Source: an uncultured Candidatus Saccharibacteria bacterium (GTDB lineage Bacteria > Patescibacteriota > Saccharimonadia > Saccharimonadales > CAZARM01). From it: DNA of 61,911 nucleotides. Position numbers and translations under genes: made by a program. Positions within the stretch are counted from its first letter, which is position 1; each line of letters begins with the position of its first letter. Shown here piece after piece: positions 1-61,911 of this stretch. The notes under the pieces were generated by a model that searched no databases, had not been told where the DNA came from, and saw nothing but the letters and a program-made list of their open reading frames with translations. The DNA lies in contig CAYXCB010000003.1 in NCBI GenBank assembly GCA_964463635.1, positions 1-61,911 on the forward strand, given 5' to 3'.

Positions 1-7
1 CTGTACT

Positions 8-70
8 GCCCAACCATCCGTTTAACGCCGACGGGCCGCGAGCGGCCCGCGGGTTAACGGCACGTTAGGT
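8..70 (+). mobile_element. Integron attC recombination site
   Basis: R'' GCCCAAC (8-14, RYYYAAC), 5-nt spacer, L'' GTTTAAC, GC-rich central hairpin (CGGGCCGC GA GCGGCCCG), L' GGTTAAC, 5-nt spacer, R' GTTAGGT (64-70, GTTRRRY); an ATG follows 13 nt later. Confidence 0.8.
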
Positions 71-83
71 CTGCGAGAACCTC

Positions 84-653
84 ATGCATCCCATTGGAGC
101 CGTCTTCGACTACCCGTATCGACAGCTCCAAGCTATTTGCGATGGCGCGCGAATCGCGTCTGTATCGAATCCAATCGCTCGGAGCTACGCAAAGCTCACG
201 ACCAACTGGAGCGAGTCATTGAACTCTGAGTGGACCTGCAGAGCGTACCTCGCCACAAAGATGATTCTGAACGCGACCGCACTTCTGAACAGTCTCGAGT
301 TCGCCAAACGTTCAGGTCTTCGCGCTGCAAACCCTTACTTTGAGTACTACGCAGCTTTCTCCCTGCTACGTGGCCTCATTTGCACATTGCCAACGCAAGA
401 ATGGAAATCAGGCGAACTCACAAGCATTTCACATGTGAAGGCAATCAATGTTGCCTTTGACTGGTTTCTTGTCCTCTTCTGGATGATCTTTGGCGTGCCC
501 AGGCTCATCTTCCGGCCGTACTCGCGTCATATCAAAGGTCGGCTTCAGCACTATAAGATAGCCGGAATCATGCAGCTGCTTGTACATGTCTTCGTTCTCC
601 GGCACGTAACCGATGAACATAAAGGCTTTTGTCACGCCGTATTTGTCGCCTAG
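84..653 (+). CDS. Hypothetical gene-cassette protein; only the 5' ~360-380 nt look genuine, the rest is antisense NYN sequence
   Basis: ATG right after attC; beyond ~444-467 the frame is the reverse complement of the NYN gene. Confidence 0.45.
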   Translation: MHPIGAVFDYPYRQLQAICDGARIASVSNPIARSYAKLTTNWSESLNSEWTCRAYLATKMILNATALLNSLEFAKRSGLRAANPYFEYYAAFSLLRGLICTLPTQEWKSGELTSISHVKAINVAFDWFLVLFWMIFGVPRLIFRPYSRHIKGRLQHYKIAGIMQLLVHVFVLRHVTDEHKGFCHAVFVA

Positions 654-764
654 GAACTCTCGGAATTTGCGCCAGTCCATCTTCCAGCCGAACTTCTGGA
701 CCGTAACATTCAGGTTCTGACTATCAATAAAAGCATAAACGCCCTTATCTTTAGGTCTTCTCAT
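429..764 (-). pseudogene. NYN/LabA-like domain protein, C-terminally truncated
   Basis: YAFIDSQNL first motif and KGNID motif present; ORF stops 4 codons after KGNID and lacks the C-terminal SGDGDF-type half. Confidence 0.75.
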
Positions 765-784
765 GCCTTAATAATACCATTCGT

Positions 785-1501
785 TCATCGATATTCGGGA
801 TTCTCAAAATCAAATCTTGAGCCCGCGTCCCACTTGGATCTTTGATTACCGTAGGCCGGGATGCCGCCATTGTCTTTTAGCATCTTCGCTATATGCATCA
901 AATTCCAAGCCATAAATGTCGTATTGCGGTTAGTGAAATCATTGTCTGGTCCGCCCGAACCTTTGTCCAAATAGCTTGGTCCCGGCCCGGCTTCGCCGAT
1001 CCAGCCAGCATCGGCTTGGGGCGGGATGACGTAGCCAACGTGTTGCAAACTATAGAGCACATTCATGGCGCAGTGCTTTATGCCGTCTTCATTACCAGTA
1101 ATGATGCAGCCGCCTACTTTTCCATAGAACGCGTACTGCCCTTCTTTGTTCAGCTCGCTAGAGTTGCCATATAGACGCTCAATTACCTTTTTCATCTCGC
1201 TGCTGTTGTCGCCCAACCAGATCGGCCCGCATAGAACTAAAATATCGGCAGCCATAACTTTTTTATAGATTTCAGGCCATTCATCAGTTTTCCAGCCCTG
1301 CTCGCGCATATCCGGATAGACGCCCGTAGCTAGGTCGTGGTCAATCGCCCGGATCAGCTCAGTTTTAACACCGTGCTTTTCCATTATCATTTGGCTGACT
1401 TTAATCAAGCCTTCGGTATTACTAGTTTCCGGAGACTTTTTGAGCGTACAGTTAATGAAAAGCGCTCTTAAGCCGCTAAAATCCCACAACTTCCCAGCCA
1501 T
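785..1501 (-). CDS. Flavodoxin-family / NAD(P)H-dependent FMN reductase-like protein
   Basis: NCTLKKSP..SNT, ADILVLCGPIWLG, GKVGGCIITGNEDG motifs. Confidence 0.85.
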   Translation of the reverse strand: MAGKLWDFSGLRALFINCTLKKSPETSNTEGLIKVSQMIMEKHGVKTELIRAIDHDLATGVYPDMREQGWKTDEWPEIYKKVMAADILVLCGPIWLGDNSSEMKKVIERLYGNSSELNKEGQYAFYGKVGGCIITGNEDGIKHCAMNVLYSLQHVGYVIPPQADAGWIGEAGPGPSYLDKGSGGPDNDFTNRNTTFMAWNLMHIAKMLKDNGGIPAYGNQRSKWDAGSRFDFENPEYR

Positions 1502-1529
1502 GCTTCTCCTTTTTTATATCTTCGTTGGT

Positions 1530-1907
1530 TTACATTGCATTGCCAAGACAGAGAATGTTTCCCGATGGGTCTTTAAACCAGGCCGCTTTCATTGGACCCA
1601 TAACATGGACGTCGCCCTCAAGAGCCACACCTGGCATATTCTCATAATGCTCGAAGGTCACACCCTTACCTTTTAAGTCCGCTACAACTGCTTCGATATC
1701 ATCAACCTCCCAAGAAGCAGCATTTGCCTGGTTAGTACCGGCGTATTCCGAAGGATAAACAAATATTTTGCTATTGCCGCTCTTGTACGTGATGCCACCG
1801 GGGTTTTCGTCTACTTTTTGCAGACCGACTGTGTTTTCGTAAAAATCTTTTGATGTGTTTAAGTCCTTTACTGCCACTATGGCATGGACATTGCTACTTC
1901 CCAACAT
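1530..1907 (-). CDS. VOC/glyoxalase/bleomycin-resistance family protein
   Basis: AVKDL..SKDFY, WEVDDIEA, AWFKDPSGNIL; start moved to ATG 1907, which follows a GGAGG RBS. Confidence 0.85.
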   Translation of the reverse strand: MLGSSNVHAIVAVKDLNTSKDFYENTVGLQKVDENPGGITYKSGNSKIFVYPSEYAGTNQANAASWEVDDIEAVVADLKGKGVTFEHYENMPGVALEGDVHVMGPMKAAWFKDPSGNILCLGNAM

Positions 1908-2079
1908 ACGCACCTCCTCATTTAGCTTACATACCCATAATAGCACTAAATAGCAGTTTGCAATTCCACGGCACACCCCCCTGAAAGTAACATTTCCAGG
2001 TCAGCCATCCATGTATAAATACCATGCTATAGCTTGATATTTATACATAAGTTAGGTTTACGAGGTTGTAAGAAAGGAT

Positions 2080-2325
2080 TTATTTTTGCCAGAAACTGCG
2101 GATGCTTTTCATCAGCAATGTTGAGATGAAATATCCTGCTGCTGGCACTAAAGCATTGATAAATGGCTGATCATTGTTAGTGACTAGTAAATAGCAGGCT
2201 ACAATAAAATAAGTAAGCGCGGTGATTGAAATCCGCCGAATAAAACTAGTTTCCCAGGCCTTATCTTGTTCTACCCTTTCGTTACGCTCTTCGATTGCCG
2301 CTACTCGACTTTCTAAATCATTCAT
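2080..2325 (-). CDS. Small two-TM membrane protein
   Basis: 81-aa ORF, ERNERVEQDKAWETS N-terminus and two hydrophobic segments. Confidence 0.7.
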   Translation of the reverse strand: MNDLESRVAAIEERNERVEQDKAWETSFIRRISITALTYFIVACYLLVTNNDQPFINALVPAAGYFISTLLMKSIRSFWQK

Positions 2326-2346
2326 ATTATCTCAATCATAGCATTC

Positions 2347-3216
2347 CTAGGAACGGAGTACCGCGATTCCAATAACACCAATAAAAGTCATGACTATTCC
2401 TACGTATTTTCTATAATGAAGCCTCTCGGAAAATGCAAAACGAGCCAAAATTACCGTTAACGCACCATTAGCCCCTGTTATTGGTGATGCTATTGAAGCG
2501 GGTGCGTATGAAAAGCTCAGCCACAAAAAACCTGTCCCAATAATGTTGAATAAACCGCCTAGAATCGCAAATTTATAGGTGTTTAACTTATCGACAGTGC
2601 TACGTATAGATTTCACAAGTTGTTGATTCTCAATCCGCAGATAAGCAATTGCAATAGGTATTTGTACAAACCCAAGCATGAATAAAAAACTAAAGTCTCC
2701 TGATCTATTGATAAATCCTTTTGATAGCGTATCTGACAATCCTATACAAATTGCTGCAATAAACGGCCAAATAGCTTCTTTGCGCAGCTTGAATTCGTTT
2801 GGCTTAATTTTTTTCGGTGCGCTTGAAAGCAAGCTGCCAGCGATAGTCAATATCACAAATAGTATTAGTCCGCCTGACAATAATTCATGATTGAAAATCC
2901 TCGAAAAAATAACCGTATACACCGGATAACTGGCAAGCACTGTTGCCGTTACGGCCAACTCACCTTTTGATAAAGCAAAGAAGACTATTGCCTCAGATAA
3001 AATCGCAGAGATTATCGCGAAAACTAATGCCCCAACAAAATTGTCAGCTAGAGAAATACCCATTATCAATGCAAGCGGAACCCATAGAATTAAGCCAAGT
3101 ACCGCATCAAAGAAAAATGCGACAGACGGATTGAGCTCTTTAAAGCTTTTGCGTAAAGAAATTTGTGAAAAGGCGATGAAAATAGCACAGAATACCGCCA
3201 GAATTACGCCAATCAT
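2347..3216 (-). CDS. EamA/DMT family transporter
   Basis: ~10 hydrophobic helices in two repeats; FALSKGELAV..V, ASIASPI, F.ERL motifs. Confidence 0.85.
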   Translation of the reverse strand: MIGVILAVFCAIFIAFSQISLRKSFKELNPSVAFFFDAVLGLILWVPLALIMGISLADNFVGALVFAIISAILSEAIVFFALSKGELAVTATVLASYPVYTVIFSRIFNHELLSGGLILFVILTIAGSLLSSAPKKIKPNEFKLRKEAIWPFIAAICIGLSDTLSKGFINRSGDFSFLFMLGFVQIPIAIAYLRIENQQLVKSIRSTVDKLNTYKFAILGGLFNIIGTGFLWLSFSYAPASIASPITGANGALTVILARFAFSERLHYRKYVGIVMTFIGVIGIAVLRS

Positions 3217-3250
3217 AGTACTTCAATCATGCGGCTTCTGGATAAGTTTT

Positions 3251-3859
3251 TCATACTTCTGCTATTACTCTTGCGGGTGAACCGTCAATATCGAGTTTTA
3301 ACGGCAAGGCGTAGACTTTAAATTCTTTGCCGGAGAGTTCACCTAAGTTAGTGAGATTTTCTATAATTAAAACACCCGCACCAAGCAAGATTTTGTGAAT
3401 CGGAAATCCATCAATATTATCTACACTACAAGTATCAACTCCAACCATTCTTACTTTGCGATCGACTAAATACTTTGCTATTTCTTCAGACATTGCTGGG
3501 TAATCTTCAAAATAAACTGGGTCGTAATATTTGTCACTCATGCCAGTATGAAAAAGTACTATGTCCCCTGCTTGCAAGTTAGCTTGTTTAACAGTCTCCA
3601 AAACAAAAGAATTTGCTACTGCAATATACTTACCAGGACCTACAAATTGCTCTATATGTAATTTATCTAGGGTTAAGCCGCCAGAAATCATATGAGCAGG
3701 CGCATCAATATGAGTGCCGACATGAGTCCCCATTGAGATATAGTGGTCGGCATAGCCATCCTTTTCTAAAACTCCAGCAGGTTCAATCTTTGTTGCCGGA
3801 TCGCCAGGATACACCGGTGTAGCTTCATTCAGTTTTACAGAAAGATCAATCAGTTTCAT
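3251..3859 (-). CDS. Cyclase family (kynurenine formamidase-like) metallohydrolase
   Basis: DLS..PVYPGDP, HVGTHIDAPAH, IIENLTNL, DGSPAR. Confidence 0.9.
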   Translation of the reverse strand: MKLIDLSVKLNEATPVYPGDPATKIEPAGVLEKDGYADHYISMGTHVGTHIDAPAHMISGGLTLDKLHIEQFVGPGKYIAVANSFVLETVKQANLQAGDIVLFHTGMSDKYYDPVYFEDYPAMSEEIAKYLVDRKVRMVGVDTCSVDNIDGFPIHKILLGAGVLIIENLTNLGELSGKEFKVYALPLKLDIDGSPARVIAEV

Positions 3860-3876
3860 AAATCAATCATAGCATT

Positions 3877-4410
3877 TTACTGTACTAAGTTTTTGTATGC
3901 TTCGGTGGCTTTATCGAGTTCAAATACAAGCGATGGAACATATATATGCGGGTGATTCACTGCGTGCGCTCGCAAATCTGCCGGCGCCCAGTCTTGAAAA
4001 TCATCAACTTCTATTTTATCTGCGATCGGAATCTGATCCGTAAATCCTATATAGAGACATGACAAACGCCTGCGTTCTTCGCCTGACTCTCCGGGAAAAG
4101 TGTTTATGAACTTATCTACGAAATGAAGTTTTATATTTTCTAAGCCTGTTTCTTCCTTAACGCCCCTGGACGCAGCGGCGTCCGCAGACTCGCCTGCACT
4201 TACCCCCTCACAAACAGAAATGTCCCATAGGCCCCCGTATTGTTTTTTCACCTTTGGGCGTAGCTGAGTCCAGACTCTTCCAAGCGAGTTAAATAGAAAC
4301 ACTAAAGCATTCTGAGTTGGAAGGTTGTCTCGCTCCGCTTCCTCGCGTGTAGCTGACCCTATAACATTTCCGTTCGGGTCTAAAATATCAACTATTTCGC
4401 CGTTGTTCAT
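3877..4410 (-). CDS. NUDIX hydrolase (IPP isomerase-like)
   Basis: EIVDILD N-terminus, GLWD, Nudix box GVSAGES..AASRGVKEETGL. Confidence 0.8.
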   Translation of the reverse strand: MNNGEIVDILDPNGNVIGSATREEAERDNLPTQNALVFLFNSLGRVWTQLRPKVKKQYGGLWDISVCEGVSAGESADAAASRGVKEETGLENIKLHFVDKFINTFPGESGEERRRLSCLYIGFTDQIPIADKIEVDDFQDWAPADLRAHAVNHPHIYVPSLVFELDKATEAYKNLVQ

Positions 4411-4474
4411 CTTGATTCAATCATAACATTTCAAGTGTGGTATACGATTGTGTGAACTAGAGCTCTGGAAAAAG

Positions 4475-4600
4475 TTACAAGCCTTTTCGGAAAGGTTTCG
4501 TCAGATTTGGTTTGGGTACCACAATTCTGCCCGATCTTTGGCTCATGCGATACGTCCGTGATTTGTTAGCCTTAACAATTTTTGGCGTATTCTTATTCAT
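4475..4600 (-). CDS. Putative 41-aa basic small protein (MNKNTPKIVKANKSRTYRMSQRSGRIVVPKPNLTKPFRKGL)
   Basis: ATG 3 nt after the upstream stop; translated by hand, below the ORF-track cutoff. Confidence 0.35.
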   Translation of the reverse strand: MNKNTPKIVKANKSRTYRMSQRSGRIVVPKPNLTKPFRKGL

Positions 4601-4603
4601 ACC

Positions 4604-5104
4604 TTAATTATACACAAATAACGCTCCCAGTCCTAAGCTGAACCCAACCAGAAAGATGATAATCGCGTACCGGAAAAGATTCTGCTTATCGTCTAATATT
4701 TTGAGGTTATTGTCGTTCGCGTTATTGGCATCTTCGATCAGCTGTGCTAATAGCACCTTATTATTCAGAGAAAAGTACTCCTTGTGCTCGTTTAAATCCA
4801 CGACAGCGCCTAGATATTCCCGGCCTCGGGTTAAGTAAATCACTAAAAAGACAACTAAAACCATGACACCCATGGAAGCAATGGCCCACGGTTGCAAACT
4901 GCCAGTGTTGCCTTTAATCAAAGTGCCTAGTAAGGCGACAATTACCAACGCGGCTGCCATGAGATTATTGGCTTTGCTATCGGTAGCGTTATCAGCAGTT
5001 TGTATAACCTGAGTTTGCGCCAGAACACTCGACAGCAAACCCCCAAGCCCCTCGCTATTTTCCGTCCAAGCTAGAACAGCATCCCGTTTAACTTCCTTAC
5101 TCAT
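4604..5104 (-). CDS. Three-TM protein resembling Pycsar effector (DUF5706-like) family
   Basis: D-S-K-A before TM1, TM2, soluble loop, N..IL.DK before C-terminal TM3. Confidence 0.5.
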   Translation of the reverse strand: MSKEVKRDAVLAWTENSEGLGGLLSSVLAQTQVIQTADNATDSKANNLMAAALVIVALLGTLIKGNTGSLQPWAIASMGVMVLVVFLVIYLTRGREYLGAVVDLNEHKEYFSLNNKVLLAQLIEDANNANDNNLKILDDKQNLFRYAIIIFLVGFSLGLGALFVYN

Positions 5105-5114
5105 AACACCTCAA

Positions 5115-5669
5115 TCATAGCAGTTTATTTCTCTTAGCTTTTAGATATTCGTTATGCGTCATGTAGGATTTTGTGTCTTTGACATGGTCAACAAATAATA
5201 TTCCGTTCAAATGATCAACCTCATGTTGGATTACCTGGGCTTTTAAGCCTTTATGTCTTTGCTCGTGCAGTTTGCCTGCCTGGTCCAGATATTTAACTTT
5301 TACTTCAGGGTATCTTGGAACTTTTGCAAATAGATCGGCTTTGCCATTGCTGCCCGCGCTGATACAGCCTTCCCATAACTGCTTCTGACGGCCCATGGTT
5401 TCAGTAATTTCCGGATTTATAAGTATCAGATCAAATGGCTTTACTTTTGGCCTTAGTTTGGAAGAACGAATCGCAATTACAACCAACGCAATACTTTTGC
5501 CGACTTGTGGCGCGGCCAAGCCAATGCCTAGCTTTTTAGAAACAAGCGTATGCCGCATATTATCAATCAGCTGTTTGGCAGCTTTGGTTGCAATTTCCTT
5601 GCCCGTGAGTTGTTGAGCTTTTCCCCGCAAAATTGGATCGCCAAACTGCGTCCTCTTTAACTCCTTCAT
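5115..5669 (-). CDS. def: Peptide deformylase
   Basis: GIGLAAPQVG, EGCIS, QHEVDHLNG. Confidence 0.95.
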   Translation of the reverse strand: MKELKRTQFGDPILRGKAQQLTGKEIATKAAKQLIDNMRHTLVSKKLGIGLAAPQVGKSIALVVIAIRSSKLRPKVKPFDLILINPEITETMGRQKQLWEGCISAGSNGKADLFAKVPRYPEVKVKYLDQAGKLHEQRHKGLKAQVIQHEVDHLNGILFVDHVKDTKSYMTHNEYLKAKRNKLL

Positions 5670-5684
5670 TGGTCAGTCATATTA

Positions 5685-7064
5685 CTAACCCAATTTGGAT
5701 AGAAGCTCATCAATTTTCACACGTTCCTGCTTAGTGGTGTCGCGGTTGCGGATTGTTACCGTGTCGTCTTCCAGGGTGTCGAAGTCGATGACGACGCAGT
5801 ACGGAGTGCCGATTTCGTCCTGGCGGCGGTAACGTTTGCCAATATTTCCATTGTCATCAAATTCGACCATCATTTCCTTGCTTAGCATCTCGTAAACTTC
5901 CCTAGCCTTCTTGACAAGCCCAGGTTTGTTTTTCAGTAAAGGAAATACTGCCGCCTTGATTGGCGCAATACTTGGGTCAAGCTTCAGAACAGTACGGGTT
6001 TCACCGTTAATTTCTTCCTCGTGATAGGCATCCGTAAGCACAGCCAGGAACATGCGACCCACGCCAACCGAACTTTCAATAATATGGGGCAGGTATCGCT
6101 TCTCGGTCGCGGAATCAAAGTAGCTTAAATCTTTGCCACTACCCTTTTGATGTTGTGTCAGGTCGTAATCTCCACGGGCGTGCACACCCTCTAACTCCTT
6201 AAAGCCGAATGGATACTTATACTCGATATCGTAGGCTTCTTTGGCATAAAAAACTAAATTCTCGTGCTTCTGCCACCGCAGATTTTTTTCGTCAATACCA
6301 ATCGTCTTGTAGAAATCCCAACGATACTGACGCAGTTTTTCATACTCTTCCATCTCAACTTCAGGCTGCGTAAAGAATTGCATTTCCATTTGTTCGAGTT
6401 CGCGGGTACGGAAAATAAACTGGCGCGGGCTGATTTCGTTGCGGAAGGCCTTGCCAATTTGGGCAATACCGAATGGAACCTTAACACGTGTACTGTCGAC
6501 AACGTTCGGGAAGTTTACATAAATACCTTGGCAAGTTTCGCCGCGCAAATAACTAGGATTGTCGTCGAAGTCATCGCTGAAGTTACCGAGATTAGATTTA
6601 ACAAGCAGGTTAAAGTTTTTGACTTCACCCCACTCATTCTTGCCGCAATTAGGACATTTAATGTCGTCTCGATGTTTATCAAAAAGTTTGTTGAGCTGAT
6701 CTTCAGTCATTTTTTCATCAGCTTTTTCGCCTAGTTCTTCTAGAGCATGGTCAGCTCGAATGCGCTGGTGGCAGTTTTTACACTCAACCAGCGGATCGCT
6801 GAATCCGCTCACGTGCCCGCTGGCCTCCCATATGGCCGGATGCATGAAGATACCACTATCAAGCCCGACAATATCCTGACGCAGCTGAACCATGTATTTC
6901 CACCAGGCATTCTTAAGATTGTTAGCTAGCTCTACTCCATAAGGTCCGTAATCATAAACGCCTGCAAAGCCGCCATAGATTTCACTGCTCTGAAACACAA
7001 ACCCGCGGCGCTTGGCCAAAGAGACAATCTCCTCCATAGAAACAGCTGATTTTTCTTCGCTCAT
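5685..7064 (-). CDS. glyQS: Glycine--tRNA ligase (alpha2 type)
   Basis: KRRGFVFQSSEIYGG, LRGETCQG, GKAFRNEISP, IGKRYRRQDEIGTP. Confidence 0.97.
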   Translation of the reverse strand: MSEEKSAVSMEEIVSLAKRRGFVFQSSEIYGGFAGVYDYGPYGVELANNLKNAWWKYMVQLRQDIVGLDSGIFMHPAIWEASGHVSGFSDPLVECKNCHQRIRADHALEELGEKADEKMTEDQLNKLFDKHRDDIKCPNCGKNEWGEVKNFNLLVKSNLGNFSDDFDDNPSYLRGETCQGIYVNFPNVVDSTRVKVPFGIAQIGKAFRNEISPRQFIFRTRELEQMEMQFFTQPEVEMEEYEKLRQYRWDFYKTIGIDEKNLRWQKHENLVFYAKEAYDIEYKYPFGFKELEGVHARGDYDLTQHQKGSGKDLSYFDSATEKRYLPHIIESSVGVGRMFLAVLTDAYHEEEINGETRTVLKLDPSIAPIKAAVFPLLKNKPGLVKKAREVYEMLSKEMMVEFDDNGNIGKRYRRQDEIGTPYCVVIDFDTLEDDTVTIRNRDTTKQERVKIDELLSKLG

Positions 7065-7113
7065 ATTAGGGGTGATTATACCGCAAACTCCACCTCATAA
7101 CCACTCTTAAACT

Positions 7114-7151
7114 ATTCTAATTTTCCTTACTATAGTATACATTATTAGAAT
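7114..7151. repeat. 38-bp symmetric site A, ATTCTAAT-N6-TACTATAGTA-N6-ATTAGAAT, overlapping the start codon
   Basis: Outer 8-bp arms and central 10-bp palindrome read directly from the sequence. Confidence 0.85.
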
Positions 7152-7731
7152 GAGCAGCAAGGAAAATACTGAAAGAATAATAGATGCTTCCTTACGATTG
7201 CTGGTAACTAGTAGTGCAATTGGGGCTGGTTTGGTTTTGCCTAACCTGCTTGTGGCCTTGGATAAGCCGCTGGATAAGTACTTCAAGCATCTGGATCACC
7301 GAGAACGAGAACGCGAGGCTAAAAGAATCATCTACTATATGAAATCACGCGGCCTGATCGCTGGCGAATACGAGTTCGGTCTAAACATCACCAAGAAAGG
7401 TAGCGAGGCCTTAGCGAAGTTAGATTTTGAACATGTGGCCATTAACAGTCCGGCAGTCTGGGATAAAACTTGGCGTATCATTTTTTATGATATCCCAGAG
7501 GAACATAGGCCTGGACGTAATTCTCTAACGGCTAAGCTGCGTGCGATAGGTTTTTTTCAACTACAAAAGAGCGTCTGGATACATCCTTTTCCCTGCCGAG
7601 GTGTAATCGAAAAGATTACAACCAATTTTGAGATTGAAAAATTTGTCAGCTATGTGGAAACTCTGCATCTAGACAACGAGGCGATTCTAATCAAACGCTT
7701 CCAAAAACATTTACCCAATACTAAATTCTAA
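7150..7731 (+). CDS. PaaX-like / Cas2-like (ferredoxin-fold) protein with N-terminal wHTH-like region
   Basis: ITKKG, WDKTWRIIFYDIPE..R..R..L..IGFFQLQKSVWIHPF; no CRISPR array or other cas genes in the window. Confidence 0.8.
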   Translation: MSSKENTERIIDASLRLLVTSSAIGAGLVLPNLLVALDKPLDKYFKHLDHREREREAKRIIYYMKSRGLIAGEYEFGLNITKKGSEALAKLDFEHVAINSPAVWDKTWRIIFYDIPEEHRPGRNSLTAKLRAIGFFQLQKSVWIHPFPCRGVIEKITTNFEIEKFVSYVETLHLDNEAILIKRFQKHLPNTKF

Positions 7732-7762
7732 TAAATCATACTATAGTTTGATTTATTAGAAT
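7725..7762. repeat. 38-bp symmetric site B, ATTCTAAT-AAATCA-TACTATAGTT-TGATTT-ATTAGAAT, overlapping the stop codon
   Basis: Near-perfect palindrome (one mismatch); same arms, core and spacing as site A. Confidence 0.9.
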
Positions 7763-7774
7763 GGTTCTCTCGAT

Positions 7775-8245
7775 TTATGAATCAAAGTCTATCTGTCCGA
7801 TTTCAACTGGCATTAAGCCCGGATCATAAATTTCATTCCCATTAGAGGTTTGTACTCTTAAGGAATAGAGTCCTGCCCGAAACGCGTGGTCGACAATTGC
7901 TCCATAGACACGATCTGTGTGATTGCCACCTGGAAAGTGATGCATATCCGCTACTGCAAACCCAGTATGCTGAGCTATATTGCATAGCAAGTAAAACCTC
8001 TTGCTGAGTGAAATTTTGATTATTTGATTAGCTGTAAAGGTAATTGGCTCAGTGCCATCCCATGGTTTTAGCTCAGCCCTAAGCAATTCGTAAATAGGGT
8101 TGCTCTTATCATCTAGCGACAGCCTACCTATTAATCGAGGTGCTCGTAAGACTGTTCGCTCGCCAATCAGCTGAGGCTCAACAGCATCAAATAGTTCATC
8201 TTCGGGTGGCTGGGGCTCGGTTTCATTTGTTGACACAAGATACAA
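7775..8245 (-). CDS. Hypothetical protein
   Basis: 156-aa ORF filling the gap; no recognised motif. Confidence 0.55.
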   Translation of the reverse strand: MYLVSTNETEPQPPEDELFDAVEPQLIGERTVLRAPRLIGRLSLDDKSNPIYELLRAELKPWDGTEPITFTANQIIKISLSKRFYLLCNIAQHTGFAVADMHHFPGGNHTDRVYGAIVDHAFRAGLYSLRVQTSNGNEIYDPGLMPVEIGQIDFDS

Positions 8246-8276
8246 GATTACTCCTGTGGACCCAAAGATGCAACAG

Positions 8277-8969
8277 CTAATTATATAGGTAAAGCTTGGC
8301 CATAGACCGCACTAACTGGAGGGCTTCGACGGAAACTTTTTCTGAACCCTCGACTTTGCTCAGGATCGACGGCTGGCTAGCCGCACTCGACAGGCGCAGG
8401 AATTTAATTAGTTTGGCGTCAGAGCTGCCTTGCTCTCTTTCAGCAAAGGCCATATCGTCAAAACTAAACACATATGATTTATTGATCTCGAGTTTATGAC
8501 CGGATTTGTCGGTTGTGAGGTTTGGCATATGGCCAGTTAATTTTAACAGCTGCATATCAAACCACAGTTCAGTTAATTCCAGTGGCACATCCGCGTTATC
8601 CAACCCCTCCAATGCTGAAACTATCAGGTCAAAATACTCCCGCTCTACGACTTCTTCAGTTATTTTATTGATCTGCTTCAGCAGCTCATAGCCGAACATT
8701 GTCCGGTTGATGTCTTTCACAATGTCGCCATAGTGCGTCTTGAGGCGAGTTGAGATGAGTGTATGCAGATCCCGCTTGCCTGGAATATAGGTAATGTCGC
8801 CTACACTAAATAATTCTATGCCCCCGGCCATTTTGGATTTGGATTTGCGCACGCCTTTGGCTATAACCCTGACTTTGCCATGGTCAGGCGTCAGTAAAGT
8901 CACAATCCGGTCGGCTTCCTGATAATTAGTCCGCGCCAACACCAACCCAGTAGTGACGATAGTTTTCAT
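8277..8969 (-). CDS. recO: DNA repair protein RecO
   Basis: GLVL..TNYQEADRIVTLLT..HGKV..IAKGVRK.KSK. Confidence 0.95.
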   Translation of the reverse strand: MKTIVTTGLVLARTNYQEADRIVTLLTPDHGKVRVIAKGVRKSKSKMAGGIELFSVGDITYIPGKRDLHTLISTRLKTHYGDIVKDINRTMFGYELLKQINKITEEVVEREYFDLIVSALEGLDNADVPLELTELWFDMQLLKLTGHMPNLTTDKSGHKLEINKSYVFSFDDMAFAEREQGSSDAKLIKFLRLSSAASQPSILSKVEGSEKVSVEALQLVRSMAKLYLYN

Positions 8970-9346
8970 ACCGGCACAGTCTGCTGGATGTTTTCGATGA
9001 TTTCAACCAGCTTCTTGAGCTTTGTTGTTGGCTTATACAAATATGCCTGTACGTTTACTAGCGGCCATGCTACAGAATCTTTAAAAGTATGGGGCGGTAC
9101 ATGCGACAGGACTATGACTGGCAAATTCTGCCACTCATTATATGACCGAAGTTCGTACAAAAACTCCAGGCCGTTATGACCCGCCAGCTGCAGTTCCAGA
9201 ATAATTAAATCCGGCGTTTGCTTGTCGGATGCTTCAATACCTTTTTGGCCCGAAGTTCGCCAAGTGACTTTATGGCCAGCCTGCCGCAGGACACTACTGT
9301 AGGTTTTAGCTAACATCCGGTCAGGCTCAATTAATAGTATCCGCAT
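8966..9346 (-). CDS. Single-domain response regulator; phosphoacceptor Asp replaced by Glu
   Basis: RILLIEPD, PDLIILELQL..HNGLEFL, VIVLS, YLYKP. Confidence 0.85.
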   Translation of the reverse strand: MRILLIEPDRMLAKTYSSVLRQAGHKVTWRTSGQKGIEASDKQTPDLIILELQLAGHNGLEFLYELRSYNEWQNLPVIVLSHVPPHTFKDSVAWPLVNVQAYLYKPTTKLKKLVEIIENIQQTVPV

Positions 9347-9349
9347 AGT

Positions 9350-10042
9350 CTAAACCAATTGAAGCTGAGAACTCGGTAATAGTTTGGCGGCTAAGCCCGT
9401 TAAATTATGATGCCGGGCTACTTGAAGCTCGCTCGACATAGCTTGGAATAATGCATCGGCTACATAAATACCAGCGCCATTAGAGGCGCTAACATTCGGC
9501 AGCGTTTGGGCCGCGCCGCCGTAGAGATAACGGGCCCGGCGGAACATATCAGTTGTCAGGGCTTCATGGTCGCCAAATACCCCGGCCATGATACCCTTTT
9601 TAGCCTTGTAAGCGGCTATGACGACAGTGCTTTTTTCATCTTGCGGCTGGGCTTCTAATAAACTTTGGCCTAAGGTCACAATGGCCGATTCTAGGCTGGC
9701 CCGATGTGCCATCACCGGCGCGTATTTGCCTGCTATATTGAGCTCTAGGTCGCAGTTGTGAGCCTGGGCTGTTGATTGAAGCTGCTGCGCCGCATCGTAC
9801 AAGACTGACGAAAGCGACACCGGCTCGAGCTGTAGTGTCTGCTGGTTGAGTTCGGTACTTAATAAATAACTATCAATTAAATGAAGTGCCCTCGCGGCCA
9901 CTTGCTCTACCTCGGCCAAGGCGTTTTTGCTGCCTAGTTCGGCCTGCAATGCGATTTGGGTTAGGGGCAATTTGAGCTGCTCGGCTAAAGCCAGCAACAG
10001 CCTTTCAGCCGCGCCGTCATCAGTATTCCTGCCGATGGACAT
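9350..10042 (-). CDS. Degenerate histidine-kinase-like protein (HisKA/HATPase remnants)
   Basis: ALAEQLKLPLTQI (H-box without His), L.LEPVSL, GAGIYVA G2-like box. Confidence 0.65.
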   Translation of the reverse strand: MSIGRNTDDGAAERLLLALAEQLKLPLTQIALQAELGSKNALAEVEQVAARALHLIDSYLLSTELNQQTLQLEPVSLSSVLYDAAQQLQSTAQAHNCDLELNIAGKYAPVMAHRASLESAIVTLGQSLLEAQPQDEKSTVVIAAYKAKKGIMAGVFGDHEALTTDMFRRARYLYGGAAQTLPNVSASNGAGIYVADALFQAMSSELQVARHHNLTGLAAKLLPSSQLQLV

Positions 10043-10098
10043 TAGTTGCTACCCTCTCACTTACTTAGGGTTAGTATAGCACTCGCAAACGACTTATT

Positions 10099-10812
10099 TT
10101 AAGGAGAGAATGAAAGATTTTTAAGGATAATCGTGTTGAAATCGCCTTTGAATTGTTCGGCTTCAGTACTGATCTTTAACGTCTTATCTCGCATCGGGAA
10201 TAGTACCAAGCTACCCTGCTTGCCCTTCTCAACTTCTCCATCGATCCTTACACCAGTTACTCCAGGCACATTATCGACGCCTATAGCAGTCACTTGAACC
10301 CGGCCAGCCTTAGCGTCAGCATCAAATTTCTTAAGTTCATCGGCATAAACTAGGCTTGTGACCTGCAAGTGCAGCGCGAACGACGTACCAGATTGTAGGC
10401 CCGGCACGTAATTCGGATGGAAGTAGCCGTCAACTGGCGTACCGCCTTTATCTACCTCTGTAATAAATGCACTCCAAGTCTTAGGGTACTTTATAGCTAC
10501 ACTGCCGAAGGAAGCCGGGCCTTTGTACTCTTTTAGCGGTTCCTTTTCGCGCTCAGTAAAGGCTAATTCATTTTCAGCCGTATTCTCTTCTACAGCGGCC
10601 TTAACAGCAACATCAGCCTTCTTGTCGGAGTTGTTTTTGTAATCCTGCATACCGGCAAAAGCCCAAAATCCAAAGCCTAAGGCACCTAACAACAGTAAAA
10701 TTACCAGAACTAGCGGAATTAACAAGCCATTCATGTGGCGCTTTGGCTTCTGAATCGGCTGTGTCGGATCAAAAGCCGGCATCGGCGTAGGATATTGGTT
10801 TGCGGGAGGCAT
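10099..10812 (-). CDS. Membrane-anchored exported protein (PsbP-like)
   Basis: Single N-terminal TM, IKYPKTWS motif, C-terminal F..IL..LSF. Confidence 0.6.
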   Translation of the reverse strand: MPPANQYPTPMPAFDPTQPIQKPKRHMNGLLIPLVLVILLLLGALGFGFWAFAGMQDYKNNSDKKADVAVKAAVEENTAENELAFTEREKEPLKEYKGPASFGSVAIKYPKTWSAFITEVDKGGTPVDGYFHPNYVPGLQSGTSFALHLQVTSLVYADELKKFDADAKAGRVQVTAIGVDNVPGVTGVRIDGEVEKGKQGSLVLFPMRDKTLKISTEAEQFKGDFNTIILKNLSFSP

Positions 10813-10857
10813 TATAGCGCTTATGATACACCATGAACTGCCGATCGCACCAGCCTG

Positions 10858-11352
10858 CTAGGGTTTATATATGTACAGATAGAGGGCATCTTTTGAAGTC
10901 ATGACTTTTTTATTAGGAATTTGAAATGCGTAGCTAACAAGTTTGATATTTTTGCCAGCATACGTTTGAGTAATCTTTGTATCCAACTTTTTCATATATT
11001 TGTCTAATAAAAACGTAAAGATGCCGTGAGCTGGCGGCCAATCCTTCTGCCAGTAATTCGCCCAGACTACTCTCACCTGCTTGCGGTAGCGCCAAGTGTG
11101 TAGCTTTGAAATTATTACTAACACTGGGTTGAGTTCATAACCGACGGCATTCAGGCCCCGACTAGCAGCTGATTTGAGCACACGGCCATCCCCGCTGCCG
11201 AGTTCTAGCAGAGTTTCACCAGGTTTTAGGTCAAGCATATCCAGAGCTGTTTCCGTTTGTTTGCGCAATGTTGGCAAGTACGGCGCGCCAAACAGCAGCA
11301 CGTATCCGAACAACAGTATCAGTATGCTGACGGCTATAATAAGCCAACTCAT
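10858..11352 (-). CDS. Class I SAM-dependent methyltransferase, membrane-anchored
   Basis: GAPYLPT, LLELGSGDG, GYELNP. Confidence 0.85.
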   Translation of the reverse strand: MSWLIIAVSILILLFGYVLLFGAPYLPTLRKQTETALDMLDLKPGETLLELGSGDGRVLKSAASRGLNAVGYELNPVLVIISKLHTWRYRKQVRVVWANYWQKDWPPAHGIFTFLLDKYMKKLDTKITQTYAGKNIKLVSYAFQIPNKKVMTSKDALYLYIYKP

Positions 11353-11546
11353 TTGCCTAGGTCAGCTTTTATCTTCTTCACCTTGTTTTCAGCTGTTTTC
11401 AGATAATTTTCTAGTTCTTTAATTATCACCATGCCGCGCTCGTACTTTTTGACAGCGTCATCAATATCCAGATCGGCTGACTGTAATTCGTCCAGAATTT
11501 TATTCAGTTCTTCATTTAGTTGACTATAGTTGAAGGTTTTGACCAT
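11349..11546 (-). CDS. xseB: Exodeoxyribonuclease VII small subunit
   Basis: EL..IL.ELQ...LDIDDAVKKYERG...L..AENKV; downstream of xseA; start set at MVKTF. Confidence 0.9.
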   Translation of the reverse strand: MVKTFNYSQLNEELNKILDELQSADLDIDDAVKKYERGMVIIKELENYLKTAENKVKKIKADLGK

Positions 11547-11550
11547 TGTT

Positions 11551-12654
11551 TTATTGTACCTCGGCTTTAATATTTCCATCAGTAACTGTTAGGTTCAGTT
11601 TATCGCCGGCTTTTACCTGTTTGACCGATCGAATTACGCCGCTTCCGGCTGTGATAATCGCATAACCCCTTTTTAATGCTGCCTGGGGGCTCAAGGCCTC
11701 AAGCACTTCTTGCCTTAGGTGTAATTTTTGGGTGGTGTCGTCCAAAATTCGACGAATAATGTGTTCCAATGAGACTTTAAGCTCGCTGATTGCCGCTTGT
11801 TTGTCAGAAACGGTCGCCATCAAGGCTTGGCCAAGCTGGCTTTTGGTTGTTTTCAGGGATTGGGCTATGTGTTTCTTGTCCGGAACCAGCAATTCAGCCG
11901 CATTACTCGGCGTGCTGGCTCGCTGATCAGCCGCCAATTCGGCTAGACTAACATCTACTTCATGCCCCACGGCCACAAGAGTTGGAATCCGACTAGCCGC
12001 GACAGCTCGGGTTACCTGCTCGCTGCTAAATGCGGCTAGGTCTTCCGGGCTGCCGCCTCCCCTAGTTAGTATCAAAACGTCAATTTCATCACCGTGGCTG
12101 TTGAAATATTCTAGCGCCTGAACGATCTGACCAGTAGCCGCTTCGCCCTGAACTTGAACATCCATATGATCAATTTCAATACCCGCCCACCGCTGTTTAA
12201 GGATCTTCATAAAATCGTGATACGCTGCTGATTCGCCGGAAGCAATCAGTCCAATCCGCTTCGGCGGATACGGTAATATGCGTTTGCGTTCAGCATCAAA
12301 CAAGCCCTCGGCTGTTAATTTAGCTTCTAGCAGTGCGGCGGCTTTTTTGATCGCACCTTCGCCAACAGGCTGCATGAACTGGACATTTACGCTGAAGTTA
12401 TATTGAGGGTGCAGCCGCGGCAACCCCCTGACCTGGATGAGCATGCCGTCTTCCAGCGGCCCCGGCAGCTGGTAAATAGTTCCAAAAAATTTAACACTTG
12501 AAAATTCATCTTTCAGGTCAAAATAAACCCATTTGTTTTTGCTGATCCGAAAGTTAGCCAGCTCACCCTGGATTAAAACGCTCGGATAGGCATACTCCAG
12601 CGTTTGGTTGAGTACCGCCACAAAATCTGAAACCGAAAAAACCGCCTCTTCCAT
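11551..12654 (-). CDS. xseA: Exodeoxyribonuclease VII large subunit
   Basis: SVS, GELANF, YFDLKD, RGGGSPEDL, VGHEVD, TPSNAAE, LKRGYAI. Confidence 0.97.
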   Translation of the reverse strand: MEEAVFSVSDFVAVLNQTLEYAYPSVLIQGELANFRISKNKWVYFDLKDEFSSVKFFGTIYQLPGPLEDGMLIQVRGLPRLHPQYNFSVNVQFMQPVGEGAIKKAAALLEAKLTAEGLFDAERKRILPYPPKRIGLIASGESAAYHDFMKILKQRWAGIEIDHMDVQVQGEAATGQIVQALEYFNSHGDEIDVLILTRGGGSPEDLAAFSSEQVTRAVAASRIPTLVAVGHEVDVSLAELAADQRASTPSNAAELLVPDKKHIAQSLKTTKSQLGQALMATVSDKQAAISELKVSLEHIIRRILDDTTQKLHLRQEVLEALSPQAALKRGYAIITAGSGVIRSVKQVKAGDKLNLTVTDGNIKAEVQ

Positions 12655-12674
12655 ACTACAACTGTATCAGAAAC

Positions 12675-13721
12675 TTATTCTAACTTCTCAGTATCAATAT
12701 GCGGGTTGTAATGCAGGCTGTGCTGGTAGAAGAAATAACCGATTGGCAGCTGCGTAAACATACTGATCACGCGGAAAGCTACGATTACAGGCAAGCTCAG
12801 TGATGCGGCCACCCCTGCGGTGGCAAACACACCCGTCATCAGGGCCTCATAAATCCCTACCCCGCCTGGCAGTACTGAGACAAGTCCCGCGAAATTAGCG
12901 ACTGCGTAGGCAATGACAACCGCGCCCGGGTTAATCCAGTAGCCAAACGCTACAAACACGCTGTAAATAGCGATAACTTCCGTTAAAGTCACGCCAAGGG
13001 CGAAAAGTAGAGGCCGATTCAGGGCTCCCAAATTGCCCCTCATCAACCTATAACTCTCATGGATTTCCGTAAAAGTACTCCTGGCTCGCTCAATATTAAT
13101 TGTCTCAGGGTGTTTAGGACGGACTATATGAATGATCCGATTAATCAGCTGGGCCAGCCAGGTAAAAAAACTGTTAATGCGCTCTTTGCTGCCAATTATA
13201 TAAGCTCCCGCGGCAGTACCCACTAGCAGCAATGTTGATAATGATCCTGCAACTAGTATTACGAAGTCGTTAGCACTGCCCCCGAAGGCTAGCATTAACA
13301 ATCCCAGGCCCAACAATACTTGGAACGACACGAACAAGAGTATGAAGCGCATCATCTGCACGAATGTGGCTTTGGCCGTCGATATACCCTCGCCTTTCAT
13401 GCGCATCGACAAATAAGCGTAGCCACTGACACCGCCGCTTGGGAAGACATTGTTAATCAAATTGAGTTCCAGGCTTAACCGCATCATTGACTTAGTGCGG
13501 AAACGGTCGCCAAAAATTCGGAATAGACCTTGGTAGACTTTTGCCTGGAAAAAATGATTCAGCAAAGCTAATGGAACGATCATGAGAATCGGCCAGGGAT
13601 TGGCGGTCTGCAGATTATACAAAGTGTCGTACAATTGGTCGCGCAAGGCGTAAGCGGTGGTAACCAGGGCTAGCAAGGTCAGAAGCGTGACAATAGACTT
13701 CCAGCGACGGTTTTTACTCAT
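12675..13721 (-). CDS. Lysylphosphatidylglycerol synthase TM / flippase-like membrane protein
   Basis: NNVFPSGGVSG, PGGVGIYE, FRVIS motifs and many TMs. Confidence 0.85.
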   Translation of the reverse strand: MSKNRRWKSIVTLLTLLALVTTAYALRDQLYDTLYNLQTANPWPILMIVPLALLNHFFQAKVYQGLFRIFGDRFRTKSMMRLSLELNLINNVFPSGGVSGYAYLSMRMKGEGISTAKATFVQMMRFILLFVSFQVLLGLGLLMLAFGGSANDFVILVAGSLSTLLLVGTAAGAYIIGSKERINSFFTWLAQLINRIIHIVRPKHPETINIERARSTFTEIHESYRLMRGNLGALNRPLLFALGVTLTEVIAIYSVFVAFGYWINPGAVVIAYAVANFAGLVSVLPGGVGIYEALMTGVFATAGVAASLSLPVIVAFRVISMFTQLPIGYFFYQHSLHYNPHIDTEKLE

Positions 13722-13750
13722 TAGAGGTTATTATACCCCAAGCAATTAAA

Positions 13751-13925
13751 TCACGACTTACGCAATTGGATGCAGAATAGGATTTATTCTCGAGGAACGG
13801 ACTGAGATGTACAGGCTGGTACATCGTAAGGAGTACTGAAAAGAAAAATCCTATTCTGAGCCAAGAACGCGAGCACAGTGGCGGGCTCTGCTCGTCAGTC
13901 GGTTCGTGTGGTGCGTGAGTCGTGA
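13751..13925 (+). repeat. 175-bp nested palindromic element (structured motif copy 1)
   Basis: TCACGACTTACGCA/TGCGTGAGTCGTGA termini; CAGAATAGGATTT/AAATCCTATTCTG; GATGTAC/GTACATC apical stem. Confidence 0.8.
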
Positions 13926-13938
13926 GTATAATAATGGG

Positions 13939-15096
13939 ATGATTCAAACAATTGCGATCCATGGCCGGCAGCCGGCTTTAGGCCGAGCTGAGCTCGAAAG
14001 TTTATTTGGCGCCAACATTTTACAGCCAGTCGGCACGGTTGCCAGCGGCCTTGAGCTGCCGGTAGCAGATGTCGATTTCCCTCGCCTAGGCGGCACAATG
14101 AAGCTGGCCCGCATGCTAACGGAGCTGCCAACAACAGATTGGACAGCAATTGAAAAGTACCTGGCCGACACAATCCCGGAACATTTGCAGTATGTGCCTG
14201 AAGGTAAGTTCAAGCTTGGCCTGAGCGTCTACGAATTGCCTGTTTCGGTTCCCAAGATCAATGCTACCGGGTTAAGCCTCAAAAAAGTCATAAAATCCAC
14301 CGGACGCTCAGTACGCATCATCCCGAACAAAGAGCTAGAGCTCAACAGTGCGCAAGTACTGCACAACCAGCTGACCGGCCCGACAGGCTGGGAGTTATTG
14401 ATTATCAAGAACGGAAACAAAACTGTCTTAGCTCAAACCTATGCCGTCCAGGATATTGACGCCTATGCAGCCCGTGACCAAGCGAGGCCCAAACGCGACG
14501 CCCGCGTCGGCATGCTGCCGCCGAAACTGGCGCAAATTATCATAAATCTTAGCCAGCCTGGCCCGGGTGCGACTTTGCTAGACCCTTTCTGCGGTACTGG
14601 AGTAATCCTGCAAGAAGCCGCTCTGATGGGTTTCAACATTTATGGTACCGATCTAGACACACGGATGGTTGATTACACTAAAGCCAACCTAGAGTGGCTC
14701 AATATTACATCTGTTAATCAGTATGTCGAACAGGCTGACGCTACAACCGCACAGTGGGATAAAATTGATATTATCGCGGCCGAAACTTACTTAGGACGTC
14801 CTTTCTCTGCCATGCCAAAGCCAGAAGTATTAAGTGAAGTTGTCCAGGATGTCGACACTATTCATAAAAAGTTTTTGCGCAACGTCGCGCGACAGACCAA
14901 ACCAGGTTTCAGGATGTGCATTGCCATACCGGCTTGGAAAACTAAAACTGGCTTCAAGCACCTGCCTGTGCTTGACCATTTAACAGAGATGGGTTATACT
15001 CGCTTGAGTTTTGTTCACGCTAGCAATAGAGACTTGATTTATCATCGGGAGAACCAAGTCGTCGGCCGTGAACTTGTCACATTAATCAGGAAGTAG
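13939..15096 (+). CDS. TRM11-like / THUMP-associated SAM-dependent RNA methyltransferase
   Basis: RDQARPKRD..VGMLPPKLA, LLDPFCGTG, ETYLG; TATAAT at 13927-13932 supports ATG 13939. Confidence 0.8.
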   Translation: MIQTIAIHGRQPALGRAELESLFGANILQPVGTVASGLELPVADVDFPRLGGTMKLARMLTELPTTDWTAIEKYLADTIPEHLQYVPEGKFKLGLSVYELPVSVPKINATGLSLKKVIKSTGRSVRIIPNKELELNSAQVLHNQLTGPTGWELLIIKNGNKTVLAQTYAVQDIDAYAARDQARPKRDARVGMLPPKLAQIIINLSQPGPGATLLDPFCGTGVILQEAALMGFNIYGTDLDTRMVDYTKANLEWLNITSVNQYVEQADATTAQWDKIDIIAAETYLGRPFSAMPKPEVLSEVVQDVDTIHKKFLRNVARQTKPGFRMCIAIPAWKTKTGFKHLPVLDHLTEMGYTRLSFVHASNRDLIYHRENQVVGRELVTLIRK

Positions 15097-15100
15097 CAAT

Positions 15101-15373
15101 ATGAGTCATGTAAAAGCCGGTGGTACTAGCAAGAACAACCGAGACAGCCAGGGCCAACGGCTTGGATTAAAGCTATCCGGCGGCCAGAAGGTCAAAACCG
15201 GCCAAGTTATCGTCCGCCAGACTGGCCTGACCAAGCGATCCGGCGTGGGCACTTTCGTAGCCCGTAATTACACAATCCACGCCGCTAAAGATGGCATAGT
15301 CAAATTCGCCGAACGCCGTGTCCGCCTATTCTCAGGTAAAACCGTCAAACGCACCGAAGTAACAGTCGAATAA
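15101..15373 (+). CDS. rpmA: 50S ribosomal protein L27
   Basis: MSHVKAGGTSKNNRDSQGQRLGLK. Confidence 0.97.
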   Translation: MSHVKAGGTSKNNRDSQGQRLGLKLSGGQKVKTGQVIVRQTGLTKRSGVGTFVARNYTIHAAKDGIVKFAERRVRLFSGKTVKRTEVTVE

Positions 15374-15401
15374 AAAAACCGCCCGTTTGAGCGGTTTTTT
15401 T
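15372..15401. terminator. Bidirectional intrinsic terminator
   Basis: A-run, CCGC-loop-GCGG stem, T-run between convergent genes. Confidence 0.85.
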
Positions 15402-15723
15402 AAATCTTGCCTTCTTGTCGAAGTTTTTCAGTTATAGCTCTAAGTTCCGCACGTGGAATAACCCTGTCCATTTCGCTAGGCACATATGGCTCTGGCAAGA
15501 CAGTAGGCTGTTCTGACAACAAAGAAGTGGTTTCTGGTGCAGGAGCCGGGTGTGCTCGGTTCAGATCGACTGCAGATTCAGTTGCGCCTGCCATTACTAC
15601 CTTAAGCGCACCAGGTGTAAGAGTATCTTCTAAATGCGATCGCTGGTTCTCAATTATTGCAAGCTCATCCGGTGTCGGAACGCCTGTGATTAGCTCTGGT
15701 TGTGGTTTTGGTGTTTCTGACAT
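15400..15723 (-). CDS. Hypothetical protein
   Basis: ORF preceded by TTGACA-17-TAGTAT, 6 nt before ATG 15723. Confidence 0.6.
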   Translation of the reverse strand: MSETPKPQPELITGVPTPDELAIIENQRSHLEDTLTPGALKVVMAGATESAVDLNRAHPAPAPETTSLLSEQPTVLPEPYVPSEMDRVIPRAELRAITEKLRQEGKI

Positions 15724-15784
15724 AATCACATACTAGCATAAGCTGTATAATTTGTCAATGTTATTCTGTTTTAAGTAATCTGCT

Positions 15785-17158
15785 TTACTTGGAAACTACG
15801 ATTACTGATTTATCGTCTCGCTTTCGAGAAATTCTAACTAGGTTGTTCGCAGCGTCAGTATTATCTCTTGACTTCTGCATTGTCTCTGCAATCTCTTGAG
15901 ACGTGAGGATATCAGGCTCAAAATCACCTGTTATGCCATCGCTACAGACGATCAGCTTATCGCCAACACTTAGTTCTATCATCCCAGACTGGCGAACACT
16001 CATTCGATCCATACCTAGTGCGTTGGTAATAACATTCGCATGCTGTGGGCCCAAAATTTCATCTTCAGTTACTTGCACCAGTTTTAGCGTTTGATTATTG
16101 TAAATATAAATTCTGGAGTCGCCAACTGAGGCCCAGACCGCATAGTCTTTACCGTCCTTGTTGGCAAGCTGAACTACTGCAGCAGTTGTGCCGCTACCGC
16201 CGCCAACTTCTTCTACTTTATGGTGAGCTGCTACAAACGCTCGTTGTAATACATCTAGCACTTGCTCAGGGCTACTGTGTGTTTTGCTACTTAAAATCTG
16301 CAGCACTGCTTCCGAAGCCGCCTGGGATGCTTCTGCTCCGTAGTTATGACCACCCACGCCGTCAAAAATACCAAATAACTGCAACTTTTCATCTATCAGA
16401 ACTGTGTCTTCGCCATGCAAGGCAACCTCAGCCCGACCGACTTCTAAACCCTTGCTCTCGCGCTCTGAACGGTTTGGCATGAATTTACTAGCCAGCTTGC
16501 CTAATCTTAAGGCTGCGGTCATATCTGCTGACTTGTCAACAGTACGATCCACATCCGGATCAGCGGAATCCATAGAAGTCGCTAAGTGCGCTTGATTTGG
16601 CATTATTAACTTAGTGCCATTTGAAGAGTTAAGGTCAACTAACTCGATTTCGCCGCTATCTCCAAAAGTCATTTGTAGATGTCGCCGTGACGTAGTGGCA
16701 GCAAAGCGATGTTTTAAAGCACTCTCTCCCTCTTGGCTTCGTCCTAATTCAGTCGTTTCCCCTGGTACAAAGCTCTGCCAGCCGGCGCGAAACTTTAAAC
16801 TCCAATTGTTCTCTTTTGTTTCTTTGGCAGTTTGCAGTGCAAAAGGAGTCATTACTATATAACGATCTTTGTCCCTTAAAACTGAATTGGTTTTACTTGT
16901 AGGCGTATCCGCGAATAGTTCAACCCCGGGACTTTTACCCCTGTCAAATATATAAAGCATATCCTCGGTACTTGAACCGAGGCAAACCACACCTCTCAGT
17001 GAAGCACTGAAGCCTAAATGGTATTTTAAGGCTACCTTCGTTGCATCTTCTAAGAAGCTGTCAGGTGTAAGTGTAACCCCTGCACCTGGTTCCAATTCCA
17101 TAGTAGTTGCCTGAGGAAACTCTTCGCGTCTTGGTAAAGAATTGCCAGATAAATTCAT
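15785..17158 (-). CDS. FHA-domain + PP2C Ser/Thr phosphatase
   Basis: FHA: LGR..SRRH..DLNSSNGT; PP2C: GEDT, IFDGVGG, GTT, VGDSR, CSDG, DD. Confidence 0.88.
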   Translation of the reverse strand: MNLSGNSLPRREEFPQATTMELEPGAGVTLTPDSFLEDATKVALKYHLGFSASLRGVVCLGSSTEDMLYIFDRGKSPGVELFADTPTSKTNSVLRDKDRYIVMTPFALQTAKETKENNWSLKFRAGWQSFVPGETTELGRSQEGESALKHRFAATTSRRHLQMTFGDSGEIELVDLNSSNGTKLIMPNQAHLATSMDSADPDVDRTVDKSADMTAALRLGKLASKFMPNRSERESKGLEVGRAEVALHGEDTVLIDEKLQLFGIFDGVGGHNYGAEASQAASEAVLQILSSKTHSSPEQVLDVLQRAFVAAHHKVEEVGGGSGTTAAVVQLANKDGKDYAVWASVGDSRIYIYNNQTLKLVQVTEDEILGPQHANVITNALGMDRMSVRQSGMIELSVGDKLIVCSDGITGDFEPDILTSQEIAETMQKSRDNTDAANNLVRISRKRDDKSVIVVSK

Positions 17159-17394
17159 AATGTATCCAATTCCGACTTTACAACTGACTTGCCTATGAGT
17201 TTATTATCGTCTTTGAGTGAATTTTTCTGTGGAATACCTTCGAATAAAACTCTTTGGCCTGTTGATTCCTCTCTAGTCCAGGCATTCGGGTCTTCACTAT
17301 CTTTCTCTGACTGCTGACTATCAGCAGGAACAAGGCTAGATTCAGCTAAAATGATAGGTTCCTGATCAGGATTAGATGAATTCGGAGAAGTCAT
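17155..17394 (-). CDS. Hypothetical protein
   Basis: ATGA overlap with the phosphatase gene; TTGACT-17-TAATGT promoter upstream. Confidence 0.55.
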   Translation of the reverse strand: MTSPNSSNPDQEPIILAESSLVPADSQQSEKDSEDPNAWTREESTGQRVLFEGIPQKNSLKDDNKLIGKSVVKSELDTL

Positions 17395-17453
17395 GTCTTT
17401 AACATTAGCACTTTATTGCTAAAAAGTCAAGGTTTATTGCTCGTGATTATCCC

Positions 17454-17482
17454 TTGACAACATGTAACCTCTGTAATACACT
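17454..17482 (+). promoter_or_regulatory. Sigma70-type promoter in the left IR, leaderless transposase mRNA
   Basis: TTGACA-17bp-TACACT; ATG 17489 lies 6 nt after the -10. Confidence 0.7.
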
Positions 17483-17488
17483 GTAAGT

Positions 17489-18343
17489 ATGAGGTTTACA
17501 GTTAAGCACTTCAACGAACGCTTTCCAGATGATGACACTTGTCTGGAATACATGTTTGAGCAAGTTTACGGCACTATACCCGCCTGCCCGAAGTGCGGAA
17601 TTGTCAATTCAAGCTATTACCGTGTTCGTGGTCGCAAGTGCTTTGAGTGTAAAGACTGTGGCAATCAGATTCATCCTCTGGCTAATACGATCTTTCATAA
17701 ATCATCTACACCGCTACGTGATTGGTTTTATGTTATCTTCCTGTTTTCGGTAGCAAAGAATGGTGTATCGGCTAAGGAAGTCGAACGACATTTGGGCGTG
17801 ACCTACAAAACTGCTTGGCGTATTGCTAAGCACGTACGAACACTCATGCTTGAAGGCAATAATCCACTATCTGGCGTGGTTGAGACTGACGAAACCTACA
17901 TTGGTGGTCGGCAGCGCGGCAAAGACGTGACCGTGCAAGACAAAGCTATAGTCTTTGGCATGGTGGAGCGTGGAGGCAGAGTTAAAGCTGAACATGTTCG
18001 CAGTGCTGGTGCACGTGTACTACTACCAATACTCCAGTCAGGTATTGAGTCCGGCACGACCGTCTACAGCGACCAAGCCCGGGTCTACCGAACCATACAT
18101 CGCATTGGCTACTACCACGACAGTGTGAACCATAGTATTGGTGAGTACGGACGCGGAATTGTACATACTAACACTATTGAAAGCTTTTGGTCACAATTAA
18201 AGCGGTCTATTGATGGCACGTATCACTGTGTCAGTCGGAAGTATCTTCAGTTGTATCTGAATGAGTTTGTGTATCGCTATAACTATCGTCAGCAGCCAGT
18301 GTTTCCGGTTCTGATTGCTTCGGCAGCGCGGCGCGTGAGATAG
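17489..18343 (+). CDS. IS1595-family DDE transposase
   Basis: Zn ribbon CPKC..CKDC, TIFH, KTAW, VETDETY, YSD, HTNTIESFWSQLKR, YLNEF.YRYN. Confidence 0.95.
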   Translation: MRFTVKHFNERFPDDDTCLEYMFEQVYGTIPACPKCGIVNSSYYRVRGRKCFECKDCGNQIHPLANTIFHKSSTPLRDWFYVIFLFSVAKNGVSAKEVERHLGVTYKTAWRIAKHVRTLMLEGNNPLSGVVETDETYIGGRQRGKDVTVQDKAIVFGMVERGGRVKAEHVRSAGARVLLPILQSGIESGTTVYSDQARVYRTIHRIGYYHDSVNHSIGEYGRGIVHTNTIESFWSQLKRSIDGTYHCVSRKYLQLYLNEFVYRYNYRQQPVFPVLIASAARRVR

Positions 18344-18446
18344 CAGAGTCAAAGGTTTCTTGAGCCTTAGGGTTCTTCTTATCTTCGGGCAAGTTATCTA
18401 GAAAGTCTTGGCGTCGATCATCATTGAGCGGCTGTTTCTTGGACAT
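18231..18446 (-). CDS. Small hypothetical protein overlapping the transposase 3' end antisense
   Basis: 71-aa ORF; a candidate -10-like element lies just upstream. Confidence 0.4.
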   Translation of the reverse strand: MSKKQPLNDDRRQDFLDNLPEDKKNPKAQETFDSAISRAALPKQSEPETLAADDSYSDTQTHSDTTEDTSD

Positions 18447-18527
18447 AGGGGATAGTTTAGCATTATCCGTGGTATTTACATTATATCCTGAACACTTATA
18501 CTAAATACTAGAAAAACTAAAATCAAC

Positions 18528-19904
18528 ATGTCAGAACAATCATTTCGACCAGAAACCATTCCCGTAACCGACGTTACATGTCGAGAGTTCCGTGACCTAG
18601 TAAAGCAAATCACGGATGAGTTGCCCCTTGACATGGATGGTGAGTCACGCTCGGATAAGTTGGGTGACAAATTTGTGACCCAAGCACCATCGATTGTCTA
18701 TAAGGGTGGCACCGACTACGAAGTTTGGGAAAGTGTTGAAGATAGCCCCCTTGAGGGAGTAGTTTACGAAGTTGACACAATTTTTAAAGTTAGTGAAGAC
18801 GTCGATGGTGTTCTTCATGCCGAGCGCGAAGTACAGCATGATGATGTCTCGCCACGCACGATAGTACCTAGAACTGAAGAAGAGCAACGCCGATACGATG
18901 AACTAAAAGCCAAAATGGCACGAATTACACCCGAGGAGTTTGAACAAGAATTCAGACGAAGAATGGACGCTATGGATTATGAAACACGTAATAGACTAGT
19001 TGATCAAATACATCAAAGAGATAAGGATAAGGAGGAAGAACGACAGCTTGGGCTCAAGGATATTTCGGAGCAAGAACTTCAACGAGTAATTAGAGAATTA
19101 AGGGTAGCAGCAGAGAGTGAATCAGTTCAGGCTGAAACTGTCAGTTCGGTACCTGAATTTCCGTTTACAGAGCCGTTATTAGTTCACCCTAGTGGCCATG
19201 GTTACCAAGAAGACGATTATACAAAATTGGTAGACACCCATACTGGGTTTGATCGTATCTTTGATGCAGAACGCCGACAAAAACTCCAAGAAGCCATCTT
19301 GCAAGCTACGAAAAGCCTTGGGCTTGAGCCAGCCGATGTATTACTAGCAGGCTTTGAGGGCGATTCGCTGTCGGAAGCTGTAGACACGGAGAAGATGGAA
19401 AGCTTGAATGTCGGGTCAGGTTTGTCAACTGATGATCTTATGGCACAAACTAGGGGTAGCGTAGATTCGATTGATGATGAGATTAAAGCTGCTGCCCATA
19501 GAATGATGGAATTAGACGATGAAGGAATGCTTGATGAGGCCACACGACAAGAGCATTTGCAAAGAATTGAAAGCCTAAAACAGCAAAGAAGTGATCAAGC
19601 TCCGGGTGCCGAACTTGACATGGAACATGGCTGGCCGGTTTATTACTTCAGCACTACGGACGCAGTATTAGATCCCAATTCTGAGGATAATCCACTAGCC
19701 TATTCGCTAGATAACGAAGGCAATGGCAAAGTAGGCATTTACGCACGATATTTCCTGGAACAAAATAGTCACAGATACGGACATTTAACAGAGCTTTCAC
19801 CTCGTGCCGACGATCAAATAGTGGTGGCTGCAAAAGGTGAAACAGTTCAGCAAGCGTTGGTGGGAGTATTAACATTCAAGGTAGTACTACCTACAAAGAG
19901 TTAA
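18528..19904 (+). CDS. Acidic hypothetical passenger protein
   Basis: 458-aa D/E-rich ORF with coiled-coil stretches; TTTACA-17-TATACT upstream. Confidence 0.7.
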   Translation: MSEQSFRPETIPVTDVTCREFRDLVKQITDELPLDMDGESRSDKLGDKFVTQAPSIVYKGGTDYEVWESVEDSPLEGVVYEVDTIFKVSEDVDGVLHAEREVQHDDVSPRTIVPRTEEEQRRYDELKAKMARITPEEFEQEFRRRMDAMDYETRNRLVDQIHQRDKDKEEERQLGLKDISEQELQRVIRELRVAAESESVQAETVSSVPEFPFTEPLLVHPSGHGYQEDDYTKLVDTHTGFDRIFDAERRQKLQEAILQATKSLGLEPADVLLAGFEGDSLSEAVDTEKMESLNVGSGLSTDDLMAQTRGSVDSIDDEIKAAAHRMMELDDEGMLDEATRQEHLQRIESLKQQRSDQAPGAELDMEHGWPVYYFSTTDAVLDPNSEDNPLAYSLDNEGNGKVGIYARYFLEQNSHRYGHLTELSPRADDQIVVAAKGETVQQALVGVLTFKVVLPTKS

Positions 19905-19940
19905 TTATTAGCTAAATTCCCTGACAAACTGCGTAGTATG

Positions 19941-19965
19941 ACTTCCTGTTCAAAAAACAGGAAGT
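19941..19965. terminator. Hairpin between convergent genes (terminator or binding site)
   Basis: ACTTCCTGTT-N5-AACAGGAAGT. Confidence 0.45.
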
Positions 19966-19976
19966 ACAGTTTTCTC

Positions 19977-20825
19977 TCACGCTTTCTCCCAAATATCACC
20001 AAAGATTCCATGATCTTTAAGTTTTTCCGTAGTTGTAAACCGTATATCTGGTCTATCCTCATCATCTCTGTCCCAGATTTCTGAAATCAGTCCTCTTGTT
20101 CTTCGTTTGGCGTAGATTAAGTCAGTTACCCGTGCACATACAAGTAAGATATTAGGCTTTGGATCACCGAATGTTTCGTCTTCCCAGATACCAAGTTCTT
20201 CGTCCATATAGGTGACATATTGTTTCAGCCGGTATCGTAAACGGTACTGTGGCAGTTCAAAGTCAAAGATTTCAAGTAGATAGCTTTCGGTTGCTTCCAT
20301 TTCATTCCACCCATCGTCATGTAACTTAGAGAAGCATAAGTTTGGACGAATATATTCATTATCTGCTAGGAAGTGGTACTTACCGTAGCCGAGATAGTCT
20401 GCTTCTGTTTCATAGTAGTAACAGGTACGTATGTGATCTTTCGTTTCATCAAAGCTGTGTAGGGTTACGCCAACGTCAGCTAATAAGAGACAGCGGTCAA
20501 TGAAGCTTTTACTGCGGTCTTTATCTTTGTAGCGTTTGTGTAGCTCTGGCTCATTGTGCACACCATAATAGCGATAGCGGTTAATAGCGTTCTTGGAAAG
20601 GTAATAGATTGCTGGGGTACTTTTATCTATAAAGCTAGCTTTGTTATATATCCAATCTATATAGCCTTTTGCTCGTAAGTCTTTAAGCCATAGATAGGTA
20701 TTCTTTTTATCTTTATGTTTTAAGAATGCTTGTATATGTATTCTGGTTAAGTATCTATGTTTATATAGAAGATCAAGTATTTCTTGTTGTCTATAGCTTA
20801 TTTTTGCTAGATCTAGTGTTTTCAT
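19977..20825 (-). CDS. Replication-relaxation (Replic_Relax-like) family protein
   Basis: N-terminal wHTH (RQQEIL.LLYKHRYLT..HIQ, L.DL...GYI, IYYLS); C-terminal PD-(D/E)XK-like part (IRPNL, YLLEI, LKQY, P.ILLV). Confidence 0.7.
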   Translation of the reverse strand: MKTLDLAKISYRQQEILDLLYKHRYLTRIHIQAFLKHKDKKNTYLWLKDLRAKGYIDWIYNKASFIDKSTPAIYYLSKNAINRYRYYGVHNEPELHKRYKDKDRSKSFIDRCLLLADVGVTLHSFDETKDHIRTCYYYETEADYLGYGKYHFLADNEYIRPNLCFSKLHDDGWNEMEATESYLLEIFDFELPQYRLRYRLKQYVTYMDEELGIWEDETFGDPKPNILLVCARVTDLIYAKRRTRGLISEIWDRDDEDRPDIRFTTTEKLKDHGIFGDIWEKA

Positions 20826-21009
20826 TATGCCAAACCCTCCTACTCCCTATATGTATAAAGATAGGAAACACTATAACGAATGAATAACAGATAGACACAA
20901 GCAGGATTTATGCCCCCGCTCGTGGGGGTGTGAATGCACATCAGCAAACTAACAGATATGTAGGCTAGTTACATGCTGTTAGGGTATACTCGGCTTATTG
21001 CTCGCTAAC

Positions 21010-21219
21010 TTAGGTTGGCTCTTCGTTTTGCGTGTTTGGAACAGGCAGTTCAAGCTCTCGCCAGCCACCAGTTCCTGTTTCCTGTTCTTTATCAGCTAGT
21101 ACTCTCGCTATGACTACGGCAGTGGCGCTCAGCATTACCCAGCCAGCCAATTTGGCGGCGTTGATTATTACATCTCGTGGGATGTAATGCTCCACCCGTC
21201 GTAAGACGTCTGGGGGCAT
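21010..21219 (-). CDS. Small single-TM hypothetical protein
   Basis: 69 aa, starts 7 nt after the upstream stop. Confidence 0.5.
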   Translation of the reverse strand: MPPDVLRRVEHYIPRDVIINAAKLAGWVMLSATAVVIARVLADKEQETGTGGWRELELPVPNTQNEEPT

Positions 21220-21226
21220 AGTTTGC

Positions 21227-21634
21227 TTATATTCCTAGGAGCTGCTTGATTCGGTCGACGACGTCGGCGATTACGACCTGGGATTTGACTAAGTAATCAT
21301 CGACGCCGAGTGTCTTGGCGCGCTCTTTGTCGCTGTCCTGGCTCAGGGCGGTCAGCATAATGACCTTCACGTTGGTTGTTTCAGGCGTATTACGCAGAAT
21401 ATCTAAAACATCGAAGCCGCTAACTTTGGGCATCATAACGTCTAGCAGAATTAGGTCTGGCTTAAATTCTAAGGTTGCAGCTAAGGCGTCTTCGCCATTA
21501 GGCACGCGGCGCACATTGAAGCCCTCGGCTTGCAGACGGGTCTGGTAAACACTGGCTAGGCTGTCGTCGTCTTCGACAAGCAGGATTTTCTTGTTGGCAC
21601 CGGACGCGGGTTGAGGTGTTGTCTGTGGATCCAT
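21227..21634 (-). CDS. Single-domain response regulator (canonical)
   Basis: ILLVEDD, PDLILLDVMMP, MLTA, DDYLVK. Confidence 0.92.
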   Translation of the reverse strand: MDPQTTPQPASGANKKILLVEDDDSLASVYQTRLQAEGFNVRRVPNGEDALAATLEFKPDLILLDVMMPKVSGFDVLDILRNTPETTNVKVIMLTALSQDSDKERAKTLGVDDYLVKSQVVIADVVDRIKQLLGI

Positions 21635-21653
21635 ATGCTTATGCTACCTTAGT

Positions 21654-23255
21654 CTATTGTGGCTTACAAGCTTTAATAAAACCATCGAACATTGGGTGGG
21701 CCCGGTTGGGTCGGGATTTGAATTCTGGATGGAATTGGCTAGCCAGGAAGAACGGGTGGTTAGCGCCTTCAATTATTTCTACTAGGTTGTTTTCCGGATT
21801 TATTCCAACCGGCAGAATGCCCCATGATTCATAGTTTTCGACAAAAGTATTGTTGGCCTCGTAACGGTGGCGGTGACGTTCGACAATCTTGGTTGCGCCG
21901 TAAACTTTAGCTGCTAGACTGCCCTTTTGAATTTCGCAGTCATAATTACCGAGACGCATTGTGCCGCCAGTCATTTCCTTGCCAGCCTGGCCTTCCATGG
22001 TGTTAATAACCAGGTTTGGGCTGCCTGGATTGAGTTCGGCAGAGGAAGCATCGGTGATGCCCGCATTGCGAGCCGCGGCGATAACCCCCATCTGCATGCC
22101 TAGGCACAAGCCAAGGTACGGCACTTTTTCCTTCAAAGCATACTGAGCGGCCTTGATTTTGCCTTCCAGGCCGCGAATACCGAAGCCGCCTGGCACGACT
22201 ATGCCATCTAGGCCTTTCAGGGCTTTGGCAACATCTTTATCTGAGCCTAGAGCTTCAGCGTCAATCCATCTGATATCAATGTTAGTGTCATTCGACCAAC
22301 TGGCCGCCCGCAAGGCTTCAAAAACCGACATGTAGGTGTCGGTGTTGTCCATGTACTTAGCGACCACGCCGACGGTTACTTTTTTGTTAAAGTCAGAAGT
22401 CGCCCGTTTGACAACATCCCGCCACTCTTTCAGGGCGGGTTTGGAAATCTTGAGCCCCAGGCGCTTGGCGATAACGTCGGCAATTCCTGTGTCTTCTAGC
22501 TCTAAAGGAACGCCGTAGATGCTGGTAGCATTTGGCAGCAGCGCGATAGCATCTTTGCTAACACCAGAAAACAAACTGAGTTTATTTTTGACGCTGTCTG
22601 GCGCTTGCGCTTCGCTTCTGGCGACTAAAACATCCGGGGCAATACCTAGGCCGCGCAGCTCGCGCACGGAATTTTGGGCCGGTTTGGTTTTAAATTCTTG
22701 GCTAGCACCCAAAAAAGGCATGTAGACGACATGTACGTAAATACAGTTTTCGCTCCCTACGCGCAGGCTGAATTCACGAATAGCTTCTATGAAACTTAGG
22801 CTTTCATAGTCGCCAACTGTGCCACCGATTTCGACTATATGGACATCGAAGCCTTTGCCGGCTTCCTGGATATAATCCTGGATAGCACTGGTAAGATGCG
22901 GGATGATCTGGACATCTTCGCCTTCGTATTTGCCAGCCCGTTCGTCTTGAATAACCTTGAGCAGCACGCGGCCGCTCATCAGACTGCTAGTCTGCGTTAA
23001 TTCTTCGTCCAGGAACCGTTCGTAGTGGCCGAGGTCCAGGTCTGTTTCTGCGCCGTCTTTAGTTACAAAACATTCGCCGTGTTCGCGCGGGTTAAGCGTA
23101 CCGGCGTCTACATTCAAATACGGGTCGCATTTTTGCAAGTTGACTGTAAGACCGCGGGCTTTTAAGAGGTTGCCGATTGAAGCGGCGGTGATACCCTTTC
23201 CTAACCCGGAAAGCACACCACCTGTTACAAACACGAACTTAGTCGCTTTAGCCAC
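21654..23255 (-). CDS. pyrG: CTP synthase
   Basis: FVTGGVLSGLGKG, DLDLGHYERF, GLCLGMQ, QFHPEF. Confidence 0.98.
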   Translation of the reverse strand: MAKATKFVFVTGGVLSGLGKGITAASIGNLLKARGLTVNLQKCDPYLNVDAGTLNPREHGECFVTKDGAETDLDLGHYERFLDEELTQTSSLMSGRVLLKVIQDERAGKYEGEDVQIIPHLTSAIQDYIQEAGKGFDVHIVEIGGTVGDYESLSFIEAIREFSLRVGSENCIYVHVVYMPFLGASQEFKTKPAQNSVRELRGLGIAPDVLVARSEAQAPDSVKNKLSLFSGVSKDAIALLPNATSIYGVPLELEDTGIADVIAKRLGLKISKPALKEWRDVVKRATSDFNKKVTVGVVAKYMDNTDTYMSVFEALRAASWSNDTNIDIRWIDAEALGSDKDVAKALKGLDGIVVPGGFGIRGLEGKIKAAQYALKEKVPYLGLCLGMQMGVIAAARNAGITDASSAELNPGSPNLVINTMEGQAGKEMTGGTMRLGNYDCEIQKGSLAAKVYGATKIVERHRHRYEANNTFVENYESWGILPVGINPENNLVEIIEGANHPFFLASQFHPEFKSRPNRAHPMFDGFIKACKPQ

Positions 23256-23316
23256 TCGTTAACACCTCTCTTTATGCCCTACAGTCTAGCATAAGAGAGC
23301 CTTAAGCTAAAAATGA

Positions 23317-23850
23317 TTACGCCGAAAATTGATCTGGATTTACCCGTTCCCATTTGGGCAAACAGGTATCAAATATAAACAATCCGATTTCACGAATATT
23401 GGCCGGCATCTTGTCTTTGGGCTGGGCTAGCAATTCTTCTCGGCTTAAAGCATGGATGTCAGCCGACTCGTCTTCGGCTACATCAAATTTGGGTTGCTCA
23501 TCAGTAATAAACACATATTGAGTATCGGTATGGAAGTGCCCTTCTTTGAATTTATGGGTCAGGCTTGTAGCCGCTACCGGATGCAGCACTACGCCAGTGA
23601 GATGTTTAACGCGGTCTTTGGGCTGCAGTAGAGTTAACTGGTCAATCGAATAGCCCGACTCTTCTTGTACTTCGTGGATTACAGCCTGCCACGGGTTTTC
23701 GTGTAACTCTACGTGGCCGCCGAACTGCATCAGCACGCCCAGTTTCTTATGAACATGCAGAAGAAGCTTAGGCACACCATTCTCTATGCGTACTATAAAG
23801 CCGCTAGCTGTGTGGTCATGTTGTCCAGGATCGGTGTGAATATGCGCCAT
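23317..23850 (-). CDS. NUDIX hydrolase
   Basis: HKKLG...FGGHVELHENPWQAVIHEVQEESG. Confidence 0.85.
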   Translation of the reverse strand: MAHIHTDPGQHDHTASGFIVRIENGVPKLLLHVHKKLGVLMQFGGHVELHENPWQAVIHEVQEESGYSIDQLTLLQPKDRVKHLTGVVLHPVAATSLTHKFKEGHFHTDTQYVFITDEQPKFDVAEDESADIHALSREELLAQPKDKMPANIREIGLFIFDTCLPKWERVNPDQFSA

Positions 23851-23867
23851 GTAACTTTTTTAGGGGA

Positions 23868-24077
23868 TCAGGCGATTTCTAGCGTTGTGATTCGTTGCTC
23901 GTGATTTTTTACACCAGCTTTAACTGCTTTCATATCTATTTTTAGTTCACCAACATCTTCTTTAAGCTCCGCGATATTTTTTTTCATATCTTTAATATCT
24001 GGAACTATGTTCTCAATTACAAAATCGAACTTTCCGTTAATATCCTCAAGTATTGCCACCAAGTGATCCTCTTTCAT
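23868..24077 (-). CDS. Small coiled-coil hypothetical protein
   Basis: ILEDINGKF..V.E, heptads, HEQRIT.LE. Confidence 0.65.
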   Translation of the reverse strand: MKEDHLVAILEDINGKFDFVIENIVPDIKDMKKNIAELKEDVGELKIDMKAVKAGVKNHEQRITTLEIA

Positions 24078-24096
24078 TACATGTATTTTAGCACAG

Positions 24097-25362
24097 TCAT
24101 TGCTTTAGGAAATTGAGGGCAGCGTCCTTTTGCGGGTCGCGGCCAGCCGTGTAATCTTCGTCACTGCGTTCGACTTTTTGGTCCGGCTCGATGCCTTCTT
24201 TGTCGATATTTTTGCCGCTTGGAGTATACCAGCGAGCTATGGTGACTTTAAGCACACTGCCGGCACTCAGGCCTTCGAGTTGCTGCACGCTACCTTTACC
24301 GAAAGTCTTTTGGCCTATCAGTGTGGCCGCGCCATTATCTTTGAGCGCTCCGGCTGTAATTTCGCTAGCGCTGGCGCTGCCTTCATCGATCAGCACAACT
24401 GTTTTCACGCCCTCTAATATCGGATTACCCTTAGCGGCAAACGTCCGGACAACTACATCGCCCCGCTTTTCCTGCAGAACGGTTTTGCCCTTCGGCAGCC
24501 AAATACTGACTAGGTCAACTGAGGCGTCCAGCAGCCCGCCCGGATTGCCGCGCATGTCTAAAATTACGCTGTTCACGCCTGAGCTTTTGAATTTATTGGC
24601 GGCTTCTCGGCTTAGTTTGGCGGTGTCTTCTGAAAAACGGCTGATTTTCAGGTAGCCAACCCGCCTGTCTGTCGGACAAGACGGGCAGGTGTTGCCATCC
24701 AGAATTTCGCTAGTCACGCTAGGAATAGTTATGGTCGCCCGTTCTATTTCAAATTCCAGTTCCTGGGCATTATCCCGAACAATTTTAAGCTTTACTTTAG
24801 TGCCGGCTGGGCCGCGAATTTTATTTACAGCTTCGCTGACTGATAGGTCGTATGCCGGTTCGCCGTCGATCTCAGCGATGATGTCCTTGGGCCGCAGTCC
24901 GGCTTTTTCGGCTGGGAAGCCGGCAATCGGCGAAACTACCACTAAAAAGTTGTTTTCCTTGCCCAGCTCGGCGCCAATGCCGCTAAATGTGCCATTCAGG
25001 TCTTCATCAAACTGCTTGGCTTCGTCAGGGCTCAGGTACTCCGTGTACTCGTCACCAGTGGCTTTAGCTAGCCCATCCTTGAGCCCATTAAGCAGATCCT
25101 CGGCGCTTAATTGCCCGTCATAGGTACTTTTTAGGGCGTCGTAAACTTCCTCAACAGAGGTGTAATCTAGGTCAGCTGGCAGGTCTTTTTGAACATTATT
25201 ATTGAACAGCCGGCTATTTCCAAAACTAATCCGGCCATTGCCAATACCAAGCCCCGCCATAAAAATAAATAGCCCGGCTAGAACCATCGGAGCTGATCGT
25301 TTGAGGCTGAACGAACGCTTTTTTTTCACTGATTCGACTTCTTCCGGCACCCTGCCCTCCAC
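24097..25362 (-). CDS. ctpA: S41 family C-terminal processing protease with PDZ domain
   Basis: FSGIG, DMRGNPGGLL, SASASEI, TFGKGSVQ, GIEPD. Confidence 0.93.
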   Translation of the reverse strand: MEGRVPEEVESVKKKRSFSLKRSAPMVLAGLFIFMAGLGIGNGRISFGNSRLFNNNVQKDLPADLDYTSVEEVYDALKSTYDGQLSAEDLLNGLKDGLAKATGDEYTEYLSPDEAKQFDEDLNGTFSGIGAELGKENNFLVVVSPIAGFPAEKAGLRPKDIIAEIDGEPAYDLSVSEAVNKIRGPAGTKVKLKIVRDNAQELEFEIERATITIPSVTSEILDGNTCPSCPTDRRVGYLKISRFSEDTAKLSREAANKFKSSGVNSVILDMRGNPGGLLDASVDLVSIWLPKGKTVLQEKRGDVVVRTFAAKGNPILEGVKTVVLIDEGSASASEITAGALKDNGAATLIGQKTFGKGSVQQLEGLSAGSVLKVTIARWYTPSGKNIDKEGIEPDQKVERSDEDYTAGRDPQKDAALNFLKQ

Positions 25363-25419
25363 TTAAGCATAATTGTTACAATCCACCCATTATCTCACAC
25401 CAAAGCGACTAGCTAAATT

Positions 25420-26583
25420 TTAAAAATAAATGTAGTTCAGGTTGTTGGCTGTGCTAGCCGAGATGACGTTCATGTCGTATTTGCCGGTGCCAGCACGGTT
25501 ATAGTCACTAACGACTATTGAACCATCGTCATTAACAGCTTCAACGTACATAACATGGCCGTAAAAGCCGCTGTTACTGACGGCTGCCGCACCTTCGCGC
25601 GGGGTGCCGCTGACTGTATAGCCATATGACGGCGCTCGGTCGTCCCATTCCTTCGCATTGCCTAAGCCGGCTGGTACATTACGGCCGACGGAACGGATTC
25701 GGTATGATACCCAGTCGGTACAGTTACGGTAGCCATACCCACCAGTCTGCCAGTTATAAATTTGTCCATTTACGTGCCAATCATAATTGCTGCAAGGGCC
25801 TTCGGCATTACCGGTATGAATACATTTGGCATAGCCCCAAGGGTAGCCACCACCGCCCATCGTACCGCCGGAACCGCCGAATAGGCGGGCGTTCTCAATT
25901 GCCTGCTGGCGCTTAAGCTCAGCTATGCGGGCAAAGTTGGCTTTAATTTCGCTATTAATAGTGGACTGTTGGCTCTTATTTAGCCCTAGCAACCGGCTCT
26001 GTTCTGATTTCTGGGCTATAACTTGAGCCTGCAAGGTTTCTTTTTCTTTCAGCAAACGCTCGACTTCTTCTTTTTGGGCTTTTAGCTGCAGTTTCAAAGC
26101 CGTAACTTTATCAAGCGTGTCTTTGATCTTATCTTTAACTGCGTCACGGTACTGCTGCTTGTCTACGAATTCACTGAGGTCATTACTGGTAGCCAACATC
26201 TCAAGCATAGTGATCTGGCCTTCCAGATACATGGCCTTGATGTTTTGAGCCAGCAGTGCCTTTTGCTTAGCTAATTCTTCTTCGGCAACTTTGATCTGCT
26301 GCTCAATATCAGCCTTCTTAGCTTCATTGGCGTTAATTTCAGCCTCTAGGCCATTAATCTGAGCCTGTAAGGCGTTAACGGTTGATTGCAGGTCGCTGGC
26401 CTCTACTTTGAGGGCTTGGACTGTTTGCTGGTTCTGGGCGTTGTCAGCTTGTAATTCATTAATCTGAGTCTGGAAACGGTCGGCACTGACTATCGGCGTA
26501 ACGGCAGCAAATACGAACACACCCACCAGTGCCAGAACTTGGAGGCGACCAACAGATGTGAGGCGTGTTTTGATTTTTTTCAT
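25420..26583 (-). CDS. Coiled-coil + CHAP peptidoglycan hydrolase (PcsB/CwlO-like) paralog 1
   Basis: Signal peptide, long coiled coil, NCTDWV, GNAKEW, YGHVMYVE. Confidence 0.9.
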   Translation of the reverse strand: MKKIKTRLTSVGRLQVLALVGVFVFAAVTPIVSADRFQTQINELQADNAQNQQTVQALKVEASDLQSTVNALQAQINGLEAEINANEAKKADIEQQIKVAEEELAKQKALLAQNIKAMYLEGQITMLEMLATSNDLSEFVDKQQYRDAVKDKIKDTLDKVTALKLQLKAQKEEVERLLKEKETLQAQVIAQKSEQSRLLGLNKSQQSTINSEIKANFARIAELKRQQAIENARLFGGSGGTMGGGGYPWGYAKCIHTGNAEGPCSNYDWHVNGQIYNWQTGGYGYRNCTDWVSYRIRSVGRNVPAGLGNAKEWDDRAPSYGYTVSGTPREGAAAVSNSGFYGHVMYVEAVNDDGSIVVSDYNRAGTGKYDMNVISASTANNLNYIYF

Positions 26584-26671
26584 TTTTGTTTGACTTATTT
26601 AGTCTTATGTATCATACCATAAGCACATTGAATATGCAAGTCCTTTTTAGGTGCTGGCACTATAGAGTAAT

Positions 26672-27052
26672 TTAGATTGCTTGCTGTGCTTCGTCTTCGA
26701 GTACCGTGTAGTCAGTAGTATCTAACCAAACGCCTCGTGAAGTTCGGCTGTCGTGATCTATGTGAGCGTACGGTCTGAGACTGCCAGAGTGGCTGTTCAC
26801 TAAACCTGCCCAGTCGATTACTAATATTTCGTCACTAATATGTGACCTATTTGGAAATTTACCCGGGTGATCATAAATAATGGCCCGGGCTACGTGGATC
26901 CTTTTACCTATCAGCTCTCTCAAGCTCTGATCATAAGCCCGCTGAGCTTCCGCAAGTTTCTCCTGTACAGCTTGCGACTGTTCAGTAGCTTTCTTAAACT
27001 GTTCGCGTGCTTCTACAAACTCAAAAGATTTATCCGGGTTAATCGGTGGCAT
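26672..27052 (-). CDS. Hypothetical protein
   Basis: Start reassigned to MPPINP (AAGGAG RBS upstream). Confidence 0.55.
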   Translation of the reverse strand: MPPINPDKSFEFVEAREQFKKATEQSQAVQEKLAEAQRAYDQSLRELIGKRIHVARAIIYDHPGKFPNRSHISDEILVIDWAGLVNSHSGSLRPYAHIDHDSRTSRGVWLDTTDYTVLEDEAQQAI

Positions 27053-27140
27053 AAAACTCCTTCTGACTATATAAAACCACCGCCGCAATGAATTTGCAAG
27101 CATGAGCCAGATCAAAAATACTTTAGACCATGGTCTTAGT

Positions 27141-27314
27141 CCAGGCTCTGGAAGTTCCTGATGACTGAGTGTCAAAGCCACAATCTAGTAGCTGAGGATT
27201 TAGTCCGCTTTAGGCGGACGATTGTCCGAAGCATTGTGGTCTTTGACAATGAAGTCATAAAGAACTGGAATTGCCTGGGAGTTTTTGCCCACCTTTTGGC
27301 GGACCAAAAGGTGG
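27141..27314. repeat. Nested palindromic intergenic element plus adjacent hairpin
   Basis: CCAGGC/GCCTGG, ATGACT/AGTCAT, TGTCAAAG/CTTTGACA, CCACAAT/ATTGTGG, GTCCGC/GCGGAC; then CCACCTTTTGG/CCAAAAGGTGG. Confidence 0.75.
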
Positions 27315-27337
27315 AAAGATTGCTTCTTGGAAAGAAG

Positions 27338-28489
27338 TTAGAAGTGTATGAATTTCAGGTTGCGGGCTAGTTGGGTACCACGGGAGACAATAGCTTCACT
27401 GTACCTGCCCTGCCAATCAGAGTTGTACTGGCTGACTAGAATCGAATCGTCGTCGTAAACATGCTCTACATACATGACATGGCCGTACTGGCCACTATTA
27501 CTAACTACTACATCGCCGACCTGTGGGTTGTTATCAATAGGAATGCCATCGGCTACAGCGTTTTCGTCCCATTCATTAGCATTGCCATGGCCGCCCCAAT
27601 ATGGCATGTGCCGGCCGCTGCGCCAGACCTTCCAGGCCGTATAGCTAACACACTGTCGTTTATACATGCCCCATGGGTCTGGGTAGGAGTTAGGGAATGG
27701 CTGGACGCCAGCCCATGGATAGCCTGAAGTGTCTGGGATGTTGCGCAAGCTACCGAATAATCTGGCATTTTCAGCTGCCTGCTGTCGCCGGAGATCAGAA
27801 ATTCGAGAATTATTGGCTCGGATTTCGGCATCCAGTGCCCCCCGCTGCTCTTGATTTAACGCTAAGATGCCGGCTTGTTCAGCCCGTTGCCCATCTAATA
27901 ATCCACGCATGGTCTGCTGTTCGGCTATAAGCTTCAAGACTTCGTCTTTTTGAGCTTTTAACTGGGCTTTTAAAGCGGTAATCTGGGCTAAGGTTTCATT
28001 GATCTGGTCTTTTACAAAGTTACGGTACTGCTGCTTATCAACGAATTCACTGAGGTCGTTGCTAGTGGCTAGCATTTCGAGGGTACTGATATCACCTTCG
28101 ACATACATTGCCTTGAGGTTCTGTCCTAATAAATCTTCCTGGCGGGCTAGTTCAGCCTCGGCAGCGACAATTTGGGCTTGGAGGTCATCGCTTTTCTTCT
28201 GGTTTTCATTAATCTGAGCTTCTAAGGCACTAATTTGGGCTTGGAGGGCGTCAATTTTGCCCTGCAGGCTATCGGCCTCTATCTTAAGCTGATTGCGCTG
28301 GCCTTGCTTATTGTTGTTCTCAGCCTTGATCGCATTGATCTGATCCTGAAAACTGACTGCGTGAACTAATGGGCCAACTAAAAAGCCCATACCCACAATA
28401 AGAGCGAGGGCTAGCACCGCTAACCGAATAGCTGTCGGCTTTTTGAAGATTTTGTTCATTTTTTGTTTTTTAGAGTACTTATTAAACAT
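27338..28489 (-). CDS. Coiled-coil + CHAP peptidoglycan hydrolase paralog 2
   Basis: Signal peptide, coiled coil, RQCVSY, GNANEW, YGHVMYVE. Confidence 0.9.
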   Translation of the reverse strand: MFNKYSKKQKMNKIFKKPTAIRLAVLALALIVGMGFLVGPLVHAVSFQDQINAIKAENNNKQGQRNQLKIEADSLQGKIDALQAQISALEAQINENQKKSDDLQAQIVAAEAELARQEDLLGQNLKAMYVEGDISTLEMLATSNDLSEFVDKQQYRNFVKDQINETLAQITALKAQLKAQKDEVLKLIAEQQTMRGLLDGQRAEQAGILALNQEQRGALDAEIRANNSRISDLRRQQAAENARLFGSLRNIPDTSGYPWAGVQPFPNSYPDPWGMYKRQCVSYTAWKVWRSGRHMPYWGGHGNANEWDENAVADGIPIDNNPQVGDVVVSNSGQYGHVMYVEHVYDDDSILVSQYNSDWQGRYSEAIVSRGTQLARNLKFIHF

Positions 28490-28571
28490 ACCACACCTTG
28501 TTTAAAATTGTAAAAGTTTGAGAGTTCCAAAAGTCCCCGCCCTAGGCGGGTAAAAATGATTCATTTATATG

Positions 28572-29519
28572 TTATTTGCTGGTTTTGAATTTGAGATACC
28601 GGTGGGTCGCAATGTAGGAAGACGCGGCTCCGATGAATATACCGATTCCCAGTTGCAAAGTCAAGATTAACCAAAAATTCTTTACGAAATAATCGTTAGC
28701 ATAGGTGAGGTCTAAAAGCCCCAAACTATTTGCGCCTAGAGTTGACGAGGCTACAGCGAATAATGAGTTGCAGAGCGCGACTGAAATAACGGCGGATACT
28801 ATGCCGTAGTAAATAGTCTCAAATATAAACGGTCCGCGGATAAACCAGGTGCTAGCGCCCAGCAAGCGCATAATTGTCAGCTCGTCGCGACGGTTGAATA
28901 TAGCCATCTGGATGGTGTTAAAGATAATCAGCATACACACCACAGCAAAGACAATGATTCCGATGGCGCCGATGCGCTTAATCAAGCGAGTGGCGCTGGT
29001 GATGTTGTCGACGGCCGTCTTACGTTCGCCAGAATAAGAAGTTTTAGCAGACTGCAGTTCTTTGATATCTGGTTTTTCTATAAACTCTCGGATTTCATCT
29101 ATCCTATTGGGGTCTTTCGGCTTGATCCTCAGTGAAGCTGGCAATGGATTGTCTATTTGGGCGATGGCGACGCCGAGGTCGGGGCTTTCCTCGCGGTTTT
29201 GCTCCTGGAAATCCTTCAGGGCGTCTTCTTTGGACACAAATGCTACCGATTTAACGTTACTAATGCCTTCAAAATCTTTGATCAGCTGCTTGCGCTGGTC
29301 TTCAGTGACGCTGTCTTTTAGATAAACCGAGATGTCGATGCGATCGGTAATTTGCTGGATAGTGTTGGCAAAAGTGGCGCTGGCAATAACCGAAAACAAC
29401 ACAATCCCGAGCGTAATGACCATGACGGCAATGGCCGCTACAGACAGCCAGGCGTTACGGATAAAGTTCTGGGCGGCTGTTTTGAGAATCCGGCGCTGAG
29501 TATTAAACCAATGGCTCAT
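28572..29519 (-). CDS. ftsX: Cell division ABC permease FtsX
   Basis: NFIRNAWLS, NPLP, IFNTI.MAIFNRRDE..IMRLLGA..WFIRGPF; start ATG 29519. Confidence 0.93.
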   Translation of the reverse strand: MSHWFNTQRRILKTAAQNFIRNAWLSVAAIAVMVITLGIVLFSVIASATFANTIQQITDRIDISVYLKDSVTEDQRKQLIKDFEGISNVKSVAFVSKEDALKDFQEQNREESPDLGVAIAQIDNPLPASLRIKPKDPNRIDEIREFIEKPDIKELQSAKTSYSGERKTAVDNITSATRLIKRIGAIGIIVFAVVCMLIIFNTIQMAIFNRRDELTIMRLLGASTWFIRGPFIFETIYYGIVSAVISVALCNSLFAVASSTLGANSLGLLDLTYANDYFVKNFWLILTLQLGIGIFIGAASSYIATHRYLKFKTSK

Positions 29520-29624
29520 CCCGTTAGAACCCACTTTCCTGGCGTTAATCGGTTAACGTCTGAATCGCCCCTCACATGTTCAGCCGTGCAGTTATACTTG
29601 ATAGTCTTTTGGGTTCTAACGGGA
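29519..29624. mobile_element. 106-bp MITE-like insertion between ftsE and ftsX
   Basis: Perfect 15-bp IR TCCCGTTAGAACCCA/TGGGTTCTAACGGGA flanked by direct repeat CTCA (29515-29518, 29625-29628). Confidence 0.8.
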
Positions 29625-29625
29625 C

Positions 29626-30318
29626 TCACTTGGTAATTCCCTTGTTATATTCGGCGTTGGCGCGGTCACTGACCACTTGCCCGTCACTAAGCGTAATCAC
29701 CCGCCGCTTGAGTTTATTAACGATATCCTGGTTGTGGGTCGTCAGCAGCACAGTCGTACCGTAGCGGTTAATTTTTTCTAGAACCTTTATTACGTCCCAA
29801 GCATGCTTGGGGTCAAGGTTTCCAGTCGGCTCGTCGGCTATCAGGATCTTTGGCTGGCGCACGATGGCCCTGGCTATGGCAACCCGCTGGCGTTCACCAC
29901 CGGACAGTTCGTTGGGCATACGCTTCTCTTTGCCTTTTAGCCCGACTATGTCTAGCACGCGCGGCACAGTGTGCCGGATTTCTTTATTACCAAAACCTAC
30001 GATCTCTAACGCAAACGCCACGTTTTCAAAAACATTTTTGCCTTGCAGAAGTTTAAAATCCTGAAAGACCACGCCGATCTTGCGGCGCAGCAGTGGGATG
30101 TCCCTGTCCTTTAGCTTATCGTAGTCAATGCCGCCGATGACGATTTTGCCGCTGGTTTGGCGCTCTTCCCTGGTCAGCAGTTTTAGAAGCGTTGACTTGC
30201 CGGCGCCCGAGGAGCCGATAATAATAACGAATTCTTTCGGTTCGACGTGCATGGTAATACGATCAAGCGCCGTACTGGTGCGATTGTAGACTTTTGTCAC
30301 CCGATCTAGCAATATCAT
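29626..30318 (-). CDS. ftsE: Cell division ATP-binding protein FtsE
   Basis: GSSGAGKST, IGVVFQDFKLL, LSGGERQR, ADEPTGNLD; upstream of ftsX. Confidence 0.95.
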   Translation of the reverse strand: MILLDRVTKVYNRTSTALDRITMHVEPKEFVIIIGSSGAGKSTLLKLLTREERQTSGKIVIGGIDYDKLKDRDIPLLRRKIGVVFQDFKLLQGKNVFENVAFALEIVGFGNKEIRHTVPRVLDIVGLKGKEKRMPNELSGGERQRVAIARAIVRQPKILIADEPTGNLDPKHAWDVIKVLEKINRYGTTVLLTTHNQDIVNKLKRRVITLSDGQVVSDRANAEYNKGITK

Positions 30319-30348
30319 TACGCCCTAGTATAACAAATAAAGCTAGCG

Positions 30349-30669
30349 CTAAGGCAGTTTCAGCAGTGTTCGACGGTTTTTGAAAATGATGTAGCTGCTA
30401 GCGGCCAGCGGCAGAACATGAATTAGCACAATTAGGATCCACCACAGTGACAGTTTATTATTTCGCTCAAAATAATCGACGGTGGTATAGAAGGCCGCGC
30501 CGGCCGCCGGGGTTAAGAATGTAAGGCCGCCGAATACTTTTTCAAAAAGCGACTTGCCGGCTCTTAGGCAAAGCCAGCCAGTTATTAATAAAGGCACAAT
30601 GAAGATCCCAAACATCAACCCGTAAACGACGGCTCCAAACGGCAGCCATTCTATCCAGTCGCTATTCAT
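30349..30669 (-). CDS. Small three-TM membrane protein
   Basis: 106-aa hydrophobic ORF. Confidence 0.6.
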   Translation of the reverse strand: MNSDWIEWLPFGAVVYGLMFGIFIVPLLITGWLCLRAGKSLFEKVFGGLTFLTPAAGAAFYTTVDYFERNNKLSLWWILIVLIHVLPLAASSYIIFKNRRTLLKLP

Positions 30670-30674
30670 TGATC

Positions 30675-31769
30675 CTACCCCCTGCCATTAATAGCAGTAT
30701 ACTCCAAATAAGCATCAATAAAACCATCCAGGCCGCCGTCCAGCACAGCCTCTGGATCTGAACTTTCATGGCCCGACCTCAAATCCTTAACTTGCTTATA
30801 CGGGTGAAGAACATATGAGCGAATCTGGTTGCCCCAGGCTGCTTGCTCGTTTGGACCTTTTAGTTCCCGCAGGTTTTCTTGGTGCTGCTCCAGCTGAAGA
30901 GCAGCCAGACGCGAGCGCAAAATAGTCATAGCGGTTTCTTTGTTCTGCAGTTGGCTGCGTTCATTTTGAATCGCCACGACCAAGCCGGTTGGCAAGTGTG
31001 TTACCCGGACAGCTGAATCAGTTGTGTTGACACTTTGTCCGCCCTTGCCGCCGCTACGATAAACATCAATTTTCAGGTCTTTTTCATCAATTTCAATCGC
31101 GTCTGGCCGGTCAATTTTCGGCATAACTTCGACTTTCGCGAAGCTGGTCTGGCGTAAATTATCAGAGTTGAACGGACTTAGGCGCACTAGGCGGTGGACG
31201 CCGTGCTCACCTTTTAATTTGCCGTAAACGAAGCTGCCGCTGATTTCAAAAGTAGCACTCTTCAGCCCAGCCTCTTCCCCTGGCGATTCATCTATCATTT
31301 GCAAGGTGTAACCTTGCAAAGAAGACCAGCGGACATACATTCGCAGTAGCATCTGCGCCCAATCTTGGGCGTCGGTACCGCCCGCCCCGGCGTGCAGGCT
31401 AATAATTGCGTCGTGGGCATCATATGGGCCATTGAGTTTGAGCTCGCCTTTGAGTTTTTCAAATACGTCTGCTGTCTCGGCAAGTTGTTTTTCTAAATCA
31501 TGTCGCAAACTTTCGTCGCCTAAAGCCAACATATCAATCGTTTCGTGCAGTGATTCGTCAAGTGCCCGCCAGGGTTTGATACGGTTTTCTAAACTCGATT
31601 GCTGTTTCATATTGGCTTGGGCAGTTTGGTTATCGGACCAAAAGTCAGGTTTAGAAGCGGCTTCACGCAAATTTAATAATTCTTGTTCCAAATCAACAAT
31701 TTTGAGTTGAGTGATGGCGGACGAAATTTCCGCCGCAAGATGTTCGGCCTGCTTCTGTAAATCTTGCAT
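30675..31769 (-). CDS. prfB: Peptide chain release factor 2 (no programmed frameshift)
   Basis: GAGGTDAQDW, SPF anticodon mimic, GGQ; continuous ORF. Confidence 0.97.
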   Translation of the reverse strand: MQDLQKQAEHLAAEISSAITQLKIVDLEQELLNLREAASKPDFWSDNQTAQANMKQQSSLENRIKPWRALDESLHETIDMLALGDESLRHDLEKQLAETADVFEKLKGELKLNGPYDAHDAIISLHAGAGGTDAQDWAQMLLRMYVRWSSLQGYTLQMIDESPGEEAGLKSATFEISGSFVYGKLKGEHGVHRLVRLSPFNSDNLRQTSFAKVEVMPKIDRPDAIEIDEKDLKIDVYRSGGKGGQSVNTTDSAVRVTHLPTGLVVAIQNERSQLQNKETAMTILRSRLAALQLEQHQENLRELKGPNEQAAWGNQIRSYVLHPYKQVKDLRSGHESSDPEAVLDGGLDGFIDAYLEYTAINGRG

Positions 31770-31783
31770 ATAGCTATTCTAGC

Positions 31784-33070
31784 CTACTTCCACAAAACGG
31801 ATATTTTGTCGTGAAGATTATTGACGAACTCATCACTGGCACTGCCTAGGACACCCATGCCCCAGATACTTTCATCAAACAAGGCTTCGCTGATAGCGAT
31901 AATGCGGTTGCGCGACACAGCCTTGATACGTTCCGGCACTTTGTAATAGTCATCGATTTCATCGTCAAAGAAGTATCGGTGGCTGTAGCCCGAAGCCGTA
32001 CCCCCAACTGTCTGGCCGCTGCGTTGGAACCGGCCTAGGGCGTATTGTTTAGCGGACGTAATATCGTCGTCATTTAGTTCGCCGTCAAATACCGCTTTTA
32101 ACTCCCGAGTCATAATGTCAAACAGCGGCGGTGCGTTCTTAGGCATAACCTGGGCGCCAAACCACCAGTTGCTGCTTTCTTTGGTCTGGCCAAAGCCAGA
32201 ACTCATGCTATAAACCAAACCTTTTTCACGGGCACTGCCCAAGATCCGCGAGTACAGTGTTTCGGTTAGCATGGTATTAATAAGACTAAGGGCATCGGAC
32301 TCCGGATCACGCATCCGACGCTTCATAAATGTATCGATGTAAAAGTAGAGGTTTTCAACTGTTGAATTAGGTATAAAAAGCGGTTTGTCTAAGGTTTGGG
32401 GCAACTCGCTCGGTAAATCGACGCGACCCTTGCCTTCTCGTAAGTCCATCGACTCCAGCAGATCCTTAATTATCTTGCGCCGGTCTGGAGATATCGGGCC
32501 GGCAATCACGAAGCGCATATTACTGGTCGAGTGAGTTTTTTTGTAATGCCGGCGGATGTCTTCGAGTTTAACGTTGTCCATTAGCTCTAGCCTCTCCTGG
32601 TCAGTCAGCACAGCAAAGCCGTACGATTCACGCAAAGCCAGGCTCAGGTAACGGAAATGATTATTAGACCTGGCGTTCAGCTCTTCGCGGACATTACCAA
32701 ACTCAGCCTCGAACTCGTCTTCCAGAAACAGCGGCTTAGAAATGGCTGTCACCAGCAAGTCCAGTACCCTGTCCCATTCAAAATCAGCGCATTCTGCTTC
32801 ATATGTAATATCGTAGGTACCAGTACTGGCGTTGCAATAAGCACCGTTTTTCTCAAACTCTGCCTGGAAAAGTCTGGCTTTGGGTACTAGTTCGTTAGCG
32901 CCAAGCAGCACATGTTCCATGAGGTGCGGTGTTTCCCACTTATTTTTTTCGACTAAATATTCCCCGGCCCGGAAATTGATCTCGAAGGTCATCACGCTTG
33001 TATCAGGACAGTTAATCAGCAGCCCGCGGGCGCCGTTTTTAAGTATTATCTCCGATACGTTATGCTTCAT
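31784..33070 (-). CDS. M16 (pitrilysin/insulinase) family peptidase
   Basis: HLMEH inverted zinc motif, NAST, SRI...REKGLVY. Confidence 0.88.
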   Translation of the reverse strand: MKHNVSEIILKNGARGLLINCPDTSVMTFEINFRAGEYLVEKNKWETPHLMEHVLLGANELVPKARLFQAEFEKNGAYCNASTGTYDITYEAECADFEWDRVLDLLVTAISKPLFLEDEFEAEFGNVREELNARSNNHFRYLSLALRESYGFAVLTDQERLELMDNVKLEDIRRHYKKTHSTSNMRFVIAGPISPDRRKIIKDLLESMDLREGKGRVDLPSELPQTLDKPLFIPNSTVENLYFYIDTFMKRRMRDPESDALSLINTMLTETLYSRILGSAREKGLVYSMSSGFGQTKESSNWWFGAQVMPKNAPPLFDIMTRELKAVFDGELNDDDITSAKQYALGRFQRSGQTVGGTASGYSHRYFFDDEIDDYYKVPERIKAVSRNRIIAISEALFDESIWGMGVLGSASDEFVNNLHDKISVLWK

Positions 33071-33073
33071 AAA

Positions 33074-35683
33074 CTACTTGCGCTTCTTGTTTTTCGCTTT
33101 AGTCTTGCGTTGCCGTTCGGCCTTGCGGGCTTTCTTGCGCTTTTCGTGAGCCTGCTTCTCCGCCGCACGCTCAGCCTTACCGGGCACAAAGTCAGTTTCC
33201 TGGAATTCATCGCCGGTAATAATCCTATCAGCGTTATCAACTGACTGCCTAGCTGCACGAGTCAGTTCGGTGTCAGTTGGCGCATCCAGTTCATCAGCGC
33301 TGACCGGCTGGGCATGGAATAAAGCCCTGAGCACGTCATGTCTTAAAGTTTGCTGCATATCGTCGAACAAAACTTGGCCCTGGCGCCGGTATTCAACCAG
33401 CGGGTCGCGCTGACCGACACTGATCCAGTGGATACCTTCACGCAAGTGCTCCATGTTTTCCAGGTGCTCCATCCATAGGTTATCTAGTACTTGCAGGTAA
33501 ATGTCGCGCTCGACTTTGCGCATAATCTCAGGGCTAAAGGCAGCTTCTCTAGACTCGTAAAGCTCCATAGTCTCCTGCTTCAATACATCGCCGAATTTGA
33601 GGGCATCAGTATCAAACAAGCGGTCTAAGGTTTCGTTGTCAAAGGGAAAGACTTCGGTAACATACGATTCAAACTGGTCGGTCGTTAGCAGCGACGAAGC
33701 CGCCAGAGCCGCAACTTCTTCTTCAATCGATAGTTTGATACGTTTTTTGATATCGGCCCGCTCTAACATTTCGCGGCGCATGGCATAGATAGCCCGCCGG
33801 TGACGGTTCATGACGTCGTCATACTGGACGACTGACTTGCGAGCATCAAAATGATAGCCTTCAACCTTTTTCTGGGCGCCTTCCAGGCTTTTGCTGATCA
33901 TGCGGTTTTGGATCGGCGTGTCTTCATCTACTTTCAGCCGATCCATCAGGCTGGCGATGCGTTCGCCGCCGAAAATGCGCATCAGGTCGTCCTCGGTGCT
34001 AACGTAAAATTGGGTAACACCCGGGTCGCCTTGGCGGCCGCTGCGGCCGCGCAGCTGGTTATCAATTCGGCGGGACTCGTGACGCTCACTGCCGAGCACA
34101 AACAAGCCGCCCAGTTCTTTGACGCCCTTGCCGAGCACAATGTCGGTACCGCGGCCAGCGATGTTGGTGGCTAGTGTAACTGCTCCTTTTTCTCCGGCCT
34201 TGGCTACGATTGATGCCTCACGTTCGTTATTCTTGGCGTTTAATATCTGGTGAGGAATCTTGGCTTTTTTGAGTGATTCGCCTAGGATTTCGTTTTTCTC
34301 AATTGATGAGCTGCCGATTAGCACCGGCTGCCCGCGTTTATTAAGGTCTTTAACCTCTTCAACAATTGCCCGGAACTTGCCAGCTTCAGATCTATAAATC
34401 CGGTCGGGACGGTCTTCCCTCACTAGCGGCCGGTTGGATGGAATTTCAACCACGTCTAATTTATAGATCTGGTGGAATTCTTCGCTCTCAGTCGTGGCGG
34501 TTCCGGTCATACCGGACAATTTTTCATATAAGCGGAAGTAGTTCTGGAATGAAATCGTGGCCAGTGTCATCGATTCTTCCTGGACCTCAACGCCTTCTTT
34601 GGCTTCAATCGCCTGGTGCAGGCCTTCGTTATAGCGCCGGCCTTTTAGAAGTCGTCCAGTGAATTCGTCGACAATAACAATTTCGCCGTCGGTCGTGACC
34701 ACGTAATCTTTATCGCGCTTAAACACCGCCTCGGCTTTCATGGCTTGCTCCAGATGGTAAATCGTCCTAATATTCTGCGCGCCATACAAATTATCGATGC
34801 CTAATATGCGTTCGATGTGATCAATCCCATCATCATTGAGAACAACTCGGCGCTGCTTTTCGTCAACTGTATAATCTTCTTCAATTTTGAGGTTGCGGAC
34901 AACTTTGGCGAATTGGGCGTAGGCGTTGCCGCTGGTTACAGATGGCGCCGAAATAATCAAAGGAGTTCTAGCTTCGTCAATTAAGATCGAGTCGACTTCG
35001 TCTACAATCGCGAAGTGCAGCTCGCGCTGGCGCAGCTGGTCGACTTCGCGAACCATGTTGTCGCGTAAATAATCAAAGCCGAACTCATTGTTGGTTCCAT
35101 AAGTAATATCGGCTCGGTAGGCTTCTTGTCGAGTTGCAGGTTTTAAGTGCGCGAAGCGCGGATCTTCATGGTCCTGGTTAGTAAAACTGGCGTCATACAA
35201 ATAAGATTGGTCGCCAACTATAACACCTGTACTTAAGCCCAAGAAATCATAAATCTGTCCCATCCAGCCGGCGTCGCGCTGCGCCAGGTAATCGTTGACA
35301 GTAACTACGTGGACCCCTTTGCTAGTCAGCGCATTCAAATAAACCGGTAATGTTGCCACTAGAGTCTTCCCTTCACCGGTTTTCATTTCGGCCACATTGC
35401 CTTCGTGCAAGGCCATGCCCCCGATCAGCTGGACATCGAAGTGCCGCTGTTTGATGGCACGGTTAGCTGATTCGCGAACGATCGCGAAAGCATCTGGCAA
35501 AAGTTTGTCTAGAGTCTCTTTAGTGAGGCGTTTCTTTAGTAATTCTGTCTGTTCGCGCAGTTTCTTGTCAGGCATTTTTTCATACTTTGAAGCCAGCGCA
35601 TTGATTTCATGCACTCGCTTTCTAAGCCGCTTAACCGTTTTAGCCTGCGGATCACCTAAAACTCGCTTTAGAATTTTTTTCAC
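33074..35683 (-). CDS. secA: Preprotein translocase SecA
   Basis: AEMKTGEGKT, DEVDSILIDEARTP, RRIDNQLRGRSGRQGDPG. Confidence 0.98.
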   Translation of the reverse strand: MKKILKRVLGDPQAKTVKRLRKRVHEINALASKYEKMPDKKLREQTELLKKRLTKETLDKLLPDAFAIVRESANRAIKQRHFDVQLIGGMALHEGNVAEMKTGEGKTLVATLPVYLNALTSKGVHVVTVNDYLAQRDAGWMGQIYDFLGLSTGVIVGDQSYLYDASFTNQDHEDPRFAHLKPATRQEAYRADITYGTNNEFGFDYLRDNMVREVDQLRQRELHFAIVDEVDSILIDEARTPLIISAPSVTSGNAYAQFAKVVRNLKIEEDYTVDEKQRRVVLNDDGIDHIERILGIDNLYGAQNIRTIYHLEQAMKAEAVFKRDKDYVVTTDGEIVIVDEFTGRLLKGRRYNEGLHQAIEAKEGVEVQEESMTLATISFQNYFRLYEKLSGMTGTATTESEEFHQIYKLDVVEIPSNRPLVREDRPDRIYRSEAGKFRAIVEEVKDLNKRGQPVLIGSSSIEKNEILGESLKKAKIPHQILNAKNNEREASIVAKAGEKGAVTLATNIAGRGTDIVLGKGVKELGGLFVLGSERHESRRIDNQLRGRSGRQGDPGVTQFYVSTEDDLMRIFGGERIASLMDRLKVDEDTPIQNRMISKSLEGAQKKVEGYHFDARKSVVQYDDVMNRHRRAIYAMRREMLERADIKKRIKLSIEEEVAALAASSLLTTDQFESYVTEVFPFDNETLDRLFDTDALKFGDVLKQETMELYESREAAFSPEIMRKVERDIYLQVLDNLWMEHLENMEHLREGIHWISVGQRDPLVEYRRQGQVLFDDMQQTLRHDVLRALFHAQPVSADELDAPTDTELTRAARQSVDNADRIITGDEFQETDFVPGKAERAAEKQAHEKRKKARKAERQRKTKAKNKKRK

Positions 35684-35798
35684 GCTTTAATCACACTCCT
35701 TTAGCCCAGTCGATCAGGTCACATACAATAACAGACATTGTACCTCAAAAACAGGGCTGAAGGTAGAGAGCGGTGAGGCTAAAGTTTAGCTTATACCC

Positions 35799-37001
35799 TT
35801 ATTTTTCGGAGGCGCGACCGCTACGAATATCGTCAAGTATGGCTTTTTCCGGCTCAGCCCAACGCTTTTTAGGCTCAATATGGGCTTTACGAAACGCCTT
35901 AATATATATGTCGCGAAGTTGCCCAAGAGTTGTGTTGGGATCTTCAACCATGGTCAAATACTGCTCCCAAGCTTCACTTTTAGGGGGCTTGTCTTCGATG
36001 ACTTCTGAGATGACTTCTCCTTTTGCCCCAAAGATCTGTACCCTCTCCCTCGGGCTACGCCCGTATGCGGATCGCATAACCCTAACCGGCGATAGAGAGC
36101 CCCATTCCATCATTCTTGTATATTGCATGTACTTCTGCTCATTCAAACCGTCAATGCCGACTGTTACGGGAGCATCTGTAATTGCTTCCTCAAGTAATTT
36201 TATGTCCTCAAGCTCTGGAGTGACGATTTGCTCTAGATACATGAGATCATCAGGCTCAAATTTATGATCAGGATGGGCTTTTTTATACTCGTCAGAAACA
36301 GGATGGTCATACAAGAAGCCAGCCCATTTCTCGATTGCTTCTGCGGTGCGTGCTTCCCCACGTGCAGACTCTTGGTTTTTTCTGACTTCTTCTTCTATAT
36401 ATTCCGCTATCCTTTTTCGACCTTCCTCGACATCGGGCGACCAATGACGGAAATTTCTAATCTCTTTTCGCGCGCCGTATGGTATGTCCTGAATCCTCTT
36501 ATCGTCGGAGTATTCTAGTAGATCTTTTAGCTGTTCAAGTTCTGTTTCTTTGGCAAAAATTGGGATAGCTTCTGGTTCTTCACGATCAATAAAGTGTGAG
36601 CCTTTTTTTCTGTAGTACTCATCTTTTAAGTCCCTGATCTCTTTTTCTATAGCAAGAACTGTGTCGGCTAATTTATATGCTGCGCCTTCTGACTCTTGCG
36701 CGCTTCGCGCCTTGTCTTTACTTTTAGCTTCATATTCTCGTTGACCTTTAGAAGCATAGGCAACGTCTAGCGCTTTATCTTTATCCTGAATAACGGTTTC
36801 GGGTATAGCATCGTCAGCAATGTGCTGAACATCAACGTGTTTAGCCGCGGTCGTGTCTCGTGTTTCAGCTGGTTCTACAACTTCGCCAGCTTGAGCATCA
36901 TCGGCTGCAATTGCTTCATCTACATGCGTTGTTACCAGGTCTAATAGTGGATCTTTTGGTAATTCATTGTCCGTTGGGGGCTCTGGGGTTTCACCTGACA
37001 T
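35799..37001 (-). CDS. Charged hypothetical protein
   Basis: 400-aa E/K/D-rich ORF between hpf and secA. Confidence 0.7.
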   Translation of the reverse strand: MSGETPEPPTDNELPKDPLLDLVTTHVDEAIAADDAQAGEVVEPAETRDTTAAKHVDVQHIADDAIPETVIQDKDKALDVAYASKGQREYEAKSKDKARSAQESEGAAYKLADTVLAIEKEIRDLKDEYYRKKGSHFIDREEPEAIPIFAKETELEQLKDLLEYSDDKRIQDIPYGARKEIRNFRHWSPDVEEGRKRIAEYIEEEVRKNQESARGEARTAEAIEKWAGFLYDHPVSDEYKKAHPDHKFEPDDLMYLEQIVTPELEDIKLLEEAITDAPVTVGIDGLNEQKYMQYTRMMEWGSLSPVRVMRSAYGRSPRERVQIFGAKGEVISEVIEDKPPKSEAWEQYLTMVEDPNTTLGQLRDIYIKAFRKAHIEPKKRWAEPEKAILDDIRSGRASEK

Positions 37002-37165
37002 AGTATTTTCCTACTTAACTGTTTCAATTTTAGACTATTTACCAGAATTATACCTCTTGGGCGTCCTTTGTCAATGGTGAATACCCCTGTGTTACCTCTG
37101 GGAAGAGCAGCCCGCCAAAATGTATTTCATTTTGCCGGCGCGATGAGAAACCCAGAATGGGTGTC

Positions 37166-37528
37166 TCATTTCTGCTGGCGACGGAGTTTGGCATACAAGC
37201 GCCGGTGCAACTGGGCGCTGTGGTGAGTGTCTTTATACTTTTTGAGTAAGTTTTTGAGCTTAGCTTCGACTATATCAACGGCTGCAAACATGTTTATAGT
37301 CGTTTCTTTAGTTGTGATGGTGTCTTTGGGCAAATGCATAACTACTTCGCAGGTGCATTCTTTGCGAGTCTTAACTTTACTTTCCTTTAGGAAAACTTCT
37401 GCGTGGATAGATTCACGCACTTTTTTATTTGTGTAGTGGTCGAGCTTGCCGATTTTTTTAATAACGTAATCGTGAAGTTTTTTATCAACTTCGGCATGTA
37501 TACCATGGATTTCAAGTTTTTGGATCAT
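37166..37528 (-). CDS. hpf: Ribosome hibernation promoting factor (RaiA/HPF)
   Basis: L.DYV.KKIGKLD, EV.L, NMFAAVD.VE.KL..L.KYK. Confidence 0.9.
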   Translation of the reverse strand: MIQKLEIHGIHAEVDKKLHDYVIKKIGKLDHYTNKKVRESIHAEVFLKESKVKTRKECTCEVVMHLPKDTITTKETTINMFAAVDIVEAKLKNLLKKYKDTHHSAQLHRRLYAKLRRQQK

Positions 37529-37531
37529 ATG

Positions 37532-38824
37532 CTAATATCCCCTTTTCGTGTAAGGCTTTAGTACATCGGGCACCTGAATGGTGCCATCCTTTTGTTGGTA
37601 ATTTTCCATAATGGCTTTTAGTATCCGCCCTAGAGCAAAAGCAGTTGCGTCATTGTTGTGAACCAGCTCAATATCGCCATTTGCGCGACGAAGTCGTGTC
37701 TTTAGCCTTCGCGCTTGGTAATCGGTAATGAGATCTGCAGTGTGTGATTCACGATACTCTGCTTGTCCCGGCATCCAAACGTTTATATCGACTCCGCGAG
37801 CATTAGGAGCTCCAATATCAGCTGTACACTTAAGAATTACCTGATATGACAGCTGTAATTCCTGCATTAAGTACTCTTGGATGGCAATCATAAATAAATG
37901 TTCGTCCAAGGATGTTTCCGGCGTGCTAAAGGCTACCATTTCGAGCTTATCAAAATGATGAAGCCGAAAAATCCCTTCCATGTCCTTACCGTAACTACCC
38001 GCTTCCCGGCGAAAACTGGTGGCATAGCCAAGATAGCGAATAGGTAAATTTTCTTCGGCTAAAATCTCGTCCATATACATAGGCGCCAAACTATGTTCAG
38101 CACTAGCATTTAGCCATAGCTCGTCATCAGCCAGCTTATACGTCTGCTCTTCGCCGTTCAATCGAGCTGTACGGTCATAAACTTCAGTTGCAACCATGGG
38201 CGGCGGTAAGATTGGCATAAATTGCTTGTTTGAAATTTTTAGATTATTCTTCTCGATGATTTCTTTCAGAAGGTCTTCATCGGCCAATTTGTCTATTACG
38301 AATTGTATAAGTGCGAACTGGAGCTTGACTAAGTCGCCCTTAAGATAAGCGAATCGGCTGCCAGCGACTTTTGCAGCTCTTTCTTTATCAATAACGTCGT
38401 GCTGCAGGCCTAGTTCAGCGTCAGTATTAGGCTTAAAACTAAATTTTGTAGGCTCGCCTACTGTTTTAACTACCTGATTATCTTTTTCGCTTTTACCGAC
38501 TGGCACATCATCCAGCGGCATATTTGGTACTTGCTTCAATAGCACCGTGAATTCTTGACTGATGGCATTGAGTTGGTGCTCCAAATCTTTTATCAACTCA
38601 CGCTGGTGGCGAAAAGCGGCGCGATCAGATTCACCAGGAGGCCCTTCTTTAAATGCTATGCCAGCCTGGTTCTGGTCATGCTGAAGTTTCTCGAGTTCTT
38701 GCTGGAGCCCTCTTCGTTTCTTGTCAAAGCCCAACAGCTGTTGAATGTCTACTTCATAGCCTTTTTGTTTTGATTTTTCTTGGACTAGATCTGGATTATC
38801 GCGAATAAACTGAATATCAAGCAT
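37532..38824 (-). CDS. serS: Serine--tRNA ligase
   Basis: MLDIQFIR, GSRF.YL, SAEH, FRREAGSYG, R.H.F.KLE, ENYQ. Confidence 0.97.
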   Translation of the reverse strand: MLDIQFIRDNPDLVQEKSKQKGYEVDIQQLLGFDKKRRGLQQELEKLQHDQNQAGIAFKEGPPGESDRAAFRHQRELIKDLEHQLNAISQEFTVLLKQVPNMPLDDVPVGKSEKDNQVVKTVGEPTKFSFKPNTDAELGLQHDVIDKERAAKVAGSRFAYLKGDLVKLQFALIQFVIDKLADEDLLKEIIEKNNLKISNKQFMPILPPPMVATEVYDRTARLNGEEQTYKLADDELWLNASAEHSLAPMYMDEILAEENLPIRYLGYATSFRREAGSYGKDMEGIFRLHHFDKLEMVAFSTPETSLDEHLFMIAIQEYLMQELQLSYQVILKCTADIGAPNARGVDINVWMPGQAEYRESHTADLITDYQARRLKTRLRRANGDIELVHNNDATAFALGRILKAIMENYQQKDGTIQVPDVLKPYTKRGY

Positions 38825-38848
38825 ATGTACATTCTACCTCCCAGCAGC

Positions 38849-38875
38849 TATTTCCAGGGTGCCACCCTGGAAATA
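38849..38875. repeat. REP-like hairpin, type A (left)
   Basis: TATTTCCAGGGT-GCC-ACCCTGGAAATA. Confidence 0.9.
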
Positions 38876-38893
38876 ATGTTATATACTGTGTTC

Positions 38894-39511
38894 ATGCCAG
38901 GTAAAAATTTAGAAAAGGTTTATTTAGAACATAGCTTTTATCATGTCTATAACCGTGGTAATAATAAAGAGACTGTCTTCCATGACCCTGAAGACTATTC
39001 TGTTTTCCTAAGCCTGTTCAAACGATACATGAGTGATAAACCTGTTAAGGATAACAAACAGCGCGAATATCCATGGCTGCAACACGAAATTGAATTAGTT
39101 GCTTTCTGCCTAATGCCTAATCATTTTCACATGCTTGTTTATCAAAATACACCCGAGGCTATGACAAAACTACTTCAGCACGTCAGCACTGCTTACGGGA
39201 TGTACTTCAATAAAAAATACAAAAGAGTAGGTCGACTCTTCCAGAGTAGGTTTCGGGCTAGCATGATATCGAATGATTCTTATTTACAACATATATCACG
39301 CTATATTCACCTCAATCCAAAGCACTATAAAGACTGGAAGTACTCAAGCCTGCCCTACTATCTCGGATTCAAAAAAGCTGAGTGGTGTAAGCCTCAAAAA
39401 ATTATGGAACTCTTTGATAACAAGCCTACCCTGTATAAAAAATTTGTCAGTGATTATGAAGAAAATAAGAAAATTCTAGACGACATAAAGCACGAGTTAG
39501 CAAACTACTAG
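38894..39511 (+). CDS. REP-associated tyrosine transposase (RAYT/Y1 HUH)
   Basis: YHVYNRGNN, FCLMPNHFH (HUH), G.LFQ.RF, RYIHLNP, YSS; TATACT 6 nt upstream of ATG 38894. Confidence 0.92.
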   Translation: MPGKNLEKVYLEHSFYHVYNRGNNKETVFHDPEDYSVFLSLFKRYMSDKPVKDNKQREYPWLQHEIELVAFCLMPNHFHMLVYQNTPEAMTKLLQHVSTAYGMYFNKKYKRVGRLFQSRFRASMISNDSYLQHISRYIHLNPKHYKDWKYSSLPYYLGFKKAEWCKPQKIMELFDNKPTLYKKFVSDYEENKKILDDIKHELANY

Positions 39512-39524
39512 CCGATTTACCGCT

Positions 39525-39549
39525 ATTTCCAGGGTGGCACCCTGGAAAT
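39525..39549. repeat. REP-like hairpin, type A (right, inverted)
   Basis: ATTTCCAGGGT-GGC-ACCCTGGAAAT. Confidence 0.9.
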
Positions 39550-39562
39550 GTCTGGGATGTTG

Positions 39563-40339
39563 TTAGTGTTTGGCTTGGAGGGATTTTAGAGTTAGCTCTG
39601 TGCGTTTGCGGGCGTATGTGCAGAAGTCGCAGTCGCCGCCCATGGCGGCCGTACCGACGGCTGGCATATCGCCTTCTAGGCATTTTTTCATTTGAATCAG
39701 GGTTTTATCAACCCAAGAATCACTGCCAGTATAAGGAATAATCTTAGTCCTAAACTCAACTCGATCATTAAAACCGTCTAGATCCATCCGGCCATTTGTA
39801 TAGACAAAGTAGCCTATGTCGCTGACCTTGAAGCCGTTGGCACGCAACAGCCACTGGTAAACTTCAAGTTGGCGCTTGTAGCTAATTTGCCAGTCAGAAT
39901 CGATTCCCACTTCTGTAGATTTGGCAGTCGCTTTGTAGTCCACGACGTGAAGTTCCCCGGCGTCATTAACCCAAATGTCATCCAAAGCCCCAAAAACGTG
40001 CAAATTGGTCGGTTCATGCAAAGCAACCACGCCTGTAAAATTTTCGCGCCAGGTGTTAAGGTTTTCGTGGGCAAACGGCACGGCAGCCACATTAAATTTC
40101 ACCATTAACGGATGCGGTTCTGACTTTATACGGTAGCTATCGAATTCTTTTTTAAACAGTTCGTCGATAGCTTTATTGATATTGAACGGGGGGCTGTTAG
40201 GCCGCGTAATTTTGAGCCTTGCATCCAGCCAGAAACAGCGCGGACACTGCTTAAACAATTCGATTTTGCTACGGCTAACTTTAAAAGCCGTTTTCTGGCC
40301 GGGCTGATACGGCTGGCTCCTAACTCTCTGATAATTCAT
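39563..40339 (-). CDS. PD-(D/E)XK nuclease superfamily protein (RecB/Cas4-like)
   Basis: S.SKI..F.QCPRCF, GALDD, VDYK, QL.VY, C-terminal CDFC. Confidence 0.85.
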   Translation of the reverse strand: MNYQRVRSQPYQPGQKTAFKVSRSKIELFKQCPRCFWLDARLKITRPNSPPFNINKAIDELFKKEFDSYRIKSEPHPLMVKFNVAAVPFAHENLNTWRENFTGVVALHEPTNLHVFGALDDIWVNDAGELHVVDYKATAKSTEVGIDSDWQISYKRQLEVYQWLLRANGFKVSDIGYFVYTNGRMDLDGFNDRVEFRTKIIPYTGSDSWVDKTLIQMKKCLEGDMPAVGTAAMGGDCDFCTYARKRTELTLKSLQAKH

Positions 40340-40358
40340 GTGCCAATATTGTATCAGC

Positions 40359-40823
40359 TCAAGACGGGATGTTTATTGCTTCTAGCTGCTTAGTCGTAGC
40401 ATCAAACTGACGTTTTTCCTTAACAGCCTGCAGGCCGCCATAAATAAACAAACTAGGCAGCAAGAAGTAGTAAAGGGTGTTCCATCGCTTTTTTCGTTCT
40501 TCGTCTTCCTGCTTTATTTTATTCACTTCTGCACCAATTTTGCGAAGCTCGTCCGGCTTAGAGAAAAGCTCAAGATTTTCTGTAAGTTGCCCACTTTCAG
40601 TAACAGTAACTTGAGCACTCTGAACCATAAGCCCTGCTAACTCGCGACAGCTGCTGGGCAGCCCCTCATAAACTCCACCTGGTTTATATACGTCAAGCGC
40701 TTCAATGCATGGCTCCACTGGTATAGGCAAATTACTTGCAGCTTCAAAGCCAACGTGCTGCGAGCCGTATGTCAGAGCTATGCCGGCGGCCAAACAACCT
40801 GCAACTTCTCCCAATTTCTTCAT
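40359..40823 (-). CDS. Hypothetical membrane/exported protein
   Basis: N-terminal signal/TM and C-terminal TM. Confidence 0.6.
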   Translation of the reverse strand: MKKLGEVAGCLAAGIALTYGSQHVGFEAASNLPIPVEPCIEALDVYKPGGVYEGLPSSCRELAGLMVQSAQVTVTESGQLTENLELFSKPDELRKIGAEVNKIKQEDEERKKRWNTLYYFLLPSLFIYGGLQAVKEKRQFDATTKQLEAINIPS

Positions 40824-40884
40824 AAATTATAGTCTACAATAAAATGGATCAGCTGTTAATTAAGTGCTGCGTTCGTGTAATATT

Positions 40885-41751
40885 TTATTTAGACAGGCCG
40901 GCGATCAGAATAACCGCGAAAGTGGTTTTCGTGATTAGGCTAATGAGAACATAGTTACGTTCGACAACGGCGTAATTTGCCCAACCACGGAATCGACGAT
41001 GACCGTTCCATTGGTTGACAGCAAGCAATATAAAGCCAGCCAGAGCTGTTACGCACAAAGCGTAAACATACCAAGGATTACGCACGCTTCCATATAGAAC
41101 TGTCGCGATTTTGCTAGCACCAATTGCTATCCATGGCAGAGCGCCAGTTACAAGACTAATCACAAAAGCATTCCAGACTGGTTTCCGTCCGGTTGCGTTC
41201 TGTTTTTCAGCTAGCCATCCCAGAGCGCAAGTTACGCCGATTAACCCGCCGGCAAGTTTCAACATCATAAGATCGTTGTAACCGACTAGAAGCATGATAA
41301 TCTCTACCATTAACGCCGATGAAACAGCTAAATCAATCCAGCGGAGTCCATTTACTCTTCCCTTGCTGATCGTTTTCGCGTAATAATCTTTTAATTTTGT
41401 CAGATATAAGACTGGCAAAACGACTGAAAGCGCCAGGACACTTACCAATATCCAGCGCAGCTGCACGTCAACGATGTTTCGATGGGCTATAGCAAATACG
41501 GTGCTGTCCTGACTGAGTAAAGCATCATTAGTAAGGTGCGTCACAGCAAGCGGGAATGACACAGCTTGCATCAGCAACGCTGCAGCAACAGCTAAGCCAG
41601 CAAATAATATTACCGACACGATATGTAGAGTGTTCAGCCTCAATACTCGCTGAACAAGCGATTGGTTAGCCGCACTAGCCGCGACTGAACTTTTTTTGAC
41701 AGTGGTTTTAGAAGTTTTGGTTTTCCGTGCTGAAGTCTTTCGTGTAGCCAT
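40885..41751 (-). CDS. Heliorhodopsin
   Basis: 7 TM; LN..H, N.LRWIDL.VSS..M (RWxEY-like), G...E, ERNYVLISLITK (retinal Lys). Confidence 0.85.
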   Translation of the reverse strand: MATRKTSARKTKTSKTTVKKSSVAASAANQSLVQRVLRLNTLHIVSVILFAGLAVAAALLMQAVSFPLAVTHLTNDALLSQDSTVFAIAHRNIVDVQLRWILVSVLALSVVLPVLYLTKLKDYYAKTISKGRVNGLRWIDLAVSSALMVEIIMLLVGYNDLMMLKLAGGLIGVTCALGWLAEKQNATGRKPVWNAFVISLVTGALPWIAIGASKIATVLYGSVRNPWYVYALCVTALAGFILLAVNQWNGHRRFRGWANYAVVERNYVLISLITKTTFAVILIAGLSK

Positions 41752-41766
41752 GCAAAAACTATACCA

Positions 41767-42243
41767 TCAAATAGCCTGATAAGGTACATGGCACATGCCC
41801 TGGCCGGTTTTTTCGGTGAATTTCTGGTGGTAGTCTTCGGCTGGATAAAAAGTTACGTCCGGAACGATCTGGGTTACGATCGGTTTATCAAAGCCGGCTT
41901 GCAGCTCGTCCCTAACCCTCTCAGCTATGACCTTTTGCTCGTCATTAAAGTAAAAAATTGCTGAGCGGTAGCTGTCGCCGATATCGGGCCCTTGCCGGTT
42001 CAGCTGGGTAGGATCATGCATACGGAAAAAATGTTTCGTAAGCGTCTCGTAGCTAACTTTTTTAGGGCTATATTCGACTAGTAATGCCTCCGCATGTCCG
42101 GTTGTATGGCTGCAAACGTCTTCATATGACGGATTGACCGTGTGACCGCCGGTATAGCCAACGGTCGTAGATTTTACACCTGGCACTTGGTCAAAGTAAT
42201 ACTGCACACCCCAGAAACATCCGGCAGCAAAAATAGCTTTCAT
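41767..42243 (-). CDS. msrA: Peptide-methionine (S)-S-oxide reductase
   Basis: AGCFWG, GYTGG, TGHAE, HDPT..NRQG.D.G..YRS, AEDYHQ; TAATG overlap with lysS. Confidence 0.96.
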   Translation of the reverse strand: MKAIFAAGCFWGVQYYFDQVPGVKSTTVGYTGGHTVNPSYEDVCSHTTGHAEALLVEYSPKKVSYETLTKHFFRMHDPTQLNRQGPDIGDSYRSAIFYFNDEQKVIAERVRDELQAGFDKPIVTQIVPDVTFYPAEDYHQKFTEKTGQGMCHVPYQAI

Positions 42244-43775
42244 TACTCCTCCAATTTGAGTCGTTTCACTAGCCAGTCGCGAGGAAGAATACTTAAGAAC
42301 CACCCGGCCCGCGGACCGGCGTCTTTACCAATCAAAGTTTTGTACAAAGTCATAAACAATTCTTTAGGTTCCAGTTCTGTTTTATCTTTAAAATCATAAA
42401 TTGCCTTGTGAAACCATTCCCCATCAGCGTCAGCGGGAGCAGATTCAATCTTGTCAGCCAGGGCTTTTAGATACTGTTTTTGTGAATCAGTAAATTGTTC
42501 AGTATGAATGCTTTCTGTCAGCTCAAATTTCACATCTTCCGGTGCGCGCCGGTTCAGCCATTCGTCTATAAATTGCAGTTCAGCTTTAATAATTTCCTCG
42601 TCCTCATCTACAGTCTTAGAATGCTCAGTCCGGCGCATAACTTCGAGGGTTTTGGCTGGATCTTTCAGCGCCGCCTGGTAGCTAGCTACCAGGTGAGAAA
42701 ACGGTATGCGGCTAACAGTTGGCTGTTCAACACCCAGCAAGCACAGCTCCAGCAGCTGCTTGTCGCCAGCTGATTTGTCAGGCTTAGACAGCAGCTCGCT
42801 AAATTCATCAAACAAACGCATTAAGGTTGCACCATCATCAAAGAAAAGCAGCTTTTCGGGTCCATAACGGAGTATGAAGAACCAAACCACTTCAGCGGGT
42901 AAAATCTTCAGTAACTGGGCAGCAGTCACCGTATCACCTGCGCTTTTACTCATTTTCTTGGTATCACCCGTGCGGTTTATAAACTCATAAGGTATAGGCA
43001 GCGGCGGTTTAATCTCAAAAATGTCTTTAGCAATTACAGCCCCAGTGTCATAAGAACCTCCCTTGGTCGCATGATCGCGGCCAAATGGTTCAGCATTCAC
43101 GCCAAGCAGCCACCACCTAGCCGGCCAATCAATTCGCCAGTTTAGCTTTACGTTGCCGTCAGCATAGCCAATAGTTTGTTCTTTGCTGTCAGCGTCGAGA
43201 TAAATCAGTTCTTTTTTTGACGTATCAATGCTAATAAATTTGCGGTTTTTCAAGTAGCCATCTTCAATTACCTGCACTGGTGACCACTGGTCATCAAGTT
43301 TGTGACCTGAAATTTCTTCTAAAATTTTCCTTATGGTATCAATACTGCCCAATGCTTTCTCAATAGCCGAAACAAAGAAGCCATTGCGGTATTTTTCGTG
43401 AGCCCGAATTACTTCCATTTCCAGGTGCAAGTCTTTGGCTGCTTCTAATAAATCGCTTAGAAAATAATCGGCATATGATTTATCCGACCCATCTGGCGAT
43501 GGAATGTCTGCTAGTGGTTTACCAAGGTGTTTTTCGAAGTCCTTTGACACGTCGATAGGAATTTTGCGAAATACATCTAGGTCATCAACGACGTGAATGT
43601 GCCGGGCCTTGTGGCCGCGGCGCCTTAGTTCGCGCATGATTACTTCGGCTGTTAAAACTTCCCTGAGCGTCCCCAAATGATAGGTTCCAGATGGCGATAC
43701 GCCTGAAGATACTATAACTTCATCCTTGGGGTGGCGCTTCATCAAGTCTTCAACAATAGCATTAAGCCAATTCAT
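42243..43775 (-). CDS. lysS: Lysine--tRNA ligase, class I
   Basis: SPSGTYHLG, WRIDWPARW, EPFGRDH, KMSKS, GPRAG. Confidence 0.96.
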   Translation of the reverse strand: MNWLNAIVEDLMKRHPKDEVIVSSGVSPSGTYHLGTLREVLTAEVIMRELRRRGHKARHIHVVDDLDVFRKIPIDVSKDFEKHLGKPLADIPSPDGSDKSYADYFLSDLLEAAKDLHLEMEVIRAHEKYRNGFFVSAIEKALGSIDTIRKILEEISGHKLDDQWSPVQVIEDGYLKNRKFISIDTSKKELIYLDADSKEQTIGYADGNVKLNWRIDWPARWWLLGVNAEPFGRDHATKGGSYDTGAVIAKDIFEIKPPLPIPYEFINRTGDTKKMSKSAGDTVTAAQLLKILPAEVVWFFILRYGPEKLLFFDDGATLMRLFDEFSELLSKPDKSAGDKQLLELCLLGVEQPTVSRIPFSHLVASYQAALKDPAKTLEVMRRTEHSKTVDEDEEIIKAELQFIDEWLNRRAPEDVKFELTESIHTEQFTDSQKQYLKALADKIESAPADADGEWFHKAIYDFKDKTELEPKELFMTLYKTLIGKDAGPRAGWFLSILPRDWLVKRLKLEE

Positions 43776-43789
43776 ATGAGGAAAAGTAT

Positions 43790-43862
43790 ACAGTAAACAG
43801 CTTACAGCTTACAGCTTACAGCTTTTCTTATCTGTTAACTGTTAACCGTGTACTGTCTACTA
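43790..43862. repeat. Heptamer-repeat hairpin (ACAGCTT)n...(CTGTTAA)n
   Basis: ACAGTAA, ACAGCTT x4, 7-nt spacer, CTGTTAA x2, CCGTGTA, CTGTCTA. Confidence 0.85.
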
Positions 43863-43870
43863 CTTTTAAG

Positions 43871-44002
43871 CTATTTATTGCGGCGGTCTTTGATGAAACG
43901 CAAAGAAACATTGGCTACAAAAACCGTCAGGGCTGTGAAGACGACTAAAGCCGCTAGGATTATCCCTAGAAGTAAAACTTTTTCGATGATTGAGCCTATC
44001 AA
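43871..44002 (-). CDS. Putative 43-aa single-TM protein (MIGSIIEKVLLLGIILAALVVFTALTVFVANVSLRFIKDRRNK)
   Basis: TTG start 9 nt after greA stop; one TM with basic tail; translated by hand. Confidence 0.45.
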   Translation of the reverse strand: MIGSIIEKVLLLGIILAALVVFTALTVFVANVSLRFIKDRRNK

Positions 44003-44011
44003 CTAAAAACC

Positions 44012-44473
44012 CTAGCTTATATCTACGATTTTATAGGTTGATGTTTCAACAGGAGTGACGATTTCGACTTTTTCGCCGTGCTTTCTGCCTAGGAGTGCCT
44101 GTCCAATTGGTGATTCATCAGAGATTTTGCCGTTCAGCGGATCGGCTTCAACGGTCCCGACTACTTGGAATTCCTTGGCTTTGCCGCCGCCGTTTTGCAG
44201 TTTGACTAGTGAACCAAGCTGGACTTTGCCGCCGCTTTTCGGCTTAGAAATAATATCAACGTTTTGCAAAATATGTTCAATTTCAGCTATCCGGCCCTCA
44301 ACACGTTCCTGCTCCAGACGAGCTGAGGAATATTCAGCGTTTTCAGCCAGATCTCCGAACTCACGGGCGGACTTGATGCGTTCGGCAATTTGCCCCCGTT
44401 GGGCAATCAAACTATCGCACTCTGATCGTAATTCTTCAACCCCTTCGCGGGTAAGGTAGAACTGCTTCTTCAT
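44012..44473 (-). CDS. greA: Transcription elongation factor GreA
   Basis: YLTREG, AREFGDLAENAEY, EADP..GKISDESPIG.AL. Confidence 0.97.
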   Translation of the reverse strand: MKKQFYLTREGVEELRSECDSLIAQRGQIAERIKSAREFGDLAENAEYSSARLEQERVEGRIAEIEHILQNVDIISKPKSGGKVQLGSLVKLQNGGGKAKEFQVVGTVEADPLNGKISDESPIGQALLGRKHGEKVEIVTPVETSTYKIVDIS

Positions 44474-44537
44474 AAAAAAATAACTCCTTTCTTCCAGGAT
44501 TTTGGTCTCGCGGTCTGAGCGTATTATAGCAAAGTTT

Positions 44538-45797
44538 TTAGCTCGCTAGCACAAACTTTTTGAGAATTTCGTCGGTTGATAGCATGAGCGGCTTGTCGTC
44601 GGTTCGTTGTTTGAGCTCATGCTTGCCTGATTCTAACGTCTTATCGCTAACTACTAGCCGGTATGGGATCCCTAGTAAATCTGCGTCGGCAAACTTTTGG
44701 CCGGCTCGCTCATCGCGGTCATCATATAGTACTCCAACACCGGTGTCCGTCAAGTATTTATACACATTGTCGGCCTCTTCAGCCACCTCAGCGTCTTCGC
44801 CCAGCCTAACCAGATATACCAAGGCTGGAGCAACATTCTCAGGCCAAACCAGCCCCTTATCGTCAGAAAAATGCTCAGCAATGGCTCCCATTAACCGGCT
44901 GATCCCGATGCCATAGCAGCCAGCTATGATGGATTGGCGCTTACCTTCTTCGTCCATGTAGTAGACATCAAGAGCGTCTGTATACTTGGATTCTAGCGGG
45001 AATATATTGCCGACTTCGATACCATGTTTTTCAACTAGATCTTCTTTTTTAAGTCCTAATTTCTGAAGGTTATCAGGGGTCATAATTTCTTTGTTGATAG
45101 CAATTTTCTTGCCCTCGTGCAGATAAATCGTGTCTTCGCCAACATCGCTTAAAGTTTGGAATTCATCACTGAATTGGCTGGTGAAAATACCACCATCGGC
45201 ATAAGTTCGGTAGGTAATATCTCCTAGCCCCAGTCGCTTGTAAACCTTGTGGTAGGCTGCGGCTACTTTCTCATAAAGCTCGTCGTGTTCCTTTTGTGTC
45301 CGCGCAAAAGAATACATATCTTTCATCAAGAATTCCCGGCCCCTGAGCAAGCCGCTTTTGGCCCGCAGTTCGTTGCGGAACTTGCTTTGTATCTGATAAA
45401 CCATGATTGGCAAGTCTTTATAGGAGTTGATGTAGTCGCTTAGGGCATTGACAATCGGCTCCTCGTGGGTCAGCCCAACGCCTAACTCAGAACCGTTTAC
45501 CAGCTTAGTTTTAAACCAGTTATCGACTTTTTTATCATCCCAGCGATCGGTTTTTTCCCAAAGTTCTTTAGGCTGCAAAGCCGTCATCTGGACTTCCAGG
45601 CCGCCGACAGTGTTCATTTCTTCACGAACGATTTGGGCTATATTGTCTAAAACCGCTTTGCCTAGCGGTAAAAAGGCGTAAACTCCGGCCATTTCCTTAT
45701 GTATAAAGCCGGCTTGGATCAGTAGCTGGGCGTTTCTGGCGGTTTCGTCAGCTGGGGCGTCTTTGCGGGTTTTTGTGAATAGCTGCGTTAATCTCAT
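44538..45797 (-). CDS. proS: Proline--tRNA ligase (short form, no editing domain)
   Basis: LL.QAGFI, THEE, KFRNELR..SGLLRGREF.MKD.YSF, GCYGIG.SR. Confidence 0.96.
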   Translation of the reverse strand: MRLTQLFTKTRKDAPADETARNAQLLIQAGFIHKEMAGVYAFLPLGKAVLDNIAQIVREEMNTVGGLEVQMTALQPKELWEKTDRWDDKKVDNWFKTKLVNGSELGVGLTHEEPIVNALSDYINSYKDLPIMVYQIQSKFRNELRAKSGLLRGREFLMKDMYSFARTQKEHDELYEKVAAAYHKVYKRLGLGDITYRTYADGGIFTSQFSDEFQTLSDVGEDTIYLHEGKKIAINKEIMTPDNLQKLGLKKEDLVEKHGIEVGNIFPLESKYTDALDVYYMDEEGKRQSIIAGCYGIGISRLMGAIAEHFSDDKGLVWPENVAPALVYLVRLGEDAEVAEEADNVYKYLTDTGVGVLYDDRDERAGQKFADADLLGIPYRLVVSDKTLESGKHELKQRTDDKPLMLSTDEILKKFVLAS

Positions 45798-45813
45798 GGA
45801 AGAATTTTACCCC

Positions 45814-46599
45814 TTACACTAACTTAAATACAAATAAGGCTGCGAATGCGATGCCGTTTTTGATGGCATGAAGCATTATCGGCGCCGCTAGACGGCCAGT
45901 AGTTTCACGCAAATAACACAGAACTACAGACAGCACGAAAGTATCGATGGCCGCCACCCACAACAGCGGCGCTCCTGCGCCCCATTGCAAATGCGCGATA
46001 GCGAAGAGCACGCTAGTCACTAAAACAGACAGGATCGGCTTAAACTTCGTCCTGAGGCCCGTATATAGAAAGCCCCGGACTAGAATTTCTTCTACGACGG
46101 GCGGCAAGACCACCAGGCTGATAAATATAGGCACCAGCCCTAGCCCATTAATGGCCGTACTGAAACCAATTTCCTGCTCTTGTTCAAAATTAAGGCTCGG
46201 GAATAAGCCCTTGGCTAGCAAGGCTGCCAGTAGATAAACAATAAAATACACGCCGTAGCCCGCAACCGCACGCAGCAAATCGGTAAACCTAAAGCCTTTT
46301 AAGCCCAGTGTAGCGAACGAAGCCCGGCGAGCCCTCAGGAAGCTAAAAAGCAGCCCAAGTGTTACCGCCTCAACCAAAACCACGCTGAAGAACTGATAAA
46401 TCGTCCCTGTCGAAGTGCTGGACACAGTATTAAGCACCGCGTCAAAAGTTGAACCATTGATAATTGACAAAGCAGCTACTAATAAGACTATGCCCGTAAT
46501 TTGTCCGCCAAAAAATACCCCGAGCGTGACTAGTACCGCTGCTACTGGTCCCCAGGTAACGGCTGGTTTATGTTCAGGTTTCAGCGGCACTTCGTCCAT
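45814..46599 (-). CDS. CPBP (CAAX/Abi) intramembrane metalloprotease
   Basis: EEILVRG, FAIAH, LHAIKN. Confidence 0.9.
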   Translation of the reverse strand: MDEVPLKPEHKPAVTWGPVAAVLVTLGVFFGGQITGIVLLVAALSIINGSTFDAVLNTVSSTSTGTIYQFFSVVLVEAVTLGLLFSFLRARRASFATLGLKGFRFTDLLRAVAGYGVYFIVYLLAALLAKGLFPSLNFEQEQEIGFSTAINGLGLVPIFISLVVLPPVVEEILVRGFLYTGLRTKFKPILSVLVTSVLFAIAHLQWGAGAPLLWVAAIDTFVLSVVLCYLRETTGRLAAPIMLHAIKNGIAFAALFVFKLV

Positions 46600-47723
46600 C
46601 AGAAAAATCTCTTGAAATCTACTATTGTTATCAACACAAACAGCAGCATCAGCAGCGCGAATCCGGTACCATGGATACGGTCTTCCATTTTCTTGGTCAG
46701 GGGCCGCTTAAAAGCCCTAAATAACAACGTGACAAATAGCCGCCCGCCATCCAGCGCCGGGATCGGCAAGGCGTTCATGATAGCTAGCGTCAGCGAAATA
46801 ATCGCGATGATAAACAGGACGAATTCAAACCCAAGCAAGCTGCCGTCTTTTAGCAGCACGAATATACCGACCGGCCCGGACACTTGCTCGGTGGCTTTGC
46901 CAGTATCGCCCCTAAATAAGTTAGATATGACTGAGCCTAGACCTTTGAAGGTTTCAACCGTGAATTGTTTTATCAGTCCTGCGGCCACAATCGGTGCTGA
47001 CCAAGTCGAGCGGCGCAAAGTAAATTCAGTCGGCGAAACGCCTAAATACCCCTTTGGCTGGTCTGATTGTTTGCTGCTCTCAACTTCTTGTCGATTTCTA
47101 AGCTGGATGAAGGCGTGTTTTTGCTGGCCTTTACGTTCGACCGTCAACTGAATGGTTTTGCCAGCGAATTGTTCGGTAAGTTTAGGCAAATCGTCTGCAG
47201 CTTTCACGCCCACTGTCTGATTATCAGATGTAATGCTCACAAGTTTGTCGCGTACCTCAACGCCGGCTTGCTGGGCTGGCGAGTTAGGCTCAATATATCC
47301 AATAAATACGTCTTGTCGAACAATTTTCGTATCCCTATCAATACTAAATTGGTGGGGGAATATTTTCGGCAAGCCAACTAGAGCGCCGAATGTCAGCAGC
47401 ATGTAGGCCGTTAGCAGATTCATACCGACGCCAGCTAGCATAATTTTTACTTTGGCCTTCAGCGAAGCCGCGCCGAAACTACCAGGTTCAGTGTCGGAGT
47501 CATTCTCACCTTTTAGTCTCACAAAACCCCCAAGAGGAAGCCAATTCAGGGTATATGTGGTGCCTTTTTTCTGAGCCAGAACTTTAGCTAGCGGCGGAAA
47601 ACCGATGCCGAACTCTTCGACTTCCACGCCGTTACGCCTGGCTGCGATGAAATGGCCCCATTCATGCAGTACCACCAGCCCGACAAACATGATTAAGCCC
47701 AGGATCAACAAAATTACAGCCAT
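46599..47723 (-). CDS. rseP: Site-2 (RseP-like, M50) protease with PDZ domain
   Basis: HEWGH, PLGGFV, NALPIPALDGG. Confidence 0.92.
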   Translation of the reverse strand: MAVILLILGLIMFVGLVVLHEWGHFIAARRNGVEVEEFGIGFPPLAKVLAQKKGTTYTLNWLPLGGFVRLKGENDSDTEPGSFGAASLKAKVKIMLAGVGMNLLTAYMLLTFGALVGLPKIFPHQFSIDRDTKIVRQDVFIGYIEPNSPAQQAGVEVRDKLVSITSDNQTVGVKAADDLPKLTEQFAGKTIQLTVERKGQQKHAFIQLRNRQEVESSKQSDQPKGYLGVSPTEFTLRRSTWSAPIVAAGLIKQFTVETFKGLGSVISNLFRGDTGKATEQVSGPVGIFVLLKDGSLLGFEFVLFIIAIISLTLAIMNALPIPALDGGRLFVTLLFRAFKRPLTKKMEDRIHGTGFALLMLLFVLITIVDFKRFF

Positions 47724-48416
47724 TTAACCCCCGAATCTGCGCTGTCGGTTTTTGTAACTCTTTAGCGCTGCCTTTAGGTCATCATTAGTAAAATCAGGCC
47801 AGTGCTTGTCCACGAAATATAACTCGGCGTAAGCCGCCCGCCAGAGCATAAAGTTACTAATCCGCTGCTCGCCGGAGGTGCGGATTATCAGGTCAACATC
47901 GGGTATATCCGGCGCGTATAAAGCTTGGCTTATAGTTTTTGTCGTAATCTCTGTTTTTTTATCATTCAGATTTTTCACCGCGTCGACGATTTCTTCACGC
48001 CCGCCGTAGTTGAAACAAAGCGCTAGTGTGCCCTTAGTATTGGCAGCTGTTTTAGATTCAGCTTGTTGGATGGCCTCAAGGACTTTCGCCCTCAAGCCTT
48101 CTCGCCGACCCAGGATAACGATCTTTATACCACGCTTGTGGAATTCATCCAGGTAGCTTTCAACGGCTTTAATGACCAACTTCATAAGATAACCCACCTC
48201 TTCCTCGGTCCTAGACCAGTTCTCGATTGAGAATATAAAACCAGATAAATATTTGATGCCGCTGTCAAACACGTCAGAGGCAATTTGTTTAAAAACCTCG
48301 GCGCCTTGGCGGTGGCCTTCAAGTGTTGGCAAGCCTTTAGCTTTAGCCTTAGCCCAGCGGCGGTTACCATCAAGAATGATTCCCAGATGCGTGGGGATGG
48401 AAGCAGTTTCAGACAT
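47724..48416 (-). CDS. uppS: Undecaprenyl diphosphate synthase
   Basis: HLGIILDGNRRW, FSIENWSR, IRTSGEQRISNF. Confidence 0.96.
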   Translation of the reverse strand: MSETASIPTHLGIILDGNRRWAKAKAKGLPTLEGHRQGAEVFKQIASDVFDSGIKYLSGFIFSIENWSRTEEEVGYLMKLVIKAVESYLDEFHKRGIKIVILGRREGLRAKVLEAIQQAESKTAANTKGTLALCFNYGGREEIVDAVKNLNDKKTEITTKTISQALYAPDIPDVDLIIRTSGEQRISNFMLWRAAYAELYFVDKHWPDFTNDDLKAALKSYKNRQRRFGG

Positions 48417-48441
48417 ATATAACAATTGTACCTGACTGAGG

Positions 48442-49005
48442 CTACAACGTCATTATTTCAGCCTCTTTGGCTTTGCCGGAGGCTTCGATCTCGTTTTTGG
48501 CTTGGTTCATAGCATCGTCGATTTGTTTTTCGAGCCTTTTGGCGTCATCTTCGCCAATGTCCTTGTCTTTTTTGGCCTCATTAATAACTTTGAAAGCCTC
48601 GTGGCGAACATTGCGCAGGGTCACCATGGCGTCTTCCAGCTTGCCACCCAGCATTTTAGCGTATTCGCGTCGGCGGTCTTCAGTCAGGGGCGGAATTGGA
48701 ATCCGCACCACTCGGCCGTCATCACTTGGGTTTAGGCCTAGAGTTGGGTTATCGCGGATGGCGCTTGATATGGCCGCAATGTTGCCAGGGTCGAACGGTG
48801 TAATTTGTAATAGCTGGCCTTCTGGCGCCGTGACGGTACCGACTTGGATCAGCGGCATCTGGACACCATAAGCCTCCACTTGCACGCCATCAAGCATGCT
48901 TGGGTGAGCCCTTCCGGTCCGGACTTTTTTCAGTTCTTCCTGAAAATGCGCTAATGCATTCTGGAATTTGGCTTTAGCCTGGTCAACTATTTGCTGCGGA
49001 TTCAT
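48442..49005 (-). CDS. frr: Ribosome recycling factor
   Basis: RTGRA, NPSDDG, PPLTEDRR. Confidence 0.97.
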   Translation of the reverse strand: MNPQQIVDQAKAKFQNALAHFQEELKKVRTGRAHPSMLDGVQVEAYGVQMPLIQVGTVTAPEGQLLQITPFDPGNIAAISSAIRDNPTLGLNPSDDGRVVRIPIPPLTEDRRREYAKMLGGKLEDAMVTLRNVRHEAFKVINEAKKDKDIGEDDAKRLEKQIDDAMNQAKNEIEASGKAKEAEIMTL

Positions 49006-49014
49006 AGCTCTATT

Positions 49015-49617
49015 CTACTCGGAAACTTCACCTAAGGCCATGCGGGAAAAGCGGCGGACGACGATGTTTTCTCCTAGGCGGGCATTATGCTCTTTGACGT
49101 ATTCGTCGACAGTAATGTCTGGGTTCTTGATGAACGGCTGCTCAAGTAAAATACGTTCTGCGAAGTGTTTGTGTACCCTACCGCCAGCTATATCTTTGAG
49201 CATGTTCTCGGGTTTGCCTTCAATCTTGGCCTTTTCTGTAAATTCTGCAAATTTTGCATCGTGAATATCTTTTGGAACATTTTCTTTTGAAACGAATTCC
49301 GGATTGCTGGCTGCTATATGCATGGCGAGATCTTTTACCAAATCAGTAAAGATTTCATTGCGAGCAACAAAGTCAGTTTCACAATTAACTTCAACCAGTA
49401 CGCCAATCCGGCCGTCGTGGTTGTAAGTCCCAACTAATCCCGCTCGGGCTTCGCGCTCACCACGTTTGTCGGCTTTGGTCAGGCCTTTTTTGCGCATGGC
49501 TTCTAATGCCTTATCAAAGTCACCCTTGGACTCTTCTAGCGCGGCTTTGGCATCAGTCAGACCAACGCCAGTCAGGTTCTTTAATCGTTTAACGTCATCT
49601 ATAGATATATTAGCCAT
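49015..49617 (-). CDS. tsf: Elongation factor Ts (short form)
   Basis: VK.L...TG, EVNCETDFVA, LLEQPFIK. Confidence 0.96.
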   Translation of the reverse strand: MANISIDDVKRLKNLTGVGLTDAKAALEESKGDFDKALEAMRKKGLTKADKRGEREARAGLVGTYNHDGRIGVLVEVNCETDFVARNEIFTDLVKDLAMHIAASNPEFVSKENVPKDIHDAKFAEFTEKAKIEGKPENMLKDIAGGRVHKHFAERILLEQPFIKNPDITVDEYVKEHNARLGENIVVRRFSRMALGEVSE

Positions 49618-50407
49618 TGCCGCGTACCGCCTTTACTTCTTCTTGTGGTTCCTCTACTTTCTTGTCGACTTTTTCTTCCTTGTCTAGTTTGGCATTCGCT
49701 ACGGCGGCTTTTTTGACATGCTTGGCTTTGCCGGCAGCTATTGCTGCTTTTACGTAATCGACGATTAATTGGATAGATTTGATTGCGTCGTCGTTGGCTG
49801 GAATCGGGTAATCAACCAGTCCGGGGTCAGCATTGGTATCAACGATGGCTACGATCGGGATATTCAGCTTGCGGGCTTCACGGATGGCATTTGCCTCGTG
49901 TACAACATCGGTTACAAAAACCGCTCCGACACGGGCAGCCATATCCTTGATGCCACCATATTGAAAGTTCATTTCATCGATTTCTTCCTGGTAGCGCTGG
50001 ACCTCTAGTTTGTTGTATTTGGCAGCCAACTGGCCGTTTTCCATACGGGCTTCTAGGTCCTTCAGGTGCTTGATGCGTCCTTGAATAGTGTTGCGGTTAG
50101 TCAGCATGCCGCCTAGCCAGCGTTCGACAACAAATGGCATACCTAGTTCTTCAGCTGCTTGTTTAATAATGTCGTGCGCTTGGCGCTTAGTGCCGACCAG
50201 CAAAATTTGCTTACCGGTTTCGGCCGTGTTTTCTAGGAAATGCAAAGCTGTTTCTAGACTAGTTACGGTCTGGGTCAGGTCAATGATATGCGACCCGCCG
50301 CGCTTGCTATGAATGAATGGCGCCATCTTTGGGTGCCAACGGCTAGTTTTGTGGCCAAAATGAGCTCCGGCCTCTAGTAATTTCTTGATGTCTACATCTG
50401 TAGCCAT
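49610..50407 (-). CDS. rpsB: 30S ribosomal protein S2
   Basis: LLEAGAHFGH, RWLGGMLTN, DTN, PANDD. Confidence 0.98.
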   Translation of the reverse strand: MATDVDIKKLLEAGAHFGHKTSRWHPKMAPFIHSKRGGSHIIDLTQTVTSLETALHFLENTAETGKQILLVGTKRQAHDIIKQAAEELGMPFVVERWLGGMLTNRNTIQGRIKHLKDLEARMENGQLAAKYNKLEVQRYQEEIDEMNFQYGGIKDMAARVGAVFVTDVVHEANAIREARKLNIPIVAIVDTNADPGLVDYPIPANDDAIKSIQLIVDYVKAAIAAGKAKHVKKAAVANAKLDKEEKVDKKVEEPQEEVKAVRGNG

Positions 50408-50538
50408 ATAAATATAACCTTTCGTAGTCCTTTACCTTCATTTGGGTGCTCTGACTGCCCTACACGGGTAAAGTTAGAGAGGATTAAACCCCAAACTGCT
50501 TATTAATGACCCTCTAAGTATAACAGAGGGCTAACAGA

Positions 50539-50567
50539 TTGACAATAGCTATGTTTATCTATATACT
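50539..50567 (+). promoter_or_regulatory. Sigma70-type promoter of rpmE
   Basis: TTGACA-17bp-TATACT. Confidence 0.75.
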
Positions 50568-50581
50568 CTCCCAAGCTAAAG

Positions 50582-50699
50582 GCTTTCGTAGTTGCTTGCA
50601 GTTCTAGGCAGGACCGAGCAACGGAGTGAGCCGTACGCAAAAGGTACGGTGAACGAGTAGCGGAGGTTCTAACGACGAAATGTAAGTAAGTAGGAAAGC
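50582..50699 (+). ncRNA. Structured element in the rpmE 5' leader (structured motif copy 2)
   Basis: GCTTTC/GAAAGC, TTGCTTGCA/TGTAAGTAA (two G-U pairs), CCGTAC/GTACGG; core homologous to 13791-13840. Confidence 0.6.
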
Positions 50700-50704
50700 G
50701 TTTT

Positions 50705-51058
50705 ATGAAAAAAGGATTACACCCAGACACATACCGCCCTGTAGTATTCCAGGACCTGAACAACAACTGGTCTTTTCTGACGAAATCAACTGTCGCGACT
50801 GAAGAAACCATAAAGTGGGAAGACGGGAACGAATACCCGCTTGTTAAAGTGCATGTTTCTAGCGCCTCACATCCCTTCTTCACAGGACAAGAAAAGATGA
50901 TCGACATCGAAGGCCGAGTTGATAAGTTTAAAGCCCGTCAGGAAGCCGCCAAGGCCCGTACTAACGCTATGAAGTCCAAAGCAACTAAAACCCGCGTGAA
51001 GACGCCCAAGGCCGACGAAACCCAGAAAATGGGTTCCTTAAAGCCAGGCCGAAAATAG
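50705..51058 (+). CDS. rpmE: 50S ribosomal protein L31 type B (no Zn cysteines) with basic C-terminal extension
   Basis: MKKGLHP..YRPVVF, YPL...[17 protein letters not shown]. Confidence 0.95.
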
Positions 51059-51132
51059 CTGACCGTACACAGCTGACAGCAAACAGTTTATAGCTACAAT
51101 TTACTGTCAACTGTAAGCTGTAAGCTGTAAAC
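51056..51132. repeat. Heptamer-repeat hairpin, inverted homolog of 43790-43862
   Basis: ACAGCTG ACAGCAA ACAGTTT ... CTGTCAA CTGTAAG CTGTAAG CTGTAAA. Confidence 0.8.
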
Positions 51133-51140
51133 TATTTCCT

Positions 51141-52217
51141 ATGGACCAAAAAGAGCAAGCGCTACGAGCTGAGTACGAGAAACTGCAGAAGCAACTGCAG
51201 GATCCGAGTATTTTTAGTGACTCGAAATATCCGAAATTAGCCCGACGTCTGGGGCAGCTTGAATCCATTATTTCTCTCTTTGACAAACGCCACTCTTTAG
51301 AGGAGACGAAAATCGAGGCCGAGCAGCACTTGAGCGGTAGCGATACGCAGCTCGCAGAAGTGGCTCGCAGCATTTTGGATGAACTGGCCCTACTTATTCA
51401 AGTTAACGAACAAGCACTTACAGAGGCCTTAACACCCAAGGACCCCAACGATGTCCGTGATGCAATTTTGGAAATTCGAGCCGCTGCCGGAGGCGACGAG
51501 GCGAGTTTATTTGCCGCCGAACTGTACCGGATGTATGTGCGTTGGGCCGAAGCTCATCTATATAAAACAGAGTTGCTAAGCGAGAGCCCATCGGAGTCGG
51601 GCGGCTTTAAGGAAGTAATATTTATTGTTCGAGGTGCGGACGCTTACCGGAGCCTTAAATTTGAGGCTGGCGTCCACCGCGTCCAGCGTGTACCGGTAAC
51701 CGAATCCCAAGGCCGAATCCATACCAGTACTGTCACCGTGGCAGTCATGCCTGAAGCCGAAGAAACAGATGTTAAGATCAAAGATTCCGACCTTAGGATT
51801 GATGTCTTCCGATCCGGCGGACATGGCGGCCAATCTGTTAATACAACCGATTCAGCCGTCCGTATTACTCATATCCCTACTGGTTTAGTGGTAGCCAACC
51901 AAGATGAGAAATCCCAAATCAAAAACAAAGCCAAAGCCATGAGCGTACTGCGTTCCCGCTTGCTGCAGCGAAAAATCGACAATGAGCAAAAGCAGTTGTC
52001 TGATGCCCGCAAGACTTTGATCGGCTCCGGCGACCGGTCTGAAAAAATCCGCACTTATAATTTCCCACAAGACCGCATAACTGACCACCGCATTAATTAT
52101 TCCCGCTCTAATATCCCGGCCGCCTTAAATGGCGACATCAACGATTTAATTGAAGGACTTCATGAATACGAACGACAGCTCATTAACGATGAGCCAGTGG
52201 CTAACCAAGGCAACTAA
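51141..52217 (+). CDS. prfA: Peptide chain release factor 1
   Basis: [19 protein letters not shown] (PxT), [15 protein letters not shown]. Confidence 0.97.
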
Positions 52218-53010
52218 AAAACTCGAGGAGTCCGGGATAGGCACTGCGCGATTGGATGCCTTAGTCCTGTTTGAAGATGCCACCGGCAAAAACCGCGCCT
52301 GGCTCCTCGCCCACCCAGAAACCCGCTTGGACAAAGTTGCAAGAGATCCGACCTCTAGCAGGCTTTTAGACGAGTGGGTGGAGAGGCGGGCTGGGCACGA
52401 GCCACTGGCATATATCAGGGGTAGGACTGAGTTTTACGGACGCAAATTTAAAGTTGATAAGCGTGTGCTGGAACCACGGCCAGAGTCGGAAACTATGATT
52501 GATTTGCTCAAGACTCTGCCTCTACCAAAGACGCGGCATATAATCGATGTCGGTACTGGCTCAGGATCATTGGGCATTACAGCTGCTTTAGAGATTCCCG
52601 GCAGTACAATTGAACTTATAGACATTGATCCCGGCTGTCTCAAAGTAGCTAGGCAAAACCTGAAACTGCATAAAGTTACCGCTGAATTAGTTCATGGTGA
52701 TTTATTGGAGAAAACTAAACGACCGGCTGATGTTGTCCTAGCGAATCTGCCTTATGTGCCTGATTCGCACACTATTAACGAGGCAGCCATGCAGGAGCCC
52801 AAAATTGCTATCTTTGGTGGACTAGACGGCCTAAATTTGTATCGAAAACTTTTCACCCAGTTTACGAAGAATTCGCAGCAACCGAAATATGTATTAACTG
52901 AGTCCCTGCCTTTCCAGCACCAAGAGCTAGAAAAAATAGCTGGATCTCACAAATACAAACTACATAAGGAAGATGATTTTATAATGGTCTTTAAGCTACG
53001 CCAGGCTTAG
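52162..53010 (+). CDS. prmC: Release factor glutamine methyltransferase
   Basis: RR..HEPLAYI.G, VL.PRPESE, DVGTGSG, NLPY; follows prfA; start uncertain (52150-52189). Confidence 0.93.
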
Positions 53011-53771
53011 ACAACTTTGTCGCCCCAGCCGGAAAAAATCAAAACAACCATGACGATGGCGATCATTATAAAGATAAACTGCCGCCTAACTACAACTGAT
53101 AGCCTGTCTTTTTGGTCCAAATAATACAGCACCGCCAGACCGTAGCCAATCACTGTGAGCAGAAGTGTGGGTTGAGCAATTACGCCAAACCTGGGATCGG
53201 GATAAAAGCGCAGCCAGTGGCCAAGCACCCAGACGAGGGCGGCCGCGAAATAGCCCCAGGTATGAGAAAATAGCCTGGTATAAGGCTCTTCGAAATTTGT
53301 AAAAAAGTGCCTGGCGGCTGCGTAACAGATAATACCAGCAAACAGCACCAGTACGCCCAGAGGCAGATCGCCCCAGCCGATAAATAAGGCCATTAGCCCT
53401 GCTAGCTGCCCGACTAAGGCTTGTATAGAAATGCTCATCATATCCGATCGCGGCTTTAGAAGCAGTAGCCAGCCGGCGTACAGCACAGCCCACAACAACT
53501 GCCAGGTCCCTGAGAAACTATTAACCATAAACGTCAAAAATGAAATGCCGACAATAATATCAATGGCATTGGCCCTAACATTCGGCCACCAGTGCCGCGG
53601 CCGAACCGCCAGCATGCGCCATTTGCTTAACAAAATTAGCGCTAGTGCCACTTGCTCGAAATTGATGCGAACAAAAATAAATACCAGCGCCGGCAGCAGC
53701 GCATTGAGGCCAAGATAGGCCAAATGCGCTACACCGCTCTTCGGCTTCATCCGCGCGACAATACTAGGCAT
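53007..53771 (-). CDS. Polytopic membrane hypothetical protein
   Basis: ~8 TM segments. Confidence 0.7.
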   Translation of the reverse strand: MPSIVARMKPKSGVAHLAYLGLNALLPALVFIFVRINFEQVALALILLSKWRMLAVRPRHWWPNVRANAIDIIVGISFLTFMVNSFSGTWQLLWAVLYAGWLLLLKPRSDMMSISIQALVGQLAGLMALFIGWGDLPLGVLVLFAGIICYAAARHFFTNFEEPYTRLFSHTWGYFAAALVWVLGHWLRFYPDPRFGVIAQPTLLLTVIGYGLAVLYYLDQKDRLSVVVRRQFIFIMIAIVMVVLIFSGWGDKVV

Positions 53772-53773
53772 AG

Positions 53774-55408
53774 TTAATTTTCGAGTCGGGAGACTTCATC
53801 AGTACCCAGTATTATAACAAAATCTGCTGTTCCTGGGTTAATAGCGTAGCCGTCAGGTAAACTGGTCCTGGCTGTTACTTTGAGCCGCTGTTCTAGATAG
53901 TGCTCGGTGTATTTCTTTTGATCGCCGCGCAGAGCCACTAGAATGGTTTCTTTGTTACCTTTGGTTGGGGCGTCTGCCACAGTTGTAATGTTATAGCCGT
54001 ATGATTTCAGGTCATCACCTGTCCTAGCCGCTAAACCAGTGGTAGATGTGCCGTTATAAACGGCGATCGAAGCGTCTTCTTTGCGCAAGAAACCGTCTCG
54101 CAGTTTGTTGCGCAGGAAATTTTGAATTTCCTTGTAATTGTAGGTTCCGGCCTTCGGAACGACTACTGACTGGCCGCCAACGTTTGCCGTAATCAAATAG
54201 TTGTTTGGCGGATCCGCCAGGCCAATGGATTCGACTTTGCTGCCGTCGATTTTTTTGCCAATCTCATACAACCGGGTAAGCTCGTCGAGCACAAAATTAG
54301 TCTGGACGTGATCGCCGAAGGCATTTAGCAGATCATTGATCTTAACTGGGTTGCTAAGCGTACCCAGGGTGAACACTTTGCTTTTGAGTCCGATTAGGAC
54401 GCCGCGCTGGCGCTCAGCTCGGTCGAAATCGCCGCGGGCGCTAGTCATGCGCGAGCGTGAATAAGCCAGAGCTCTAAAGCCGTCAAAATGCTGGACCCCT
54501 GTTTTTACATTCAAAGTATATGGTTTGCCGTCTATACGCATATTCTCAAATAACGCCGTTTTAACGTCTATATCTATACCCCCCACGGCATCGATAGCTT
54601 TCTTGAAGCCGGTGAAGTCAACCATCACGTGGTAATGAATCGGCAGACCCAGAGTAGTTTCTAGAGTTTTTTCAACGGCGGCAAAACCGGCTTCTTCGGC
54701 TTTCTTAGCCTGATCAGACTGTTTTTTGCCGGATAAAACTTTGTTCTTAGCAGTCGCGTATACTGCGTTGATTTTCATTGATCCGCTGGTGTCGGTTTTG
54801 ACATAAAAGTCGCGCGGAATACTGACCAGGGCGGCTTCGTTCTGGGTCGGGTCAATGCTAGCTATCAGAATGGTGTCTGTCAGGTCAGGGGCAGTATGGC
54901 CGTCGCCGCCTTTGCCGAGCAGCAATATATTAATACGTCCGTCGCCTTCGCCATTTAGCTTTGTCGGGTCGACGTTTTCCTGCAGGGCCGCGGCGCCGCC
55001 GCCGCCAGCTAGGATTTGCCGGCCTTTCATAAATAGCTGGAAGCCTAGGTAGCTGCTAGCGATCAGGGTTAATACGCCTAGCGACAAGGCCCCGCGCTTG
55101 GCGATTTTACGCCAGTTACGTTTGCCTTTTTTATGAGCCGGTTTATCTTGTACAGCACCCAGGTCTATGTGGCCATGATGGTCGCGTCTGGGCTGACGCC
55201 CAAATGTTTCAGTTGATCGCGCCGGGAAACCGACTGAACCTTTCTGAACAGAATGAAAGCCATCAACCCGCTTAAAATCACCTATAGTTGGCCGAGGTTT
55301 AGCGTCCGCCGGCCGGCCGACAGGCGGATGTTTGGGCCGATTAGACAAAAACCCGTCTATGGCCGACGACTTGCTGCGGTTGTGGTTGAATTTACGAAAA
55401 TTGTCCAT
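53774..55408 (-). CDS. LCP (LytR-CpsA-Psr) family protein with LytR C-terminal domain
   Basis: INILLLG, TDTI, SIPRD, KINA, DFDRAERQ; VYNGT..TGLA, DFVIILG. Confidence 0.92.
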   Translation of the reverse strand: MDNFRKFNHNRSKSSAIDGFLSNRPKHPPVGRPADAKPRPTIGDFKRVDGFHSVQKGSVGFPARSTETFGRQPRRDHHGHIDLGAVQDKPAHKKGKRNWRKIAKRGALSLGVLTLIASSYLGFQLFMKGRQILAGGGGAAALQENVDPTKLNGEGDGRINILLLGKGGDGHTAPDLTDTILIASIDPTQNEAALVSIPRDFYVKTDTSGSMKINAVYATAKNKVLSGKKQSDQAKKAEEAGFAAVEKTLETTLGLPIHYHVMVDFTGFKKAIDAVGGIDIDVKTALFENMRIDGKPYTLNVKTGVQHFDGFRALAYSRSRMTSARGDFDRAERQRGVLIGLKSKVFTLGTLSNPVKINDLLNAFGDHVQTNFVLDELTRLYEIGKKIDGSKVESIGLADPPNNYLITANVGGQSVVVPKAGTYNYKEIQNFLRNKLRDGFLRKEDASIAVYNGTSTTGLAARTGDDLKSYGYNITTVADAPTKGNKETILVALRGDQKKYTEHYLEQRLKVTARTSLPDGYAINPGTADFVIILGTDEVSRLEN

Positions 55409-55498
55409 TTGTACTTAAGGTTATAGTATAACGCTTGAGGTTACCTAGCGTAAAGAAGTGCAAGTTCAAAAGAAGTAGTTTATAGTGGTAGGCTGAAC

Positions 55499-56161
55499 AT
55501 GCAACAGTCGCCTACTATACCACAGCCGGGCCCTGAAGAATATACCAATTTTTCACCCCAGCCTGTCACTTCTCCGCATCGTCCTAAAGAGGGTTGGGGC
55601 AGTGTTATTTCAACGATACTTATTCTGCTGGCGGCACCGTTCATCGCCCTGTTGTTAACGGCTTTTGTTTTCCAGTCATACGAGGTTGAAGGGCCTAGCA
55701 TGGAAACGACCCTGCATAACCGCGATCGGCTGATCGTGTTAAAGACCGGCAAAACTTGGTCCCGGCTGACGCGCGGACACTTTATACCTAAACGCGGCGA
55801 CATTGTAGTTTTTGAAAAGTCAGGTGTGTATGATTTTGGCCAAGGCGGCGGCAAGCAGCTGATTAAGCGAGTTATCGGTTTGCCGGGCGACCGAGTAGTT
55901 ATCAAGGACGGGGTTGTTACGGTACACAACGAAAAGTTCCCGGTCGGTTTCCAGCCGGACCAGACGTCTGATTATCACAGTGCCATTGGTTCTACTTCGC
56001 CCAGTGTTGATATTAGCGTGGGAGAAAATGAAGTCTTTGTTTTAGGAGATAACCGGTCCAACTCTCTGGATTCACGCAGTTTTGGAACCATTAAGTCAGA
56101 TGACATTGTTGGTACGCTGGCGTTGCGCATTTTTCCGCTAAATACCCTAGAGGCGTACTAA
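55499..56161 (+). CDS. lepB: Signal peptidase I
   Basis: G.SM.TTL, RGDIVVF, IKRVIGLPGD, GDNR.NSLDSR.FG. Confidence 0.96.
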   Translation: MQQSPTIPQPGPEEYTNFSPQPVTSPHRPKEGWGSVISTILILLAAPFIALLLTAFVFQSYEVEGPSMETTLHNRDRLIVLKTGKTWSRLTRGHFIPKRGDIVVFEKSGVYDFGQGGGKQLIKRVIGLPGDRVVIKDGVVTVHNEKFPVGFQPDQTSDYHSAIGSTSPSVDISVGENEVFVLGDNRSNSLDSRSFGTIKSDDIVGTLALRIFPLNTLEAY

Positions 56162-57021
56162 TTATCAATTTTATCAAGTAGTTCGATAAGCCTTTGCAGT
56201 TCTTGGTCGGACTTAAAGTGCAGCTCAAGCCGGCCGCCGCGTGCTGTTCGCTTCAGGACCACTAGAGTTTTTAATAACTTGGTCAGCCGCTGGGTTTCGG
56301 GTGTGGCGCTGGCAACTCGAGCTTCGGCATCAATTGAGCTTTTAGCACCAGCCCGCAAACTAACGACGAACTGTTCGGCCTGGCGGACCGACCATTTCTT
56401 TTCGATTATAAGTTTCAGTAGTTCGGCTTGTTTAGCAAGGTTATCCTTTAAAGCTAATATGGCCCGGGCATGGCCTTCACTAATTTGGTTTTGCCGTAAG
56501 GCTTGAGTCGCGTCCTTTGGCAATTGTAAGAGTCGCACAATATTATTAACAGTTGGCACTGCTTTACTAAGCCGTTTGGCGATTTCACTGTAGTTTATGT
56601 TGAACTGGGTGTGCAATTTTTCAATTGATATAGCTTGCTCTAACGGAGACAGATCAACCCGCTGGACGTTTTCAATTAACGCGACTTCGAGCTGTTCCAG
56701 TTCTTCTCGCTTGCGCACAATCGCTGGCACTTGAGTCAGACCTGCTATCTGAGCTGCTCGCCAGCGCCGCTCGCCAGCGACCAATATGTATTTATCATTT
56801 TTTGGCGAAACGATCAGCGGCTGCAATATACCGTATCTTTTTATAGACGCAGCTAGCTCGTCCAGGGCCACTTGTTCAAAATGCCGGCGCGGCTGGTCCG
56901 GATTAGGTTCAATGTCGCTCGTGAACAACTTTTGTACTCTATCGCTACTATCAATTAACAGAGACGGGTCGAAATCTGTTGGTATCAGAGAATCAAATCC
57001 CTTGCCTAATCCCTTCGCCAC
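56158..57021 (-). CDS. parB: Chromosome partitioning protein ParB/Spo0J
   Basis: GLGKG...LI, PNPDQPR, AGERRWRA, ENVQR.DL, EGHARA. Confidence 0.96.
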   Translation of the reverse strand: MAKGLGKGFDSLIPTDFDPSLLIDSSDRVQKLFTSDIEPNPDQPRRHFEQVALDELAASIKRYGILQPLIVSPKNDKYILVAGERRWRAAQIAGLTQVPAIVRKREELEQLEVALIENVQRVDLSPLEQAISIEKLHTQFNINYSEIAKRLSKAVPTVNNIVRLLQLPKDATQALRQNQISEGHARAILALKDNLAKQAELLKLIIEKKWSVRQAEQFVVSLRAGAKSSIDAEARVASATPETQRLTKLLKTLVVLKRTARGGRLELHFKSDQELQRLIELLDKIDN

Positions 57022-57031
57022 AATCAGCTCC

Positions 57032-57790
57032 TTACTCCACCCGCTTTAACAGTTCTTTGGTAAATTGCTTATAGGCTCTGGCCCCTTTTGACCACTTGTC
57101 GTGTTCAACAATTGCTTTGCCAAAACTGGGTGCTTCGGCTAGCCGCACGTTCCTGGGAATTATAGTCGCAAATAGTTTATCCGTAAAATATTTTTTGAGT
57201 TCATCATAAACTTGTTCAGCCAAGCTAGTCCGGCTATCAAACATAGTTACGACGACGCCCAGTAATTCTAGGTTTGTGTTCAAGCCCTGCCGGACGCGTT
57301 GGACCACGGACAAAAGTTGGCTCAACCCTTCAAGCGCGTAATATTCGGCTTGGACCGGAATCAATAAATTATCTGCTGCGCTCAAAGCATTAAGAGTTAG
57401 CAGTCCGAGCGCCGGCGGACAGTCAATAATTATAAAATCGTAAGTCAAACCCTGCAACGCTTTTTTTAGTTGAAGCTCGCGTTCCTGTTTGCCGACTAGG
57501 TCGACTTCAGCTGAAGCCAAATTGGCGTTGGCCGGCAGGACAAAAAGTCCCGGAATTGAAACTTCATGGATCGTCTTATCAACCGAGGCCTGGCCGAACA
57601 AAACTTCCAGAACTGTGGCTTCGATTTTCTGTTTGTCCAAGCCGAGTCCGCTAGTGGTGTTTCCTTGAGGATCAAAGTCTACCAGTAAAACTGTTTTGCC
57701 AGACTTGGCTAAATACGCCGCCGTGTTAATAGCAGTGGTCGTTTTGCCCACGCCGCCTTTTTGATTAAGGACTGCAATAACCTTAGTCAT
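57032..57790 (-). CDS. parA: Chromosome partitioning ATPase ParA/Soj
   Basis: NQKGGVGKTT, D.DPQGN, IDCPP, PVQAEYYALEG, PRNVRLAEAPS. Confidence 0.97.
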   Translation of the reverse strand: MTKVIAVLNQKGGVGKTTTAINTAAYLAKSGKTVLLVDFDPQGNTTSGLGLDKQKIEATVLEVLFGQASVDKTIHEVSIPGLFVLPANANLASAEVDLVGKQERELQLKKALQGLTYDFIIIDCPPALGLLTLNALSAADNLLIPVQAEYYALEGLSQLLSVVQRVRQGLNTNLELLGVVVTMFDSRTSLAEQVYDELKKYFTDKLFATIIPRNVRLAEAPSFGKAIVEHDKWSKGARAYKQFTKELLKRVE

Positions 57791-58102
57791 ATCTGTTTTT
57801 CGTTTCCCCTCATATCTGCTAACAGATTACCACTAAAGACATAAGGAGTAAATGGCTGAAAAATCAGCTTTAATCTCAGCTTTTACCAGCAGTTCATATG
57901 CAACTTATGGTTGCTTATGCCACGTCGCAAAATATTATTGTCCGCCGTAAACCTGTTTTACCCTCAAGCCCTACAGACTAAGCAGTAGTCGAGTGATGCT
58001 CCTTAGGGGTGCTCCTTTGCCGAGACAGTGCTACTAAGACAGTGAAACTAGTACTATCCGGCTAGCCATGCGATAACAATTACCTCTGTCATTATCTATC
58101 AT

Positions 58103-58129
58103 AGTTTCCAAGAACCGTCCTTGGAAACT
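58103..58129. repeat. REP-like hairpin, type B copy 1
   Basis: AGTTTCCAAG-AACCGTC-CTTGGAAACT. Confidence 0.9.
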
Positions 58130-58135
58130 CTTCGC

Positions 58136-58747
58136 TTAGACGTTGGCAAGCTCGAGTTTTAATTCTTTGAGTATTTGTTTGTGGCCTTCGAAATCCTTTA
58201 AGAAGCGGCTGTAGTCTTCCGAGTTAGAAAACAGCTGCAATATAAGTCCGGGTCTTACCCACTCTGCTGTTTTTGCGCCTAGATAATAGGGTAGGCTGGA
58301 AAACTCCCAAGTGGCGTAATTTTCAGGGTTTAGATGTATGTATCGCGATATATGATGTAGATAGTCGTCACGAGTAATACGCGAGGCTTTAAAACGATCT
58401 TGAAACAGAGGTCCGATACGCTTGTATTTCTTGTTAAAATAAGTGCTGTAGGCAGTACCCACCCCTCTTAACAATCTGGTCATAGCTTCCGGATCGTGCT
58501 GGTAGATGAGCAAGTGCCAGTGGTTCGACATAAGGCAGAATGCCAAAAGTTCAACCCTTTCATGCAGCCATTCATAATTACGCCCCTTTAGATCAGCAGA
58601 TGGAGAGTCGTTTAAATAACGCTTAAACAAGTTTAAAAACACGCTATAGTCTTCCGTATCCAAAAATACTGACTGCTTGTTCACGCCACGATTATAGAGG
58701 TGATAATAACCTTCGGTGTATTCTTTAATCCTATTACGGCTGGCCAT
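58136..58747 (-). CDS. REP-associated tyrosine transposase (RAYT/Y1 HUH), second paralog
   Basis: YHLYNRGVN, FCLMSNHWH, G.LFQ.RF, RYIHLNP. Confidence 0.92.
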   Translation of the reverse strand: MASRNRIKEYTEGYYHLYNRGVNKQSVFLDTEDYSVFLNLFKRYLNDSPSADLKGRNYEWLHERVELLAFCLMSNHWHLLIYQHDPEAMTRLLRGVGTAYSTYFNKKYKRIGPLFQDRFKASRITRDDYLHHISRYIHLNPENYATWEFSSLPYYLGAKTAEWVRPGLILQLFSNSEDYSRFLKDFEGHKQILKELKLELANV

Positions 58748-58774
58748 ATACCTACTCTACACCGGGCTTAAGCA

Positions 58775-58799
58775 ATTTCCAAGGACGGTTCTTGGAAAT
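58775..58799. repeat. REP-like hairpin, type B copy 2 (inverted relative to copy 1)
   Basis: ATTTCCAAG-GACGGTT-CTTGGAAAT. Confidence 0.9.
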
Positions 58800-58822
58800 A
58801 GTTGCTATTTCTATGGTGAATC

Positions 58823-59392
58823 TTAGTTGAAAGTAAGTGTTTCAAATGATGGCCTAAAATATTCCTGCTCCACTGTGGCGTACTCAGCGGCTGTTGCTTG
58901 GGCAGCTAAATAGAAGGCTGTGTCGTCGTCTTTCATGATTATTAGTAGCCTCTGTTTGATTATTTCTCCAGTTGTGCCTTTGTATTCAAAGATTACTTCG
59001 GCTGCTGTTCGGCCGGCCTGTTCTAAACGGCGCACGCTGACCTGACGATAGTCTGGAAAACGCTGAGGGAAAGCTTTGCCGGCGTTAGACAATATCAATT
59101 GGATCGGTTCAATCCCGGCCAGCGCCGCTGCCTGCCTAATGTCCTCTTCGTAGCGCAACGTGATCAGAAACTGATCTTTGACCCCTTGACCTGGGCTGCC
59201 TCTAAATATTATATGGTAAGCCGTGTCATCATCTGTAAGTTGCTCGGCTTTTATAGTCCCTTTGTAGCTAAACTTAGTTTGAGTCTCAGCATGGTTGAAT
59301 GTCTCTAGAGGTTCTGGGAGCAACAGCCCATAACCAAGGCCGGTAGCAACACCCAGGGACAACGCTAACAAAAGCCACAACCATCGTTTCAT
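58823..59392 (-). CDS. Exported PsbP-like hypothetical protein
   Basis: N-terminal TM/signal, FSY, C-terminal F.PSFETLTF. Confidence 0.6.
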   Translation of the reverse strand: MKRWLWLLLALSLGVATGLGYGLLLPEPLETFNHAETQTKFSYKGTIKAEQLTDDDTAYHIIFRGSPGQGVKDQFLITLRYEEDIRQAAALAGIEPIQLILSNAGKAFPQRFPDYRQVSVRRLEQAGRTAAEVIFEYKGTTGEIIKQRLLIIMKDDDTAFYLAAQATAAEYATVEQEYFRPSFETLTFN

Positions 59393-59438
59393 CCCTACAT
59401 CATATCAAACTGTTAGTGCCAAAACGGGCTGGCACAGA

Positions 59439-59465
59439 TATTTCCAAGGACGGTTCTTGGAAATA
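59439..59465. repeat. REP-like hairpin, type B copy 3 (direct to copy 2)
   Basis: TATTTCCAAG-GACGGTT-CTTGGAAATA. Confidence 0.9.
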
Positions 59466-59505
59466 GTGTCAGAGATGAGTTGGGTGGAGTTATAAATATG
59501 AGTGT

Positions 59506-61911
59506 TTAGTTGTTGGCTGTAGCCGTTGCGACCCAACGATCATTCATATAGATAAGGCTAATACTGTCTTCTGGCCCAAGTGTAATTGATCCCCCTGGTA
59601 CATTAACAACGCCGGCTGAATCTGTAATGGTAAAGTCAAATTCTGTGCCATCAAGCTCATTGTTGGTGATTATGAGAATATCGCCATCCTTGGCGCCGGT
59701 CTCACTAACAACCAGGTCGGGTGTGCCGGCATTGGCGGTTTCGTCTATATCTAGCCTTATGTAACTGGCCGTAGGTGTAAGCGTATCGTTGGCTATTCCA
59801 TCGTCTGTCAACGTCAGTGTTTGGGCACCGAGGCCAAACTTATCCTCAATGAACAGGCTGGCGCCGGAGCCGGTTAGCTCTACCCTGGCATCGGTAGCGT
59901 TGTCGTAGGCCAGCGTGGCGTCTTGGTCTAGGCCTAGCTTGATGCCATTGTTATCGCCCACGTAGAGCTCGTCAAATTCAGCCGTAGCGGAGCCTAGATC
60001 GATAGTACCGGCCGCGTTTGGTAAATAATTGCCGGAAGAGGTAATGCCGACAACGGCGGCAATCGTACCAGAGGAATTAACTTGGAAGAGATCACCAGAA
60101 CCAACAGTCAATGCTGCCAGTGGGGTGGTGTCGCCGATGCCGACGTTGCCGGCGTTGGCTTCGGTTACCAAGGCGTATTTGTTGGTGATGGTACCGTTGT
60201 TGATGGGTGCTAATACGTAGAGGCCGTAGGCATTGGTAATGGTGCCGGTGGAGGTGTTGTCTACTTTGCTTATTAATCCGTAGGCATTGGTAATGGTGCC
60301 GGTGGAGGTGTTTTGGGGGTTAACGAAGCTACCGTACGCATTATTAACCGTCCCGCTCGAGGTGTTTTGCGGTTGCATGTTTGCGGCGAAGAGAAAAGCT
60401 AGTGCGCCAGAAGAGGCAGTGAATGTGGGATTAATATATAAGCCTTGCAATGTCGTGGCGGCTACTGATTGGGCGCCTTTCAGGGTGGCTATAGTACTAC
60501 TGCCCGCTGCGGCGCTGTTTCCCACTACTTCCAGCCGACGGTTGGCAAACGTTTTGCCGGTACTATCGACTTCAAATACCGTACCGACTGTGCGTGTATC
60601 GCGCAGTAAGAGGTATGAACTGGTTGGGGTTGTCGGCCAAGTGGTAGCAGAAGGGTTGTCGATGACGATGCCATAGGCATCGATTGCAGGCTGGATCCAT
60701 ATAGATTGAGTAGCTCCCGGCGTGAAAGTTTGGCCGGCTTCGCCGCGAATTCCCGTGGCCAGATGTAGTCCGCCTGCCAATCCCAAACCGCCTCTTGGAT
60801 CTAGGCGTGCCAAAACAGGTGAACGGTTGCCGGCGACATAGCCGGCGGTATTGGTGGTGGTGGTAAAGGTCGAACCATTGAGGTCAAAGGTGGTGGTATT
60901 AATAACCGTTAGCTTCCACCACTTGTTATCCAGGGCTGCTTGAGTGGTGCCGGTGATGAGCATGATGTCACCGGTTGAGAGGCCATGGGCACTGCTGGTG
61001 GTGATCCTCACCACGCCTGAACCGTTATTGGCTACTGTGCTAATTGTTACTCCTATGGTGGTGTTGTCTTGAATATTGGCATCGCTTGAGCTAAGTGCTG
61101 CGAAAAACTGACCTTCAGAGTACCCATTGGGACCAAGGTCTCCCCAAGTGGTGGAGTTTGAGGCTTTTAAGATGATGCCGCTCTCAGCATCACTTGCTGA
61201 ACCTGGAAAAAGTGTCAAGAGACTTGCACTGTTGTTGACGCCTGTTACTTGACCTAAGCGAATCAGATTACTTCGTATTGAAAGCATGTCGGTAGGGGTT
61301 GTCGTGCCGATGCCGACTCTGCCTGTGGCATCAATCACGAATGGGGTGGTGTCGCCGAATGTGCCGTCATCGTTGACCCGGAAAGCGTCAGCCGTGCCGG
61401 CTTGGGTAACTTCCAGAGTTTGGTCAGTGGCAAGGTCAGCTAGCGTGATCTGGATGTTACGCCCTGTGGTACCAGTGATAGTATTGCCGACATTGTAAGC
61501 ACTTTGTAAGGTGGCGGCTCCCCCACCTGTTAGACAATTGCCAGATGAGGAACATAGATCATAAGTGCCGGCAGCGGCATCAGCCAAGCGATAGGTTATG
61601 TCGGCAGTAGGGTTAACGACCGTCAGGACTGTTTCGCTGGCATCGGCGGCAGTACCTTCCCAGATCAGTGAGCCATCAGCACCCTGGACACCGAATAGAT
61701 CGCCATTGCCAACGGTTAGACTGTATGCCGGAGAGGAATCACCGATGCCGACGTTGCCGCCGAAGTAGTTCACTCCGCTACCTTCTGAGTATAAGTTGTA
61801 GCTGAGTACCGAGCCGACGGCCGACTGATCCTGAATATAAATGCCGTAGTTATTGCTAACGGTGCCGCCGCCGCTATTAACGGCCGAAGCAACCTGTAAG
61901 CCGTAGTTATT
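59506..61911 (-). CDS. Large T/G/N-rich surface/fibre-like protein, 5' end outside the window
   Basis: Frame open to the window edge; GNVGIG repeats, 18-aa NTSTGTITNAYG repeats, ITTSSAHGLSTGD module. Confidence 0.8.
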   Translation of the reverse strand, partial: NNYGLQVASAVNSGGGTVSNNYGIYIQDQSAVGSVLSYNLYSEGSGVNYFGGNVGIGDSSPAYSLTVGNGDLFGVQGADGSLIWEGTAADASETVLTVVNPTADITYRLADAAAGTYDLCSSSGNCLTGGGAATLQSAYNVGNTITGTTGRNIQITLADLATDQTLEVTQAGTADAFRVNDDGTFGDTTPFVIDATGRVGIGTTTPTDMLSIRSNLIRLGQVTGVNNSASLLTLFPGSASDAESGIILKASNSTTWGDLGPNGYSEGQFFAALSSSDANIQDNTTIGVTISTVANNGSGVVRITTSSAHGLSTGDIMLITGTTQAALDNKWWKLTVINTTTFDLNGSTFTTTTNTAGYVAGNRSPVLARLDPRGGLGLAGGLHLATGIRGEAGQTFTPGATQSIWIQPAIDAYGIVIDNPSATTWPTTPTSSYLLLRDTRTVGTVFEVDSTGKTFANRRLEVVGNSAAAGSSTIATLKGAQSVAATTLQGLYINPTFTASSGALAFLFAANMQPQNTSSGTVNNAYGSFVNPQNTSTGTITNAYGLISKVDNTSTGTITNAYGLYVLAPINNGTITNKYALVTEANAGNVGIGDTTPLAALTVGSGDLFQVNSSGTIAAVVGITSSGNYLPNAAGTIDLGSATAEFDELYVGDNNGIKLGLDQDATLAYDNATDARVELTGSGASLFIEDKFGLGAQTLTLTDDGIANDTLTPTASYIRLDIDETANAGTPDLVVSETGAKDGDILIITNNELDGTEFDFTITDSAGVVNVPGGSITLGPEDSISLIYMNDRWVATATANN

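What the first reader, a model, noticed from the sequence alone, without database searches (positions are those of the whole stretch)
7114..7762. Cas2/PaaX-like gene bracketed by two 38-bp symmetric sites that supply its start and stop codons: candidate new mobile or autoregulated module
Seen: both ends carry ATTCTAAT-N6-TACTATAGTW-N6-ATTAGAAT. Site A (7114-7151) supplies the AT of the ATG; site B (7725-7762) supplies the TAA stop. Arms, core and spacing are conserved while the N6 spacers differ. Site A's spacers do not pair, which points to sequence-specific dimeric protein recognition rather than a terminator. The gene lies opposite to its neighbours in the recO-glyQS run. Known: the YDIP..R..L..G..Q.SV fold is shared by the PaaX central domain and Cas2/VapD nucleases; no CRISPR array or cas1 is present here. 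Inference: a minimal gene-between-two-cognate-palindromes unit, analogous to RAYT/REP but with a wHTH plus Cas2-like protein that may bind or cut these sites to mobilise or regulate itself. I know of no described system with this architecture.
Basis: partly seen in the sequence, partly recalled or inferred. Interest (0 to 1): 0.85.

Follow-up and report, generated by a model that had tools for sequence, protein, structure and literature searches.

The report
Self-bracketed mini-PaaX/Cas2-like DNA-binding gene cassette
A small DNA-binding protein gene in an ultra-small bacterium sits exactly between two copies of its own 38-bp palindromic recognition site, and relatives across the phylum show the same layout, each with its own private site sequence, which points to an undescribed self-contained regulatory or selfish module.

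Summary
Sites 7114-7151 and 7725-7762 both fit ATTCTAAT-N6-TACTATAGTW-N6-ATTAGAAT. They supply the AT of the ATG and the TAA stop of a 193-aa ORF, and they are the only two such sites in the 787-kb genome. The protein has a winged-helix domain plus a PaaX_M/Cas2-like domain; its fold is closest to E. coli PaaX.

The layout is a family property. All 4 paralogs in this genome and 18 of 19 homologs in relatives (the 19th by eye) are bracketed by their own arm-spacer-palindromic core-spacer-arm sites. So are 25 of 36 loci across Patescibacteria, against 3 of 144 non-cognate pairings. Sequences differ from gene to gene.

The geometry matches the published PaaX operator (6-bp inverted arms, N27). 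Upstream sites carry a -10-like hexamer 6-9 nt before the ATG, and downstream copies usually lack it.

Best reading: an autorepressed mini-PaaX with a promoter operator and a 3' operator/hairpin.

A REP/RAYT-like mobile reading remains open. Other paralogs' sites occur as extra solo copies, one inserted in-frame in truB. The Cas2 signature residues are kept here but lost in E. coli PaaX.

No description was found in the literature searched. No binding, cleavage or transcript data exist.

The parts
7114..7151 (.). Site A, the upstream tripartite palindrome: 8-bp arms ATTCTAAT/ATTAGAAT, 10-bp core TACTATAGTA, and unpaired 6-nt spacers. Proposed operator overlapping the promoter and the translation start.
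   Evidence: Homologs have an equivalent upstream site abutting the start codon. The median distance from site centre to start codon is 26 nt.
7138..7143 (+). TACATT, a candidate -10 hexamer 6 nt before the ATG, which would give a leaderless or near-leaderless mRNA. This is inference only.
   Evidence: The position matches TATAAT, TAGAAT or TAAACT hexamers 6-9 nt before the ATG in relatives. TAnnnT is present in the gene-proximal half of 27 of 35 upstream sites. The consensus scan found no full -35/-10 promoter here.
7150..7731 (+). ORF of 193 aa: N-terminal winged-helix region (about aa 1-95) plus a PaaX_M/Cas2-like domain (aa 102-174, nt 7453-7671).
   Evidence: PF20803 scores E 8.4e-20. The AlphaFold2 model has pLDDT 83. 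The top Foldseek hit is E. coli PaaX 8a39, with Cas2 chains matching the C-terminal domain. D114, P116, R123, Q139 and S141 are invariant in 28 sequences.
7725..7762 (.). Site B, the downstream copy: same arms and core, with self-complementary spacers AAATCA/TGATTT. It contains the stop codon. Proposed second operator and hairpin between two convergent genes.
   Evidence: Downstream sites lie at a median 27 nt (centre) past the stop in 35 loci. The downstream neighbour is convergent in 21 of 31 loci.

Best explanation
The ORF encodes a 'mini-PaaX': a winged-helix DNA-binding domain joined to a Cas2-like domain, without the C-terminal effector domain of true PaaX. I propose that it binds as a symmetric dimer to its private 38-bp tripartite palindrome. 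In this model the two winged helices read the 8-bp arms about 30 bp apart, and the Cas2-like dimer sits over the palindromic core. Site A overlaps the -10 region and the start of a leaderless or near-leaderless transcript, so binding there would shut off the gene's own transcription. True PaaX does the same at its Px promoter. Site B is a promoter-dead, more symmetric copy of the same site, placed on the stop codon between two convergent genes. It would act as a second operator, working as a roadblock or loop partner. It would also form an RNA hairpin at the 3' end of both convergent transcripts. The whole unit (site, gene, site) is self-contained and is the standard format of this protein family throughout Patescibacteria. 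Shown here: the sites, their privacy to each gene, their position, the fold, and the -10 asymmetry. Inferred: binding, dimer geometry, repression, and the role of site B.
For: (1) Uniqueness: there are two sites in 787 kb and none by chance. (2) Family-wide cognate brackets. All 4 paralogs in G000 have them. Of 19 homologs in 10 genomes, 18 score at least 15 in an upstream-versus-downstream shared-segment test, and the 19th shows them by eye. Across the phylum, 25 of 36 loci reach 15, against 3 of 144 non-cognate pairings. Among 574 ORFs of at least 150 aa in G000, the median score is 8.5 and the four paralogs rank 2, 3, 6 and 15. (3) Protein identity. PaaX_M scores 8.4e-20. The top Foldseek hit is E. 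coli PaaX 8a39 at E 9.8e-4, followed by Rv0674 and Cas2 chains. hhalign to E. coli K-12 PaaX gives probability 88%, E 2.8e-6. (4) Operator geometry. E. coli PaaX binds TGATTC-N27-GAATCA and represses its own Px promoter by blocking RNA polymerase (PMC9493321, passages read). The site here has 8-bp inverted arms separated by N22, 38 bp in all. (5) Promoter asymmetry. Close relatives carry TATAAT, TAGAAT or TAAACT 6-9 nt before the ATG inside the upstream site. The downstream copy has the second base changed (TCTAAT, TGGAAT). In L083 the two sites differ only at that base within the palindrome. TAnnnT is present in 27 of 35 upstream proximal halves, against 15 of 35 and 16 of 35 downstream halves and 19 of 35 upstream distal halves. 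(6) Covariation. Mean site identity rises from 0.41 for protein pairs under 30% identical to 0.61 at 50-70% and 0.78 above 70%. Spearman is 0.165, reached by 21 of 2000 permutations. (7) Extra sites of other paralogs lie in promoter-like positions, upstream of gdh, a secE-nusG run and an atp operon, and at the start codon of a neighbouring gene in G040.
Against: No binding, footprint or transcript data exist. No RNA run holds this stretch. The consensus scan finds no full sigma-70 promoter or intrinsic terminator in 6950-7950, and the proposed -10 here (TACATT) is weak. A repressor whose only two genomic sites flank its own gene has no evident output, so autoregulation alone does not explain why the gene exists. 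Site B has no demonstrated role. About a quarter of phylum-wide loci show an upstream site but no clear downstream one. Several solo sites of other paralogs lie between convergent 3' ends or inside truB, which are odd places for operators. The Cas2 signature residues (D114, R123, Q139-S141) are invariant here but replaced in the bona fide repressor E. coli PaaX. That hints at an activity beyond dimerisation. The covariation signal is modest, and the sequences are phylogenetically related, so the permutation count overstates it.
Confidence: 0.55

Rival explanations
1. This is a REPtron-like or minimal-IS-like selfish or domesticated module. The Cas2-like domain would be an active metal-dependent nuclease, positioned on the palindromic core by the two winged helices. 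It would nick or cut the sites and so duplicate or mobilise the 36-40-bp palindromes, and perhaps the cassette itself. The two bracket sites would be the ends of the element, with the left end carrying the promoter as in many insertion sequences. Autoregulation would then be a by-product of end binding.
For: The architecture equals that of the true RAYT-like genes in the same genome, 5 of which are flanked by their own REP hairpins. One REP type has 19 copies genome-wide. Sites of the other three paralogs occur as solo copies: C10-type 1; C9-type 2; C2-type 4-6. Two C2-type copies on different contigs are identical over 36 nt, including a shared asymmetry at the end bases. One C10-type copy sits in-frame inside truB, in a 15-aa insert absent from 7 aligned orthologs and from the nearest relative G001. 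In the same gene a REP hairpin sits inside a second, 17-aa insert. Exact extra copies exist in other genomes: G129 has 4, G325 has 3, G040 has 4. Several solo sites lie between convergent genes, as REPs do. The Cas2 signature D...R...Q.S is invariant in this family but lost in E. coli PaaX. Distribution is patchy, with 10 of 41 relatives and 76 of 301 genomes in the phylum, and copy number runs from 1 to 12. The cassette is absent from the recO-glyS junction in 11 relatives.
Against: The window's own site type has no solo copy at all. No two cassettes in a genome are near-identical; paralogs are 31-37% identical, so there is no sign of recent transposition of the gene. No target-site duplication and no empty-site/filled-site pair was found. 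No known transposase, recombinase or HUH motif is present. Cas2 alone has never been shown to transpose DNA (recalled). L081 and L082, at about 50% identity, sit in the same recO/glyS slot, which fits vertical descent. There are no hits on phage records, plasmid records or viral contigs. Perfect palindromes could be identical through selection for optimal binding rather than through copying.
Confidence: 0.27
2. The protein is a tightly self-repressed Cas2/VapD-like toxin or defence nuclease. It would be an RNase or DNase whose expression must be kept minimal. The fused wHTH would play the role of an antitoxin-style autorepressor, and the two sites would insulate the gene from outside transcription.
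For: The Cas2 catalytic-type Asp and the Q.S motif are conserved. There are weak hits to Cas2 models: NCBIfam TIGR01573 at E 0.0014, and PADLOC Cas2 models at E 3.6e-4. It is a single-gene cassette with an operator over its own start. There are many divergent paralogs per genome, as is usual for toxin and defence genes.
Against: All Cas2 scores are below the curated cut-offs: 13.1 against 23.8 bits and 18.9 against 24.5 bits. No partner gene or conserved neighbour exists. A downstream site cannot insulate sense expression. Solo sites near other genes are not explained. No PADLOC system other than weak Cas2 and JukB hits was found.
Confidence: 0.1
3. The two palindromes are ordinary features, a bidirectional terminator hairpin and a chance or structural upstream repeat, with no specific link to the protein.
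For: Site B folds into a stable hairpin on both strands and lies between convergent genes.
Against: Site A does not fold well. There is no U-tract or GC-rich stem. Both sites share arms and core exactly and occur nowhere else. The same gene-specific pairing recurs in 25 of 36 loci, against 3 of 144 controls.
Confidence: 0.02

Closest known systems
PaaX, the phenylacetyl-CoA-responsive repressor of the paa catabolon (E. coli; PDB 8a39; TIGR02277)
   Same: It has an N-terminal winged helix followed by the Cas2-like central domain (PF20803). It is the best fold match, and hhalign gives probability 88%. Its operator is built of short inverted arms roughly 3 helical turns apart, TGATTC-N27-GAATCA against ATTCTAAT-N22-ATTAGAAT here. 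It represses its own promoter by occluding RNA polymerase (PMC9493321).
   Different: The protein here is 193 aa, against 316 aa. It has no PaaX_C effector domain. It scores 22.3 bits against the 264.55-bit cut-off of the PaaX equivalog model. No paa genes lie nearby. It keeps the Cas2 D/R/Q.S residues that E. coli PaaX has lost. Its operator has an added palindromic core. A second operator sits on the stop codon. Each paralog has a private site.
REP/RAYT systems (REPtrons; TnpA_REP with its flanking REP palindromes)
   Same: A single-copy gene is bracketed by two copies of the palindrome it is thought to recognise. Extra copies are scattered in intergenic regions, often between convergent genes. 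Inheritance is mostly vertical, with private repeat families per paralog (abstracts of PMC8266576, PMC6006769 and PMC3337134 seen in the listing). True examples co-exist in this genome.
   Different: There is no HUH/Y1 transposase domain. The sites are 36-40-bp tripartite double-strand-type operators, not 20-25-nt simple hairpins. Copy numbers are 2-7, not tens to hundreds. This cassette's own site has no solo copy.
Cas2 (CRISPR adaptation subunit) and VapD-type nucleases
   Same: They share the ferredoxin-like fold and the beta1 Asp plus Q.S motif. The profile hit to Sulfolobus Cas2 3exc aligns D, R, LG and Q.S. Foldseek probabilities to several Cas2 chains are 0.9-0.99.
   Different: Scores are below every curated Cas2 cut-off. 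The domain is fused to a wHTH. No cas1 was found in the genome.
Insertion sequences whose transposase binds both ends and represses its promoter in the left end
   Same: The same protein-binding sequence lies at both ends of a one-gene unit, and the promoter is embedded in the upstream end only. The comparison to IS elements is recalled general knowledge.
   Different: There is no known transposase fold. There are no multiple identical copies. No target duplication is seen. Each end is itself a full palindrome.

Membership tests
PaaX (TIGR02277 / COG3327 repressors) | Central PaaX_M (Cas2-like) domain | tested here: met
   PF20803 scores E 8.4e-20, 71.1 bits against a cut-off of 24, over aa 102-174.
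PaaX (TIGR02277 / COG3327 repressors) | Full-length equivalog score and the C-terminal PaaX_C effector-binding domain | tested here: not met
   TIGR02277 scores 22.3 bits against a cut-off of 264.55, matching only aa 100-169. There is no PaaX_C hit, and the protein ends at aa 193.
PaaX (TIGR02277 / COG3327 repressors) | Operator of inverted short arms separated by about 27 bp, plus autoregulation | tested here: inconclusive
   The geometry is alike: 8-bp arms, N22, 38 bp in total. Binding and repression were not tested.
PaaX (TIGR02277 / COG3327 repressors) | Association with paa catabolic genes | tested here: not met
   The neighbours are def, glyS, orf156 and recO. Homologs have no conserved neighbours. 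A genome-wide paa search was not done.
Cas2 | Score above curated cut-off of Cas2 models | tested here: not met
   PF09827 scores 13.1 bits against 23.8. TIGR01573 scores 18.9 bits against 24.5.
Cas2 | Conserved Asp at the end of beta1 and the Q.S motif | tested here: met
   D114, R123, Q139 and S141 are invariant in 28 sequences. They align to the same residues of Cas2 3exc.
Cas2 | Partnership with cas1 and a CRISPR array | tested here: not met
   No PF01867 match was found in the 97%-complete genome, while 7 of 14 control genomes rang. Arrays were not searched.
REP/RAYT (REPtron) | Gene flanked by two cognate palindromes | tested here: met
REP/RAYT (REPtron) | HUH/Y1 (IS200-like) transposase domain | tested here: not met
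   There is no PF01797 hit for this protein. The window's true RAYT-like ORF at 58139-58747 does hit it, at E 2.1e-9.
REP/RAYT (REPtron) | Dispersed copies of the palindrome elsewhere in the genome | tested here: not met
   The window's site type has 0 solo copies. The other three paralog types have 1-6.
Insertion sequence | Several near-identical copies, target-site duplication, known transposase chemistry | tested here: not met
   Paralogs are 31-37% identical. No duplication was seen at the truB insert or at the cassette ends. No transposase family was hit.
Type II toxin-antitoxin (VapD-like) | Adjacent partner gene | tested here: not met
   It is a single-gene unit whose sites abut the start and the stop. 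Neighbours vary.

The most novel reading that the evidence does not exclude
The wHTH-Cas2-like proteins of Patescibacteria are a second, independent invention of the REP/RAYT life-style. In this reading a Cas2-fold, site-specific nuclease recognises a private double-stranded tripartite palindrome, keeps its own gene between two copies, and seeds further copies around the genome, even in-frame into housekeeping genes. The seeded copies would spread ready-made operators and promoter pieces. This would be the first DNA-mobilising or self-propagating system built on a stand-alone Cas2 fold, and it would bear on where the Cas2 of CRISPR adaptation came from.
Probability: 0.25. Interest if true: 0.95.

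Novelty: new variant of a known kind. Interest (0 to 1): 0.78.

Why it matters
Patescibacteria (the candidate phyla radiation) have tiny genomes and few recognisable regulators. This family is in about a quarter of the sampled genomes (76 of 301), with up to 12 copies per genome. It has 2,896 representatives at 50% clustering in 1.84 billion proteins. It may therefore be one of the phylum's main sets of sequence-specific DNA-binding proteins. Its cognate sites can be read directly from the genome, because each gene carries two copies of its own site.

That gives a ready-made catalogue of orthogonal protein-operator pairs. It also gives a natural experiment in the co-evolution of specificity: at 57% protein identity the sites are already almost unrelated. 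If the Cas2-like domain is catalytically active on these sites, the module becomes a new kind of REP-like element and a possible evolutionary relative of the CRISPR adaptation machinery.

Tried and rejected
Homodimer prediction (complex prediction, two copies, alignment A1) gave 'no answer', with scores 0.15 and 0.19 against a mark of 0.42. It is reported here only and counts neither way.

RNA evidence: the look-up of sequencing runs listed no RNA holder, only 3 DNA runs from one permafrost study. Laying those contigs on 6000-9000 showed low depth, a strain variant with A>T at 7738 in the site B spacer, and one 'skip 6800->8521' joint. That joint came from a diverged contig (8 differences in 44 letters, side 32), which I take to be another organism. 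It is not evidence for excision.

Phage records, plasmid records and IMG/VR viral contigs gave no relative of the protein.

Sequence search of PDB with the single protein gave nothing. The profile search gave only weak Cas2 and DtxR-type wHTH hits.

The consensus promoter/terminator scan of 6950-7950 found nothing.

Empty-site search: the recO-glyS gaps of 8 relatives hold other small ORFs or nothing, and no solo site of this architecture.

My strict palindrome-centre finder recovered pairs in only 39 of 98 loci, because many contigs are truncated and many cores are imperfect. The statistics use 35 of these. I dropped L076, L084 and L102 as near-duplicates and L082 as a false downstream call; L080 was on the drop list but had no pair. 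In one search one locus (L069) was left out because its flank was too short. In one search I inspected only the 14 closest of the 42 metagenome loci.

Literature: searches for PaaX with Cas2-like, operators, Patescibacteria, Cas2 structures, PaaX alone, Cas2-like with winged helix or palindromes, and RAYT/REPIN with Patescibacteria found no description of this architecture. Most subscription papers are not in that library, and no supplements were opened.

Full report
**The observation**

Reading 6800-8100 shows site A at 7114-7151 (ATTCTAAT-TTTCCT-TACTATAGTA-TACATT-ATTAGAAT). Site B is at 7725-7762 (ATTCTAAT-AAATCA-TACTATAGTT-TGATTT-ATTAGAAT). The only long ORF between them runs 7150-7731 on the + strand and encodes 193 aa. 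Its ATG overlaps the last two bases of site A. Its TAA lies in the left arm of site B.

The pattern, with up to 3 mismatches, occurs only at these two places in the window, with 0.00 expected by chance in 100 shuffles. The same holds for the whole 787,508-base, 46-contig genome, which is 97% complete; the reversed control pattern gave 0 hits. Allowing 5 substitutions adds nothing.

Site B is an almost perfect 38-bp palindrome. As RNA it folds at -15.2 kcal/mol (z -4.7) on the + strand and -14.9 kcal/mol on the - strand. In site A only the arms and core pair, at -7.3 kcal/mol.

**The protein**

- Pfam finds only PaaX_M, the 'PaaX central Cas2-like domain', at aa 102-174 (E 8.4e-20). There is a sub-threshold Cas2 hit and a weak wHTH hit.
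- NCBIfam's PaaX equivalog scores 22.3 bits against a cut-off of 264.55, and Cas2 scores 18.9 against 24.5. The protein is therefore neither an orthologous PaaX nor a Cas2.
- An AlphaFold2 model built on a 28-sequence alignment has mean pLDDT 83. The Cas2-like half is above 90.
- Foldseek against the PDB ranks E. coli W PaaX (8a39, E 9.8e-4, probability 1.00) first and M. tuberculosis Rv0674 second. Many Cas2 chains match the C-terminal domain, and DtxR/CggR-type winged helices match the N-terminal part.
- hhalign of the family profile against E. coli K-12 PaaX gives probability 88% and E 2.8e-6 over PaaX residues 52-172. The PaaX sequence was taken from the annotated record.

In that alignment E. 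coli PaaX has other residues at the family's invariant D114, R123 and Q139. The profile's best PDB sequence hit, the Sulfolobus Cas2 3exc, shares D, R, LG and Q.S. The domain is thus PaaX-like in context but more Cas2-like in its signature residues.

**The bracket is a family property**

The genome has three paralogs, 31-37% identical to the window protein. Printing their flanks shows that each is bracketed by its own pair of 36-40-bp sites. The build is the same (arm, short spacer, 8-12-bp palindromic core, spacer, inverted arm) but the sequence differs:

- C10: TATCAT..GACGATCGTC..ATGATA
- C9: GTATAAATA..GCTATAGC..TATTTATAC (the downstream copy is the exact reverse complement of the upstream one over 39 nt)
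- C2: CCATCA..GTCCGATCGGAC..TGATGG

In 41 related genomes the protein is found in 10, at 19 places. I scored the best ungapped segment shared between the 5' and 3' flanks. Of the 19 places, 18 score at least 15. The 19th (L008) shows three GCGATCGC-cored sites by eye.

As a null I ran the same score on all 574 ORFs of at least 150 aa in this genome. The median is 8.5, the 95th percentile 11 and the 99th 23.5. Seventeen ORFs reach 15. The four paralogs rank 2, 3, 6 and 15. Six more are RAYT-related. The rest are explained by duplicated flanking genes.

Across the phylum, PF20803 is found in 76 of 301 sampled genomes, with 1-12 copies each. Of 37 loci taken (30 from that search, 7 from genome contigs), 36 had enough flank. 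Of these, 25 reach 15, against 3 of 144 pairings of one locus's upstream flank with another locus's downstream flank.

I re-inspected the 11 low scorers plus L052. One has a pair further out. Three have diverged pairs. Most of the rest have an upstream palindrome only.

I inspected the 14 closest metagenome relatives (39-59% identity) out of 42 returned. All 13 with upstream sequence have a site abutting the ATG. At least 13 of the 14 have a site on or just after the stop, again each with different arms and cores.

The median distance from upstream site centre to start codon is 26 nt. From stop codon to downstream site centre it is 27 nt (n = 35).

**What the sites are**

The review PMC9493321 (passages read) gives the E. 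coli PaaX operator as TGATTC-N27-GAATCA. It also states that PaaX represses its own Px promoter by hindering RNA polymerase. The sites here have the same unusual geometry, with short inverted arms about three helical turns apart and 38-39 bp overall. They add a central palindrome. I therefore read them as PaaX-type operators for a symmetric dimer.

Three further observations fit this.

1. More similar proteins have more similar sites. Mean site identity is 0.41 below 30% protein identity, 0.61 at 50-70% and 0.78 above 70%. Spearman is 0.165, reached by 21 of 2000 permutations. The signal is modest, and the sequences are related to one another.

2. In close relatives the spacer between the core and the gene-proximal arm of the upstream site is a -10-like hexamer 6-9 nt before the ATG. 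It is TATAAT in L077, L083, L085 and L087; TAGAAT in L079 and L086; and TAAACT in L075. The downstream copy has it spoiled at the second base (TCTAAT, TGGAAT). In L083 the two sites differ only at that base within the palindrome.

3. Over 35 loci, TAnnnT is present in 27 upstream proximal halves. It is present in 19 upstream distal halves, 15 downstream outward halves and 16 downstream inward halves.

Together these indicate a promoter embedded in the upstream site, a leaderless or near-leaderless mRNA, and a promoter-dead downstream copy. In the window the hexamer at the equivalent position is TACATT (7138-7143). This is weak, and the consensus scan finds no full promoter or intrinsic terminator. 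That step is therefore inference.

**The downstream site**

The downstream site tends to be more symmetric than the upstream one: 16 loci are more symmetric, 9 less and 10 equal. It lies between convergent genes in 21 of 31 loci. That argues against a main role as operator of a co-directional downstream gene. It fits a second operator, roadblock or loop partner, and a bidirectional hairpin. None of these roles is shown.

**Context and inheritance**

None of the other 18 genome loci, nor the genome-contig loci, lies next to glyS, recO or orf156.

In 11 relatives the response-regulator, recO and glyS run is conserved. The recO-glyS gap ranges from 42 nt to about 1.4 kb. It contains no relative of the cassette protein and no solo site in the 8 gaps inspected.

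However, two metagenome contigs with proteins 50-51% identical to the window's place the cassette next to recO (L081) and next to glyS (L082). Their flanking genes are 51-57% identical to the window's. The cassette may thus have been inherited vertically in part of the lineage, while its sites changed completely.

**Evidence for duplicative, REP-like behaviour**

The same genome contains five RAYT-like (IS200-type Y1 transposase) genes flanked by their own REP hairpins. One lies in the window at 58136-58747 (Pfam Y1_Tnp, E 2.1e-9). One hairpin type has 19 copies genome-wide.

The window's own site type has no extra copy. The other three paralog types do:

- C9-type: window 2013-2046 and C29:1337.
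- C10-type: C17:4618.
- C2-type: C6:18201 and C16:13848, which are identical over 36 nt including a shared end asymmetry; also C25:4780 and C44:1106, with weaker copies at C44:997 and C2:16359.

Some of these are promoter-proximal: before a gdh-like gene, between rpmB and a protease gene, and before an atp operon for an orphan site. Others lie between convergent 3' ends, after recX, after an oxidoreductase gene and after a nuclease gene.

The C10-type copy lies inside the truB ORF. An alignment with 7 orthologs shows that it falls in a 15-aa insert unique to this genome. A RAYT-type REP hairpin falls in a second unique 17-aa insert. The nearest relative G001 matches query residues 1-70 with only 55 codons, so it lacks the first insert. 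This is the strongest sign that these palindromes can be copied to new places.

Exact extra copies also exist in other genomes: 4 in G129, 3 in G325, 4 in G040 and only the 2 bracket copies in G225. In G040 the third copy sits on the start codon of the convergent neighbour.

**Weighing**

I hold with about 0.85 confidence that the protein recognises these sites. I hold with about 0.7 that the upstream one autoregulates. Whether the protein only binds or also cuts and copies the sites is open.

- For 'binding only': PaaX ancestry and operator geometry, promoter-proximal solo sites, no near-identical cassettes, no solo copy of this site type, and no mobile-element hits.
- For 'more than binding': the bracket itself, which matches REPtron and IS logic; the truB insert; identical solo copies; sites at convergent 3' ends; and the invariant Cas2 signature that a true repressor has lost.

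I therefore give 0.55 to the autoregulated two-operator cassette, 0.27 to a REPtron-like nuclease module, 0.10 to a self-repressed toxin or defence nuclease, and 0.02 to unrelated ordinary features.

**Novelty**

Seven literature searches found no description of this architecture or of this family's sites. The library lacks most subscription papers, and supplements were closed.

The family is large: 2,896 representatives at E up to 1e-3 and 1,329 at up to 1e-10 among 1.84 billion cluster representatives, nearly all 170-220 aa. Sources annotate members as hypothetical, 'PaaX' or 'Cas2'.

I class it as a new variant of a known kind, a PaaX-type autoregulator. There is a one-in-four chance that it is something categorically new.

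Noticed in passing
window 58105-59463: A RAYT-like Y1 transposase gene (58136-58747, - strand, Pfam Y1_Tnp E 2.1e-9) and the next ORF (58823-59392, no family) are separated and flanked by three REP hairpins of the TTTCCAAG-N7-CTTGGAAA type, at 58105-58127, 58776-58798 and 59441-59463. This hairpin type has 19 copies in the genome. Four more RAYT-like genes, each with its own hairpin, lie on other contigs.
   Followed up: partly
window 2013-2046: A solo tripartite palindrome, GTATAAATA-CCAT-GCTATAGC-TTGA-TATTTATAC, matches the bracket sites of the paralog on contig C9. It lies in the intergenic gap upstream of a 148-aa ORF at 1530-1976 on the - strand.
   Followed up: partly
G000:C17:3971-4735 (locus L117:572-1336, - strand): truB carries two lineage-specific in-frame inserts that 7 orthologs lack. 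One (aa 29-43) consists of a PaaX-like tripartite site of the C10 type. The other (aa 106-122) contains a RAYT-type REP hairpin. This resembles the in-frame palindromic elements described for Rickettsia (recalled).
   Followed up: yes
window 7775-8245 (- strand): A 156-aa ORF lies between the cassette and recO. It has no Pfam, NCBIfam or PADLOC hit, and it is absent from the recO-glyS gap of the relatives examined and from all other cassette loci. Whether it is a real gene is unknown.
   Followed up: partly
window 7761-7829 (+ strand): Site B repeats ATTAGAATG, so it also ends in an ATG. That ATG opens a 22-codon frame antisense to orf156. This is probably a by-product of the site duplication.
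   Followed up: no
window 7738 and 7787-8006: One low-depth contig from a run of the same permafrost sample carries a strain variant. It has A>T at 7738, in the left spacer of site B and without a compensating change, and several differences in orf156.
   Followed up: no
L135 (G040:C23:4800-8000) 207-240, 880-913, 1688-1721: Three copies of one site occur in a row. Two bracket the PaaX-like gene. The third sits on the start codon of the convergent 207-aa neighbour, so that neighbour is itself bracketed by the shared middle site and the third site.
   Followed up: partly
L005 / G000:C9:6421-6500: The downstream site of the C9 paralog lies immediately upstream of a TGATAGAAT-type extended -10 and the start of a co-directional gene. 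By recall that gene resembles yajQ; no family search was run. Here the 3' site could double as the operator of the next gene.
   Followed up: no

Follow-up and report, generated by a model that had tools for sequence, protein, structure and literature searches.

A dispersed, structured insertion element in Patescibacteria with probable distant kinship to Rickettsia palindromic elements

Two structured segments in the DNA of an uncultured Candidatus Saccharibacteria bacterium were found to be copies of one element, which is real, mobile and non-regulatory. Our best explanation, to which we give about even chances, is that of a non-coding insertion of about 120-175 nt, present at lineage-specific sites, distantly related to the Rickettsia palindromic elements (RPEs) RPE-5 and RPE-1 and spreading as a folded single strand. 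The novelty is the model-based link of the Patescibacteria element to these two families; dispersed palindromic RPEs themselves are known. Neither such an element in Patescibacteria nor RPE relatives in other phyla appeared in the literature covered, subscription papers lying mostly outside it. The window is the whole stretch of DNA analysed (61,911 nucleotides), and the genome carrying it (G000) comprises 787,508 bases (0.79 Mb).

The fold shared by the copies is a rod consisting, from its base, of a terminal stem, module A, a helix of 5-6 bp, module B, 2 bp, module C and the apex. Module A is a purine loop divided by one G-C pair, module B comprises a GA/GGA loop, 2 bp, a 1x1 mismatch, 2 bp and a GGA/GA loop, module C is a tandem GA-type loop, and the apex has the form GTAY/RTAC with a variable loop. 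Both cores were located in the sequence where the original prediction had placed them, that of copy 1, CGAGGAACGGA, beginning at 13791 and that of copy 2, CGAGCAACGGA, at 50615. Copy 1 (13751-13925, + strand) has the full-length form, a three-way junction of 175 nt whose fold reached -80.6 kcal/mol (z -8.0), with none of 200 shuffles equally good. Its outer stem P1 pairs 13751-13764 with 13912-13925, the 3' arm stopping 1 nt short of a -10 box. In the long arm P2 (13766-13864) module A, the outer purine loop, has given way to a near-perfect stem (13773-13785/13846-13858). The conserved core of modules B and C plus apex, delimited from folds and alignments, covers 13787-13845 and includes the GTAC apex stem (13806-13812/13819-13825); a second hairpin, P3 (13867-13909), is the feature of the long form, and all these parts lie on the + strand. 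Copy 2 (50582-50699, + strand) is a plain rod, about 120 nt long, that has all three modules, and the region 50575-50700 folded at -53.6 kcal/mol (z -7.4). A resemblance of its apex to group II intron domain 5 was rejected, Rfam lending it no support. The differences between the two copies had been read as compensatory, and they hold as such in both predicted folds. The outer stems had been described as unrelated in sequence yet paired; they do differ between copies 1 and 2, but that of copy 1 recurs in other genomes, the 12 nt of its P1 arm at 13753-13764 being identical to the terminal arm of two Uhrbacteria copies (L179 and L260). The outer stem is therefore part of the element.

Pattern searches with HMM iteration identified 22 copies in G000 at E < 0.05, and a covariance model built from 23 G000 copies (R1) identified 26 at E < 1e-3; 23 of these were rows of its training set, among them copy 1 with 74 bits. 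Only two copies had been noticed originally, and both searches raised the number in G000 to about 26; the dispersed family that had been proposed was borne out, as R1 also found 1-35 copies each in 25 of 30 same-order genomes. The G000 copies occupy 0.4% of the genome and share a mean pairwise identity of 48% (maximum 72%), none of the 26 being a recent, near-identical copy. When 150 genomes sampled from the phylum were searched with R1 under stricter filters, 12 were positive, and nine of these lie outside the order. Moraniibacteriota and Uhrbacteria are among the named carriers, the strongest of which are Saccharimonadales records. Rfam 15 returned no match at the gathering threshold in the window, nothing notable at E ≤ 10 around copies 1 and 2, and no match over the element in 10 further loci. 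Among viral contigs there were 16 pattern matches, none scored by R1, and a second pattern gave none; the three pattern matches on plasmids were all due to chance.

Some carriers bear labels of other phyla. A Planctomycetales-labelled metagenome bin of 2.3 Mb had nine copies, with LpxC present and carB-purF flanks, and a Polyangiaceae-labelled bin of 6.1 Mb had three R1 matches, with uL30 present and flanks of 67-70% GC; judging from these contents, both look non-CPR. A search for uL30 in G000 gave no match. Records labelled Bdellovibrionales, Gammaproteobacteria, Limnocylindrales and Verrucomicrobiia were rejected as carriers from other phyla and are probably mislabelled Patescibacteria, because the many-copy records with non-CPR labels have sizes of 0.7-1.5 Mb and CPR-like tested markers; LpxC, searched in three of them, and uL30, searched in two, gave no match. 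The probable mislabels with non-CPR taxon titles are G181, G182, G184, G187 and G188.

Ends could be called from the fold in 79 copies. Of these, 42 were classed as rods, with a median length of 124 nt, and the other 37, which have a second hairpin and a median of 175 nt, as three-way junctions; the calls were automatic and some are wrong. Many rod copies have terminal arms in common. In a MAFFT alignment of the G000 copies, 89% of cells were paired and 15 of 19 pairs changed on both sides. On four of five measures almost all shuffles fell short, and 21 of 500 shuffles attained the number of two-sided pairs. For 30 copies from other genomes, in an alignment fitted to the model, 92.5% of cells were paired (25-47% with slid partners as control) and 17 of 19 pairs changed on both sides. 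These two-sided changes agree with the fold under constraint that had been postulated. Conservation was higher in internal-loop columns (1.39 bits) than in paired columns (0.82 bits), as claimed for the purine-rich unpaired segments, and its peak fell in the internal loops rather than at the ends.

Such pairing might instead be maintained by template switching at replication, which would keep palindromes paired with no selection on the folded molecule, the likeness to RPEs then being convergence. Stems can be created and repaired in this way, according to PMC8794818; module A has been perfected into a stem in some copies, copy 1 included, and some outer arms mirror host sequence. Under this process, however, internal loops should vanish, yet they are the best-conserved columns, and G-U pairs persist. 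Dispersal to new sites is left unexplained, as is the occurrence of the same loop modules, the outer one at -29 also in RPE-1, and we therefore consider template switching as the whole explanation quite improbable.

In all 26 copies the element strand gave a better fold than the complement did, with a mean gain of 9.9 kcal/mol as RNA and 3.6 kcal/mol as DNA, a superiority that is expected of any G-rich strand. The folding strand was the same regardless of gene direction, and copies occurred in both orientations; G-T cells exceeded A-C cells by only 33 to 19.

Comparison with relatives indicated that copies occupy lineage-specific sites. Copy 1 lies between a lysylphosphatidylglycerol-synthase-like gene (12675-13721, Pfam PF03706 match) and an RlmKL-like methyltransferase gene, which diverge from each other with start codons at ATG 13721 (minus strand) and ATG 13939 (plus strand). 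As had been predicted, two divergent -10 boxes flank it in the sequence, at 13730-13735 (- strand) for the former gene and 13927-13932 (+ strand) for the latter; they are host boxes of inferred leaderless promoters, with similar hexamers in relatives, and a sigma-70 scan reported neither. In three DNA runs, all of one sample, a contig covered 13412-14300 with zero differences and no joint bypassed the element. For this site 19 loci were fetched, 17 of them from relatives with the same divergent gene pair. The spacer measured 37-76 bp in 11 of these 17, both same-family genomes included, and the short spacers contained a back-to-back pair of -10-like hexamers, 6-8 nt upstream of the start codons; copy 1 therefore lies upstream of both inferred transcription starts. 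R1 matched the site in none of the 19 relatives. In two relatives a copy was located just downstream of the methyltransferase gene, not upstream (L022:605-718 and L035:1339-1452). In another (L031, G013:C1), copy 1's intergenic site was occupied, as judged by eye, by a longer hairpin insert whose apex is GTAC, and a similar insert occurs in G000 (C27, near 286); R1 scores neither, and they possibly represent a sister family.

Copy 2 has been inserted downstream of the rpmE -10 box (50562) and upstream of the ATG (50705), and AGGA at 50692, within its 3' arm, would be the inferred ribosome-binding site for rpmE. In most of 29 relatives the rpmE -10 box lies 7-8 nt from the ATG, and an element precedes rpmE in only one of them (G001), where it is of a different subtype. 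The label of rpmE leader given earlier to copy 2 thus had to be abandoned in favour of an insertion into the rpmE 5' region. In seven of the 29 relatives (L120, L127, L130, L131, L136, L137 and L140), though not in G000, another conserved hairpin, of about 30 nt, follows the -10 box and precedes the start of rpmE; it is a candidate L31 leader.

Further copies of G000 were found in frame within conserved proteins. In MutM the element adds 56 aa (14 of 18 relatives short, three with unrelated inserts) and in TsaD it adds 43 aa (nine of 12 relatives short, three with unrelated inserts); both frames are open. The unrelated inserts, also in frame and partly hairpin-forming, occur in the same loops (MutM in L043, L046 and L047; TsaD in L352, L359 and L363), and from the sequences these loops appear to be recurrent tolerated insertion sites. 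The methyltransferase match was split within one open frame near residue 207-212 in four genomes (G011, G026, G027 and G028) and near residue 336-348 in another (G002), which suggests further in-frame inserts. Outside genes, G000 copies lie in sense orientation before pyk and before atpA, and in antisense downstream of rpsG and of ssb and in the atpE-atpF and rpsA-infB intervals; several besides copy 2 terminate just before a start codon. Around single copies, a repeated ATG context was noted by eye. The element thus behaves as RPEs do, being a stem-loop that is dispersed both between genes and in frame within conserved proteins.

These placements bear on the proposal that the element is a cis-regulatory RNA, a ribosomal leader or riboswitch common to rpmE and other genes. 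Its covariation is RNA-like, and the copies that stop just before a start codon, copy 2 among them, would suit such a role. Against it stand the scarcity of pre-rpmE copies (1/29 relatives, of the other subtype), the position of copy 1 upstream of both inferred promoters, the many copies that are antisense or in frame, and the lack of any Rfam match. Since antisense, in-frame and promoter-upstream copies occur, a cis-regulatory role cannot explain the family; there is no conserved sense placement before one gene class, the proposal is largely refuted for the family, and we regard it as highly improbable.

As outlined in sections of reviews including PMC2229807 and PMC10969869, RPEs are repeats of Rickettsia, 105-150 bp long, that also occur as in-frame inserts and for which target duplication is unclear. 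A resemblance to them had been drawn from architecture, and it goes further, to reciprocal model matches (RPE-5, RPE-1) and in-frame inserts. Whole genomes were searched as the unbiased test of this link. R1, trained on G000 alone, gave six matches in R. tamurae (E 0.002-0.09), all of which overlapped TIGR03776 (RPE-5) matches on the same strand. A further two genomes of Rickettsia yielded 18 (E 0.0016-0.96), 17 of them RPE-5 and one RPE-1. In the three genomes together, 24 of 24 R1 matches were thus RPE-5 (23) or RPE-1 (1), each of them weak; in two other genomes, R1 gave nothing at E ≤ 0.1. In the reverse direction, a covariance model from 21 RPE-5 copies only, with its structure taken from an RPE-5 fold (R3), gave three matches across G000, all three on element copies (E 0.069, 3.2 and 6.6), and 14 in an 86-kb copy-enriched set, the top 10 being copies, with copy 2 among them (50584-50688, E 1.2). 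None of these cross-family matches was individually significant, the best E-values being 0.0016 (R1) and 0.069 (R3) under a rough calibration.

Family-level profiles behaved differently. An RPE-5 DNA HMM (29 copies) placed none of its eight matches on element copies, and TIGR03776 gave nothing at E ≤ 10 against the MutM and TsaD proteins and the MutM insert. TIGR01045 (RPE-1) had no match in G000 or in the MutM insert, with positive controls at 60-73 bits; an RPE-1 model found nothing genome-wide in G000, and the best E-values of RPE-1 DNA and RNA profiles and model were 0.43-2.4. Because these profiles fail, the Patescibacteria element is probably a relative, not a member, of the RPEs.

An exact pattern scan of GTDB genomes retrieved at least 120 loci, two of which were dropped as duplicates or contig-end. 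Among the pattern matches listed, 53 were of RPE-1 type, counted as one family and not as 53 observations, 33 were of the Patescibacteria-element type and 32 were other distinct ones; the matches in Rickettsia were RPE-1 (TIGR01045 60-73 bits in 3/3). Because the pattern was derived from element alignments and its gap chosen with RPE-1 in view, a pattern match alone cannot count as blind evidence. When sequence beyond the pattern was scored with matrices built from Patescibacteria copies, RPE-1 had a median of 13.9 bits as compared to -5.3 for chance matches (maximum 13.4), and this median was reached by 0.5% of random places. The outer module stood most often at -29 in both the Patescibacteria element and RPE-1.

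RPE-5 is about 115 nt long, intergenic and conserved in structure, according to parts of PMC2267715. Its rod has the outer loop (module A) and module B in common with the element, module B nearly letter for letter, followed as in the element by a GTA-TAC apex, and in some lineages both prefer the C-rich strand. The element differs from RPE-5 in its extra module C, its often present second hairpin, its other terminal arms and a shorter helix between modules A and B (5-6 bp vs. about 11). With RPE-1 (TIGR01045; about 146 nt) it shares the GTAC apex, the 3' strand of module B, the distance from outer module to apex and, as far as relevant passages of PMC10969869 and PMC2229807 describe it, in-frame insertion into housekeeping proteins. 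Module B of RPE-1 is displaced about 3 bp along the helix relative to the element, and the TA ends of RPE-1 are no rule in Patescibacteria. Taken together, we consider it likely that the element and the RPEs are distant homologues whose modules have been re-spaced along the helix, rather than members of one family.

Within a small set (L448-L465), a DNA profile made from RPE-1 only was run against 17 RPE-5 copies and matched 13 at E < 1e-3; the two families thus appear mutually related. RPE-1-like copies were also seen in records labelled uncultured Alphaproteobacteria and Amoebophilaceae, along with one module-positive match in Owenweeksia (together L176, L199, L231, L233 and L214).

Mobility of such elements is left open in passages of PMC2229807. 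One possibility is a classical MITE: double-stranded DNA whose terminal inverted repeats are read by the DDE transposase that moves it, its internal fold then being incidental. The terminal arms common to many rod copies fit this, and RPEs are classed as MITE-like in parts of PMC10969869 and PMC2229807. Flanking direct repeats, however, were not in excess (mean 3.81 vs. 3.66 nt, P = 0.07, n = 79), with ends taken from folds and copies that may be too old for this measure; conservation is maximal in the internal loops, not the ends, and the fold is strand-asymmetric. We accordingly give a MITE only a small chance.

Another possibility, with the strand-specific fold and a replication bias in its favour, is a hairpin of single-stranded DNA that an HUH (Y1, RAYT-like) transposase would move, as with REPs and IS200/IS605 ends. 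G000 has six RAYT-like Y1 genes of 203-228 aa, two of them in the window (38825-39511, + strand; 58136-58747, - strand) and four elsewhere. Among the genomes compared, the median copy number was 8.5 in 12 with a Y1 gene vs. 2 in 19 without (P = 0.006, kin not being independent). Nevertheless, each RAYT-like gene lies beside its own palindrome of 18-33 bp, on both sides in five, and the flanks of all six had neither an element copy nor a match to its profile; moreover, five genomes with 16-35 copies lack a Y1 match (G016, G012, G121, G181 and G184). Reverse transcriptase (PF00078) gave no match in G000 and a match in only six of the 31 genomes, its presence being unrelated to copy number (P = 0.14). 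As required partners, reverse transcriptase and Y1 transposase are unsupported.

Strand bias was assessed as orientation relative to GC skew in 20-kb windows chosen around matches. In three Patescibacteria outside the Saccharibacteria and outside the order, two of them of one genus, the folding strand was on the C-rich strand in 28 of 28 copies; with respect to their neighbours, 20 of these were antisense, two sense, three divergent, one convergent and two at a window edge. Elsewhere the figure was 4/6 in G181 and 13/26 in three same-order genomes, where bias was absent. In the complete genome of R. kotlanii the C-rich strand held 19 of 23 RPE-5 copies (P = 0.003) and 27 of 43 RPE-1 copies (P = 0.13, not significant). 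In G000 both strands are used within a contig, and the skew is too weak and the contigs too short for a replication bias to be read. Gene direction and replication direction were separated in part only. IS200/IS605 elements act on the lagging-strand template. A folding strand on the C-rich strand is unlike that use and, together with the lack of association with the RAYT-like genes, makes HUH transposition unlikely, if less so than a MITE.

Other small, dispersed, palindromic and non-coding elements are REP/BIME with RAYT, the bacterial MITEs ERIC, RUP and Correia, and the Caulobacter CIR, and the transcripts of REP/BIME, bacterial MITEs and CIR fold (parts of PMC3733652, PMC3184786 and PMC2229807). 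The present element is longer than REPs and has no tie to RAYT genes, and, as compared with bacterial MITEs, no target duplication was detected for it. CIR, considered here by its description, has two arms and a linker with a GANTC site and is never intragenic according to sections of PMC2229807, whereas the element is paired at its ends.

Under the preferred explanation, spread as a folded single strand, this strand would probably be RNA, as the G-U pairs and tandem G-A loops suggest, and it would be recognised in trans through the G-A-rich internal loops of modules A and B. The element would be non-autonomous and inserted at replication forks, either by copying into the new leading strand or by joining into the lagging strand; by either route the folding strand would end on the C-rich side. 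Only copies that keep the loops would seed new copies, and selection on the fold would thus act on the element lineage, which would produce covariation among copies without a host function. Host tolerance may follow from a closed outer stem and an open frame, which would make copies nearly neutral, and a copy that lands after a -10 box could provide a ribosome-binding site. For some copies, template switching (PMC8794818) may be the source of repaired stems and of a perfected module A.

The element accounts for loops peculiar to a lineage in the core proteins MutM and TsaD and for new leaders on otherwise leaderless genes of reduced genomes. The conserved part is the set of internal loops, not the ends, and it is a candidate handle for a mobilising protein. 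A diverged relative in Patescibacteria supplies covariation that the near-identical Rickettsia copies lack, two-sided variation being found in only 4 of 13 predicted pairs of RPE-1 vs. 17 of 19 in the element, and the question of mobility becomes testable outside pathogens. RPEs, which had seemed specific to Rickettsia, are likely part of a family that extends across several phyla and is defined by its internal loops. More tentatively, and with the odds rather against it, RPEs may be one branch of a so far unrecognised superfamily whose members, protein-free mobile RNAs, occur in Patescibacteria, Rickettsiales and certain genomes labelled Planctomycetota and Myxococcota, have interchangeable G-A-rich loop modules and would be copied at the fork by a host route without a conventional reverse transcriptase or transposase.
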